NCBI GenBank assembly: GCA_030324005.1
Contig: JARDVH010000025.1
Span: 83,635,521 to 83,699,520, forward strand
From: Negaprion brevirostris
Lineage: Eukaryota
Direction: 5' to 3'
Length of the DNA: 64,000 nt
In this document: piece by piece, positions 1 to 64,000 of the stretch
How positions within the stretch are numbered: position 1 is the stretch's first letter
Layout of the letters: each line of letters starts with the position of its first letter
Translations under genes and position numbers: made by a program
Notes under the pieces: generated by a model
The model's database searches: none
Seen by the model: only the letters and a program-made list of their open reading frames with translations
Told to the model about the DNA's origin: nothing

Positions 1-380
1 TTTACCATTTAAATAATAGTCCGTTTTGCTGTCAGTCCTATCAAAATGGATGACCTCACATTTACCAACATTGTACTCCATCTGCCAGACCCTCGCCCAA
101 TCACTTAGACTATCTAAATCCCTTTGCAGGCTTCCAGCATCCTCTGCACACTTTGCTTTGCCACTCATCTTACTGTAATCTGCAAATTTTGACACAGTAT
201 GCTTGGTCCTCAACTCCAAATCATCTATGTAAATCGTAAACAATTGAGGTCCCAATACTGATCCCTGAGGCACACCACTGGTCACTGATCACCAACCAGA
301 AAAATGGTCATTTATCCCCACTCTTTGCTTTCTGTTAGTTTTCCAGTCCTCTATTCATGCTAATATGTTACCCGTAACTT
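1..380 (-). mobile_element. CR1-clade LINE RT fragment
   Basis: Reverse complement encodes SGVPQGSVLGP and W.M.YNVGKCEVIHF-type CR1 ORF2 motifs. Confidence 0.8.
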
Positions 381-433
381 GATTTCCTTCACTCTCAGTA
401 ATCACTGCACCATTGTTTCCCTACCAATGCCAA

Positions 434-537
434 CTGATGAAGGACTAGCGCTCCAAATAAACCTATTGACCTTTAACCTGGTGTTGTGAGACGTCTTACT
501 TGCGCACTCCAGTCCAATGTTGGCGTCTCCACGTCAT
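434..537 (+). mobile_element. Penelope-like pseudo-LTR fragment with degenerate hammerhead core
   Basis: CTGATGAAGGA...GCGCTCC-AAATAAACC...TTTAACCTGGTGTTGTGAGAC; same family as 49135-49235. Confidence 0.55.
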
Positions 538-881
538 ATCCTTCAGATTATATTCTGACTTTTTTCTTCTCAGCAATTTTGTTTTTTTAAACATGGCTTG
601 CTATAATCTATATATTGAACAAAATGATCTTGATCAGTATAATTATTTGTTTTTAAACGTGATAAATATAGAAACTGCTTAAATTGTGTACCATAAGCTC
701 TCTTTGGGAAGCTATTAGTATGAAATAATAGTTTTTGTATGAAGAGTGTTCAACATTAAAAGTATTAACTGTATAATTTTGCTTTGACTTTTAAATTTAA
801 TTCACAGCTACGCCTATTAAATGTTCTGCATTATTTAATATTTGTTTAAACTATGTGTTCCATTTTAATCAGGTTGCTGGG

Positions 882-951
882 ATGGGTAATCTGCTTAAGG
901 TCCTAACCAGGGAGATTGAAAACTATCCACATTTTTTCCTGGATTTTGAAA
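882..951 (+). CDS. CYRIA: CYRI-A/FAM49A coding exon 1 ([23 protein letters not shown])
   Basis: Acceptor AG at 871-872, ATG at 882, donor GTAAGT at 952. The translation matches the remembered vertebrate FAM49A N-terminus including the Gly2 myristoylation motif. 70 nt, phase 1. Non-coding 5' exon(s) probably lie outside the window. Confidence 0.95.
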
Positions 952-3900
952 GTAAGTTGTACTGCCGGGCAACAATGGACTCGTAAGCCTAAGCTGTTTT
1001 AAATCAAACCCTTCACACAAAATGTGGTTGAAGAAGAAACTACTTCTGGAAATAATTCACTTCTCCCAGCAGAGCAAAGTTGGTGGCATATTTCCCCTCC
1101 GAAAGTCTTTAATATTCACCACGTAGTGCATCTTTCTCTTCCCTTTCTTCTCTTTCAGGAGCCAAATGGGGAATCTTCTAAAAGTTCTCACTTGCACAGA
1201 GTTTGATCAAGGGCCAAATTTTTTTCTTGACTTTGAAAGTGAGAATAGACTCTTGCTTGGCTTTTACCGTAAAACCTCTCTGCATGTGCCTGTAGCATAG
1301 AAGACATTGGGGTGTGAAAGGAACTAGAATGGTTTGGACATCTACAATACTGCACCTTCCCTAAACCTGTTCTCATTTTTGGCAGTTGCTTCACAATTAC
1401 TTGACACTCCAACCAAGGACAATAATAGAACTTCTAATATAAAAGGAGCTCAAATCACAAAGTTTAGTGAAGGTGCAATTGTAGTTATAGTCATTTGGAT
1501 TGGAATTGAATCTGACTCTGTTTTATGAAAACTACCAAATTAAAGACTTGACACTGACTGTGTGAAACTAAAAATAGCTTCCTTCTATTAAAATTAAAAA
1601 TATTTACGCCATTGATTGGGCATATGATTTTAAATTTTATTGCTTTCATCTCATTAAATAGCTTGCTACTTGTTAGGTCCTATAGTAAATCAAAATGTTA
1701 TCATTTGCCCATGATCCATTTTATTGTTTGATGCAAAGAAAGGTGTGCTTAATTATGTGATTTTGTTAAATTGTGTACATTTTAAATTAGTATGAGGAAT
1801 TATATGTGGAAAAGTATTGTATGTAGTCTCAAGTTACTTTGCCTGATAAATTGGATGATGGTTTGTTGATGAACATCAGACAGATTTTTAAGGTCATAGA
1901 AGTAATGATAGTAGCACTTTGTTCCTTGCATGCCCCTTGATGATGTTTGGATGACACTATGCAATGCATGACTTTTCAACTGGAATTTCTGATTATTTAG
2001 CTTGGGTTGACTTAGTATATGCTGTTAAAAAGCAAGTCAAATATCTAATATCAGTGTGGAAAAATGTGCTCAATGGTGAGGCTTGCCATGTGGAACTGCA
2101 GTTCTTCACTTGCGATTGTATAATTCATCTAATTATTTTGGGGATTTCATTGAAGCTTCATGAAAACTTTAGATGAGATGTGTAATGTGCAGTCTCTAAT
2201 CACCCAATAAATATACACTTAAATTTAATTCTGCTATTTATTTGCAAGAGGTTTGAATATAAAATGTAGATGTCTATCAATTTTTCCATTCTGATTACGC
2301 ATTATATATTCCTGCATGATTTGAATTAAGTTATACAGTGATACTTTGCAGAAATGACACATCACAGCCTTTGTGGCTTGATGTAATGTAGAGAGTTCCT
2401 CTTCTATTTTGATAGGGCAAGGTGCTGCTCAGGAGTATAGATTATGTACTGGAATCTAACTGCCCTATGCTAATCCAATAAGCTTCTCAGATTTTGGAGC
2501 ATGTTGTCCTATTTTATGCAGAAATTATATTTGTACAAATCAAGTGCTTATTCATTTATAAACCACACCCATTGGAGCATTGATACATTTTATTCCTCTC
2601 ACAAAAATTCCAGTACAAAGATCTATTTCTTTCAATGTTTGAAAAGCTGATTTTTTTTTTAAAACATCGAATCCTTACATTGTTTCATTTGGCGTTTGTT
2701 CAAACTGAATAAAAGAAAGTAGAAAAGTGCCATTGGAATGGCCTGGTGAGTCCTCCTGCATGCTGTTTAGCACATTGCAAATTCCATTCAAACCTCATTA
2801 ATTTAGCTTTTTTGACATAAAGTTGATTAGAAGGTATATACACATGTATTTAAATACATGCTGAGTTGCAGTGCTGGCAAATTTTTAAAGATTGGGCTAC
2901 TTCTTAAACCCAAGTTTTAAAATAAACAAGATAAAAATGAATAAATCAGTGCAACATTGACTACTTTGCAGGAAGCTTGATAATCTCCTGTAGATTAATT
3001 GCAATTTACTGGTGAAGTTGCTGTTTTTTGTTTGCCTAGTTAAATCTGAAGGGTTCAGTTTCAGAGAAATTGGTTTCCAGGGCAGGTCAAAGGAACAAAA
3101 GGAAAAAATAAAATGCTGGGTTTGATGGTGAATCTGAGTCACACACGGAGTAGATGTCCCACAGGCTGTGTCCAAAGAATGGTTGGGGAAGTGGGTGGCT
3201 TGAGATTAGAGAAAGGGAAAGTTTGCAAGAGAGGCATTTTGTAATGTTATCTTGTGCTCGTAGAAAGAATTGACAGGAACTGACTTGGTAGCTGCACTAT
3301 TTTTTGTGACATTTAATTGATTACACTTCTCTGTTTACTTGTTTTATTGAATCTGGTAGGATAGGGAGCTACACTAATAAGGCAGAAAAAATTTGTGATA
3401 TTATGCAGATAAAATGACTAGTAAAAGAGGTGAAAATTACAGACAAACACAAAACATTTGAATGGGGCTTTTTAAAATTGATTAAAACTAACCATTTTAT
3501 GTTACGTGATTAAGTTATTGCTCTATTTATATTCAGTTATCACCACATACTGTACTCTATTGGAATCTGCAGGCAGCTTAAATTTGAGATGGCACCCAAC
3601 ATATTTCCTGATTACCTCATGCCAAATATTGCTTGTGCTCTGCAACATCTTCCCCTTTTAATATGTAAAAAGAGGCAGTTTTCATGAGTAGAGGAGAAGA
3701 GTCATCTTAGCTATTTCAAGTGGCTTGCTAATGCATATTGATAATAACTAATTCTGATGATTTTTAACTTTCCACAAAAGTGGTAAAACTGAAAGGATTG
3801 CTCAAACATAAGTTGTAGCAGCAAAGCTGCTCTGAAACCTATGTCTGCAGGCTTGATTATCCTGCTTTCCCAAATGAGGTGGGCATGGGTAGGGGAAAAT

Positions 3901-4691
3901 ATGATTCTAAGCGCCTCATATGGTATGGATTATTTTGTGGTAATTTGAACACTGCTGGTATTCCTTTCCACTGGTGTGTGTTGTCAGTCTTGGGATTAAA
4001 ATAATTAACACTGCTTATTATCTCCTTACCTTTGATAATTTTTCAAATGAAATATTATTAAAACTGCCCTGAGTATAATACTTGGTAAATAATGACCAAA
4101 GAGCTGCAATTAAATCCAACGTCAAATTTTATTTGAAAAAATCTATAACTTACTAGTTAGTTCCACACAACTATACATGGTTACCTCTTGTAACAAGATT
4201 TTATAGTAAATTTCAGGCTCGTACACAAGGCACTCCATTTGAACATTCTGCTGAATTCATTCTAGTAAAAATATAATTAAAGTAATTATTCATTTCTGGC
4301 ACACATCAGCTTGTTGCCTGACTCTGATGCAAGAATGTATACTTTAATTATTTAAAGTTTTATTATTACTCGAATTGAATTAAAAACTTTTAGCACTGAT
4401 CACTGAGAGGGAAAGGGCATTTTGTGAAAACTTAATGGAACTAATGAAGAGAAGTGCCTTCTGACAGCTACACATCTTTGTTTGAACAGAAGTCCTACCA
4501 TCCAATTCAGTAGTTCAGACCCCAGAGACAAAAATTGGATCAATTTGATCTATATGGATAGGAAAAATGAAAAATCATGGTCCCTACTGACATTGGTATC
4601 AGTAACGAGTCTAAATTCTAATTAGTTCAAATTCATATGGGGTAATATTGATCTACCTAATATCATTGAAACTAATACTTTGCATTAAAAT

Positions 4692-4825
4692 AAAAATAAA
4701 ATACTGCAGATGCTGGAATCTGAAACAAAAACAGAAAATGCTGGAAAAACTCAGCAGGTCTGGCAGCATCTGTGGAGAGAGAAAATAGAGTTAATGTTTC
4801 CAGTCCGCATGACCCTTCGTCAGAG
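4692..4825 (-). mobile_element. Short Penelope-associated repeat with minimal hammerhead core
   Basis: Minus strand reads CTGACGA-AGGGTCATGCGGACTG-GAAAC (4823 to 4796). Related copy at 52338-52440 and degenerate copies near 17340, 21900 and 59730. Confidence 0.55.
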
Positions 4826-5108
4826 AATAATAATTTGCATTACCTGAATCTCCTCATTTACTGAAAGGTCCAAAGAGACAGATTTGCATTTTACTTTATC
4901 TAAACGTACATGATGTGAATATTTAAATTAGGTAGCAGCTATATTATACTCTTTTACTAAACCATGCTGCATTTAACAGCATCTAATTCAAAAATCACCA
5001 AGGCATTCTTGTTGGAATCTGAGTGAATCTTACTCTTTATAGTGTGAAATTAAACATTTAAGATAACTTACTTAATTTGATGATCCAAAACTTCTCATTT
5101 TTGTGTAG

Positions 5109-5230
5109 ATGCACAACCCACAGATGGAGAGCGGGAGATTTGGAACCAGGTGAATGCTGTGCTGCAGGATTCTGAAAGCATTCTAACTGAGCTTCAGGCT
5201 TACAAAGGAGCTGGACAAGAGATAAGAGAT
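5109..5230 (+). CDS. CYRIA: CYRI-A coding exon 2 ([41 protein letters not shown])
   Basis: TAG acceptor, GTATGC donor, 122 nt, frame consistent with exon 1 (running total 192 nt). Confidence 0.95.
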
Positions 5231-5807
5231 GTATGCCAGCAATGTTCAATCATATACAAGTGTTGATTAACTTTTAACATGATAGTGCAGAGTTTTAATT
5301 TATTTTGATTTCTGTAAAGATTAGTTACAGCATTCTGCATTTAAATATGGAACACACTTCTATAGAAAGTTATAGTGTGAACTGGCTTTTTATCTGACTG
5401 TTTTTCAGAAGCTATGCAGCCTGTTTAAACATACTGATCTCATAGTATGAAACATCTAAAGTACTATGGCTCCAGCTGTCCACATAAATGTGATTCGATT
5501 TATCAATGTTGTATATCTTAGGAAAATATTCAAGTACTTTTCAAGTACCTAAAAAAAAAGCATTGCCTTTTTAATGTATAGTCTACTTTTTTATAATGAA
5601 CTAATGTTCTATTGTGGGAATAAAATAACATTTGCTCAGGTTTTCAACTTGAGAAGAACTAATATTGACATTAAAGACAATAAGCATTCTACCAAACGGT
5701 ATTGTCACATGGCAATTCAAGGTGCACATCATATAAACTGATGCCACAAATTATTAATAGCCAAAAATTTAAAGTGTAATGTTGTGCAATGTAACTTCTC
5801 ACACCAG

Positions 5808-5913
5808 GCAATCCAAAACCCCGGTGATGGTCAGCTTCAGGACAGAGCATGGAGTTCAGTGTGCCCATTGGTTGGGAGGCTTAAGAGATTCTATGAATTC
5901 TCTATAAGATTGG
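5808..5913 (+). CDS. CYRIA: CYRI-A coding exon 3 ([35 protein letters not shown])
   Basis: CAG acceptor, GTAAGC donor, 106 nt. Peptide visible in ORF 5784..5996. Confidence 0.95.
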
Positions 5914-6546
5914 GTAAGCTTTTTGAATTTTCCATTTTTTTGTCTCTATACCAGGTAGGGAAGAGAAGTTCAACGACACTTACCTTATTTATCTGATGCT
6001 ACTTGTCGCGCTTAATTTCCAGAGTTGCATCCATTGGGGCACACATCATCCATTGCAGCCCTGTAAACCAAACTAAGTGACAACACTGCCATTAGATAAT
6101 TCAGTACTTCCCTAGAAGATTGGTTTTCTGGTGATAGCAGTGGCAAAGGTAAACGGCTGACACCAGTAACACTTGTGGGCTTTCCATCTCGAGTCTTCAG
6201 GCAAACCTCTCAGAACACCACATAAACGAACATTAGCTTTCTTATTGGTAGTCTATGCAAGCATTGTTCCTGAAATCGGGGAACGTCCTAACCAAATTCA
6301 CAGTTAGGTTGCACTAAGATTCACATCTACAGCTGCTTTAAAATTGTATTGCTACCTTGAGACCACAGCTAGTCTCGCATCTATGCAGTTGTTTTTGTTA
6401 CTGATAAATCTGCCTAAACTGGAGCTTTGAATAGCCTGGTTTCCTAATCATGGCAATTGCTGAAACTCATTATAATTGCTTAATTTTAGTTTATGGTTAG
6501 AAAATACAAACTCCTTTCACAACTGATTGTTATATTCTCAACACAG

Positions 6547-6683
6547 AAAAAGCATTACAAAGTCTTTTGGAATCTTTGACCTATCCACCGTACACACCAA
6601 CTCAACATCTGGAACGTGAGCAAGCTCTAGCCAAACAATTTGCAGAAATTCTGCATTTTACTCTCCGCTTTGATGAACTTAAG
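6547..6683 (+). CDS. CYRIA: CYRI-A coding exon 4 ([46 protein letters not shown])
   Basis: CAG acceptor, GTTAGC donor, 137 nt (running total 435). Contains the DUF1394 core motif [11 protein letters not shown]. Confidence 0.95.
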
Positions 6684-6778
6684 GTTAGCAATGCATGATG
6701 TCTGATTTTTTTAAATTTATTTTATAAAAATGCAAAAATAATGGTAAATTATAACATCCTTTTGTTTTCTTGTCCTAG

Positions 6779-6856
6779 ATGAAAAATCCAGCCATCCAGA
6801 ATGACTTTAGTTATTACAGACGGACAATTAGTCGTAACAGGATTAATAATATGCAT
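6779..6856 (+). CDS. CYRIA: CYRI-A coding exon 5 ([26 protein letters not shown])
   Basis: TAG acceptor, GTGAGT donor, 78 nt. Contains the RAC1-binding YYRR motif (R159/R160 codons at 6818-6823). Confidence 0.95.
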
Positions 6857-6951
6857 GTGAGTAGAGTATTTTATAGGTCAAGATGTAGTTAGTGAAATAG
6901 ATTTGCATGTCTTGGAATTTAATCCATGCTCTTTTTATTCTGATTGAGCAG

Positions 6952-7068
6952 CTAGATGCTGAGAATGAAGTAAACAATGAAATGGCCAACAGAATGTCCT
7001 TGTTTTATGCAGAAGCTACGCCAATGCTAAAAACATTAAGTGATGCGACAACCAAATTTGTATCAGAG
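6952..7068 (+). CDS. CYRIA: CYRI-A coding exon 6 ([39 protein letters not shown])
   Basis: CAG acceptor, GTATGT donor, 117 nt. Peptide visible in ORF 6907..7098. Confidence 0.95.
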
Positions 7069-7666
7069 GTATGTATGCTAGATCAGTTACTGAACTAATT
7101 TATAAGTTAGTAATAATTGCTTTATTCTGGCGGAATTATTTTGCAAATCTAGTGGAGTGAACAATGATACTGCAGGTTAATGCAAACTGTAGATCATGTA
7201 TATCTATGGCAGTCAGTTTAGCTTTGGCATGGAGGCAACTGAGAGTTCCATTTAGGAAGTGACACCAGAGGATATTTGACCTACAATAAGGTGACTAGCC
7301 TTACCTCATCTGAATCATGGCCACTGATGTGAACTCCCATTATAAAAATAGAGGCTTTTCTATTTTATATAATTTCCTAATCTGCAAATTTTGGAAATCA
7401 AGCTGAAATTTAACAAAGAACCAGACTCAGAAAATCTGTCACCCAAAATGGAAAATAATCAGAATGGTGGACTATCTATAATGATTCAGTCTGACTGGAA
7501 GTAATTGAGAGCTGAGTATCTTAAATGTCAGTAGTCGTTAAAAAAGTAACAAGAAAAGCTGAGTTTTTCAGTTGGTCAGTGAATGCTTCTGGTAACATTG
7601 CAAAACATTCAGCACTATAGGTGGTTTCTTATTTTAAATTGCAATCGTTTATTTTTATGTTCTTAG

Positions 7667-7746
7667 AACAAGACTCTACCGATAGAAAATACAACTGATT
7701 GTTTAAGTACAATGGCTAGTGTATGCAAAGTCATGCTGGAAACACC
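7667..7746 (+). CDS. CYRIA: CYRI-A coding exon 7 (NKTLPIENTTDCLSTMASVCKVMLETP)
   Basis: TAG acceptor, GTAAGT donor, 80 nt, phase 2. Confidence 0.95.
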
Positions 7747-9270
7747 GTAAGTATGATCAGAAGTAGAAAGTATTTTATATTTTCAAATTATTGTGACATC
7801 TCTGTTTATTAGACTTGGGGTCATGTTATACGCACTGCTTCTGGCTTCTCTAAAAGAGAAGCTATACAAATAGTAAAGCATCTATGGCAGGTGTTTTGTA
7901 CATTGCCTACCAATTGCCTCACATGACTCGAAGTGGAATGTGGGCATTTCCCGCTTTACAAAGCATATTATGTGGCGTGATGACATTGGATGCTGTTCTT
8001 GATGTCATCACGCCAGTCTCAGATAATACCACATGTGGGCGTGTCAGAAAGCTGAGAGTCCACCCACCCACTTTATTTAATTTCAATTTAAATGCCTACT
8101 GGGGCAATTAACAACTATCCTGACTGGAATAATATAGCCAGAAGGAGAGATCCTCCTCATCCATATTGCACACCATCTCCCCCTCCTCCTGCCATGCAGC
8201 ACGAATCTGCCTGGGGTTCCTTCTCTTCCCACCGCTCATGTTTCCTCTTGCCTATATGCAGGAGCAGCCTCGCAGAACTTAGGTGCAGTATTGCTGCTTC
8301 TGGAGTGCTTTTCCCCATATTCTGATGGTGCAGACATCTATGCATGGAAATATAAAATGGACAACTAAGATGGTAGACTTGCTGATTTATTACATTTTGG
8401 GTAACAGTGGGGCTTCACATGCTTGGCAGATCATAGCACTAATTAAAGTTGGCTCACCTGGATAGAATACAAAATCCACAGTTCCTTTTGTAGAAAACTT
8501 TTGCTCCTCTAATACATTACAAAGAGTCACCTAACACTGACCTCGCCAGGAGGCCCTTTAAAGGACTGGCTGGTTCTTGGTTGCAGGTCATGATCTCCAG
8601 CCTCAGACCAAACATCCTACCCTCCAGCTCCTATTATGTGGGATGAACGTCTATAACCCGCCTTTGCCACTAATTGGCAGCAATTTGCTTATCATCAGGT
8701 GCATGTTTAAGATGGAAGTTAGAAAGCCACTGATTTCCAGGTGCGGAACCCACTTTCGGCACAGGACTATGCATGTCAGGGGCTAAATAACAGCGAGATG
8801 TACAAACAATTACTGTAGCCTTTTTGACTTCTTTGTATATTCAGAGCCTGTGCTAATAGCATTTGTGCTGTGGAACTGTGCTGCAACTGTATTGCAGTGA
8901 ATTGTAGAAAAGCAATCTATTATAATGATGAAGAAGCAAAAAATGTGACAACATGTACCTTAAAAGTACCAGTTAGAAAATCTAAGCATGAAGCACACTA
9001 TGATTTATTTCAATAACTTAAGATGCTAAATATGTGCTGATGTGTGTTTCTTTCTTTCACTGGTTGACAACAAGTTTTTTTTAAATTAACTNNNNNNNNN
9101 NAACTAATCAACATTATCATGAAAACTGAAGAAATTTTAAATGTCTAATGTGTGAATCATAAGTAGCCCACTTCTCTTGGTAACAATAGAGAAATACTGT
9201 AAGGCAGTTAATTATTCAATATTGTAAACATTATTTTCAATTGGAGTTTATTCTTTTTTCTTTTAACAAG

Positions 9271-9397
9271 GGAGTACAAGAGCAGATTCACCAATGATGA
9301 AACCCTGCTGTTCTGTATGAGAGTGATGGTCGGCGTCATCATACTTTACGATCATGTACACCCTGTGGGAGCATTTGCAAAAACATCAAAAATTGAT
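9271..9397 (+). CDS. CYRIA: CYRI-A coding exon 8 ([42 protein letters not shown])
   Basis: Polypyrimidine tract plus AAG acceptor, GTAAGG donor, 127 nt (running total 837). Confidence 0.95.
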
Positions 9398-9659
9398 GTA
9401 AGGAAATATTTGTTGGGAGAAAATGAGCATCATTATAGTACAAGAATGAGAAACAAAGTTGTTGTGTTTTATTGGGTCTTAAAATAAATGATGCTTATAA
9501 AGGTTCCAAAGTATGAAATCCCAAAATCTAATTTTCATTGTTGATATTTATTGACACCCGTTACGCCTTTGCTTTCATTTATGCAATTGAAAAATGCTGC
9601 CTTGAATCCTGTCAAGCTCCAGGTACCCAACAATCACTGAATGGTCTGATGGCAATACA

Positions 9660-9815
9660 AACATATGAAATAGGAGCAGGAGTAGGCCATTCGGCCCCTT
9701 GAGCCTACTCTGCCATTCAATAAGATCATGGGTGAGCTGTTTGTGTTTCTAATTCTACATTCACATCTACCCCTGAAAACCCTTGAATCCCTTGCCTAAC
9801 AAAAATCTATATCTA
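9660..9815 (-). mobile_element. CR1 LINE 3' end
   Basis: ACATATGAAATAGGAGCAGGAGTAGGCCATTCGGCCCCTTGAGCC, the same 3' tail seen in many CR1 copies in this window. Confidence 0.7.
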
Positions 9816-10851
9816 TTCAGTGATATAGATTCACTTGCATGTTTGTAAAGAGACACTCATGAAAACTGGGAGTCTGGAAGTGGTTGAGTTAGGTATATAT
9901 GTGTAATATTTCACTCCAGATAATATTAACTACCCTTCAACTAGCTTTCTGGACTCTTAACACATTGGACAACCATATCAAATAACTGGATTCCAATTTG
10001 TGAGTGAGTTGGAGGTGCAAGTACTTTGTAGACAGGAATAGCCTGTTGCCAAGCTTATGTTACCAATCAGTTACCAGTTCCACCTATTTGCTGCTTGATG
10101 TTCAACTTCTAAATCAACATAAGAACAGACAGCATTTTAATAGTGTTTGCATTAAGCATCAGTGTGAGTGGATCGAAAAATGTCCTGAAAAGGAGAGCTA
10201 GTTAGATGTAAAAGCACCAACTTCTATCTATAAAGTAATGTCATTGGTACACTCTACAAAAGGAAATATAATTTAAATAGGAAAGAGGAGGAAATGCAGG
10301 AATCTGGAAAAAAATAAAGATTGAATTTTATAAAGCAAATGTACCTGGACCCTTTTCTTAAGGTGTTTCAGTAGTATTGCTCACCGTATCTTGCTAATGT
10401 ACCAGAGAAATACATTTAGTTAGTGTCAGGATGCATGCAATACAACATACTCAACGCATTTATATCAATATATTTTTGATCTTACACATTCGATGTAATT
10501 GTGTTGATTTGTCAAGTCATTTGATAAATTTACAGTAAAGGCTATTTACAGAAATTCAGTTCGTTAATTGGAAATCTAGATCATTATCAGGAAATGGGTG
10601 ATTCCCATTGGAGATTGAGATTAATTTTGAGCTTCATGGGATTGCATTTTAATGGGATTCTAATGGAGTGTGTTTGATTTGAAACAAAATCTTTAAAAAG
10701 ATGGATGGTTTAAAGCCTTCCAGCATATTAAAGACAACAACTGGGCATTACATTAAAACATTTGCAGCCTAAAGAGATGATAGTTTAATATTTCACCAAA
10801 GAAATATATTAAATGTCAGTATTACTTAATGTTGCTTCTGTTGCATCTCAG

Positions 10852-10922
10852 ATGAAAGGATGCATAAAAGTTTTGAAAGAGCAGCCACCAAACAATGTGG
10901 AGGGTCTTCTGAATGCTCTCAG
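10852..10922 (+). CDS. CYRIA: CYRI-A coding exon 9 ([24 protein letters not shown])
   Basis: CAG acceptor, GTAAGA donor, 71 nt. Confidence 0.95.
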
Positions 10923-13830
10923 GTAAGATCTATTTTTTTCCTAACCGATTAGAAAATGTATGATTGTTACGTCTTATATTGGCCTAAATCTTTTGATCTC
11001 TGGATAGTCTGAGACTGGGCATATGACTGAGACACACAAAATAACCCTGTGGACGTCCTGATGTGCTGACCTCCATCGGAAATAACTGGGATGAGCAATT
11101 CTCCTAATCCGCCGGACCCTCCATGAACATCTCCACTCTGAGTTAGAATTGGAGACTTGGGACTTACCTGAATAATTACCCAGAAAATATTAGCCAGATT
11201 AAAACCTGCTGTAACAGCTGGGAAACAACAGAACTGACCCCCTCGCCCAATCACCCAGCCTGACTCACCAACTCTCCTACCGACAAGACCTGACTATCCA
11301 CCTCCCCCCGCCAAATCTGATCTGACGACCCTCCTGTTCCCTCCCCACACACTTGCCAACTTGCCCTTCTACCATTCATCCATTCACTAACATTCAGACT
11401 GAACCTTTAAACTTAGGTGGCATCCATTTCCATGAATGGTGTCCTGTCTTCCCCACCCTTGCCAACTCTAATCCACTGTGCTGGAGTTCTCCCAGGCGTG
11501 CTGCACCATTATGAAAGCTGGACTTGGAAGCACCCAGAACAAAAGGGGAGGAGTGTCAAATCAGGAAGTTTGAGCTGGGAGCAGTCCGATGAAGATCTGA
11601 GCTATAGTTCTTTTAAGATGCAATATTAAGGCGCACTTGTACAGTTTCTCACTGCAGAATGAATGTAATTTGCTTTATTGTTTGTTACTTTATACTTGTA
11701 TCTAATATCTAACAGTTCCATACAGCTTTAGCCCTCAGGCACGTAAATGATTACTTCTCAATTTTTCCGTCATGTATAGTTGTACTGATGCATTTACCTG
11801 ATGAAACCCAAGTATGACTTTAAGCAAACCCATTCTTCATTCTAAACTGTTGCATTCAATAGAATTCCGTTGGAGTAAATGAACCTTCTTTTCAACAAAA
11901 TCATAAAATCATTCCTACCAGCTAAATATATAAGAACTGCACACAGCATTTCAGATTGATGTTTCTTTATCTTTTCCCTTCTCTCATTCTTTGTCGCTAA
12001 AGGGCAGCCTTGAGTGCACCCCAGGACTCTTTTAAGCTTATCATGGTCAACGTACTGGGGAGAAATGTGGTAGAAAAATATTGTGTATATTGCTGGAAGC
12101 AAAGTTTAGGATTGAACTTCATCTGTGAGGTACATGAGAGTTCTAAAAGGGATGGCAGGACGTACCTTGCTGAACCAGCCAGTATTTGCTTTAAAGAATA
12201 CGGCTTGATTCATGTCCAGCAGTTAGTGATATTTAAGTATAAAGCCCATTTGAAAACACAGGCTTCTGGGTTTCATTTGTAGTATATTGAGGAATCTGGT
12301 GAACATATCTTGGGATAGGCAAACTGCAGACTTTCATCCAGATTAAGATGCAAGTTGTTCCAATACACATCCAGTTTTAAATACAGTAGTAATATTGCTG
12401 AATTTTTTTGCTCATTTGAGGTAAAAATGTTTCTGTTCCAGAATGGAGCACTTTCTTAATTTAGTTATCCACGGGCAGCATTGCACACTCTCAGGACAGG
12501 TATTACATATGTTGGGTGGAATAAAATTGAAAGGAAAAGTAGGAAGGGCAATGGTGGAGTGCCTGTCATCCGCCTGTTTCCATGTGTTTCCCTGAGTGGT
12601 GGGACAATTTGAAGCTCTTAGGTGACCAATTAAAGGCCACAAGAACCTCTTTCTGCTGTCACTTGCAACCCAGTGAGACAGGGACCCCTTCCGCCACATG
12701 GGCAAACCCCATCCATAAATCCCATCACACTTATTTGTAAGTGTGACAATGGCATAAAAGTTGGCAGCCTTGCTGCCAGCGGGTGAGGGGGTAAGTGAAC
12801 ACTGTTGCCCATTAGGGGCCCCAATGGTGACAATGTCAGTCCCTGTGAAAATAACTCCCTGCCATTATCAACCAGCTGTCCTGGCCACCTTTCCCAGTGA
12901 TGCTTCTGGGATTGAAGAGCTGGGGCCTTCAATTGAGCAGCAGTTTTGAAGGCAAGAATTCCAACCTTAAAGGACAGCAGCCCTAAAGCCTTGCAGTCAA
13001 TTGCCTGATTGGCATAAAGTTGGATTAGGGCCCCGGAAATAGCCAGTGCAGGGTTGGCCCAGCCTTTCAGCCTGTTTAATGCAGAGCAATATTAGTTGGA
13101 ATAGAAGTTGAGGAGTCATCTAATCAATTTGAAATCATAATGGGATTGAATGGGCTAAATCTTTGTTGGGTAATTCTGCAGCCAAGGCATGTTGGTGGAA
13201 TTAAGGTACAGACACGACATCAGTAGTATGCTGGAACCAGCTTGAGGGCCCTGCACCAGTTTTTATGTTCTTCAGACCTGATCTCTAGAAGGGCACCCTG
13301 CTGTATAGAACTCCCTTCCAGAGCAGGGTATCCCATCTGAAAGGGATTATCAACAGTTTTGTTTTAAAGTTGATTTAAAGCCAGACTCCTTAAATTAATG
13401 AACAGTGCCAGAGCCTCATGTGTCTTTGCTGGTGGTTTACTTTTGAGTCATTTGATATTTATATTGCACCTTATGTATATCCAAATTCTATTCAAACTTT
13501 GGCAAAGATGTTTATCAATGTAAAAAGAAATTCTGGAATAAATGGAAAAATAGTTTTTGATAAAAAATAAAGGTGCCTATATCTTTTTGTATTCTAGTAA
13601 AATCCCTGAGAACTATACTGCATTATATGGTGTTTATTTATGTGCTGCAGTACATAGGAAGAAGAAAAAATGCTAAAAGTAAAAATTAATATTTTAGTTC
13701 CCNNNNNNNNNNNNNNNNNNNNNNNNNNNNNNNNNNNNNNNNNNNNNNNNNNNNNNNCTAAGCATTGTTTTGTTTACCATGGTTGGTTGGTTTGTTGAAT
13801 AAGATGAATATATTATTGAATATTTCATAG

Positions 13831-13900
13831 GTACACCACAAGACACCTGAATGATGAATCAGCATCCAAACAGATTCGGACCATGCTTCAGGTTCAGTAA
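13831..13900 (+). CDS. CYRIA: CYRI-A final coding exon 10 (YTTRHLNDESASKQIRTMLQVQ*)
   Basis: TAG acceptor at 13829-13830, stop TAA at 13898-13900. Spliced CDS is 978 nt = 325 aa plus stop. Confidence 0.93.
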
Positions 13901-16900
13901 CTCCTTGGGCAAGAGGATCTCTGTCCTGACCTCAGAAGATGTACATGTTTACATAATTTAATACAAGTTGGTGTTAATACTTATTTGTCTTATTTACCAT
14001 AACCATTCCCTCCTCATCACTTAACATATGAAGAAAGACCTTTATAATAAAATTGGTGAATGGCAATTTTGTTTTTTATTTTTACATAGCATAATATGAA
14101 GCATACCTGCAGCCTTATATTTGATGTTGCAAAGTGCAGTTTGTTTTTGGCAGAATTGATGTACAATGCTGTTTTGCTCCAGTATGAATTTCTCTATATT
14201 ACTATAAGATCTGGTACATCTGCTAATCTTGTAAATTTTGCTAGTGGTTTAGTGTCTTAGCATTCAGGGAAACAGTTCTTACTGTGACAAAGATCAACAC
14301 ACAAGCTTGCAGATTTTTCAAATTGTCTTACATGTGTTTGGTCAGTCAGCTACTATGGGCATAGATCATCAAGATCTGCACCTAGTTCCATCTGGTGCTC
14401 ATGTTTGGTTGGAAACATGCTTTTGAGCTTTGAAGAGATATCATCTCTTTCACTAGCCTGCAGCAAAGAATTTAAGAATTACTTTTACACTCTCCCAGCA
14501 CATCCGTCATTATAAAAATGAACAGAATATGAAATTTGAAAAAGGCAGTAACATTAAAAAGCCATACCATTTTAATTGCATCATTTCTGTGCCAGCATTT
14601 CAAATCAGGCCATTAATGGATTATAGATGATCTTCTTTTCTGAGCTTCACAACACGTAAGTAAGATTCTAAGTCTAGTCTGGACTTAATGGGCATTTTAA
14701 ATATATCAAGTTGTGCATTTCCCATTATGTGCACTTGCAGTTAAGCAAAAGGGGAATACAATATACATGCAAAAAGATAAATATACTTGATAAGCAAGAG
14801 GTAACATTGGCATATGGTCACATGCTTTTAGATGAATGTAATTCCAGTCATTGCCAAATATGTACTACAAGCTGATAAATCAATCTTCTGCCCAAGTGTT
14901 ATATAGAAGAGTGTTACAAAGTATTATTAAAAAAAATTTAATGATTGAGAACAAATATTAAATCTGGAATTATAACCGCAAAAAAAACTAGGGGAAGTAA
15001 AATGAAAGGAAGGGAGAATGAACAAATTAACTTTAAGGGAAATGATATAGGCTTATAAGAAGAGGGTCTGTTTCTTTAACTCCTTCACTGGTGCAAAACT
15101 ATATTTCTATTTCAGCATATTTTTTATACAAGCAATAAAATTTCATGTGTTGCATTCTGTGAATGAAGTACACATAAATTAAATGCAATTTAAAAAGAAT
15201 TATAACATAATCTATCATACCTGTATTCTGCAAATAGGGAATGTGTCGCAGCAACCCATATAGTAATAGTTGTTTCCATAAATGTGGCTGAATGAATAAT
15301 CCACAGGTGATGAACTCATGAATAATCAGCATCATGTGTGAAAATATAAATAATAGTACATCCGAGCCAACGATGTATTCTATTTATACCACAGGTTTAT
15401 CATTGTTAAATTTAAAAAATAATTGTATCTTTTTATTAGGGTAACAATGGTAGTAGGGATTTCAAAGGCTGCCTATTTGGTCATGCAAGCTAGCTCTCAT
15501 CTCCTTGAACAGATGACTAGCCACCATTATGAACTGAAGAAAATATCCTTGGACCAAGTATGAATTCCCCTCTCCAAGCATTATATTTTACTTGCACATT
15601 ATACTTTTGAGATTCTAACTCAAATAGCCCTTTATTCTTCTGAATATATTTTTAAAATGAGAGCAAATTTAAAGTTTGCTGGCTTGATTTTTATTGGCGA
15701 TCTAAACGCTCAAACTCTTTAGTGTGAAGCATTGTATATGTTTATGAGGCCTCTCCTTTACATATGGAGTAACTTGCAAAAGGTATACGGTTGGAGTTAT
15801 TTGAGTATTAAAATTTTATAAGATTTTTCCTTTCTTAAAACACAACTAGAAAATGAGTTACGAATCGAGAAATGTTCAGTTATTTCCATGGCAATAAGTA
15901 TTTTATTCAGAAAATGGCAGCAGAGTTGCCTGGACCAAGAGTGGTAGCAATGTTCGTCCAACTCTAGCAATTGATATTGCGTGCCTGTGGGAAAATGAAA
16001 ATATTTTCATGGATTGTTACCAACATCACTGGTACAAGTTAACACTTGTATAAATAATCTACAGAATTTAGTGGCAAAGTGGTGAGAAAGTGAATTACAT
16101 CAGATTGCATCCATTTGGCAACACAACGTTAGGTGCCTTGAGAGCTGTGCCACTAAATTTGATACGGTTTATCACTGTGACCGATTTGAGCCAGGTGAAT
16201 ACTACTGCAGTGTAAGACGTCAAAAATGACTCACGGTCATTGTATTTTGTAGTAGTATGTTGGCATGGGTTTAATTATGATATCAGATTCAAGAATATCC
16301 CTATTAAACAGGCAAACATTTTACTTGTAAGCCCATAGAATTTCAATTCCAGTACTAATGAAATATAACTATCATAGCATTTATTTTGTAGTGCGGCCTT
16401 TAATTAAAGTTACAGAGTTGCAAGCACAGTATTAGAAAGTCAGCAACTTTTGTGAATGCATGATCATCACATTATAGCATTAAATATAAGTTTCAGAGGA
16501 ATTATTTGGCAAAATTCTGTTTTTGAATGGTATNNNNNNNNNNNNNNNNNNNNNNNNNNNNNNNNNNNNNNNNNNNNNNNNNNNNNNNNNNNNNNNNNNN
16601 NNNNNNNNNNNNNNNNNNNNNNNNNNNNNNNNNTGGTATCTTAAATGCACTGGAAAATGGAAATGTGGCTTAAATGCATTCCCCAAAGAAGTAATATTGC
16701 CACTTTAAACTGTTGAGTTAGGACATTGGTTTAAAGATCAAGCCTTTTAAATGGTGGCAAGACACTTCAGTTCCATAGTACTAAAACAGTGTTCATCCTA
16801 GGTGAGATTTGCTATTTTATTCCACTATGATTTATTGTTGCAGTTTAATATGAGTAATAAAAGCTTTGATATTGTTTGTGACACATTGTATATTGCTGTG

Positions 16901-17205
16901 TATTTTGAATTCTAACTTAAAATGGATTAAAAACAATGAGAAATCAATTTATCTTACTGTTGTCCTTCCTTAAAGCAACATGAAAGTACCACACTATATC
17001 GTGGGCATTCTTCTTCAAAAGTCATTATTATACATGGAATTTGCAAATTCAGAATTTAGCTTACTAAAATACTGGTTTGACAGACTGTATTTTTAATTTC
17101 ATTTTTCCCTTTTCACAGAAACAATTACCATGTTCAAAACCAGCTTTATTTTACACATTATTTTCATTTCACATAAAAATAAAGCTATTAAATGCTTTTG
17201 TTGTC
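13901..17205 (+). other. CYRIA: Probable long 3' UTR of CYRIA
   Basis: AT-rich, no recognisable repeat for ~3.3 kb. AATAAA at 14046, 15134, 16856 and 17178; the last is followed by a U/GU-rich tract. The true 3' end is not determinable without transcript data. Confidence 0.55.
17178..17183 (+). terminator. Candidate distal polyadenylation signal AATAAA
   Basis: AATAAA then ATTAAA and TTTTGTTGT downstream; repeats resume shortly after. Confidence 0.45.
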
Positions 17206-18839
17206 TAAATGACCTAAAAATGGGTTAGTGTTACGTGCACTGCACAGAACAAATATTGGTCATTGGTTTTCTAATTGCAGCAGAAATCTGACAGGCACTC
17301 ATTGTAAAACTTGTCTGAAATACTTGCTAATATGTCACACAGAACACATGTTTGAAGTGAACAGCAGGCAGGTCAGCATCTGAAAGACAAAGTTAAAGTC
17401 ACAGATGGTGATTGAATATATTTTTAGCGATGCAGTCAGGCACATGAATAAAACCCTCTTTTTAGACAGTTTATATTTGTAAAATGTACAAAACAATAGC
17501 CAATTTTGGTGAATGGCTTTCTTCATTCTGTTTAGCATTGGGATACCAAAAGGCACCTGCCCAAGTGACTGTGGCACCTAGCTGAAACAGGCATTAAGCC
17601 TCTTGCATTTGTCAATGAGTGATCTTAGACTTGTTTTAGAATCCTGCATGAAATTGTTTGGCACTTAGGATAACTGGGTCAGGCCTGCCCCTCTCAGGAT
17701 GCTTCAGCAGTTCCTGCACTGCGAGGTAAACCTAAGGAATCCGCTGCCTGACATTGTTTATTCAGCCCAAGTTGGAAGGCTGGGCCAGAAATGTGCTGCT
17801 CCATCCCACTGTAAGTCAACAGGAGTAGAATAGAAATCAAATTGAGATTGTCAGTCCTCGGAAGTTCTTGCATGATTGTCATTTTTTCATCATTGCTGGG
17901 TGCAAACTCTAGAAATCCCAACCTAAGAGCACTTTGGAATACCCTCATCACTTGGGCCGCAGCAATTGAAGAGATAAGCAATAAATGTTGGCCTTGTCAA
18001 AATCTAAGCATGATACTTTTAAAATAATTGGTGTCATACAACCAATGTTGGAGTTCAGGAATTTCTATTTTAATGATTCCATCACCATCCACTTCAGGCT
18101 TTAAAAGTTGAATGTTCAGACTTCCCTTGCAATCACAAAACGGTGTCCAACTTTAAAATTCCTTAGCATTATTGAGGCCTGCTCATGCTGACAGTACTGA
18201 CATTATCTGAGCAGATCATCAGAAACTTGTGACAAATATCTATTTAGTTTCAATTGTAGAGTATAATAGTGCCATTGAGAAGTGACAGTCCACAGCTTCC
18301 ACAGTCAAGTAGCCCTTCTACACTGCAACCTGTGGAACTAAAGTGCACACACTGCTGTGTGTTGACATGCCTATTTTTTCAATAAAGAAATGTTCTAGTT
18401 GTTAAACTGCTATTGACCTTTATTTAGTTGCTGTAGGTAAAACATCAGAAAGTTATTTGCTTGAAAGGATGTAAAATAAATTGAGATAACTGAAAACATG
18501 TTAATTCTTTTGTATTTATAGGATACACTTGTTATCACTTTAATGAAAATCCTGAACTTTTTGATTCATCAATTTGTCGTCTGATATCACTTCTTAATAT
18601 CATTTCCTGGAGAATTAAATGCAATCACTGTTTGACTAAATAAATCTGCTGTGTTTATGAATTCCCCAAATTGACAACTTTGTCAAAATCCCCTCAAAAT
18701 AGCTGAACATATAATTGAGATGTCACACAATATTCAAACTGATCCTATGATAGTTGTGCAGTATCAGAATTTGGAAATTGTTTTTAAAATAAATAGTCAT
18801 AGTGTTATTTTGTGAAACATATAATCTTCCATTTTGACT

Positions 18840-19790
18840 TTGTGCCATTCTCTAGCCATTTCCCCATAATCCTGCACACTTTTTCTATTTAAATAATTAT
18901 TTAATGCCTCAGTTGAATCTGCCTCCACCACACTTCCAGGCAGTGCATTCCAGATTCAAACCACTTGTGTGAACTTTTTCTTGCATTGCATTTGTTCCTT
19001 TTACAAATCACTTTAAATCTTTGCCTTCTCATTCTTGATACTCTTATGAACAGGAACAGTTTCTCCCCATCTACTGTCTAGTCTCCTCATTGATTTGAAC
19101 ATCGCTATCAAATCTCTTATTCTTTCCAAGGAGACTAGTCTCAACCTCCAATCTATCCTTGTAACTGAAGTTTCTCTTCCCTGGGATCATTCTTGTAAAC
19201 CTCTTCTGCATTCTCTCCAATGTGTTCACATTCTTCCACGGTGTCCAGACTGACTGGCAGCTAACCAGCATCTTGTACAAGTTCTGCATAACCTCCTTGC
19301 CCCTAATTACGGAAGAATACTTTATGCACCTGTTAATGAAGTCCGGGATATCATATGCAATATTAACTACTCTCTTCCCTTGTCCTGTCACCTTCAATGA
19401 TCTATACATACATACACCCAGGTCATCCCTACGCCCTGTTAAGAATTGTATCCCTTATTTTACATTGTCCATGTTCTTCCTGCCAAAATGCATCATCTCA
19501 CACTTCTCTGCAAATAACTTCATCTGCCACCTATCTTCACACTCCATCAACTCATCTGTCTCTTTTTGAAGTTCCACACTGTCCTCCTTACAGCTTATAA
19601 TACTTCCAGGTTGTGTGTCAGCTGCAAATGTTAGAATTGTCCCCGGCACACGAAAATGTAGATCCTTAATATATATCAAGAAATGTAAGATCCCAATACT
19701 GAATCCCTGGGGAACACCACTACCAACCTTCCTCCAGCTCAAAAATATCCATTGACCATTACTCTCCGCTTCCTATTATTAAACCATCCT
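18840..19790 (-). mobile_element. CR1 LINE ORF2 3' fragment, degenerate
   Basis: ORFs 19455..19742 (SGVPQG, FAADT, WQMKL.AEKCEMMHFG) and 19071..19409 (LERMQKRFTRMIPG). Confidence 0.85.
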
Positions 19791-21169
19791 CGGTCTTTGC
19801 AATTTCTAAATCTCAGGAACTATTAGGCAGCGTGATGAATGGAGGGGTATTAATTTGTGTCCAGCAGCTAAATTGGAGTTTGCAATCTTGCTGCCATATT
19901 GAAAATAAATAGACTTTTGACAAATGTGTACTCTGTAAATCCAGCATTGAGATCCATTGACTTTATCCTGAAATATTCATACAAAAACTAAGTTACGATC
20001 ATCCTCAATATTATATTGTCTGCTGGAATTTCAGTGCATCACATCAAAAATGGTTTGGGATATTTTCTCTTAAAATGTGGTGGCACAAAGGATGGCAGGA
20101 CAAGCACTTGAAGTAGGACCATGGTTGAATGTACCAGCAGTTTCTGTTACCTAAGATGGCAGTGTCTATATGATTTTTAATGACAATTTTTAAATTTTTT
20201 TTTCACTTTCCAAATGATTGATATAGACAGATTATGATAGCAAGGAACTTTACAATACTGGCCATGACTCTGAAATTGGTTGACTCTCAAATGCCCTCTG
20301 AAATGGCCTAGCAAGCCATTCAGTTGTACCAATCCAAGGGCAACTAGGGATGGGCAATAAATTATAGAATCCCTACAGTGCAGAAGTAAGCCATTTGGCC
20401 CATCAAACCTGCACCAACAACAATTTCATGCCGGCCCTATCCATTACAATTTNNNNNNNNNNNNNNNNNNNNNNNNNNNNNNNNNNNNNNNNNNNNNNNN
20501 NNNNNNNNNNNNNNNNNNNNNNNNNNNNNNNNNNNNNNNNNNNNNNNNNNNNGAGGAATTGATGGGAATCTCAGTCAGCCTGACACACCCTATCCAGAAC
20601 CATAAACTTCACCCCATGATGTTTGACATTCACGTCTGACTCTTGGTATGCACTCGGGGAAACGCGCAGGAAAAATAATGTTTTGAGCTGAAGTAAAGTC
20701 TCGTACGCCTTGATGCAAAGAGTAACATGCACAAAGTTCTGTTAGTCTGATTTTAGGAACTTGGTATTTTGGTATAATTTTTAAATCATTGCATTATTTC
20801 TGAGAAGTTGATACGTATTTCAACAGGTTTTAAAACAAATTACAGCATTTTACAAATAAAAGGGAAGCCTTGTTTAATTCTCTGAATTATTAACCTCAAA
20901 TCAATCAAATGCATCCACTTATAATAGGAAAGGTTCACATTCATTATTATTACAGGCGCTGCCAATCAGTCATTCAGATAAAAGGATCTTCCCACTGGCC
21001 CAAAATTCTGGTTTCGTATGCCCCTCCACCGCTGCCAGCAAGAATGGAGAATTTGGTGCTCAGCCAAATCACTGCAGTGGTACTGGAGAATCCTAGCCAT
21101 TGCCTTATAATCTTTTCAGATTATAAAATTGAAATTTAAATGGCTAGGAAAAAAGTAAACGTTAATGCA

Positions 21170-21428
21170 TTCGTCACAAGTAGGTTTACGTTAACATTGC
21201 AACGAAGTTACTGGGAAAATCCCCTAGTCGCCACACTCCAGCACCTGTTCAGGTACACAGAATTCTAGCAATGGCCAATTCACCTAACCTGCACATCTTT
21301 GAACTGTGGGAGGAAACCCATGTAGATACAGGGAGAACATGCAGACTCCACACAGACAGTGACCAAGCCAGGAACCAAACCTGGGTCCCTGGCACTGGGA
21401 GGCAGCAGCGCTAACCACTGTGCCATCA
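21170..21428 (-). mobile_element. tRNA-derived V-SINE (HE1-like)
   Basis: Reverse complement has A-box GGCACAGTGGTTAGC, B-box-like GGTTTGGTTCC and V-domain-type CAAAGATGTGCAGGTTAGG. Confidence 0.8.
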
Positions 21429-22249
21429 TGTCGTTTGTAAAGAATTTCTGAATGCCGAATGACCAGACTGGGTAACATATCACTAATAAAAGTTAGAAAC
21501 TAAATCAAAATAACATTTTTCTCCTCCGTCTGCAAAAAAAAATACATTTTCTACCATCATTACATATAAAGTGCAAATTTTACAGCAGAATTGTTTTGCT
21601 TCCTTTCAGTATTTTAGTTACTCTTAATGTATAGACGTAATCTATCTCAAAAAACTGGACTTGCAAAAAACACTGTTCAAGAACAAGCAACCTCACTGGT
21701 GCTGATCTGAAGCAGAATCCTGCAGTTTGAGCATTTGCAGCGTGGAAGAATGAGTAAGAGTCCAGCTTTCCACACACTGTTTTGGTTTGTTTTGCCAAAT
21801 GATTGGAAAGCAAGCTGGATAATTTATTCCAACCATTGTTTTTCAAATAGGTTTCAGACTTTAAACTTGTTATCAGATGTTTTATTTTTACTTCAGAGTG
21901 AAAATTTAGCTGAGAAATTACACCACTGGCATTTATTGTATTTTCTGTTTTTAATCCTGAATTCCAGCACTTGCAGCTTTTCCTTATTATTTTCATTTAG
22001 AATTTGCTTTAGTAGTTGCTGAGAGGATTGTGTAGGGTGTGCTCGAGTCTCCTGTTGCTCCGTCACCACTGAGATACTCCTCTCAACTTGTCTATTTTGT
22101 CACGAAAGGTTATTTTGTATGTTCTCTTTAATATTCTTTTCCCTGTAAAAATAATTGGGATTTTTCTTCAAATTTTCACTAATATTTTCTTTTAACTAGT
22201 TAGGGTGGCCAAAACAGCAAACAATATTTCAAATATGGACTGAGCAATT

Positions 22250-22652
22250 AGCAAGTGTGAGGTTATCCACTTTGGCAGGAATAATAGTAGGAGGGATTAC
22301 TATTTAAAGGCGAAAAGCTGCAGCATTGTATGGTGCAGAGGGACCTGGGGGTCCTTGTGCATGAGTCGCAGAAACCCAGTCTGCAGGTGCAGCAGGTGAT
22401 CAAGAAGGCGAATGGGATGCTGGCCTTTATAGCGAGGGGGATAGAATANNNNNNNNNNNNNNNNNNNNNNNNNNNNNNNNNNNNNNNNNNNNNNNNNNNN
22501 NNNNNNNNNNNNNNNNNNNNNNNNNNNNNNNNNNNNNNNNNNNNNNNNTGGAACTGAGCCACGACAGATCAGCCATGATCTTATTGCATGGCGGGGCAGG
22601 CTCGAAGGGCTAGATGGCCTACTCCAGCTCCTACTTCTTATGTTCTTATGTA
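22250..22652 (+). mobile_element. CR1 LINE 3' fragment containing an N gap
   Basis: ORF 22330 (VQRDLGVLVHES...ANGMLAFIARGIE) and tail TTCTTATGTTCTTATG. Confidence 0.85.
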
Positions 22653-23048
22653 CATAGCGTTAAATACGTTATTATGATTAAATTAAATGACCATATTTCA
22701 CCCAGAGTCATAAAACAGATGTGTTCTTGTGTTAACTGGATATTTCATTCCATTTTACACATCTTGTAGGCATTTAAAGTTCTTATTTTACAATCAGAAT
22801 TAAATAGAAAGTTAATATTTGTTCACCCATGCGTTTATCCAGACAAATTGATTATACCACAAGGAAAGGACCATATCAACAGTTTGCCTAGCAAGCATTA
22901 TCCTTGATTAAGAGCAATAACCAACACTGCTTGAACTGTGTTAGCTGATTGATGGCAACTAAAGACTGTACATAATGCTTCACAGCCACTTCTCTGAGTG
23001 TTTATTGATGTATTTCATGAGCCTAATGTTATGCTCCACATCGATAAC

Positions 23049-23102
23049 TAGAAAGTGAGACATTCTTGCTTTCCATAGAAAGTGAGACATTCTTGCTTTC
23101 CA
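23049..23102. repeat. Perfect 27-bp tandem duplication
   Basis: TAGAAAGTGAGACATTCTTGCTTTCCA present twice. Confidence 0.9.
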
Positions 23103-23451
23103 GATCTATTTACAACATAGCTGTCATTACTGTAATCTGGCCCAACAAACAATAATTTCATTTGATTTACTGAACAAGCTATTTGTAGGTTAGTATCACC
23201 GCTGACACATGCTGCGTATGAGAAACATTTTGCTGTCAGTGAGGGAGGTAATGTTTGGCTAAGGAAGCACTGTTGACCTTAATTAGTGCAGTTCATCTTC
23301 TCCCAGTTATATTCACTCTCATTGAAAACAACAGTCAGAAATTGTGTTGGTCAACATGACATCCCTTTCTAATGCATTTTTCCCTCCATGTTATCCTGCT
23401 GCTGGAAGAGTTAGATGATTTGGTTATAGACATTTCCTTGAGCATCGCCAG

Positions 23452-23630
23452 GGTTTTTCTGTATTAGACACTTTTAAACTAAATCAAAGGAACTAAGGGA
23501 CAAAGTAAAAGGGCCCCTGCTTTAAACTAGAACAAATCACAAATTAAACATAAAGCATCAAACTAAAATATGATTAAGTGGTTGATAAGGCACTTCAGTC
23601 CCTGCAGTGCCTACCTGGCACAGAAGAGGG
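23452..23630 (-). mobile_element. Putative Tx1-clade LINE 3' end (ORF2 C-terminus plus 3' UTR)
   Basis: Minus strand 23625 to 23563 translates FCAR*ALQGLKCLINHLIIF*, resembling remembered Tx1 ORF2 ends (F..RWAP.G..C). A T-rich UTR follows. Related segment at 24243-24350. Confidence 0.45.
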
Positions 23631-23764
23631 CAACACTTCCAATTTTTTGCATCTGATGCAATTTTTTAAAAAGAGTAACATATTCAGAAGGGTTCCTTAA
23701 ACTGGGCCACTTTTAAGTACTTAAAATTTAAATTAAATCACAAGGTAAAAGTTTATTATTTGTA

Positions 23765-23989
23765 ATCACTTCTTGGCCTTTTTTTTGTTTTTATTCCAAT
23801 TCAATCAAATCAAGTCCAATTCAGAGTCTCAACAAGTTGAGACTCATCTTAGCCAAAAGGCCGGGTGCCCCCTTCGGTGCACTTATATTTCTCCAAGTCT
23901 GTACTAGGCCTGTCAATTATGTAGTTGTAGTTGTGAAGAACTTTTAGCCTTTTGGCTAAGATGAAGTGCAGTATCTTCATGCTGTTCTT
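23765..23989 (+). pseudogene. U2 snRNA 5' fragment split by an insertion
   Basis: 23765-23782 matches U2 nt 1-18 at 16/18 (both mismatches are CpG transitions). 23947-23976 matches U2 nt 12-41 at 28/30. Confidence 0.75.
23779..23863 (-). mobile_element. Internally deleted U2-headed SINE-like element
   Basis: Minus strand has CGGCCTTTTGGCTAAGAT (U2 nt 10-27, 18/18), then GA, then a 53-nt tail 52/53 identical to 24183-24235, then an A-rich tail. Confidence 0.7.
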
Positions 23990-24040
23990 GGTTGAAGTCA
24001 TTAGGTTACATTTTGGCTTCATTTGAAGCAATTTTTAGAA

Positions 24041-24242
24041 GTGGCATCTGGGCCTTTTGCTAAGATGCAAATTAGATCAAGCCTTGGGGGAGGAGCCAAG
24101 GCTACTCCAATCAGCTCGGATCACGTAAATCAAACCCAAGAGAGGAGGTGAGAGCCCTGTCTCGTCCGCTTGGATCGGTAATGTCTCAACTTGTTGAGAC
24201 TCTGAATTGGACTTGATTTGATTGAATTGGGATAAAAAAAAA
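24041..24242 (+). mobile_element. U2-headed SINE-like element (~200 nt, A-tailed)
   Basis: Head GTGGCATCTGGGCCTTTTGCTAAGAT...AGATCAAG resembles U2 nt 1-31; structured body; ends GGGATAAAAAAAAA. Confidence 0.7.
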
Positions 24243-25292
24243 CCAAATCAAACCACGTGAGGGACAAAAGAGGCTACCCCTTAAAGGGATAATGCTTTCA
24301 ACAAAACTAAATCATAAATAAAACTTAAAACATCAAACTAAAATTTGGTCAGGCAAGAGGGTCAATTGATATCCTGCTTACCAAAATGAGTGTACTACTT
24401 CATGAGCCTTAACTTTGAATCAACACAGTCCTGTTACTGTTGAAGCATATGTCAGCTAAGGCGAGAATTTGAATTTATACTGTCTGATTAAGAGTCAAAT
24501 GATGAGCTTGTGAAGTAGAGATTGTGTTGAAGTCTTAGTGTGGAATAAGTATGGCATCAAATATGCTATTAGCATGTTACAAGTGATCTCAGCCATTCTG
24601 TAACTTTCTTCCATTATTGACGATTTTGTGTAACTGCTGGGAAGTGGAACCAAACTTCATCCACTTAAAATTTGCATTCATAATGAGAATGTGCTGTCAA
24701 ACTTGGAAATGGAGATCAAAACGGTACCAAAGGAAGAAGATGCTGTCCTTGACCGTTCCCCAGCAACATTTGACAGCTTGGCATTGTCCTGACTGAACAA
24801 GTTATTTTCACAGCATCTTAGCAAGTTAACAACATTCACAAGATACAGAAAGCAAAAGTACTTTACAATGTTGGGATGAGGATCATTGGTTTAAATTTCC
24901 CTGTACAGAAGAACTAGATCCTGAAGAATTTAGACTGTTTCACAGATGTGGATTTGAACCCTAAGGTAAGCAAACTAAACTGTTTCATATGTCTTTTCTT
25001 AAAATTTGATGGAAGTTGAGCTTATGTAATCAGCTAGGAATTCTCTCCTAAGGCAACTTCTTGGGCTATTTTTGTTCACAAACCATTCTATAGTCACAGA
25101 GAACATGTGTTAGTCTATTTTAAAGTGTCACTGTGGTAATTTAAACCGATTCTTTTGCAAATATAATATTGCCGATTGCTTTTGAAGTTCTTTCCTCAGT
25201 TCACTATTATTAAACATAAATCTGGACTGAGTAATGGAGCAACAATGCCATCAGCTGAGTCGAACAAAGCCTCTCAAACATGGGCACAACAA

Positions 25293-25570
25293 GGGGATGC
25301 AATGGCTTGGTGGTATTATTGATTCAGAAACTCAGCTAATGTTCTGGGGACCTGGGTTCAAATGCCATCAAATCCCATAAATTGAATTTATTGAATTCAA
25401 TAAAAAAATCTGGAATTAAGAAACTAGTGATGACTATTGCCCATTGTTAGAAAAACCCATCTGGTTCACTAATGTCCTTTAGGGAAGAAAATTTGCCATC
25501 CTTACCTGGTCTGGCCTACATGTGAATCTAGAGCCACAACAATGTGGTTGACTCTGAACTGCTCTCTGGA
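25293..25570 (+). mobile_element. tRNA-head SINE with CR1-like tail (second SINE family)
   Basis: B-box GGTTCAAAT; body CCTTACCTGGTCTGGCCTACATGTGA shared with 47175-47460 and 32180-32290. Confidence 0.65.
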
Positions 25571-27915
25571 GGGCACTGTCCACTGACCACCTAGGTACAC
25601 TGGTGGGCAATGCCAGGCTGACACTGTGAGGGTGCCAGGCTGGCACTGCCCAAGCAGCATCCCCCTTGCCCCCACCCTTCCCAGTGGGCCTCAATGGACT
25701 TTGGTTCTACTGGAGAGGCCAGAACGACTGGTCCCTGTTGCTGTGATCCTCGCCAGAGAAAACCTCTCTTGATGAAGCCACAGAGACAAGTGAGCCCAGA
25801 TGACAATGTCCCGGGCTCATTAATTCAGTTCAAAACACATTTAAATACTATTTAAATAAATTATTCAGCCTTGTGCCAGAAGTAGGCATGAGGCTGATTG
25901 CACCAGTTATCTGGTACCGGTAAGATCGCAAGAGGCGAGAAATCAGGTGCAAATCTGATTTCTCAACTCTCTCATTATCTTACCAGTTCACCCCACCCAT
26001 CAGCCGGCGGGCACAGCGGAAATATCACCCCCTTTGGGTTGTGCTGTGCTTTGTGTTGTTCTGCAAAATTCTTCTTCTAAAATAATCTATCCTCTTAAGA
26101 GTGATTCCTCTTAAATCTAGGACATCACATCAGGGCTAGGGGCTCAACCACAATCTGACAACCTCTATTCATATATCCCTTTCTGCACTTTATTAAGTGT
26201 CCTTGAAGTATTCATAACACTTTCTCACTAGGAAATCTTTGTTTGATTTTATTCCACTACATAATTGTACCTTCAGTTCTAGTTTTTTAAAATGCAAAAT
26301 ATGGATTAGAAATGTCATCTTTCACTGACCCAATATCGTACAGATCAGCTAATGTTGTAGAATTTTTTTGTTCTTTAATGAGATGTGAGCATCACAGGCA
26401 AAGCTGGCATTTATTGCTCATTGCCCTTGAGAAGGTGGTGGTAAGCTGCTTTCATGAAAATCTGCAGTCCATCTGGTGGTACAAGTCCACTTACTGTGCT
26501 GTNNNNNNNNNNNNNNNAGGGTTTTTATCTAGCAAAGGAATGACAATATCTAATTCCAAGCCAGGATGGTGAGTTGCTTGGGGTAAGGTGGGTTGGGGGG
26601 AGAATATACAAGTAACCGCTGGACGTTGATGGCTGGGAATTTATTGACAATAATGCCATCAAACGGCAATTGTTACATTCCTCTCAAGAACGAAAGAATG
26701 TTAGAAGTAGGAGCGGAAGACCAGAGGGTCTATTGAGCCTGCTCTGCCTTTCATGGCTGATCTGCAGATTCAGCTTCACTTTTCCCACCTATTCCCCATA
26801 CCTCTTCATCCCAGAGAAACCAAACATCTATCTGAACATTAAATACATACAATGATGGAGCATCCGCAACCTGCTGGGGTAGGGAATTCCAAAGATTCAC
26901 AATCCTTTGAAGGAGTTTCTCCTCATCCCAGACCTAAATGATTGTCCCTTATCCTGAGACTGTGCTCCTTGTTCTTTATTCACAACCAGGGGAAGCAAAT
27001 GGCTGCATTTGACATCCCCCTCCCTCTCAATTGGGTGTGTAAAACAGGTTGTCAACCACCTTCACACCCATCCCTGAGCTCACCCTCATAATATGCTAGG
27101 TGGGCAGGTGCCAAAATTGGCAGCCGACCGGCTATATGTAAATAAATAATCAAGGATCACTTTGGCTTGTTAACAAGCCTATTGACCTGAATAATCCATA
27201 CACTGCCACACCATAGCACATTTGAGATTGGCAGACAGGCAGAAATGGACAGGCCAGTTTTAAAGAACAGCATGAACAAAGGAGGGAAGGAAAGGGGGGC
27301 CTTATTCACCCATCCCACATGATATCACTCCACTTCTTTCCATGCTGCCTGCCTGACAGAACAGAAACCCCCACCCCTCTTCTCCTCTCCCCTCCTTCCC
27401 TGGTCTCTGGGATATCTCCCCACCCTAAAACCCTAAGACTTCTCAGGGCAGCCACGTTCCTCCTCCATCTTCACTCTGCAGGCCTGGCAGCATGTCACTA
27501 CTCTGCTCTGGCACTGCCAGAAGTCATGGAGCTGCCAGCCCACTTGGATTGACTTGACAGCTCCAGATCGTGGGGCTTCTTCCCGAATAAGGGGCATAAG
27601 CCAATGGGGAGGACATCAAATCCAGCCACTTATTTCCCTTGGTTGGGGACTAAAGAACAAGGCACACAATTTCAGGATAAGGTCAGTCATTTACGTCTGG
27701 GATGAGGAGNNNNNNNNNNNNNNNNNNNNNNNNNNNNNNNNNNNNCTATCTCAGGGCAGAAGCGCCACTCCTCCGATTTAGCCCACGCGTAGTGTATTAA
27801 CACTGCAGGGCAGGCTGATGTGGATGAACCAACTTTACTTCCGGGGAGCAGTTTGTCTTTCCATAAAGTGCAGCCCCATGTCTCAGTGCCTATCCTGTTG
27901 AGCCCCTTCACAATC

Positions 27916-28085
27916 ATAGAATCATAAATTCCCTACAATGTCAAAGGAGGCCATTCAGCCCATCGAGCCTGCAATGGCAACAATCCCACCCAGGCCCTAT
28001 CCCGGTAATCCACGTATTTACCCTGCTATTTTCCCTAGGGGTCAATTTAGCATGGCCAATCAACCTAACCTGCACATCTTTGGAT
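27916..28085 (-). mobile_element. HE1-like SINE 3' half inserted in CR1
   Basis: ATCATAGAATCAT tail and CCTAACCTGCACATCTTTGGA shared with the other HE1 copies. Confidence 0.7.
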
Positions 28086-29945
28086 AATCTTGAATGTGCC
28101 AGTGAGATCACCACTCATTCTAAATTTCATAGAATATGGACTCAATTTACTCAACGTCTCATACAACACTGTACCCATCCCAGTGACCAACCTAATGAAC
28201 ATTGGCTTTACTGCTCCATTGCAAGGTATGTCCTTCCTTAAATATGGAGACAACAATTGCATTCAATATTCCAGATGAGGTCTCACCAAAGCCATGTACA
28301 ATTGTAATAAGACTTCCTTATTCTTCGATTCCAATTCCCAAGCATTAAAGGCCAAATGTGCCATTTGCTATCCTAATTGCTTTCATGCTATATTTTTGGA
28401 TGAGTATGCTCAAGTATCTCTGATCTTCTGTAATTACATGTTTAATGCCTTTTAAAAGTATTCTGCATTCTTATTCTCATAACCAAAGTGAATAACCTCA
28501 CACTTCTGCACATTATACTCTGTATGCCACTTTGTTGCCCATTCAACTAACCTGTCTATATTTCTTTGCAGCAACTTTGTGTCTTCCTCACACTTTCCAT
28601 CCCTAGCGTTGTATCATCAGCAAACCTAGATATATTACTCTCTGTCCCTTTGTCTAAATCATGCCATTTATACATTTTAAACAGCTGAGGCGCCAGCACT
28701 GATCCTTGCAACACTCCACTAGCCACAGATTGCCAATCAAAAATGCCCCATTTATCCCTACTGTTTGTTGTCCATTAACCGATCCTCTATCCATGCCAAT
28801 GTAACACCTCCAAGTTCATGGGCCCTCAACTTGTGTAGTCATCTTTTATGGACCAACTTTTCAAATGCCCTTTTGAAAATCAAATATTCTACATTACTAA
28901 CTACATAACTTCCAGGCGAGCAGAAAGCCTTGAATCTATACCCCCCCACCGCCCCCCACTTTTATCTATCTGACGAGGCACATCCCCCAAAACTCTGACA
29001 AATTGGTCAAACAGGATTTCCAGGTTGACTTGTTCTATTCATGCTTTACTTTTGTTTGGGACAGTCATTGCCTGGCACTAGTGTGTTGCTTATGTTCCTT
29101 GCCACTTATCGACCCAAGTCTTAATACTGAACAAGTTTAGTTGCATATTGGCCCATAGTCCTCAGTGTCTGAGTATTGAAAATACTGCTGAACTCTATGC
29201 AATTGTGAATATCCTCAAGTCTGACCTTGTGATGGAGGCAAGGTCATTGATGATGCAATACTCTGAGGAACTCATGCAGCCATGTTTTGGGGCTGAGATC
29301 GTTGGCTGACAATGACCACAATGATCTTCTTCTGTATTAGGTATGACTTGCAACAATTGGAAAGTCTTCTCCCGTATTCCCATGGGCTTCAATATTACAA
29401 AGGCATTTTGATGCCTCATACAATCAAATGCTACCATAACATCAAGAGCAGTTACTCACCTCACCTCTTGAACTCAGTTCTTCTATCCCTATTTGGACCA
29501 AGATCATCATGAGGTCAGGTGCAGCACGGCCCTAGTGGACTCAAAACCACCAGGGCAATGGTGAGCAAATGATAGCTCATAAGTGTTGCTTGATAGTACC
29601 ATCGACCATACCTTTCAATCACTTTGCTGGAAATCGAGAGGAGACAATTGACCAGGTTAGATATGTCTCGTCTTTTGTGGATAGGTGGATAGATGCCAGT
29701 GCTGCAGCTGTACTGGAACAACTTGACTAGGGACACAGCACGTTCTGGAGCTCAAGTCTTCAGTACTTCAGCCAAGATGCTGTCAGAGCCTACAGCCTTT
29801 GCTGTACATTTCTTGATATCACATGGAGTGAATCAAATTGACTGGAGACAGGCACCTTTGATTTTGGAGACCTCAACTGGAGGCCAAGATGGATCATCCA
29901 CTCAGCACTTCTGGCTGAAGATGGTTGCAAATGTTTCAGCCTTCT
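28086..29945 (-). mobile_element. Degenerate CR1 LINE ORF2 fragments (probably two elements)
   Basis: SPYLRKD motif in ORF 28065..28262; IINDLASI and PIHKRRDISN RT-region remnants in ORFs 29195 and 29515. Confidence 0.7.
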
Positions 29946-30244
29946 AAAAAGATATAATATTATTCTGGGTCAACTTTCAGAAGTATGCAAGTCCGCAGGG
30001 TAAACGCATTCCATGCATTGCAGGGCTTTGCTCCCGACTGATTTTAATAAATATATAGTTCATGTACTTTGGGTATGACCTCTTCTACATTTGATCGATG
30101 GCATCCACATGAGCACACCACTAAAGCCTTATTTCTGCCCTTTTCCTTACATTTTTAAAATTTTTTGTCCTCTTAGTATTTATGAGGTTTAGTCAATCTT
30201 ACTCTGTGTCGTATCACTCCCAAAGTTTCTGTTTTTACGCAAAG

Positions 30245-30533
30245 CTCTGCAGATTCGATTCCTGATTTAGGTCACTGTCTGGGTGACATCTGCACATTCT
30301 CCCCATGTCTGTGTGGGTTTCCTCTGGGTGTTCCAGTTTCCTTTCACGGTCCAAAAGGCGTGCTGGTTAGAGTGAATTGACCCGGACAGGCGCCAGTCTA
30401 TGGCGATGAGGGGAATTTCACAGAAGCTTCATTGCAGTGTTAATGTAAGCATTAATGGGGGCAGTTTAGATCGGAGTTGAGGAGGAACTTCTTCACTCAA
30501 AGGGTGGTGAATCTCTGGAATTCTCTGCCCGTT
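30245..30533 (+). mobile_element. V-SINE fragment followed by a CR1 3' fragment
   Basis: GTCTGTGTGGGTTTCCTCTGGGTG V-SINE body, then RRNFFTQRVVNLWNSLP. Confidence 0.7.
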
Positions 30534-31729
30534 NNNNNNNNNNNNNNNNNNNNNNNNNNNNNNNNNNNNNNNNNNNNNNNNNNNNNNNNNNNNNNNNNNN
30601 NNNNNNNNNNNNNNNNNNNNNNNNNNNNNNNNNACCAGGGACGTCCCAATGCTAATGAACCTTATTTAAAACAATCTCCTATATCCTCCCATCTCCAACC
30701 CACTCATGTGTCTGTCTAAGTTACTCTTAAACATCTCCTCCAATAAATACTGCCTTCTATCTACAGAGCCACAGGTAATTAAGTAGGAGTTAAAAATGTG
30801 TATGAGCACATTTCCTTTTATCTTCTTATTGAAGTCCCACTTTTATATCAACATTTGAATTCCCTGCAACAATATCATTGCAGGCTATGGCCAGTAGGTG
30901 GTGATGTGGATTGAGTTTCTGAAGTTTTTCTCCCAACTGAAACTCCATTTTGGATTTGAATACTTCGTCTACTGATTGTGACCACACTTTTAAACTCAAG
31001 TAAATGGAGCTGCCATTTAATGAGTATTTCAAATCACATCATGTGGATTGATATATTGTTAGTTCATAAAGCAGACAGTAATGCAGTAGAGGATGATGTG
31101 GCACTTTGGGATACTAATGTATACATACATATTCCTAAATCATACTGGCATAATATGTTATAAACTCATGATACTACTAACATAATAACAATAACCTCAT
31201 TTGTTGCTAAACGGATACGGTATAAGATGTTTATTTGTAATATAGACTATTAGGTAGCATTTACTCCTGATCAAAAAAGCTAGATGATGGCCTAAAATTC
31301 TTGGCTAAGCAACTGTATTTGAGAAATTGGCAAAATTTGTTTGCAGTCCTTTTTGTAAAAAAATCATTCACATTAATTAGTCCCTCCATCTGACTACGAC
31401 GCTATCTGGAAAAGGTGTTCAGTTTCTTCTTGCCTTGAACCTATTCCTATATTCACAAGTTGTCAGGCTGTGTTTAGTGGGATGCCTCANNNNNNNNNNA
31501 AGTTATGAGTCTGAGGTGATGAATGGGATTTCCTGGCTGTTCCTGCCGGTGGGATCTTCTGGTTCTGCTGAGAATGAGCTCCCAGCACAGGTTCCCCAGT
31601 GGCAGGGAGTACAAACAACAGGAAACTTCACTGACAGCAGTGGGACTGGAAATGACAAGCTGCCTCCGCCACCACAAAACATGCCACGTGGCATGTGGAA
31701 AATCCCACCCACTGTATTAGAAGTTGGTT

Positions 31730-32410
31730 GATGGTAGAGAGCTAGGTGGAAATGTAAGCTTTGAGGAGAACACAAAGAGGTTGCGATGAGAGATAAGTGA
31801 GTGTGTAGCAAAGTGGCAGATAGAATATAATGTGGGCAATGTGAGATTATTCACTTTANNNNNNNNNNNNNNNNNNNNNNNNNNNNNNNNNNNNNNNNNN
31901 NNNNNNNNNNNNNNNNNNNNNNNNNNNNNNNNNNNNNNNNNNNNNNNNNNNNNNNNNNNNNNNNNNNNNNNNNNNNNNNNNNNNNNNNNNNNNNNNNNNN
32001 NNNNNNNNNNNNNNNNNNNNNNNNNNNNNNNNNNNNNNNNNNNNNNNNNNNNNNNNNNNNNNNNNNNNNNNNNNNNNNNNNNNNNNNNNNNNNNNNNNNN
32101 NNNNNNNNNNNNNNNNNNNNNNNNNNNNNNNNNNNNNNNNNNNNNNNNNNNNNNNNNNNNNNNNNNNNNNNNNNNNNNNTACATGTGACTCCAACAATGT
32201 GGTCGACTCCTAACTGCCCGGGGCAACTATGGATGGGCACTAAATGCTGGCCAGCCAGTGTCACCCATGTGACACGAATGAATAAAAAAACTTCTTCAAG
32301 AACATTAAGTTAGCATGCAGATGCAGCAAACAATTGGGAAAGCAATGGGCATGATGGCCTTTATTCCAAAGGGATTGGAATACCAGGATAAGGAAATTTG
32401 TTGGGATTTG
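31730..32410 (+). mobile_element. CR1 fragment interrupted by an N gap and a SINE tail
   Basis: KWQIEYNVG.CEIIHF motif before the gap; A.GMMAFI-type motif after it. Confidence 0.6.
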
Positions 32411-33079
32411 AGTTAGCCACGGAGCAGTGACTGTTGCTGGAGCCCAGACTTGAAGATAAGCGGACCAGTATTGCTCAGGCTATTCAGACAGGTCTCAGTC
32501 TGGCAGCAGGTGGATTGGCAATTGGGAGGCTGGGTGGGAATGGATTAAAATAGAAGTGACCTATTCCGCTGCAGAAGCCCTCCTTTGGATGCAGCATGCC
32601 TCAGACCTTTAGGCGGCTAATTAGTAGCTCTCTCAGGGACCTCAACTGGATCAAGGGCAGGTGGGCATCCTGGCATCTAGCTCTTCATTGATTAAAATAT
32701 CAGTGGAGACAGGCACAAGCACAGCACCCACCCCCTCCNNNNNNNNNNNNNNNNNNNNNNNNNNNNNNNNNNNNNNNNNNNNNNNNNNNNNNNNNNNNNN
32801 NNNNNNNNNNNGGGGAGAGAGTGTTGGTGGGGAGACAAAATTGTGGCCAAAGAGTGAAAAGCAAATGAGCACCAGATTCTCCTTTTTAGTGCTGTGCAAT
32901 AGCTGTTTATGGGAGTGTGAATGTCTACATGTTGGATGTAAGTAGGCTGGGGTTGATCATGATGTTCCTTCTGTCTCCAGGGTCAAATAGACTGTCCCTA
33001 CCTATTGTTCAGGCTCTCACATGGAGAACTGCTTTGTGCTGAGATACATTTGGTGGGCAGAATAAGGAAGTCACTACCT

Positions 33080-33560
33080 CATTTAAATAATGAGAAATTA
33101 ACTCACTCACAGAGTTACGAATCTGTGGAATTCTCTACGCTAGAGTGCAGTGGATATTGAAACACAAATTTAAGGAGATAGATAAGTTTTTAATTAGTGG
33201 CAGGATGAAAGATTATGCAGAACAGCAGGACAGTGGAGTTGAGGCTGAAATGAGATTAGTCATGATTGCACTAAATGGCGAAGCAGGCTCGAGGGGCTGA
33301 ATTGCCTACTCCTGCTCCTTGTTCTTAATAAATGCAAAAGGGAATTAGAGAACCTTCTTTACCCAGAGAATGGTTACAACGTGAACTCCGTATCAGAGAG
33401 AGTAGTTGAGATAATCAGCAGAGATGGAGAAGCTAAATAAGCATTAGAAAGAAAAGGAGATGTTGATGGGGATTAAATGAAGAAGGATGNNNNNNNNNNN
33501 NNNNNNNNNNNNNNNNNNNNNNNNNNNNNNNNNNNNNNNNGGCCTGTTTTTGTGCTATTG
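33080..33560 (+). mobile_element. CR1 3' fragments
   Basis: TQRV.NLWNSL-type motif and GCAGGCTCGAGGGGCTGAATTGCCTACTCCTGCTCC tail. Confidence 0.65.
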
Positions 33561-35202
33561 ATTCTTGGTAATGCCTTGCTGGTGGTTATGGCACATGAAG
33601 TAACCGCACTGAGAAGCAGCAGCAGCAAGAGGAGAAATAAGAAAGTTGACTACTGTGAAAATTGTCAGCTGCAAAAATATTTAACGGGGGAAGTGAAACC
33701 TGTGGAACTCACTGAGATTCTGAGAATTGAGGAAACAGCAACATTGAAAATAAGGTAACTTCCGTTATAACAGTTGATAGTTTTGAAGTGGCCTGAACTT
33801 TATTGATGTGTGTAGAGTCGACAGCTGAGCTATATTGTTTTAAGATTCTGATGGCTTTGTTAATTTGCTCTGACAGTGTATTAGCTCCTGAAATATTTAT
33901 GTGGGGGGTGGGGGGGAGTTGACTGACACATCACTTCATATTCTTCAACCTAGAAGCATTTGTAATCCAAACTATTTGGCAGAATAAAACCCTGAACTTG
34001 GTTTTTGTTGGTACAAAGAATTTATTGGTAAACTACATTGTTTGTAATGAAGATTGTGGATATTGCTAGCCAAACACCTTACATGGGACCATTTAAAGAC
34101 ACTTGCAGAGCCTAATGTCTGCTGATATAATGGCAAATTCTTTTGGGCCATGAAAACTGTGTTTCAGTCCCATGTCACACGAGGCCCAGCCACTTTCTTT
34201 TCAGAGACTCAGGCAGAGAAATAAAACCCGTAGCAGTGAAAAGCACATGACAAAATTACATGTGCTTACGTAGACATCCACCCAGCACCTTTCACAAAAG
34301 CGTGGACAATAGGTGAAGATGCGTTGAACATTTTTCTCCTGTTAATTACAAACTGTGGGTATTCACATGCAGTCCCCTCGTTGCTGGTCAAATTACGACT
34401 TCTACGACCATTAGTAATTTCATTTGGTCAACATATCATTGAAAAGACGACCTTATTTGCTTAAAAGTGCTATATAAATTCAAGTTGTTGTTATAGTGCC
34501 ATTCTTAGCAATGCCAACTCACCATGTTGTGGAATAGCAAGACACACAGTTACTTTCATCTTGAAACACTGAGCCAAGGTATTCCTCCGAATCAAGGAAA
34601 GGATGATTGCAGGCTATCATCATGGACATCTATCTGTGTTTTTCTCAAAACTTAGAAAAAGATTCAAGCCTGCAAACCGATAATTAAATCTGATCTTCAT
34701 AAAAAAGCGAACTGCAATGCGTTATTATCACACAGATGTTTTGTGTATTGAGATGTAAATAATTAAAGTGGATTAAATGAAAAAAAGGCTTTTTAAGAGC
34801 TAACTTAATTAATGTCAGAAATGCACTTGTTGAATTTAATTGCATGGAAACTGTTGGAGATTTCCTCAATGGAAACTTTGCACAAGGAGAAGGTTTTTCT
34901 TTCTAGTCGGATGTACCCATAATTTTTCAGTGGTGAAAACCGTCAACTTGTTTTGGAGCTTCACTTTGAAGCTTGTGACAGGAATTCTTTTTGAGACAGG
35001 CGTACCCTTGATGATAAAGAATGCAGGTGTAGTTATGTCTCCAAAAAGGGGGTTATTAGTGTTTCTAAAACTTCTGAGCAATCATCTTAATATCAATGCC
35101 TCTTAAAGTAGCAGTTTATGTTGTATTTATGAAAGTTGGAAAGAACGGACTAACAGTTGCAGGAAGAAAAGTCTGTGATCTACACTGAGTATCANNNNNN
35201 NN

Positions 35203-35516
35203 CAGTGATTAGCACTGCGGCCTCACAACGCCAGGAACCCGGTTCAATTCTGACCTCGAGTGACTGTGAGGAGTTTGTATGTTCTTCCCACGTTTGCATG
35301 GGTTTCCTCCGGGTGCTCTGGTTTTCTGCCACTGTCCAAAGATGTTCAGGTTAGGTGGATTGGCCATGCTAAATTGCCCCTTAGTGTCCCAAGATGTGTA
35401 GGTTAGAGAATTAGTGGGGTAAATACGTGGGGTTACAGGGATAGGGTCTGGGTAAGATTTTTAAAAAGTGGGTCAGTGCAGACTCAATGGGCCAAACAGA
35501 TTTTATGATTCTATGA
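35203..35516 (+). mobile_element. Near full-length HE1-like V-SINE
   Basis: CAGTGATTAGCACTGCGGCCTCAC, B-box GGTTCAATTC, V-domain body, tail TATGATTCTATGAT. Confidence 0.85.
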
Positions 35517-35919
35517 TCATTAATGCCCTCAAAGAGTCGTTCTTTTTCACAATGCTAATTTCTTTTTGCCAAAGCTACATGAAGATTAAGGAATTGATGA
35601 TAAATAAGCCTGGTCAAATGTTCTTCTGATTGAACCAAGGCAGTAATGATATCTGAAGCCCAGTGGTCCTGGCAGAACCCAGACTTAGTATCAGCCGCAT
35701 ATTGCACAAAAGCAGCTCGATAGCCTTGTTGCTGTCTGCTTCTGTTATTCTTTTAGTGACTGAGAATAAGCTGATCGGATATTAATTGGCAGGTTTGGCA
35801 TTCTCCTGCTTTTATGAACAGGGCATACCTCCATGTGACTACCCATGGACCCCTGTGCCTGTCTGATTTCACTATTTAATACTATTGACCACACGTTGTT
35901 ACGACAGGTCCCAGGGCAA

Positions 35920-36523
35920 AGTCATAGAGGTATACAGCATGGAAAAGGCCCTTTGGCCTATCACATCTACATCAGTCAAAAGCTTCAGCCTAACTATTCT
36001 AATGCCATTTTCCAAAACTTAACCCACAGCCTTGTGTGCCTTGGCATTGCAAATGCACATCTAAATACTTCTCAAATGTTAGAGAGACTTTGCCTCCAAC
36101 ACCCTTTCAGGCAGTGAGTTCCAGACTGCCACCACCCTTTGGCTGAAAAAGTTTTTCCTCGTGTCCTCTCTAAACCTCCTTCCCCTGGCCTTAAATCCAT
36201 GTCCCCTAGTCATTGATCCCTCCACCAAGGGGAAATGTTTCTTCCTGTCTGCTCTATCTATGCCCCACAATTTTATGCATCTCAATCATGTCCTCCCTCA
36301 ATCTCCTCTGCCCCTAGGAAAACAGCCTCTGTCTTTACAATTTCTCTTCATAACTGAAACTCTCCAGCCCAGGCAGCATCTTGATAAATCTCCTCTGAAC
36401 CCTTTCCAGTGCTATCACATCTCTCCTATAATGTGGATTCCAAGATTGCACACAATATTCTAACTGTTGCCAAACCAGTGTTTTATACAGTTCCAGCAAA
36501 ACATCCCTGCTCCTAAACTCCAT
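35920..36523 (-). mobile_element. CR1 LINE 3' fragment
   Basis: ORFs 36335..36523 (LYKTLV..LEYCVQ.W.PHYR.D..ALERVQRRF) and 36079..36285 (TRGHGFK, FFSQRVV..WNSLP). Confidence 0.9.
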
Positions 36524-37039
36524 GGGGGTGATATTACTGACTCACCACGCTGGTCAAGAGGTGAAAAACCAGGTTCAGGCTCGTTTTTTTCGCCTTTCGC
36601 GATATTGTCCAGTTCTGCCAGTGTAGGTGCGAGGCTGATTTAAATATTTATGATCTAATTTTAATATTAGTGAGTTGTGGACACAATTGTCTTATTGACC
36701 TTGCTGGTGGAAGTCTTCACTGATGAAGGTCGCGTCTGGTCCCCACCAACAAGGATGTGACGTGACGATCTCACCAGGGGGGAATTGAAGACCATTGAGG
36801 CCCCCCGCCAAGAAGCTGGAAGCAGGGGTGGGCAGTGCCAGCCTGGCAACCTGGCACTTATGACTGGGCACCATAGCACTGCCTCCAAAGGGACAGAGCC
36901 TAAGGAAGGGATGGGGCCTGAAGGGCGTGGGCCCATGTCAGGGAGGCAGGGCATGAGGAGCTTCATAGGGGAGGGTATCCTGCATCGGGGTGGCGATAGG
37001 CGAGAGAAATTGTGACATTATTTCAGATAATCATTTATG

Positions 37040-38640
37040 TTGTATCTAACCCCAAGGATAAGCTTCCGACCATATATCCACACCATCACCAAAACCACGT
37101 CCTTCCAACTCCATAGTATTGCCTAACTCTGCCCCTTAGCTCATCTGCTGGTGAAATCCTCATCCATGCCTTTATAACATCCATTATTTATTTTAATGAA
37201 TTCATGGCTGATCTCCAAACTTCCATTCTCCATGAATTGAGCTCATCTGAAACTCTCATGAGTTTTCTAACTCTCAACAAGTCGTGTTTATCCATCACAG
37301 CTCAGCTCATTGATCTACACTGACTCCAGGTTGAGCAAAGCTTTGATTTTAAAATTCTCATCCTTATTTTCAAATCCTTACAATGCTTCATGCCCCCTTC
37401 CTTATTTCTAATCTTCTCCAGCTCCCCAAATCCTCTGAGATATTGATGCTCCTCCAATTCTGAGTATGCCCAATTTTCATCACACTACCCATTGGTAGCC
37501 ATGTCTTACTGCTGCAGCGTTAAGCTCTGCCATTTCCTTTCCAAACCTCTCTACCTCTGCTGTTTGTCGTTTTTATAAATGAGCTGGATGAGGGCATAGA
37601 AGAATGGGCTAGTAAATTTGTGGATGACACTAAAGTCAGTGGAGTTGTGGACGGTGTGAAAGGATGTTGAAGTTGCAGAGGGATATAGATAAGCTGCAGA
37701 GCTGGGCTGAGAGATGGCAAATGGAGTTTAATGTGGAAAAGTGTGAAGTGATTCACTTTGGAAGGAGTAACAGGAATACAGAGTACTGGGCNNNNNNNNN
37801 NNNNNNNNNNNNNNNNNNNNNNNNNNNNNNNNNNNNNNNNNNNNNNNNNNNNNNNNNNNNNNNNNNNNNNNNNNNNNNNNNNNNNNNNNNNNNNNNNNNN
37901 NNNNNNNNNNNNNNNNNNNNNNNNNNNNNNNNNNNNNNNNNNNNNNNNNNNNNNNNNNNNNNNNNNNNNNNNNNNNNNNNNNNNNNNNNNNNNNNNNNNN
38001 NNNNNNNNNNNNNNNNNNNNNNNNNNNNNNNNNNNNNNNNNNNNNNNNNNNNNNNNNNNNNNNNNNNNNNNNNNNNNNNNNNNNNNNNNNNNNNNNNNNN
38101 NNNNNNNNNNNNNNNNNNNNNNNNNNNNNNNNNNNNNNNNNNNNNNNNNNNNNNNNNNNNNNNNNNNNNNNNNNNNNNNNNNNNNNNNNNNNNNNNNNNN
38201 NNNNNNNNNNNNNNNNNNNNNNNNNNNNNNNNNNNNNNNNNNNNNNNNNNNNNNNNNNNNNNTGTCAGAGGTAGGTTCTTTACTCAGAGAGTAGTAACAA
38301 TGTGGAACGCCCTGCCTGCAGCAGTAGTGGATTCGGCAACATTAAAGGCATTTAAATGGTCATTGGATAAACATATGGATGATATTGGAATAGTGTTGGT
38401 TAGATGGGCTTTAGGTTGGTTTCACAGGTTGGCGAAATATCGAAGACCGAAGGGCCTGTACTGCACTGTAATGTTCTACCTCACTTTCCTCCTTTAAAGG
38501 TGGTCCTTTAAAACCTACCACTTTGACCAAATCTGCCCATGGATTGCCTTATGTAACCTAATGTCCAATTCTGTTTGAAAATGCTTTTGCAGAATGCTCT
38601 GGCAAGTTTCACTGTGTTAATGCCTTTACATTAATGTTTT
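37040..38640 (+). mobile_element. Old L2-like LINE fragment interrupted by a younger CR1 (37558-38480)
   Basis: L2-type AEILIHAFI and L..LH*L.V.Q..DFKILIL.FKSL motifs. The CR1 corresponds to ORF 37664..38497. L2 tail resumes after 38482. Confidence 0.7.
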
Positions 38641-41529
38641 ATTTCCAGTTGGCATTCACACAAAAGATATTGAAGACAACTGAATTAAGGTATACACAGT
38701 AGAATGGAGCCTCCACCAAGTAGGACCATAACCAACTTGGTGGGGTGTTGTTGTGGAAGGTATAACCCTCAGGTTTGTCTATTGGAAGGTAGCCATAGAA
38801 GATTGGGATTCGAGTTCAAAGTCAGTTTCAACAAATCCTGTGAAAGGAAGGTCAGGGCCTAGGTTAGGAGTCAAGTTCTAGCTGGCCGGAACATAGGTTG
38901 TGATTGACCAGAAAGTAAAATATTTCAAAGTAAATAATTCCAAATAATATTGTGTGTCTGGAATGATATTAATTCTGTAGACTTAGCTAAATTAAGTCTA
39001 ATTTGTTCCGTTTTGAATATTCAGTAAAAATAAACCAGCTTTTTATAATTAGGGAACTGACTACTAGACTGTACCTTTCCATAGTGTGCCATTTTACATT
39101 GAAACATTGACTAGTGGAAGTAAACTTTCAATTGTGAGGGACACGGCCGGATTTATGGGTGATATTAATCCAATAGCCTATCTAGGAGGTAACACTACCA
39201 CCCACAATTAACAGGACTCCCACTTCCTTCCAGGCTTTACTTAATAGCACATGTCTGCTCCGAGTGCGTGCTATTTGTTTCTGTTGGCCACAGATACTGA
39301 AATCTGCTTAACAGTGCAACCGAATGGCCCTAGGGGACATCAAGCTCATGTCACTGTGCATTGTCGAGTAGTTATATTGCATGTCAGTAACAAACATGGT
39401 TTTTTAGATTACTGTGTCAGTTCCAGCTGCTGTACTGAATCTGTCACTGTTACTCTCACATCATACTTGGTTTATACTCTAACACAGAAATGGACCCTGT
39501 TACTTTATGTAGATGTTTAGGGCCTTTACTTTTGCAATCCTGAATCCAAAATAGGTCTAACTTTAGGTATTTCCTAAAGTCATGAATTATTTTACTTCAG
39601 TGCAGTATTTCATTGTGTGCTCACTCCAACACTAGCCAGTTTAAGAAGCAAAAAATAAATGAACTGAAGACGATATATTTTCTCAAAGAAATATTCAGAA
39701 AAGTAGCGTCAGTGCCTTGTCTGGTGCTGAGTGTTATTGTGACATCTATGAAGGTGGTCTCCCGGTGGCTGCTGATTAAAACATTTCCACTTTAGTGGCT
39801 AAATCACAGTAGTGGAAGCGAACCACCAGATGACTACAGTAACTTCTACGTGGATAAGATTTAGTGAAATATAAAAGGAAGACCAATTCATTAATGGGTA
39901 GTCTTAGCAAATTATCAGCATGTTTCCGATCCTGGGCCCGACCTGAATTACCTATTGCACATGGTAATTGCACAGCGCAATGTGCATTTCCCATGGATTC
40001 ACTCCTGCAGACAGTTCACACGCCATATGCCTGTTTCTAACACATACTGTCAAACTAGATTCAGCAATGAGCGCAGAGAGGATTAATGGACTATTATTAC
40101 ATAATGTAAGGCGCCAAATCCCCAGCAACACTGGTCATTCCCTGTAGTGTACAGATAAGCTGGGCTTTGTAGTAGAACAAAAACAGCTAAAAGCTTCCCT
40201 TGTGAGTATAAATTATAAATATACATCGAAAGTGTTTATGCTATAAGTGCAGAGGTGGAGGATTCTTTGTGACGACCGCTCGTTATTGTGATGTACCCTC
40301 AGTAAAAACACTTCCCGTTTTCACCAAATGTCAAAAATACCAACAACATAATGCAGTGATTTTCAAATGGCTCTCCTTGCAATTATTTTGAATGACAACT
40401 TGCTGAACCCCATATGCAAGAGCTTTACATGCAATACGTTTACTGTAGTTTTATTCATTTGCAAAGGTTCTCAAAAGTATTTTATCAGCTAACTGTTAGT
40501 ATTGAAATATTTAAAACTCATTTGCAAAAAGTCAGATTTCTGCAAACTTTGACAATTATGCCATAAAAGAATGGGTTGATGCTTGTTGATTAGCAGCTTT
40601 AGGAGCTCATAACACTAGCATTGAAGATGGATAGCATTTACAACAGCTTGTACAAGAAGTTACTAACCACATGCACCTTACGCTGAACACTGATTCCATT
40701 TATTGACTGCTGCTCTAATTTTTTATGTCAGTCCATGATATTTAAACATACCAATTCAAAACCAGATTACAGGGAGAGCCTGCTGCGCACCAAATGGAAG
40801 ATTTTTTTACTTAAGGCTTCTAGACAAGTGCCAAAAAGAGAAGCTAAGCATAACTTGTCATATTCATGGTGGCTTCCTGCAACTTAATAAAGTTTTGATT
40901 GGAAATGCCAGACCTGTCAAAGGCAGCAGCATGGTGCTGAAATGTTTTACATGGAGGGGTTAATGTGAACTTGAGTGTGAGGTCAGACGCGATGAGCTGT
41001 GACAGTCCCAGAGCTATCCCAGCTGCACAAGCATCGGCACCATGGCCTCATTCGGCTGGTGGAGCTTGATATCCTGGGAACTCTAATGTCAGCCACCCTC
41101 ACCGCCACTAACCACCCACCCCCCAATCTGGCGCCGTCAGAGTCTGCGCACTTACCAAATGCTGTGCCTTTATCAAACTATCTGTTGCACACAGGCTGAC
41201 AGCTGGGTTATTAATCACACAGTGACATAATTTTCGAGTCACTTTGCAAAGCAGACTACTTCACATTTCTATTATAAAAAACTGGTCATGATTAACAGGA
41301 GGTTATAATATCCCTGCATTTCCCTTTTACTTCAACCATTGTATTGATTTTGTAAAATTATATTTGTCTAGAATTTCGCATTGTTACACACACGATTGTT
41401 ATTTTACAAATGTAATAGAGAAGTGTTTCCTCTTCTCTGTATTTGTTGGATTAAATCTGGCTCCATTACACTGCCCTGGGTTTCCTATGACTGTCCTGAT
41501 AGTGTATCGGGGCTTGCATCTCTGACAGT

Positions 41530-41945
41530 GAGGCTCAATCAGAGCACTTCCACCTCTGAATCAGAAGCTTGAGGATTCAAGTTCCACTCCAGGAGGTTGG
41601 AACACACAGTGCTTTGTTGGCACCTCAGTGCTGCTCTGAGGGAGTGCTACATTGCCAGAAGTTTCATCTTCCAGATAAGACATTGAGCTGACACCCTTTT
41701 TTTCTCCCTGAGGTGGACAAAAATCAAGATATTATTAGAAGAAGAGCAGGGGATTTACCCAGGCGTCTTCTCCTCAACCAATTGCACTAAATAAGAAGAT
41801 TACCTGGTCATTATCAAATTGTTAAATTGTGGGTGCCACATTTCCTAAATTACAACAAAACCTCTTACATTTTAAAAACTATTTAATTGGCATAGGACTT
41901 CCAGCTGTCCTGAGGTCATGGCAGATATTTTCTAAGTGCAAGCCT
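41530..41945 (+). mobile_element. Deu-domain SINE (SacSINE1/AmnSINE1-like), degenerate
   Basis: CTCTGAATCAGAAG head, CTGAGGGAGTGCT, GAAGAAGAGCAGGGG, GATTACCTGGTCATTATCA and TTTCCTAAATTACAACA match the remembered Deu consensus. Confidence 0.7.
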
Positions 41946-41960
41946 TTCCTCCTTCCCCTC

Positions 41961-44741
41961 TGTGCTGATTGTCCCTTTAAGGGCAGAAGAGGGTCATCTA
42001 GCTTGAGGAACCACTTAGGATGAGAGTGGGTAATCACCCCAGGGGCTGAAGTCTTCTCTAAGGCAAAAGACATGAAGAAGGCATATGGAAGACATGTCGG
42101 GACTGGGGCAGCCGGTCTCTGTATAAATTTCCTTATTTATAAACGCCTTTTGTGTTTCTGACAAAGTCTGTAAGCTAACTTCATTAGATTGGCAACAAGG
42201 ATAAAATGGATTATGAGGACACTGCCTCTGGCCCGGCACCTGTGATAATCCTGTTTTAAGCTAAGTGTGAAGAAAAACCTACTCACCCAAATGCAAACCT
42301 GAATTGCATAGTATGGTCAGAAGTTTAGAAATATATAGTAAAGAATGAAAGATAGTAACCCACAGATGCAAGAGCTGTGATTTTGTGTTTCAGGAAAAGT
42401 GAAACTTAAGTTTAAAAAAAGACAGAGTTGCTACAAAGCCTTTGAGAGATAAAGGAAAGAAGAGAACACAGAACAGTATTTTTAAGTGATTGAAGAAAAA
42501 CGCCCCAAGGAGCTGCAGGACCTGTCCCAAAAATAATCCTTTGAACCGCGAGAACACTGCATCTTGCAATGAAATCGACAGAAGAAGTGGTACAACTTTT
42601 AATATGGCGATGCATCTAATGCAGCAACTGCAAGAAGAAATGGAGGGCAACAGACAGGAAAATTACAGAATACCCAGATAGAGGACAACTTTCAAAAAAG
42701 GTCCATCAGCAACAGAAACTTCAGGGAACAGGCAATGCTAGCCTTCAGAATTGAGAATGAAGACATCAGGGAAGAGGCAACAGAAGACCCCAGAAAGACG
42801 AAGTGAAAGACCCCAGAAGGATAACACTGAAATACACCCAGAGAGCAATGAAAGGCCCCAGGAGGAGGGCATTGAAAGATAACAAATGATTAAATGAAGG
42901 GCAATGAGAAAATTGCAGAATGGAAACAAGACAACACTTTGTCTAGACAGACCTGACCAGAGGGTTTAGTTGTAGTTAAGACAAGTAGAAATGAAGGTTG
43001 CATTTGGGAAAAGTGTATGACTAGTAAGAACATGGTGGATTCGGAGAGAAACACTGAAATTAAAGACTTCGAAAGAAACTAGGAACTACTAAATGTAGGG
43101 GAATCAGCAAAAAGAATTAAAGCTCTAGAGAAGACATTAAAATAACCAAATGAAACAACTCACAGAAAACTTGAAAGAGAAACTGAACTCAATGAAAAAC
43201 CAGAAAATAAGAACGGCTAGTGAAAAATTGGATCAGGGGAATAAGAGCTTGAAGAAAGTAAGTTTGGCAATGAGAAATTAACTGAAGAAGTAAAAACATT
43301 GAAACTGACAACAGAAGATTGCCCATGCCTATTTTCATTAATGACCTGGAGGAAGGAGTAGAATGTAAGGTTTTCAAATCTGTCGATTATAAGAAGATAG
43401 GTGGAAGGGCAGTTTGCGATGAGGATGTTGTGGTTCTGCAATGGGATGTGGATAGATTGGGTGACTGGCTGGGAACCTGGCAAATGGAGAATCAGTGCGA
43501 GATCATGCATTTAGGTAGGGAAAATTAGAAGTCAGATTATTATCTAATTGGAGAGGAACTTCAGGTGATTGAAGTACAGAGGGATTTAGGTGTTGTAGTG
43601 CATGAATTACAAAAAGCTAGCAGGCAGGTCCAACAAGTAGCTAAGAAAGCCTTTATTGTAAAGGTGACAGAGTTTAAAAATAGGGAGATTTTGTTACAAT
43701 TGTGCAGGGTGTTGTTGAGGCCTAACCTGGAATACTGCATACTGCTTTGGTCCCCTTAATTAAAAAAAGGATATAGTAACATTGGAGGCAATCCGAAGGA
43801 GAGTCACCAGGCTAATTCCTGGGAAAAGAGGGTTGTCCTATCAAGAGAGACTAAATAGTTTGTGTCTGTATTCCTTAGAAGGGTGAGGGGTAAACTTATT
43901 CAAATGTATGAAATCCTGAGGAGGCTTGACAGGATAAATAGTGAGATGTTTTCACTATTGGGAGAGTCGTGAACAAGGGAATTATAGCTGTAGGGTAAAG
44001 GGCCGATCATTTAAAATTGAGGTGCATAAAAAATTATTCTTGTAGACAGTGGTGAATCTCTGGAATTCTCTGTCTCAAAGGATGGTGAGGGCTGGATCAT
44101 TGGAATTATTTAAAGTGGAGTGGATAAGTTTGTTAGGTCAAGAGGACTATCTGAAATGGCGTAGAAAAGGAGTTGAGACCGGCATAGATAAGCCATGAGC
44201 ATATTGAATGCCAGGCAGGCTTGAAGAGTCTATTTCCATTTCTTGTCTTGTGTCCTTGTGTTGAGATACCTGTTACTAACAGTTCCTGTTAATGTTGATC
44301 TTGCGAAAGCATATGGAATTGTGGTTCAGATTATGGAATTACATCTCATTACAAGAAACAGAAAACCCCCTCAAAGACTCGATTTATAAGTGCCCAATTT
44401 ATCTAGTTAGAATTTGAGCTTGAGTAACTTAGTCTTGAATATTATATGGAAGAATTAAAGGGGAAGGGATGTGGTGAATGTACTGATTGTCCCCTTAAGG
44501 GTAACACAGCAGAAGACGGTCAACTGGCTTGAGGGACCAGTTAGGACGAGAGTGGGTAATCACCCCAAGGGACGGAATCCTCTCTTAGGCTAGAGACAGG
44601 TAGCAGCATGTAGAAGACATGTAGGGACTGGGGCAGCTGGTGGACTGTTCCAGGGCAGCCAGTGAGGCTGCGGGCATCTGTACGGTTTTACCTTGTTAAT
44701 AAATACCCACTGTGTTCCTGACAAAGTCAGTGCATCATTAC
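41961..44741 (+). mobile_element. Internally deleted Gypsy-type LTR retrotransposon
   Basis: Direct repeats at 41961-42188 and 44470-44741. PBS-like TGGCAACAAGGAT at 42190. PPT AAAGGGGAAGGGA at 44457-44469. Integrase-type C-terminus TRNRKPPQRLDL* at 44351-44389. Confidence 0.8.
43320..44262 (+). mobile_element. CR1 LINE nested in the Gypsy element
   Basis: ORFs 43319 (IFINDLEEGVEC) and 43565 (QRDLGV.VHE, RPNLEYC), then a CR1 3' tail. Confidence 0.85.
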
Positions 44742-45327
44742 GTCCTCTGTTTCCTGCTTTTCCTTTTTCACAGTGCTTATTCAATGCTGCCAGTTGGAAG
44801 CGTTCCTGATCACCCACCTCACTTTTCTTGCACTTGTTGGACAACTCAGCAGAGGAGCATCTGTAAAAATCTAGCACAATGGCCTCCTCCTACACCTGCA
44901 CAAGGATTTGCTTGGGATTCAGTGTCTGTCTGATCCTAGGCATGTTCAACCTTGGAAAATCTACTATAGTGATCTGTTGGAATAGCTGCACATAATAGTA
45001 TAATATTATTCTGAACATGAAGCATTAATACTATCTGGAATGTTATTTTATTCGGAAATAATTGAGATATTAGGATTATTTCCATGAAAACAACAAAGTT
45101 GCAGTGCAGTATTCATAGTATATTCTTATTTTATTCGAAGGGTTGTGATTAAATAAGAAAGGAAAGGCTACTTCTTTTGATTGCAGAGTCAATGATGAGG
45201 GGCACCTAATCTGAAATTGTCACTGACAGAAGAGAACAAAACATTTCCTTGCACTGTGGGTTTTTTACCTTTGCCATAGGAATAGGTATGACAAAGATCA
45301 TTGTGCCCTTTAAGAAAAAATGGATAA

Positions 45328-46059
45328 ACATAAGAACATAAGAACATAAGAAATAAGAGCAGGAGTAGGCCATCCAGCCCTTCGAGCCTGCCCCGCCATT
45401 CAATAANNNNNNNNNNNNNNNNNNNNNNNNNNNNNNNNNNNNNNNNNNNNNNNNNNNNNNNNNNNNNNNNNNNNNNNNNNNNNNNNNNNNNNNNNNNNNN
45501 NNNNNNNNNNNNNNNNNNNNNNNNNNNNNNNNNNNNNNNNNNNNNNNNNNNNNNNNNNNNNNNNNNNNNNNNNNNNNNNNNNNNNNNNNNNNNNNNNNNN
45601 NNNNNNNNNNNNNNNNNNNNNNNNNNNNNNNNNNNNNNNNNNNNNNNNNNNNNNNNNNNNNNNNNNNNNNNNNNNNNNNNNNNNNNNNNNNNNNNNNNNN
45701 NNNNNNNNNNNNNNNNNNNNNNNNNNNNNNNNNNNNNNNNNNNNNNNNNNNNNNNNNNNNNNNNNNNNNNNNNNNNNNNNNNNNNNNNNNNNNNNNNNNN
45801 NNNNNNNNNNNNNNNNNNNNNNNNNNNNNNNNNNNNNNNNNNNNNNNNNNNNNNNNNNNNNNNNNNNNNNNNNNNNNNNNNNNNNNNNNNNNNNNNNNNN
45901 NNNNNNNNNNNNNNNNNNNNNNNNNNNNNNNNNNNNNNNNNNNNNNNNNNNNNNNNNNNNNNNNNNNNNNNNNNNNNNNNNNNNNNNNNTATTGAATGGC
46001 GGGGCAGGCTCGAAGGGCTAGATGGCCTACTCCTGCTCCTATTTCTTATGTTCTTATGA
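45328..46059. mobile_element. Two CR1 3' tails in inverted orientation around an N gap
   Basis: 45328-45406 is the reverse complement of 45990-46059 apart from a few mismatches. Confidence 0.75.
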
Positions 46060-47174
46060 GTGATGGCTGAGATTCCAGTTTTCTTTCCATCACATGGCTG
46101 ATGAGCCAACAATCACTCTTTCTTTTCCCACCTGCCATCGCTGTGTGCTGGAATGGTTTGTTGGTTGATATTCAACCTGGATACACTTGCCTTAGACATT
46201 AGGTCCTTGGGTGAGACTTGAACCTGGAGCTTCTGACTCAGAGTCAGAGATGCTACCCACTGACCACAAGACCTTCTACAGTCATTATGTGGATATTAGA
46301 AGAGGCTCAGCAGATATCAGGACATTAAGTTAATTAATATGAAGGTCAAACTACTGCATACATTAATATCAAATTCTCCATTCCTTCCAACACAGAAGAG
46401 AATTTTATCAAATGGATAAGGTATTCTATTGCATTTGAGTGATGCTGGCTTTTCAAGGGAACTGCCCCATGATCAATTACTGCATTATTAACATATTTAA
46501 CTTTCAAACAGTTTCCAATTATAAGAGTTGAAGTTGACAGGAGCTCTTAAATTTGCCTGTCAAAAGGTTCTTGGTTCCACAGCAGGCTCCCCACAATGTT
46601 CGTGAACTGACTTACCTGGCATGCTTCCTACAGCTTTCAGGACCTGCACCTGCCTTGATAAAAACAGCAACCTAAGGAAAAATGGAATTTAGAGCAGGCA
46701 TTTAAATAGCATAACATCGCTTTAAATGCACATCATTAACATAACATCACTTTAAATGCACATCACTTCACAATTGACACATTCCTGACCAAGGGAAAAT
46801 GGAGGATGATAGGAATTGGCCAGGTAACTTTAAATTCAAGACCCACTACGCCTCTTGTTTGGTCCTCCTGCTGTGGGTTTGCTCAACATCAAGAGGGGAA
46901 AATCCAGCCCAAAAAGTTGATTAGCCTCCTCAGGTGGAGTTATGGTGGAAATGGCCAGACTATGGGGCTTAGAGAACTCCTTCATTCACTCTCAAAGTGT
47001 GAAATATTTCAGCTACATGGGTCAGTTGGGAGCTGGAGATGTGTTGACAAATGTGTTTGTGCCTGCCTGTCTCGTGCAACGTAGATACACTTCTGATGAC
47101 CGTGTGAAGTCTACTGGAGCCACAAAGAACCGCCTGTTAACATGTTCACGATTTGCTGTTTATCCATGCCAAAC

Positions 47175-47462
47175 AGAAGCAGTGGCTAGTAATCCAGAGA
47201 CACAGAGTAATGCTCTAAGGATGTAGGTTCGAATGCCACCATGGCAGATGGTGAAATTTGAAAGCAATACTAATTTTGAATTAAAAATCTAATGATGACT
47301 ATGAAATCATTGTCATAAAAACCCAACTTGTTCATTGATATGCTTTAGAAAAGGAAATCTGTCCTTACCTGGTTTGGCCTACATGTGACTCCAGATCTAC
47401 AGCAATCAGGGATGGGCAATTTGTTGGCTAAGCCAACCCACATCCCATGAACAAATTAAAAA
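47175..47462 (+). mobile_element. tRNA-head SINE with CR1-like tail
   Basis: B-box GGTTCGAAT; body shared with 25293-25570; A-rich end. Confidence 0.7.
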
Positions 47463-48329
47463 ATTCATATGAACCTTATGGAGCTTTCTCAAGTCCAATT
47501 ATTAACACTCATTACTCGACACATTCAATGTTCAAGCGGCAACTTTTATGATATGCATGTTTTTCAAGGGCTTCACCCATCAAACATGTGCTTTCTGTCA
47601 CTCAGAATGGGTTCAAGTGAAACATATACCATCACCGGAGGTGCAGCAGCGGAAACATAAGCCATCAATAAAAAGGGGGTGAATGCATTAGTTGTGCTGA
47701 CTGACACATCAGTTACCTGTTTGCATGCAAGAGCAGCACATCTTCTGATATTGTGGTGCCAGCTGGAAATAGGTATATCAGTTGAAAGCAATGATGATCT
47801 TGCCCTATCTTGTAACTTGGCTGGAAAAGTCTTTGCCACAGATGGCAAAACTCTATCACTGCCTCCTAGTAGACCTTGACAAGCTGAGGCAGGTGCCCTC
47901 AAATTTTAGCAGTTAGTGTGCCAGGATCTGCAGATGAATACAGTCTACTGTCTGCTGATTTTCCTGTTATGACATTTTCCCAAATTGCACTGCTTCAACT
48001 TCGAAACAACTGGGTTCAAGCTCTTTAAATACAAACATGACTTAAAGTATAGAAAGGTAGATGTCAGAACGTTTTCTCTGAAATATCAATATAAACTTTA
48101 GAAACATGCCAAAAAGGTAAAGGATAAAATTACATTAATGAAGTATTGTGCACTTTAAAACCTTCGTTGCTAATGGAGTTTCTTTTGCTCCCATTCAAAA
48201 TAGGAAAACAGAGACACGCCAGGGGATATCGCAAGTGCTTAACTATATAGGATTGTTTCAGATCAATGGTCTTAACGAGGACGAACATGAAATGGACACA
48301 TGGGCATAGTCCAGTAAGAAAGGAATAAG

Positions 48330-49600
48330 GGACTTGGCAACCTATTTCTGTCAAGCATATTGCAACATGTTGTGAAATCTGCCAGAGCAGATTACCACCT
48401 ATCACAAGCCTGCCTTCAATGATCAATATATATAGACACAGTTAGTAATCTCACTGCAACTTAATGCTAAAATAGGCTACATCAAAGTTATCCTGCAGGA
48501 TAATGACTACTCTGACCAGATCATTGCTGACATGCAAAATAACCAATAGGTTTGAGGCCATCACTTTCAGACCTGAAAATTGCACAGTCTACCTCAAATT
48601 ACTCTGGAAGGGTATCTCAAACATCTAAGCAGCAGGTGGAGCCATTTCATGTTGCTACTATGCAGTGGCAACACAAGTGATGTTTTCCACTAATGGGATG
48701 TTGCCATCAAGTCAACAGGATGTTCTGCATATCACACAATTAAGTGATATGGTATATGAATCAGCGCCAGTGCAATGCCAGATATGTACATCATGTGTCT
48801 CAGTGACTGGACATTGTATCAAACAGCAGTTCACAATAGGCAGAGTACTGACTGCTTACAGCCAATCCATGCTTGAAAAACTCAGAACATAGTGTCTAAA
48901 GTTAGAAGTGATTGATTTGGCAGCACTTGCTGAACAATCTTGACCATAAGAAGTCTCACAGCACCAGGTTTATTTGGAATCACAAGCTTTCGGAGCACTC
49001 CTCCTTCATAGTGGATAAGCGGGAAAGTGGAACCGATCCACTTCAGATCAGCCATGATCTTATTGAATGGCTCGAAGGGCTAATGGCCTACTCCCGCTCC
49101 TATTCCGTATGTTCTTATCAGGTGAATGATTTGAAGCCCAACTCCAAAAACTCATGATTCTAAATAAACCTGTTGGACTTTAACCTGGTGTGGTGAGACT
49201 TCTTACTGTGCCCACCCCATTCCAATGCCACATCTCCTTATCAATCCTAACTGTGCTAAGAATTACACCAATAACCAATTTAAAATTATTAGTTAGGCTT
49301 GCAATGATGCTAGAAGCTACATATATTCATATGTGGGGACGTGGCCTCCATAGGCAAAAGGAATATATCCAAACATTGCAGCATTTTGATTAAACAAAAG
49401 AATGGGGGACAATATCTCCCTGGTTCATGTGCCTTTACAACATCTTGATCAATCAAAACTGACTTGCCAACCAATCAAGGTTCTTTTTCTTATGCAGTAT
49501 AAATGATATTTTCCTTTAAAATTTGGTATTCATGTGTCTGTCTTGGTGAGTGCAAGATGAAAGACTTCAACAGCATGTCTCTTTTCTCAATAATACTCAA
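48330..49600 (+). mobile_element. Penelope-like element remnant (RT C-terminus, GIY-YIG region, 3' end) with nested inserts
   Basis: YLKLLWKG, CYYAVATQVMFST..MLPSSQQDVL.ITQLS.MVYE..C.ARY remnants; 3' degenerate hammerhead-like TGGTGAGTGCAAGATGAAA near 49544. Confidence 0.65.
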
Positions 49601-52444
49601 ATATTTCCATTTATTTCCTGGAGGTATTCATTCTTGATATGAACCACAGACTGAGAAACAATGCTAGAGTTTGCATTGCATCACTGGCAGGTAGAAAGTA
49701 GGAAGGCAGATGAAATTCATTGAGTGCTCTTGTCATCACCTACCCACCAGCCCTTGACCTTTCTTAAAACTATCCCTCAAGGTCATACTTCCCCAGTTAC
49801 CCTCTCCCCACACTGGGGTCTTGAATATGCCTTCCACGCCTCTCACCCTCCCCACTGGGGCCTGCCAACTTTCTGTCAGCCACTGGTCCCCAACCCCAAC
49901 CCAGAACTTGCCTCTGAGTCTTGGCTCCTCTTTATTGGAACTGCCTTTAATCCCAGCAATGGCTACCACACCCACCTGGCATTGCAGGGACTATGAGACT
50001 ATAGAACTGCTGGTCATCCGATCGGCTGACAGTTCTAGAAGGTAGGACCTCCTTCTCAGATAGGGTTGGAAATCATACCTTAAAAGCAGTTAACACTGCT
50101 CCCAACGTTAAACTGCTGCAGGACAGCTATCAGTATAGTGGTTAGAGTTACCAATGATACTAGGGCGGCACTGGGACTGTGGACTTATGGCACCCCCGAG
50201 TCCAGGTCATAGCTATTATGATATTTTTTCTCACCTCTGTCCTGAAGGTGAAGATTCTTTTGTTGGGTATAAATTGGTCTTTTTCTACTTCAATCTTCAT
50301 ATGTGACCATCAGCAATTAGTGTTGACAGAGTTTGCTGTGTGGAGCAACACATCCAAATTCTTGAAATCTCATCTCTGCGTTGTCCTTCTTAAAGGATTC
50401 CTTGATAAACTTTCTTCAAATGCCTATTTAACTGTGTCTTAATCAGCTCCTGTAGTTTCTTTGCTCCCACTTTCCACACAGATACAGCACCTTGAGGTTA
50501 TTGTTCTGTGAAAGCCTCTACTCAAATATAAGTTTTTGATCTTTCCCTGAGCCAGTATTAACATATGAATACCTTAGAGCAGGGGGTCACTGGATAACAA
50601 TTGGGCGCAGGACTCATGACTGGCATTTCCACTTACTTTCCCAAGAATGCTGAAATGAATCAACAAGTTCCTTCTTGTTCAGTCACAACCACCAATCACA
50701 CCTGCCACTCCCCCACCCCCTCCCCCCTCCCCGNNNNNNNNNNNNNNNNNNNNNNNNNNNNNNNNNNNNNNNNNNNNNNNNNNNNNNNNNNNNNNNNNNN
50801 NNNNNNNNNNNNNNNNNNNNNNNNNNNNNNNNNTCGTCCCCCTCCCCCCTCCCCGCCGCCAACACCTCCACAACCCCAGCTGAGATCAGTCACTGTTTGA
50901 ATATTAACGTGAGCTTATTGTATCATCCACCTACACTCTAATCAACGCTGGGAGAATAATATGTACATCAGAAGAGTGAAATTCCTGCTCTGGGATTTTG
51001 CTCCACGTACTGAAGCAGTTTGTCAGACCTTGTTGAAAGCCTGGGCAACCACATCAAAGATAATGAAGTAGTGGCTCATGTGGTGAAACGTTGATGCAGG
51101 CCAACTTGCTGAGTGGCGTCCTTGATTGCTCTGGCAGTAACCAGGTACAAGGTATTAGCAGATTATTCCTGGCTGCCTGTGACAACCTCTGGGCAATTCA
51201 TATCTTTCACTGCGGATGCACTTTTTCCGATTCCCAGACAGTTTTCATTTTTATTAATCTCTTAACAGTTTCTGCTGAGTGAAGGGAAATTATCTGTACA
51301 ACAGAATAATCTTTACATGCCTCACAGCTAATATATCCAAGTTCAGCTGGAAACCCCTTCAACGGGAACTCGTTCCATGTGGAAACAAGTAACCCTCATA
51401 TTCTAAATGAAACTGCACAGATTTCAGAACCTCACCTTATGTTTACAGATCAAAATATTCCTGATGTTGAATCAGCATGTCAAATGTGTATCAAGTACAA
51501 TTTAAGCCACAACAGGACAAGGAGGAAGGAAATGGAAGAGAGATGGGCAGAATTTTATTCCTTAATAAGTGACTACAGTGGTTTGCATTTGGTTGCTATT
51601 GTAGACTTGCTGTAAATCATTTATGACATTAGCAAACATTAAACAATTAATATTAGAAAGTGTGAAAGATTTCCAGATATATTAATAGGTAAATGAACTA
51701 CATGGTGTATCATTAAGCAATGTAGATTTGATTTCTGTTTAGTGTTGAGTTGGCTAATCCCTGTCTGACTGTGATGAGGAAGGTGCATAGGGCTGCAGTT
51801 CTTAATGAATTTGACTTTGTGAGTTAATGTGAAACAGGTGATAATGAATTGGCAGTCCACTCTGCATCTCTCGTGACTGACCTCAATGGAAATTAAATGA
51901 CACTAGGATGTCACAGGGACCGTGGACTTATGGCACCCCATAAGTCTACGGTCGTAGCTATTATGATATTTTGTCTCACTTCTGTCGTGAAGGTGAAGAT
52001 TCTTTTGTCGTGAGAGATGTAACAGGGCTGTTGATTCACTATCATCGGTTTTAAATCATCACACAAGTCAAAATCCAGCCTAGAAGAATCAATGCAGGGT
52101 CCTCACTCCCGATCGCATTGCAGTAATTGTTCTGGAAAATGCATGAGATATCAGTTGAACATAGAGTTAGGTTTAACTGTCCTCATTTTATATTTGAAAC
52201 TTTTATGGTTAGGATCTTGGGAGCTCCTTACTAAAGGTTTCCTTATCTAAATCGAAGGATCATACGTGTGAAAATGTGTGAGGGCATTGTCCTGTCATCA
52301 GACTTGTACATTACACAACACATTTTATTAGTTGGCTCAAACAAAAACAGAAAATGCTGAAAAATCTCAGCAGGTCTGACAGCATCTGTGGAGAGAGAAT
52401 AGAGCTGATGTTTCGAGACTGGATCACCATCAAAGCTCTGAGTG

Positions 52445-52750
52445 GTTTGAGAAGTAGGGGACACAGTCTCAGAATAAGAGGCAGACCATTTAAGCCTGAG
52501 ATGAGGTAGCATTTCTTCACTCAGAAGGTGGTGACTCTTCAGAACTCCCTACCCCTGAGGGCTGTGGAGTTTGTTAAGAATATTCAAGCCTGAGATTGCT
52601 GAAGTTTTATGTATTAAAAACACCTAGGGATACAGGGATAGTGTAGGAAAATGTTAAAGGAGATCAGCCATGATCTCACTGAATGTCAGAGCAGACTCGA
52701 AGGGTCTGACTGGCCAATTTCTGCTCCTATTTCTAATGTTATGTTCTTAC
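52445..52750 (+). mobile_element. CR1 3' fragment
   Basis: GHSLRIRGRPFK.EMR..FFTQKVV motif and CR1 tail. Confidence 0.75.
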
Positions 52751-52889
52751 TTTTAAATCTGGGGCAGGAAGGCTTGTGGATGACCTTCCCATCCTGATGT
52801 TAATTAAGATCCTTAGATGAGCAATTAATGCCCAGTTAAGGATCTCATCCTCCCATCATTGGGGCCTTACCATGAAGGGAGACCAACGA

Positions 52890-54650
52890 GAATCACAGAA
52901 ATGGCCATTCAGCCCATTGTTTCTGTACTGGCCAAAAAAGAGAAAAAGGAAATTCGTTGATTAACTTAATCCCACTTTTCTGCACTTGGACTTCCAGGTT
53001 ATAACATTGTAGATGCAGATTCATAGAACATAGAACATTACAGCGCAGTACAGGCCCTTTGGCCCTTGATGTTGTGCTGACCAGTGGAACCAATCTAATG
53101 ACCCTCTAACCTAAACTATTCCAGTATTATCCATATGTATATCCAATGACCATTTGAATGCCCTTAAAGTTGGCAAGTCCACAACTGCTGCAGGCAGGGC
53201 ATTCCACGCCCTTACTACACTCTGAGTAAAGATTCAGGTACCTTTAAAATGTGTTGACCATTTCAGCCTCAACCGTCAATTTAGACAATGAATTCTGGAT
53301 GCCCATCACCCTCTGGATGTAAAAGCTTTTCCTCATTTCCCCCCAATCCTTATGTCAATCACCTTAGATCTATACTCTCTGATAATTATCTCCTCAGGTA
53401 GGGTAAACAAGTCTTTCCTGTCTACCCTGTCTCGGTCCCTCATAATTTTGTACATCTCAATTGTCCTCCTTTGTTCAGTGGAAAATGACCCAAGCTTCTT
53501 CAATCTTTCCTCACAGCTGCAATTTTCAAGCCCTGGCAACATTCTTCTAAATCTCTTCCACATTCTGTCTAGAACAATTATGTCCTTCTTGTAACGTGGT
53601 AACCAGGACTTCACAAAACATTCTAGCTGTGGCCAAATCAATATTTTATGCAGTTCCATTCTTACATCTCTACTTTTGTACTCAATAGCTTGCTCAATAA
53701 AGGAAAACAATGCACATGATTCTTGACAACCTTGTCCACCTGTCCTACCACCTTCAAGGGCCTGTGAATATGCACTCTGAGGGCTAATCACTTCCTCAGC
53801 CCCTCTCAATTTCTTCCTATTAATTAAGTATTCCTTTGCTTTGTTTGCCCTCCCTAAATGCATCACCTCACACTTTTCCAGACTGAATTCCATTTACTAT
53901 TTCTCTACCCACTCAAACCATTCCGGAGGTGACAGTTATCCTTTTAATGGTCAACTATCGTTGTCAATTTCTGTCACTTGCAAATTTCCTAATCATGTGA
54001 CTTAGATTTAAGTTTAAACCATTAATACATGCAAGAAACGGCAAGGGCCTCAACACTGAGCCCTATAGAATACCATTGGAAACCATTTCCCTCCATTTGC
54101 AAAAACATCCATCGACCATTACCTATTGTTTCCTGTCACTGAGCCAATTTTGGATCTAACCTGTCACCTTCCCTCTATCCCATCGGATCTGACTTTTCTG
54201 ACCAGAGTGCCGTGTGGCACTTTGTTAAATGTCTTACTGAAATCCATGCGGACCACATCCACTGAACTACTCTCATTAATCCTGCCACTTGTTAAAAAAA
54301 CTAGATTACATTCGTAAGACATGATCTTTCCCCAACAAAATTATGCAGACTTTGTCTGACTAATCTATGCCTTTCTAAGTGATAGTTTATCCTGTCTCTC
54401 TGAATTGTTTCCAATAATTTGCCCACCACTGGATTCAGACTGATCAGCCTATAACTTTCTGGCCGATCTCTTGTATCCTTTTTAAATAATGGTATAGCAT
54501 TCGCAGACTTACAATCCTTTGCAACATCTGGTGAGGTTTGGAAAATGATCCTCACTGCATCTATGCATCTCAATCCATCTAGCCTTAGTGATTTATCCAC
54601 CTTCAAGGATGCCAGTCCATCCTTAACTTCTGCTGTCACTATGCTTATGG
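52890..54650 (-). mobile_element. CR1 LINE ORF2 fragment with a nested CR1 3' end (53022-53230)
   Basis: ORF 53333..53893 (EKCEVMHLGR, RMLPGLE) and ORF 54301..54639 (PLFKK..R.RP.SYR.ISL..VVGKLLE, RSCLTN). Confidence 0.9.
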
Positions 54651-57600
54651 TACGTAATATTTCACACTAGCCAACATTTGAGTATGGGGCCTGGCATTGG
54701 GAAGGGGCTCCCATGAAAGACACTACTATATGCTATCTAAAAAATGAGGTAAGGCACAGAACACAAGGTATAGAACAGTGGTAGGCTTAAATTGTATCAA
54801 AAAGAGAATGGAGGGAGGGAAAAAAACAGTTTAGATCATTGAATAAATTAGATTAAACTGTAAAAACAAAATAAAATAAAACTGAACGTTGTCACCAATG
54901 TATTAACCAATGAGCTGGAGAAGTAGCCAGAGGTCTCTTGATAATTTTTGTCAATGTTTTATGATCTGGCAGGTGCTAAGTGTATGCAAACAAAATCACA
55001 AAAGGGAAACTTAGTAAGATATCACACTCTTTTCTTGTACCACGAGAAGGGTAAGTGTCCTGAAGTCAAAAGTCACAAATTCCAGTAACACTGCTGAATG
55101 TTTTAAACATTAAATTAAAACATTCATTAACAAAAGAAAACAAACACACAAGATTACACGTACACAGTTAAAATCAGTCTTACAGAACATTCCCCCCAAA
55201 GGATTACCAACATGGATAGACTCACAAATAAGTTCCCCTTTAGGCAATAATCCCTTTACAGATACTTAACCCATCAAAGTTACCACAAGATAAATCCACT
55301 GTCACAATTGGGAGTTATGTAACAGGGCTGCTCTTCTTCCAGTTTGCAGTGGAAATTCCATGAAACTTGAAAAGTTTGCTTTCTGGAAAATCAAAACACT
55401 TTTCTGGTTGGCTGGAAGCTCATTTTGCTTTGCACTGCGGAAATCAAGCTCCACCCCCCACTTAGTTATCCACTTAAGGGCCTCATTTAACTTCTAGGTG
55501 GGAAGGCTGTCTGAGACTTTCTGCCCAGAATTAATCAAGCAGAGTGTAATGGTACGTGTTCTATAAACTCCTGCCAAGGTGGTATTAAATACCACCCCAA
55601 CCTTCAAACTCATCAACAGGGGAGCACTAAATTCCACCCTCAATTACCAGTATAAAATTCTTGAAATCGATAAGCAAATTGATGCTTAACATTCTTCTGA
55701 AGACAGTTTAAAATTTATTTCAGTCGAGTCACCATGGCAATCATAGCAGGCAAGGGGTGGACCATTGAAAGGGCCTTTGATCTCGGGCGGGATTTTCCGC
55801 TTTCACAGAGAGCATGACCGGAAAATCCCACCCACTGTCTCTATCTACCATGATCATATTAAATGTGCATTAATAAAGTCACAAATAATTTGGATATTAA
55901 TTATAAGTGTAAACATTCTACTTCTACATTTATTTTTTAAATTATTCTCCTAATAGTTTTCACTTCCAGTCCACCTCGTTCAACTGAAGATGTTGACACT
56001 GGGGAGATGCATTTCTCCACACTGATTGTCTTCAGGTACAGTGATTAAGTGACCCTTTTTCAGTGCAGGCTTGGCTTGTGAGTATTGACATTCTATTCCA
56101 ATGCTGTTGGCATCATCGCAGCATTCCTGATTTTGTCTTCAGCCGATGTGCATACGTTCACACATGTTGTCTGGAAAACAACTGTTATTCTTTGACTGTA
56201 GCCCTTTCAGATGCACTAAGAAATCTTGAGATAATACATGTTGCATCTTTTAAATCATTATGTTTGGATGAGGCAATCACTGTCATATAGCAACATGGCT
56301 CAAATGGTCATTTTCTATTTGCCAGTAGATTAAATGCTGATATTTCAACAAGTAATTTTCCAAATAAAATTGATAGGTAAAATGACATTTAATTGATTAG
56401 GAAATGGCATTGTCAGCTATATTGACTATTTTAAATTTGAGTTGCATGCCACTCCTGCCCTTTCTTCTGATCCCTATCACCCAACCTGTGGCCCCCTTCC
56501 TACGCACTCTCACCTATGGCCCGGATTCCTCAGCAATCCTACGCCTCTTCCAGTACTTTACAAGTATCAACCACCATTCCTGGAGACCCTGCTGGCAATA
56601 AAGATTTCTGATTGACTAAGAGCTCTTGGCAGGTGGGATTTCCACCCCTTTGGAATCCTGAATCACTGGAAAGCTCAATCCTGGCTGTTTAAGTGCCTGA
56701 TGGGCACTTAATTCTATCAGGCTTACCCCAGTAAAGATGATGCATGACTCGCATCCGTTCTCTAAGTGGCAGGCAGGATCCTCAATATCAACTGTAAATT
56801 TGGACCTGAATTTCTGATGCAAGTACAAAGCTTTGACTTTTAGAATCTGAAATACAGCTCCACATGAGAAAGGAGAGAATTAGAATGTTGAAAATGAAAA
56901 ACAGTGTTTACTGATTATAGAGATAGATTTCGTCAAATAGTATGTGTTCATGGGTGTACTGAGAGTGAGAATTTCCTGGCACTATCAACAAAGAACTTTG
57001 CGCACTGAAAAATCCTTCCACCTCAACAACCTTTCATCAAATGGCTGACGATGTGCAAATCAAGCATCAGCATGTACTAAGGGTTATTTTTGCAGTGGAA
57101 TGTCTCTGTGAATTTAACTCTTCATCAGGTAATGGTGGACCAAAATTCTTTCTAGTTCAGCTATGGATTCAGCATGCTGAGCTGCTGATAGACCAGCCAA
57201 TCTCCAAACAGGAAGCTGTCAACTCAAATGTTCTTTCCCCCCTGCCATTTTAGTATTACGCCTACGTGAAGGAGATAGATCACCTAGGCTAGTGAGTGGG
57301 CTGCAAGTTTGAAAACTGGCCCATTTACCAACCCTTAGTGTCCCAGGATGTTAGCAGTTAAACAAGTGGGGTTTCGGGAATAGGGTCTGGTGGGATTTTT
57401 GTTGGTTCAGACTGATTCTATGACTCCATGAATAAGATTGAATACATTTAATACACACCAAACATTTCATAATGAGTGGTAGAATATGCTTAATCATATA
57501 TTAACAGAACAATCAACTTCAAATGGTAAAAACGAAAGAAATATTTATGCTTTGATTGGACACAGAAGGAGTGCATGGTTTTCAATAAGTGTGTGTAGTC

Positions 57601-58799
57601 AGCATGCACCTCACTTCACGTTTCCTTGCTTTACATGTGTATAACTTGAGTGATACAACTGGGGAAAGCCGACACCAGTGAAATCTGGCAATCTTGTAAA
57701 TGGGCAACGGTCATCCAAATGTCTCATGGGCAACATTCAGAATCCTGATGGGCCCTGTGTGGTCTACGGGCTTTAGGTTTGCCACTGCTAGGTCACTAAT
57801 ATGACTAGATTAATTGGTAGTGTGTGAGTGATGCAGTATTTAGCAGAGAGTCTAGCATGCTTTTGCCTTGTTGAGGGGGCTGAGCATGGGTAGCATGTCA
57901 TTAAGATCATACAAAGAAGCATTTTTTATTCATGGCACAGCACTGTTTGATATTGGGGTAGAAGTATTGTTTAGTACTGTCATCATGCAGCTTGTGAAAT
58001 ATCAGTTACTATTAGGCTTTGTGGTGTCCCTGACAACAATACATTTCACTCTACAAAGCAATGTTGCGAAACGTTCTAAAGAAATATATTTGCTGAGCTG
58101 TGAAGAGAAAGGGGAAATGGAAAACCGGGAGCTACGGAGCATAATAAGCAAAGGAATGGTGAAAGAAAAAACTTTTTAGGAGAACCTTGAAGGCACAGAG
58201 GAAACCAATGAGGCAAAGAGAAGCAGTAAAGAGCTCCTCAGAGTGCTAAGTGTATTGGCTGAAGCGTGCTAACATTAACATGGTGAAAAGAGGAGTTGAG
58301 GATGCAGATAATCATGTACAGCTGGAGGAAGTTGCAAAAGCAGGTTGGGTGCAGGGAGGATTTTGGAAAACTGGGAGATTTCTTGACTGTACCATGATCG
58401 GTTCTGTGTAATGTTTTATAATCAGCAACTCTTCTTGTTCTATTAGAATCTCAAAATCTCCTTCAGGGTAGCCAGTCTGCTTCCATNNNNNNNNNNGGCG
58501 GGTGGATGAATACAGTAACTTGCAGCCAATTTGTGGGGATATTGGAAGTCAGCATAACTGGTGTGTGAGCTGCAAGAGTTTTTTGCGGGAGACAACATAG
58601 ACCATAGGATTAACTCTAAACTTATATAAATCATTGATTAGGTTGCAGTTAGAATGTGGTCAATGAGAAAGGTATTTTATCATAAATAAGAACCTGGAAA
58701 ATTTATCCGGTGTCCAATCTTACTTACGTCAATTAGAGTTAGGGAATACAGTTACAAAATGGTACTGAGAATGAGCCTTCTTAGTTAAAAGTAGAGACT

Positions 58800-59165
58800 A
58801 CAGAAACAGAGATTCTCTTCACTCAAACAGAAAAGGTGGAGTGAAGATCTAATAGAGGTGTTGAAAGCTATGAGACATATTTATAGCAAATAAACTGGCT
58901 AGTGAGACAGTAACTACTGGACCTGAAGTAAAGATCACGGCCAAAAGAATGAAAGCAGAGGTTAGGGTACCTTTGTTATCCATGGATTGTTAGACAATGG
59001 AATGGGCTATGAGAAATATTGATGGTAATAGATCTTTAATAGCTTTTCAAAGGGGCCATGGATAACTATTTGAAATATAAAAGAGGGTATGTGGGGAGAA
59101 ACTAGGGGGTTGGCACAAGGCTGATGGTCTGCACAGCCTCCTTCGGTGTAATGAAATTCTATCAT
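58800..59165 (+). mobile_element. Old CR1 3' fragment
   Basis: DLIEVLK.M motif and degenerate CR1 tail. Confidence 0.55.
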
Positions 59166-60796
59166 TGTACGGCACCCATTTGTCATCAGGCATAAGAAGC
59201 AGCCATTTGACAAAGGATCGCATTTACACTCGACTCACTGGAAGTCCTTTTCCCAGTGACCTGGTTTGTAAGCTTTTGAAATCCCTCAATTTCCAAATCC
59301 ACCTTCTACGAAGGACATTTCAAAGTCAGACTTTTACCCTCTCCTCAATGAGAATCTCCTTTGCACTGATGTCATGCATACTGATATTAAACACTTTCCC
59401 CTAAGGCTTCCTTGAGAGGTTAACGCAACACTAAATGTCATTTTCCATTAGTCAAAGGAGCACTTTTCTTTTAGCTCAAACAATTTATTTGAACCAATAC
59501 AGGATTGTGTGGACAGATGTCTGAACTGCAGAGCTCCCACTTTATTATAGTTTGTTCAATCGGGGAAAAAAACATTTATTGCTTAAGATTTCTTTCTGAA
59601 AAGGTGAATATAATGTGAACCATTATCAACAATGATTTAAAATCTGGGTGTGTGCACAGGCATTTTACATATGTATACATCATTCATGCCTCTCAGAATT
59701 ACCTTTTTGCTTCTTAGAGATCAATTAACAGTTCTGAAACCTGAACCTATTTTCCTGTCGCAGATGCTGATGTGACCTGGTGTTCACTTCTGCTTTATTT
59801 CTAACATTGTCATCTTGTTGCTCTGACTCAGAAAGAAGCTTAGATACCAGCAATGCAAATGTTCAAGTCAGTTCCATTTAAGTATGAATCTGAACAATGT
59901 GCTGGATGTGAACCACACACAATGAGAAGCTACTGCATTCTTCAAAGCTCCTTTGTTCTGCACTCACCTCTGGGTGGTGCTGGTGTACTGGACTCACTGC
60001 TGCTGCTGCTGATGAATTTGGCTCGAACTGGCTGGCACCAGCTGAAGCTGTCTTGACAGTACACAGGCAGACAGCCCCACAGAGAATACAGACAAAAGAA
60101 ACTGCAGAGAGCAGCGGAGCTGGAACGCTTCATCACCAGCAGCTCAGCTACCCCCGGTTATTCATCTGCATTGCAGATCCCATCAATTCTCCTGCTGCGA
60201 CAGCAGCCGACTACACGCTNNNNNNNNNNCAGGGATTAGGAGGAACTGGGAATAAGGGAGGGAACATAATAAGCACAGTGTATCTGCTTATTAGCCTAAC
60301 ACTGTATGAGCATTGTATGAAGGTTCTCGGAATCTGCGTTAGTCCCCCGACACCTCGCCAATCTATCACCTGTCAAGTAGCTGCCACAAATACAGTGTGA
60401 CTAAAGAATGTACTAATGCCCATTGTCCTAATGGTATCAACTCTGGATTTTCTATAATGAAGCCCACACATCAATTTTAATTCTGCTCTAGCTGCCAACA
60501 GGACTGAGCTATGAGTTTGTTACTGGTTTTTTAAAAAATGGTTTTGCTTGGCATTGCCTCTTCTTTTGGACAACTGAATTTCATTTGTATTTTCTATCAC
60601 GTCCTTAATTCAGAGCTAATGGCTATAGAAGACTGTTAAAGCAGGCCGATCATGTTTCTGCAGAAACAAGCCATGGATGTTAATTTGTGATGAACACCAA
60701 GCTTGTAATCAACCAATCTTTTCTAATTGCTATTGACATACTCATTTGACTATCACATACCCTAACGTAGTAATAGTGCTGATGTTACATCTAGAG

Positions 60797-61113
60797 AGAG
60801 AGAATCCTACAGTGGAGAAGGAGGCCATTCAGCCCATCAAGTCTGCACCGACCACATTCCTACCCAGGCCCAATCCCCATAACCCCATGTAGTTACTTTA
60901 GTTAGTCCCCCTGACACTAAGGGTCAATTTAGCATCACCAATCCACCTAGCCTGCACATCTTTGGACTGTGGTAGTAAACTGGAGCACTGAGAGGAAACC
61001 CACACAGACATAGGGAGAACATGCAAACTCCGCGCAGACCCCAGCCAGGAATTGAACCTGGGTCCCTTGTGCTGTGAGGCAGCAGTGCTAACCTTTGTGC
61101 TATTGTGCTGCCC
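60797..61113 (-). mobile_element. HE1-like V-SINE, near full length
   Basis: Reverse complement GGGGCAGCACAATAGCACAAAGGTTAGCACTGCTGCCTCAC...GGTTCAATTCC. Confidence 0.85.
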
Positions 61114-62639
61114 CACGTACACGCCATATATACTTTGTTTCTCCTCTCAAGTCTATTTGCTTCCAAGAAGCATCCTTCAAATAAGGGAAGATAGTGATAT
61201 CATTCACAGACACCCAGGAACTGTTGGGAATAATTTGTTTTTGTTTGGTTTAACTTTCTGTTCAGCCTCTTTATTCATTATCTGCCAATGGGAAGTGATG
61301 AAATCAAACTGGTTGCTGTTATTTGGAAATGGTTTGCTCTATGCCTCTGCTTTCAAGTGCAGTTGAAACAAACACATTGTTTTCAGATGATGTTGATTTA
61401 CAGTATTTTTTTCTCTCTGTGAAGACATGAAAAGCTTTCTGAGCAATCAGCATCTTAATTAAAATAAAACCACTGTCTATTAGGATGGATCTATCACTGA
61501 ACTGGTAGCTAGAAGTCACCAGAACATGATCAGTTTAATATCACCACAAGCACTTTGTTTAGGGAGTCCTGAGCTGTCACGTGTTCTGTCATCAAAACTG
61601 GTTGAACCTTGGGGCTGAGTCAGATTTATGCATGATATTGACTCAGTAAAGCAATCTCAGAGGCTTTGATCTTACTGCAGTTGGGGTTTGATAGGCTGGG
61701 CACACCTTAAGCCAAAGCACATTGGAGGCCTGTTTGTTATGTGGTAAATGTAAATCAGAGATAAAAAAGGACAAAGTGTGAGCTTAATGATTATTGGTTA
61801 TACCGTTCGCTTTCCCAGAGTTTATACGCTGGTAAAGGGAAGGCACTTTGTTGGACGCTTACTTCACACATCTTAAAGAATAAGTGCCATTGTTTTCTGT
61901 GTGGAAACACAGTTATCAATTATTCAAATTGGCACCTAATTGTTTCCTGTTACATTAGCTGTAATAAAGATAGATCAGCTGCTTCCGGAAAGGTTACAGT
62001 CTGCAAACAATAAAATGTAATCATTAAAAATGATATACACGATACAAAATCAATACACTATTGATATAGAATTAGATTTGATTTCTGTCTCCAAAATAAT
62101 AAGACGGACGCTCAATCTTCCAGCTCTTTTATTTGGGTCCATGCAGCATTTAACTTTGCTCTAATAGCATGTCTTTAAATTTTATTTGAGGTTAGCACGA
62201 AACTTTTGAGTGGAATGCAAATAGCATCGCACTGCCTGCCTGAGTTCTAGACCTATTTGCATTGAATGCTCCAACTTGTGCATGATGACTCCCAAGGTCC
62301 AGCTTCATCCTTAGGTAGGCTCTGGTTCCTGATGAGCTTACTGTTAAACAAACTATGGTAACTGGCAGCCACTGACCAAATAGATTCTGTTTTTGATCCC
62401 TCAGTTACAGCATTTCTTTCTCATCCTGACGTAACATCTTTGATCAGAATTGTGTGTGTGGAAGATGCTTCTTCTTTCAGGTTTTCCACTCATCATGAGG
62501 GAATAGTGTGGTATTGAATAGTCCTTCTGTCCAAGGACTTGATGAGCATCTGACAGAATGTACTCAGTTCAGATGTGTGACTTGCATTCATGAATCTAAG
62601 TCACACTTAATGGAGTTCGCTTTTACTTGTTTAACCTAC

Positions 62640-62815
62640 TGTTATGAATGTGGGGTGTAGCCCCTTTAAGAGGACAGATCAGGTGACCCAGAGGGCAAAG
62701 TGACTGTCCAGGAAACCTCCCGAAACTTGAGGACTGGAGTGTGAGGAATACAATTCTTCAATAAACCCTGTAGTTCCTGGGGCTTGTTTTTGGTGTGACT
62801 TCTTAGGAGCTACCT
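62640..62815 (+). mobile_element. Possible solo LTR
   Basis: Starts TGTTATGAATG, contains CCCCTTTAAG (also present in the 41961/44470 LTRs) and AATAAA at 62760. 3' CA end and TSD are not clear. Confidence 0.35.
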
Positions 62816-63019
62816 CCCTGATATGCTCAGATTTAACACCTACACAGCCAAAAATACATCTGAAGATAGCCATTTCTTATTGGACAATCATTGAAGCCCC
62901 AAACATTATCACATGGCTCATCATGCCTCTGCACAATCCCAATGTGCCTGACCAAGTCAGGTACAATAATCTCCACCAGTCTCGTTATGGAGCACTCTAT
63001 ATGACGGCTGCAGCACATT

Positions 63020-63361
63020 CAATATTAACTTTCAAAAGGGAGTTGGATAAATACTAGGGGAGGAATTTCCCCAAAAAATGATTGTCACGCTGGATGAGAA
63101 AACCAATGTGAGTTGCTCCGGCAAGTCCAGTGTGAATAATGGTAGGAAAGACTATTACTTAAATGGCGAAAAACTGCAGCAGGCGACGGTGNNNNNNNNN
63201 NNNNNNNNNNNNNNNNNNNNNNNNNNNNNNNNNNNNNNNNNNNNNNNNNNNNNNNNNNNNNNNNNNNNNNNNNNNNNNNNNNNNNNNNNNNTTATTGAAT
63301 GGCGGGGCAGGCTCGAAGGGCTGGATGGCCTACTCCTGCTCCTATTTCTTATGTTCTTATG
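63020..63361 (+). mobile_element. CR1 fragments with N gap and 3' tail
   Basis: YYLNGEKLQ motif and TTCTTATGTTCTTATG tail. Confidence 0.75.
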
Positions 63362-64000
63362 AATTGGATCACGATCTTCCTGTAATTAGTTTTTTTTAGA
63401 GAGGATGAGGGGCAGCGTGGTGGGGAGGGGTTGAGTTTTGCTCTGGTTTAGAGAGGGGAGTGACCTAAGCTTCAGAGATATTGTGCCCCGATCGCAGTGA
63501 AACTGAAACCACATCCCCCCCCTCCCACGTACATCGGGGATACCCCCTTCACCAAGATATATTTAGCCTGCCAAGGAATATGGCTGACTGCATCATGTGA
63601 TCAGCTGCGACAGTGCTGGTCATGGTGACAGCATGTTCCTGCCATAGCTCCTCCTCAACTCCCAGCTCACTCTCTTCCTGTTATCTGACACAAAGTTCAA
63701 GTAGCAGTTAGTATAGCCGTGAACATCCAGCTTTCCACTCCATCCAGCTATCCTCTTCTCATCCACCGCTCTCAGGTACCCAAGGCCTGTCATTAGCAAA
63801 GACACAGCCATCCCTGGAGGATGAGAGAGAATAATAATACACCACTGATGAAGAAACATTTTCATTACAGCATCCAGCTCAGACACGACCATCTCAGAAG
63901 GTATAACAGAGTTTGGATCTTCACTTGCTGAGCTACCAGGCACAAGTTGTATTGCAGCCACGCCAGGAGGTATGGATGGTGTGTATGTCAAATCCCCAGA

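Follow-up and report, generated by a model that had tools for sequence, protein, structure and literature searches.

A one-off three-part chimera, probably twin-primed at an ordinary T-run, splits the U2-derived head of a SINE-like element in a shark genome

Results

The window analyzed here, a stretch of 64,000 nucleotides from the genome of the shark Negaprion brevirostris, carries a SINE-like element of a dispersed family (family A) whose U2-derived head is interrupted after U2 nt 18 by an insert of 161 nt (23783-23943). This insert consists of three parts, namely an antisense family-A tail, an antisense U2 piece and, on the same strand as the host, the 3' end of a tRNA-Cys with its trailer. 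The insert is a one-off chimera, and we consider twin priming on two RNAs, begun at an ordinary T-run, the probable cause of the split head. The junction is a one-off retrotransposition accident, for which mammalian precedent exists; the wider SINEU-like family and the LINE described below are of greater interest than the junction itself.

The host is one copy of a U2-headed SINE family

We found that the two host pieces, 23765-23782 and 23944-24243, together form one full family-A copy of ~300 bp that is U2-headed and poly(A)-tailed. Members of the family share the order U2 head (nt ~1-41), middle, second U2 piece, 3' body and poly(A) tail, and internal T4/T5 runs are directly visible in them. 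Querying the genome with 24050-24250 gave 1,663 first-look candidates, with 88-100% identity in the 40 that were scored, while a 19-mer internal to family A had 968 exact matches genome-wide; we estimate that the family is dispersed in the shark genome at about a thousand or more copies. Amongst 41 near-full-length copies, mean non-CpG identity to the family majority was 93.3%, and a target duplication score of at least 9 was obtained for 8 of them, compared to 0 of 197 shuffled pairs. U2 nt 1 is reached by only 3 of these 41 copies, and 5' ends at U2 nt 8-9 are common (8/41). The host itself differs from the family majority at 27 of 297 positions, and a search for a target duplication around this copy found none. 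No open reading frame of at least 120 aa overlaps either the insert or the ~300-bp host.

The original prediction described U2 nt 1-18 running directly into a T-tract complementary to an A tail, followed by a degenerate repeat and a restart of U2 that continues to nt 41, and both observations were borne out. The T-tract begins at 23783, and the first 18 nt match the U2 gene of the same genome (locus L035) at 16 positions, both mismatches being CpG-type transitions. U2 restarts at nt 9 (23944), 161 nt later, and extends through nt 41, with 29 of 34 positions identical to L035 over nt 9-42. The probability of finding at least 12 matches to U2 by chance among the 14 bases preceding T4 is ~2e-6 for one position. 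The Rfam U2 match at 23937-24109 is weak, scoring 30.8 bits against a gathering score of 46, and therefore the locus does not hold a U2 gene. What had been taken for a U2 5' fragment is instead the head of the dispersed family.

Features of the interrupted element and its insert (positions are those of the window).
Feature	Position	Strand	Remark	Basis
Host 5' end, family-A head, U2 nt 1-18	23765..23782	+	T4 is the likely priming end	16/18 to L035
Antisense family-A 3' end with poly(A)	23783..23845	-		0/57 differences from family majority
Antisense piece of U2 nt 10-27	23846..23863	-		18/18 to U2 gene
Last 13 nt of tRNA-Cys(GCA)	23861..23873	+		83-84% to tRNA-Cys loci L032-L034
3' trailer of tRNA-Cys gene	23874..23943	+		alignment to tRNA-Cys loci, 83-84% together with the 13 nt
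Host remainder: U2 nt 9-41, middle, second U2 piece (~24044-24066), 3' body, A-tail	23944..24243	+		family structure
Right-hand duplication copy, U2 nt 9-18	23944..23953	+	possible extension back to 23940	9/10 to 23773-23782
Older dispersed repeat, directly right of host A-tail	24240..24347			40 scored matches, 73-89%

Three further observations concern the surroundings. The end of the same old dispersed repeat occurs twice, at 23472-23628 and 24240-24347, ~770 bp apart and on both sides of the cluster. The host head has three changes at 23961-23980 that few or none of the fetched copies share; jointly they form a perfect 6-bp inverted repeat, which looks like a quasi-palindrome template switch. 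Elsewhere in the window, a Pfam search with ten open reading frames returned no match above the cut-off; a weak reverse-transcriptase match at 54304-54666 on the minus strand (E 0.0095, below the cut-off) is probably a LINE remnant.

The insert joins pieces of different RNAs

The 161 nt had been read as a single inserted element, a view that the three-part composition replaces. The antisense tail, 63 nt long, ends at a hairpin with a 9-bp stem (z = -3.2; 2 of 200 shuffles were equally good), and two extra bases at this end lengthen the stem. This tail carries the majority tail variant of the family, whereas the host carries a minority variant (43 versus 3 matches), and thus it was not copied from the host; the same difference rules out that the host cDNA folded back and copied itself. 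The contrast in age between insert and host is weak: the inserted tail shows 0/57 differences compared to 27/297 for the host overall, yet a perfect (0-difference) tail is also present in 4 of 40 other family-A copies, and the host tail itself deviates at only 2 of 57 positions.

The adjoining antisense U2 piece likely derives from the internal U2 piece of the family or from a head; over its 18 nt it is also identical to the rare head variant of this host. The junction between this piece and the tail occurs a single time genome-wide. We also considered whether a short master element had given rise to the insert and rejected this, given that the inner junction is unique and that the spacer matches only three tRNA-Cys loci. 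The left end of the tRNA-Cys part lies just 3' of the T-loop, a region in which m1A58 blocks reverse transcriptase. At the other end, the trailer match stops at 23943, which in all three tRNA-Cys loci is 4 nt ahead of the first T4 of the trailer, oligo-T being the terminator of Pol III. Three nucleotides (23861-23863) are common to the antisense U2 piece and the tRNA-Cys end, an overlap short enough to arise by chance.

Target duplication and sequencing runs

A target site duplication of ~14 bp had been proposed for the insertion. Because the tRNA-Cys trailer matches the right-hand repeat copy over its initial 4 nt as well, the duplication measures either 10 bp with one mismatch or up to 15 bp with one mismatch and one gap; the longer form comes close to the proposed length. 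In the related run X1, a contig spans the trailer-head junction without 8 bases at 23941, which would limit the duplication there to at most 5 bp. As this 8-base difference lies within a near-tandem repeat, it may be either a gain or a loss.

The left junction is bridged in run X7 and approached within 15-26 letters in X1, X5, X18 and X19, and right-flank contigs cross the host tail in those four runs. None of the listed contigs bridges 23843-23874, and hence the central junction is given by the assembly alone. The search for an empty site, suggested along with the prediction, covered 6 of the 22 listed runs and found none in them. Run X8 yielded no long piece specific to the locus, which is uninformative on this point.

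Nesting follows T-runs rather than U2 sequence

We examined how often antisense family-A tails follow the T4 of a U2 head. A strict pattern of U2 head plus antisense tail had three matches, in the window, at L048 and at L049, relative to 2,968 intact U2-type sites. A looser pattern had 11 matches, nine with family tails and two without; four have a U2-head host, which adds L170, and five lack a U2 host. Antisense nesting of the family into its own U2-derived head, primed at T4, accordingly stands as originally proposed, with L048, L049 and L170 struck at the same site. As a control, a non-U2 T5 within family A was counted under equally strict patterns, yielding three matches in 968 intact sites, of which L121 and L122 are clear and L120 has an unclear host. 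Per site, the non-U2 T5 is thus used at least as much as the U2 T4 (two clear of three matches per 968 sites versus three per 2,968). An Rfam alignment had hinted at a U2 Sm site concealed in the control T5; a score as good was reached in 344 of 500 shuffles, and we discarded this reading as not significant. An inverted pair at L023 was left out of the analysis since it spans an assembly gap.

Unselected tails gave a consistent picture. Of 56 distinct tails, 54 had readable flanks, and 0/54 were flanked by U2 at a threshold of at least 7 matches in 10. The original prediction had named such a flank comparison as its test, and the flanks proved to be only T-rich. Moreover, the host resumes at nt 9, 15 or 21 or not at all, and this variation argues against a fixed second nick. 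Judged from these sequence comparisons, U2-specific targeting appears to be rejected, and a new U2-targeting element at this locus is not supported.

Nonetheless, nestings at the U2 site exceed the expectation of a flat T4 model, with three observed (two without the window) against 0.07-0.38 expected, an estimate made from rough inputs and with regional clustering uncontrolled. T-run priming alone therefore leaves an excess of U2-head nesting unexplained, and self-nesting may be enriched, yet not specific to U2 sequence. At L121 and L122, the 5' end of the inserted copy and the target edge of the duplication share 5 nt, which may favor the internal T5.

A twin-priming model and its alternatives

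The host is continuous over the insert, with U2 nt 1-18 followed by nt 9-41 and the remaining family-A sequence, and the two insert segments lie in opposite orientation with their RNA 3' ends outward and a 3-nt inner overlap. Twin priming in a host that was already in place accounts for the opposite orientations, the outward 3' ends, the overlap and the duplication, and it is the reading that we regard as probable. Under this model, a protein of Tx1/L1 type, the type that we infer for the mobilizing enzyme, would nick the top strand after the T4 of the U2 head, and the nicked end would prime on a second family-A RNA at its poly(A). Synthesis would stall after ~60 nt at the hairpin, gain two bases by fold-back and jump to the U2 piece. 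A bottom-strand nick ~10-15 nt upstream would in turn prime on a tRNA-Cys transcript that was still unprocessed, close to its 3' end, this second cDNA would run back to the tRNA T-loop, and the two cDNAs would join via the three shared bases. The U2 head would be struck for its T-run and not through recognition of U2 sequence. If so, the locus would record an unprocessed tRNA that was reverse-transcribed at a SINE insertion site. In the accessible portions of two mammalian studies, antisense tRNA/L1 and snRNA/L1 chimeras are attributed to twin priming, and retrocopies of pre-tRNAs are described (PMC13174262, PMC4476161).

We weighed this model against three others. The order of the pieces might reflect a single event with no earlier host, in which first-strand synthesis copied family A starting from the right and then changed template three times: to pre-tRNA-Cys, next to family A in antisense, and last, through A4:U4 pairing, onto a U2 or family-A RNA at its 5' end. 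Several features are compatible with such a history: the tRNA piece shares the host strand, which is expected of a 5' extension, the start of the left piece falls exactly on U2 nt 1, and the apparent right-hand duplication could be an ordinary 5' end, given the frequency of ends at nt 8-9. Furthermore, at L048 U2 4-18 is joined to an antisense tail and the rest of the host is missing, and recurrent 5' gain of U2 pieces is described for SINEU in the part of PMC4494074 available. The scheme nonetheless requires three jumps and an antisense template whose tail variant differs from that of the host, whereas L049 and L170 at the U2 site and L121 and L122 at the non-U2 site, where the duplication is 12 bp, are plain antisense nestings with the host resuming; we hold it to be unlikely. 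Somewhat less probable still is a cluster of related elements in which the left U2 piece (nt 1-18), the antisense tail and the SINE to the right are neighbors of independent origin. Family A, the second SINE family and the U2-headed LINE described below do often adjoin (L154, L160, L050, L079), but here the two U2 pieces complete one head, their 10-nt overlap falls within the size range of duplications in the family, and no genomic flank separates the pieces.

The least probable alternative, and in our judgment a very improbable one, is that family A or its LINE, in the manner of Keno and Utopia at U2, specifically recognizes U2 nt ~5-18 as its target. It would account for antisense tails placed directly after the U2 T4 at four loci and for the excess of strict matches over the flat expectation. 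Against it stand the absence of U2 from the flanks of all 54 unselected tails, the count of three strict matches against 1,214 matches to the tail pattern (about two thirds of them family A, in a sample of 30), the variable resumption, and a site and orientation unlike those of Keno and Utopia. Equal per-site use of T-runs, which also speaks against recognition, is largely indicated by the counts, although on small numbers.

A second U2-derived family and a U2-headed LINE

Family B is a second, more diverged U2-derived SINE family that keeps both 5' and 3' parts of U2 (L100, L101, L082, L049, L033:2057-2250). For the U2 3' half in family B, 0 of 500 shuffles were as good, and the 3' body of family A is related to family B. 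One family-B copy lies within the spacer of a tRNA-Cys array.

We also identified a LINE family (L126-L161, e.g., L151:500-2317 and L160:340-480) encoding two RNA-binding domains of ZCCHC3 type, zinc knuckles and a reverse transcriptase, which we tentatively label Tx1-like from its ORF1 type and 3' end. The named proteins nearest to it, at 71-72% identity, are those of three sharks. Amongst 20 loci fetched, 18 had a flank at the LINE 5' end, and in 16 of these a U2 piece lies upstream. The U2 heads vary in length and end at nt 34-58. At L160, the head stacks U1-, U3- and U2-like pieces, the U1 and U3 matches being below the gathering score, and at L145 it combines U3 and U2 pieces. This U2-headed LINE is possibly related to Keno.

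Family A and the U2-headed LINE often stand head to tail (L154, L160, L050, L144, L079), and such neighbors suggest shared machinery or A-tail priming. We looked for a tail common to both; it was absent in the one LINE 3' end that was read (L152), and L154 was unreadable, with a 3-kb gap preceding family A.

Comparison with known systems

SINEU elements are crocodilian SINEs with U1/U2 heads that are associated with Tx1-Mar LINEs (Kojima 2015, PMC4494074), and the accessible sections of that paper report none outside crocodilians. As far as those sections describe SINEU, family A resembles it: it is short, its head derives from U2, it ends in poly(A), U2 pieces recur in it, T-runs lie within it, its target duplications measure about 10 bp and it occurs in tandem copies. 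Like SINEU, it has been amplified as a family of common structure and not as independent chimeras, as indicated by the identity amongst the 41 copies and the 19-mer count. Family B retains U2 5' and 3' parts as SINEU-3 does, and the Tx1-like LINEs carry U2 (and U1) heads, as does Tx1-11_Crp (the same sections of PMC4494074). Unlike SINEU, the host genome is that of a shark and not a crocodilian, one LINE head includes a U3 piece in its stack, and no common target repeat was evident by eye in the flanks viewed. As far as searched, family A thus appears SINEU-like by the structural features tested, as distinct from a sequence comparison with crocodilian SINEU-1/2/3. A literature search, with Repbase and subscription journals outside its scope, found no shark SINEU, only crocodilian ones: the visible text of PMC5381603 mentions SINEU for crocodilians only, and term matches in the excerpts of PMC12748216 and PMC11240701 were to SINEUP references only.

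Keno (Tx1 clade) and Utopia (RLE) share with the insert the presence of U2 sequence at the junction of a non-LTR retroelement (excerpts of PMC4640811 and PMC4494074), an analogy that had been drawn for this locus. The analogy fails in site and orientation, as the 3' flank of both elements is U2 from nt 39 according to the available text of PMC4640811. They are also protein-coding, with reverse transcriptase and endonuclease, and site-specific, whereas the insert here is non-coding, antisense and placed after nt 18, and the family is dispersed.

The insert resembles twin-primed small-RNA/L1 chimeras, in which two opposite RNA-derived segments meet at one site with short junction homology; within the accessible parts of the mammalian reports, a tRNA partner usually lies antisense to the primary element (PMC4476161, PMC13174262). 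It differs from the chimeras described there in that a SINE takes the place of L1 as the primary RNA, its partner consists of the 3' end and trailer of a tRNA instead of a tRNA half, and the insertion went into a further copy of that SINE.

We tentatively suggest that sharks may have evolved a SINEU system of their own independently, in which U2-headed Tx1-like LINEs, some with U1-U3-U2 heads, would mobilize at least two U2-derived SINE families. The end of the family-A head at ~U2 nt 40, near the Keno/Utopia site, may then represent the co-transcribed upstream half of a target, and self-nesting at the T-runs of the family would lie well above the flat expectation, perhaps aided by pairing between the 5' end of the element and the target. 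An open question in the part of PMC4494074 available is how SINEs whose snRNA heads lack an internal promoter are transcribed and mobilized; if confirmed, the shark U2-headed SINEs and Tx1-like LINEs would offer a second vertebrate system for addressing it.

Other U2 sequences of this genome include full-length ones with divergent 3' halves (L036-L038), two of them on small contigs, which are either variants or foreign contigs. At L040-L042, U2 variant genes form a tandem array with a period of 492 bp.

Follow-up and report, generated by a model that had tools for sequence, protein, structure and literature searches.

Structure of the element in the window

The window, that is, the whole 64-kb stretch of DNA analysed, contains on its forward strand a full U2-headed element of ~300 bp (~23944-24242) and on the opposite strand a short second copy. 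According to alignment with family copies, homology of the full element with its family begins at 23944-23953. The features are as follows:

23944..24242, + strand: full element, colinear with family copies to 24242
23947..23976, + strand: outer U2 snRNA head (U2 nt 12-41; relatives reach nt 1), from the match to the U2 gene L031 and the Rfam U2 alignment
23977..24008, + strand: spacer, predicted to fold back onto the U2 head and to cover the branch-point-pairing region (fold, duplex test)
24016..24042, + strand: short hairpin, then a T5 run (sequence, fold), conserved in the family
24044..24081, + strand: internal, older U2-like segment (U2 nt ~4-30), hairpin (alignment to U2, p=0.001)
24065-24072, + strand: octamer motif inside the internal U2-like segment, intact in 47/57 copies
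24082..24156, + strand: middle body, two similar hairpin units (fold)
24157..24229, + strand: 3' part from U2 nt ~40-107 (stem IIa/IIb region), with a hairpin at 24183-24200 (alignments)
24230..24242, + strand: A-rich 3' end (sequence), with the AATAAA-type signal mutated in the window copy
23779..23868, - strand: short internally deleted second copy, U2-like 23846-23863 joined to tail 23779-23843

The outer head matches nt 12-41 of L031, a U2 gene of the same genome, in 28/30 bases. An Rfam U2 match starts at 23937 (E=7.6e-4, below the gathering score); at the gathering score, neither a ribozyme nor any other Rfam family was found anywhere in the 64-kb window. By sequence, the window element is a diverged member of the younger of two U2-headed subfamilies; it is 90% identical to the column majority of the younger and 82% to that of the older. 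An AATAAA-type signal near the 3' end is present in most young relatives. At the threshold used, no target site duplication (TSD) was detected flanking the full copy in the window.

A sequence-only reading of this DNA had placed the 5' boundary at 24041 and taken the U2-like stretch behind it as the head. That stretch does exist, at 24044-24081, as does the A run, which lies at 24234-24242. The boundary had to be moved, as family homology extends ~95 bases further upstream, to 23944-23947, with a better match to U2. What was taken for the head (24044-24068) is an inner, second U2-like hairpin, and the true head lies ~100 bases upstream of it.

The tail of the short opposite-strand copy agrees with that of the full copy in 58/60 bases (23784-23843 vs 24183-24242; first mismatch at tail position 49), and the copy has 18/18 bases of U2 nt 10-27. 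The common tail and the U2 stretch, on which the sequence-only reading had based a second copy with head and tail travelling together, are thus real, but the second unit is incomplete. From its interior ~115 bases are missing, and the resulting junction occurs at only two places in the genome, one of them the window. The short copy is a near one-off deletion derivative; a subfamily was ruled out because the junction is confined to these two places. Its tail agrees 100% over 65 bases with those of two other loci (L016 and L025) and not with that of the neighbouring full copy, and the short copy was inserted independently. A reading of the pair as a MITE or inverted repeat was rejected, since only one other (L021) of the 29 top loci is so arranged.

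Both copies are bracketed by an old direct repeat of ~100 bases (78%; 23476-23572 and 24240-24347). It occurs once near L006 (656-830) and is absent beside the other loci examined. An exact 27-base tandem duplication lies at 23049-23102 of the window.

A dispersed family of U2-headed copies

A search with the whole element gave 1,768 candidates; among the 40 that were scored, the other full matches are 87-90% identical and lie on many contigs. The sequence-only reading had held that only one or two genomic hits would speak against a family. The genome contains 1,090 exact matches to a 20-mer from within the element, compared with 0 for the reversed-pattern control. Since this 20-mer is intact in just 25/58 top-scoring copies, the counts suggest a family of at least ~2,500 copies.

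The first 30 matches of the 20-mer served as a sample picked by the 20-mer alone and unselected for ends. The outer head is present in 24/28 readable copies of this sample, four are 5'-truncated, and two more copies have gaps. Only 1/28 begins at the inner hairpin, and position 24041 was rejected as the 5' end of the family. Starts fall at U2 nt 1-8 in 43/54 aligned copies. Identities and head counts from our sets A, B and D are biased upward because these sets are top-score matches; copies are 85-96% identical to their majority overall, and the two subfamilies, 90% alike, have copies 93% (n=30) and 90% (n=27) identical to their own majority. In the older subfamily the head stops at U2 nt 37, in the younger at nt 40.

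TSDs were detected in 13/65 usable copies, compared with 1/772 mismatched pairs, and at the threshold used 52/65 copies have none. The 3' flanks gave no clear target consensus, and no common flank stood out among the flanks compared. More than 1,000 copies, the outer head in 24/28 and TSDs in 13/65 support the proposal that these are non-autonomous retroposons with a U2 head and an A tail, dispersed as one family, and the family is very probably of the SINEU type. In shark annotations, thousands of such copies will pass as U2 or U1 pseudogenes.

As a lead only, 20/24 sequencing-run rows contain part of a young copy. Half or more of it is contained in eight of the same 24 rows, from three studies, and seven organism labels stand at 0.20 or more; the runs listed with young-copy matches include none of RNA.

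A largely U2-derived body and a mostly U1-headed sibling family

The spacer forms a duplex with U2 1-38 that beats shuffled sequences at p<=0.01 in 49/57 copies (p=0.005 for the window copy). Folding of the window copy, head onto spacer, gave z=-2.82, and folding of the two subfamily majorities gave z=-4.1 and -6.2. The spacer is accordingly modelled as pairing with the head, and this pairing is predicted to mask the branch-point-pairing region. A descent of the spacer from a diverged U1 3' part was also considered and was not significant (p=0.47, 0.49). A compensatory change in the tail hairpin (32 T-A, 2 C-G and 7 mixed or other pairs in 41 copies) was unconvincing, CpG decay being possible.

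The body, described as non-U2 in the sequence-only reading, turned out to be largely U2-derived, its last ~70 bases aligning with U2 nt ~40-107. Compared directly with U2, the 3' parts of the two majorities gave p=0.003 and 0.001, among 24 tests, and that of the window copy alone p=0.16; a tail profile HMM run against the U2 genes had no match. The middle body is weakly similar to the U2 3' half (p=0.006 for the younger majority, 0.08 for the older). We count the 3' part as U2-derived because of an older sibling family, two bridging copies (L218 and L224) and the alignments of natural copies. The tail of the sibling family matches U2 at p=0.0005 and its core aligns along the window copy, the bridging copies match U2 at p=0.001, and natural copies align with the two halves of U2 at both ends. 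L218 and L224 are more U2-like, with a 3' part that continues through the Sm-site region, and both are inserted before U2 nt 39-43; they possibly form a further family.

The sibling family (L232-L261, e.g. L128 1812-2200) has copies 89% identical to their own majority and yielded 2,035 candidates, a number that overlaps with the U2-headed family. In 26 gap-free copies the head is U1 nt 1-95 in 18, U2 in three and absent in five; the U1 head carries an 11-base deletion. Head-spacer pairing is weaker in this family (5/26 at p<=0.01), and the internal U2-like segment is common to it and the U2-headed family. The core is thus an old U2 derivative that was given U1 and U2 heads more than once. From divergence and closeness to U2, we infer that the U1-headed family came first. 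Repeated head addition is seen in the inner and outer U2 segments, in the U1 or U2 heads on one core and in an add-on in L090.

A Tx1 LINE as putative partner

A Tx1-type LINE was recovered through a zf-RVT search and an endonuclease search. It has a zinc-knuckle ORF1 and an ORF2 with endonuclease (EN), reverse transcriptase (RT) and zf-RVT (tblastn with P0009 over EN, RT and C-terminus). Pfam assigned RVT_1, zf-RVT, zf-CCHC and RBD_ZCCHC3, and a single EN fragment scanned against Pfam had no match. All three protein matches of ORF1 are from sharks, which indirectly supports a shark host; a CR1-like frame of the window, used for the same purpose, had no match. A segment of the shark protein P0012, annotated as PRDM7-like, is 79% identical to the Tx1 ORF1, as a gene-model artefact or an exonisation.

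Full-length 5' ends of this LINE bear U2 nt ~6-34 (L173, L171) or U1 (L178, 49/50 bases). The SINE directly follows 3/35 distinct Tx1 3' ends, where chance is ~1e-4 per end or less (estimated at ~2,500 copies); further abutting cases of SINE and Tx1 are L065, L081, L122 and L178. A 10-base motif round AATAAA is common to Tx1 and 9/26 copies of the older family, and the two elements have no alignable 3' tail in common. The body might, as the sequence-only reading had also considered, have been the 3' UTR of a LINE. It has no BLAST match to the 5' and 3' regions of the Tx1 loci examined, and an origin from the Tx1 UTRs was rejected. We think it highly likely that this LINE is the partner supplying the enzymes.

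Many Tx1 copies (e.g. L161, L165, L172, L174, L175, L179) are internally deleted and join the start of ORF1 or of the endonuclease to the 3' UTR.

Insertion at U2 nt 39 and promoter-linked copies

Searching for A runs that precede U2 nt 43-60 yielded 12 matches at seven places, of which two are SINE, two Tx1 and two older relatives, and one lies behind a gap. The SINE junctions are at exactly U2 nt 39 (L220) and at nt 43 (L215). For Tx1, the junction is at exactly nt 39 in L226 and a few bases further in at L225/L081 and L088, with a range of nt 39-46. At L081, SINE and Tx1 together interrupt one U2 unit, and a SINE interrupts the following unit after nt 39. Targeting of U2 is real but weak; we call it weak because U2 39+ follows at 0/88 places with dispersed SINE copies and at 0/35 protein-selected Tx1 3' ends.

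Some copies lie behind DNA from upstream of U2 genes. L083 and L214 are 80% and 89% identical to the ~90 bases before L031, and L083 is 18 kb from this intact gene. The upstream DNA of L081 is 78% identical to that of the other U2 gene type. No U2-gene upstream DNA was found at any other SINE locus examined. L083 and L214 each have one seamless head. They share ~1 kb of upstream sequence and, ~95 bases ahead of the start, the same inserted repeat; in both, the distal and proximal promoter parts are separated by a repeat. No complete promoter-linked copy was found in the gappy assembly: L083 meets a 4.2-kb gap, L081 ends with its contig, and Tx1 interrupts L214 at nt ~54.

The two U2 gene types, L099 (G000:C157) and L031 (G000:C182), are 84% alike with unrelated upstream DNA, and one of them forms a 492-base tandem array. 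Many dispersed U2 retrocopies (L035, L039-L050) retain ~40 bases of 3' flanking sequence of the gene and are without an A tail, as if made from an unprocessed precursor. Three U2 sequences (L032, L033, L034) contain an additional A in their 5' part and differ strongly in their stems; they possibly come from other organisms in the assembly.

Comparison with known systems

SINEU-1, -2 and -3 are crocodilian elements with repeated addition of U1/U2 heads, and their Tx1-Mar partners bear such heads. The passages on SINEU in PMC4494074 report it from no host outside crocodilians and leave open how it is transcribed without an internal promoter. On the structural features compared, the present family works like SINEU, to which it is likened by described structure and not by sequence. 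As far as those passages describe SINEU, both have U1/U2 heads repeatedly added to a common 3' part, are non-coding, shorter than 500 bp and A-tailed, and show internal T runs, tandem insertions and TSDs in only some copies. Their Tx1 partners themselves carry U1/U2 heads and share the insertion target. The layout of a U1 5' part and a U2 3' part resembles SINEU-2, and the two U2 fragments resemble SINEU-3 (both as described in parts of PMC4494074). In contrast to the SINEU of the same passages, the host here is likely a shark, insertions occur at U2 nt 38/39, some copies are preceded by U2 upstream DNA, U2 is split by added sequence instead of being deleted, the spacer is antisense to the head, and no common flank resembling Mariner was noticed in the shark copies. 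An origin independent of the crocodilian SINEU is likely, because the heads match U1 and U2 of the same genome and the identity of the copies to their majority is 85-96%. The same design and the same kind of LINE partner in a second vertebrate lineage suggest that U2-targeting LINEs can repeatedly give rise to new SINE classes.

After insertion of Keno or Utopia, the U2 sequence continues from nt 39 (passages of PMC4640811). As in Keno, in so far as described there, ORF1 of the partner LINE contains a zinc knuckle, its ORF2 combines endonuclease, RT and zf-RVT, and its 3' junctions fall at U2 nt 39-46. Unlike Keno, its specificity for U2 is not strict, with 0/35 protein-selected 3' ends at U2; the likeness is one of domains and junctions, and the protein matches obtained include no named Keno. 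U2 retropseudogenes and U2/U6-LINE chimeras, in the partial account of PMC4494074, also fuse a 5' snRNA fragment to other sequence and have TSDs. Our family departs from such chimeras in its fixed junctions, its subfamilies and its more than 1,000 copies, which point to source elements and not to independent fusions.

We found no snRNA-headed SINE of sharks in the literature outside subscription journals and Repbase Reports, and an entry for the family in the Repbase or Dfam catalogue is quite possible. HE1 is a known shark SINE with a tRNA head and an L2-type tail. SacSINE1 and the CmiSINEs are likewise short non-autonomous retroposons of shark-type hosts; according to the passages on shark SINEs in PMC5499810 they have tRNA heads and L2-type tails, and the U2-headed family has neither. 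The term 'snRNA' occurs nowhere in those passages, and the relevant passages of PMC8143547 and PMC5381603 mention SINEU only.

Proposed life cycle and alternative explanations

We posit that the family is probably a U2-headed SINEU-type retroposon that is copied by a Keno-like Tx1 and transcribed by Pol II from the upstream promoter of a U2 gene when a copy lies at U2 nt 38/39. A copy inserted at the U2 site would fuse with U2 nt 1-38 and gain the promoter, with transcripts starting at U2 +1. The element transcript would be polyadenylated at the AATAAA near its end, and the Tx1 ORF2 would then prime reverse transcription on the A tail, sending most copies to unrelated sites, where they would be promoterless. 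Rare re-insertion at U2 would renew the source copies, template jumps onto U1 or U2 RNA may add or swap heads, and pairing of the spacer with the head would mask its splicing-active part. With somewhat less assurance, we favour capture of the U2 promoter as the main route of transcription. Copies linked to a U2 promoter, together with head junctions lying at the Keno cut site, make this a specific, testable hypothesis on transcription and, if true, the promoter-capture cycle would answer how promoterless SINEU-type elements get transcribed. Taken to its full extent, the proposal states that sharks evolved a previously undescribed U1/U2-headed system independently of crocodilians, that promoter capture at the U2 site is self-renewing and that the spacer evolved to mask the head; in this complete form we offer it tentatively.

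The same family and the same Tx1 partner might also work as in Kojima's proposal for SINEU, with heads coming mainly from template switching, source copies read from unrelated flanking promoters and the promoter-linked copies as dead-end insertions. Heads were evidently added in ways that suit such a mechanism: add-ons of U2 1-57/58 sit on one Tx1 (L161) and one SINE (L090), U1 and U2 heads stand on one core, and L081 and L242 carry double heads. That every promoter-linked copy is incomplete agrees with it as well. We nevertheless regard it as unlikely, as the head junction is fixed within each subfamily, at nt 34, 37 or 40 and near the Keno cut site, compared with switch extensions that end <=22 bases apart in the cases given in passages of PMC4494074. 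Moreover, the copy alignments show no common 5' extension from a flanking promoter. A different kind of source would be a diverged but functional U2-like snRNA gene, the dispersed copies being its processed pseudogenes. The ~1 kb of common upstream DNA and the shared repeat of L083 and L214 imply descent from one gene-like locus, and the strong folding of the majorities and the U2 origin of both the 5' and 3' parts fit this as well. Head swaps, the succession of subfamilies, A tails and tandem piles with Tx1 are however retroposon traits, true U2 retrocopies in this genome end in the 3' flank of the gene without an A tail, and the branch-point-pairing region is predicted to be masked, which together make an snRNA gene very improbable.

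In addition to the cycle of U2-promoter capture that we prefer, two further explanations were weighed. If the family were an ordinary Pol III SINE, U2-derived words would serve as its A and B boxes; a loose B-box pattern at nt ~140 and ~193 in 51/57 copies speaks for this. T4+ runs in 57/57 copies argue against Pol III; runs of T4-T5 lie upstream of the boxes in 57/57 copies, the boxes do not lie close to the 5' end, and a GTTCGA box is found in none, so that we give this explanation hardly any weight. The other explanation is a Keno/Tx1 LINE with an internal deletion, or a U2-LINE chimera formed only once. Tx1 copies do bear U2 heads and many are internally deleted, but the body is without a BLAST match to the Tx1 5' and 3' regions examined and there are more than 1,000 copies; this reading, to which we assign next to no probability, is largely refuted for the Tx1 family found here.

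A functional role of the octamer in the internal U2-like segment would be speculative. The motif sits within the U2-headed families, and in their promoter-linked copies the distal element is displaced. In the window (24065-24072) it is perfect, with a chance expectation of roughly 1-2%, and it also occurs ~205 bases upstream of the U1 gene L262.
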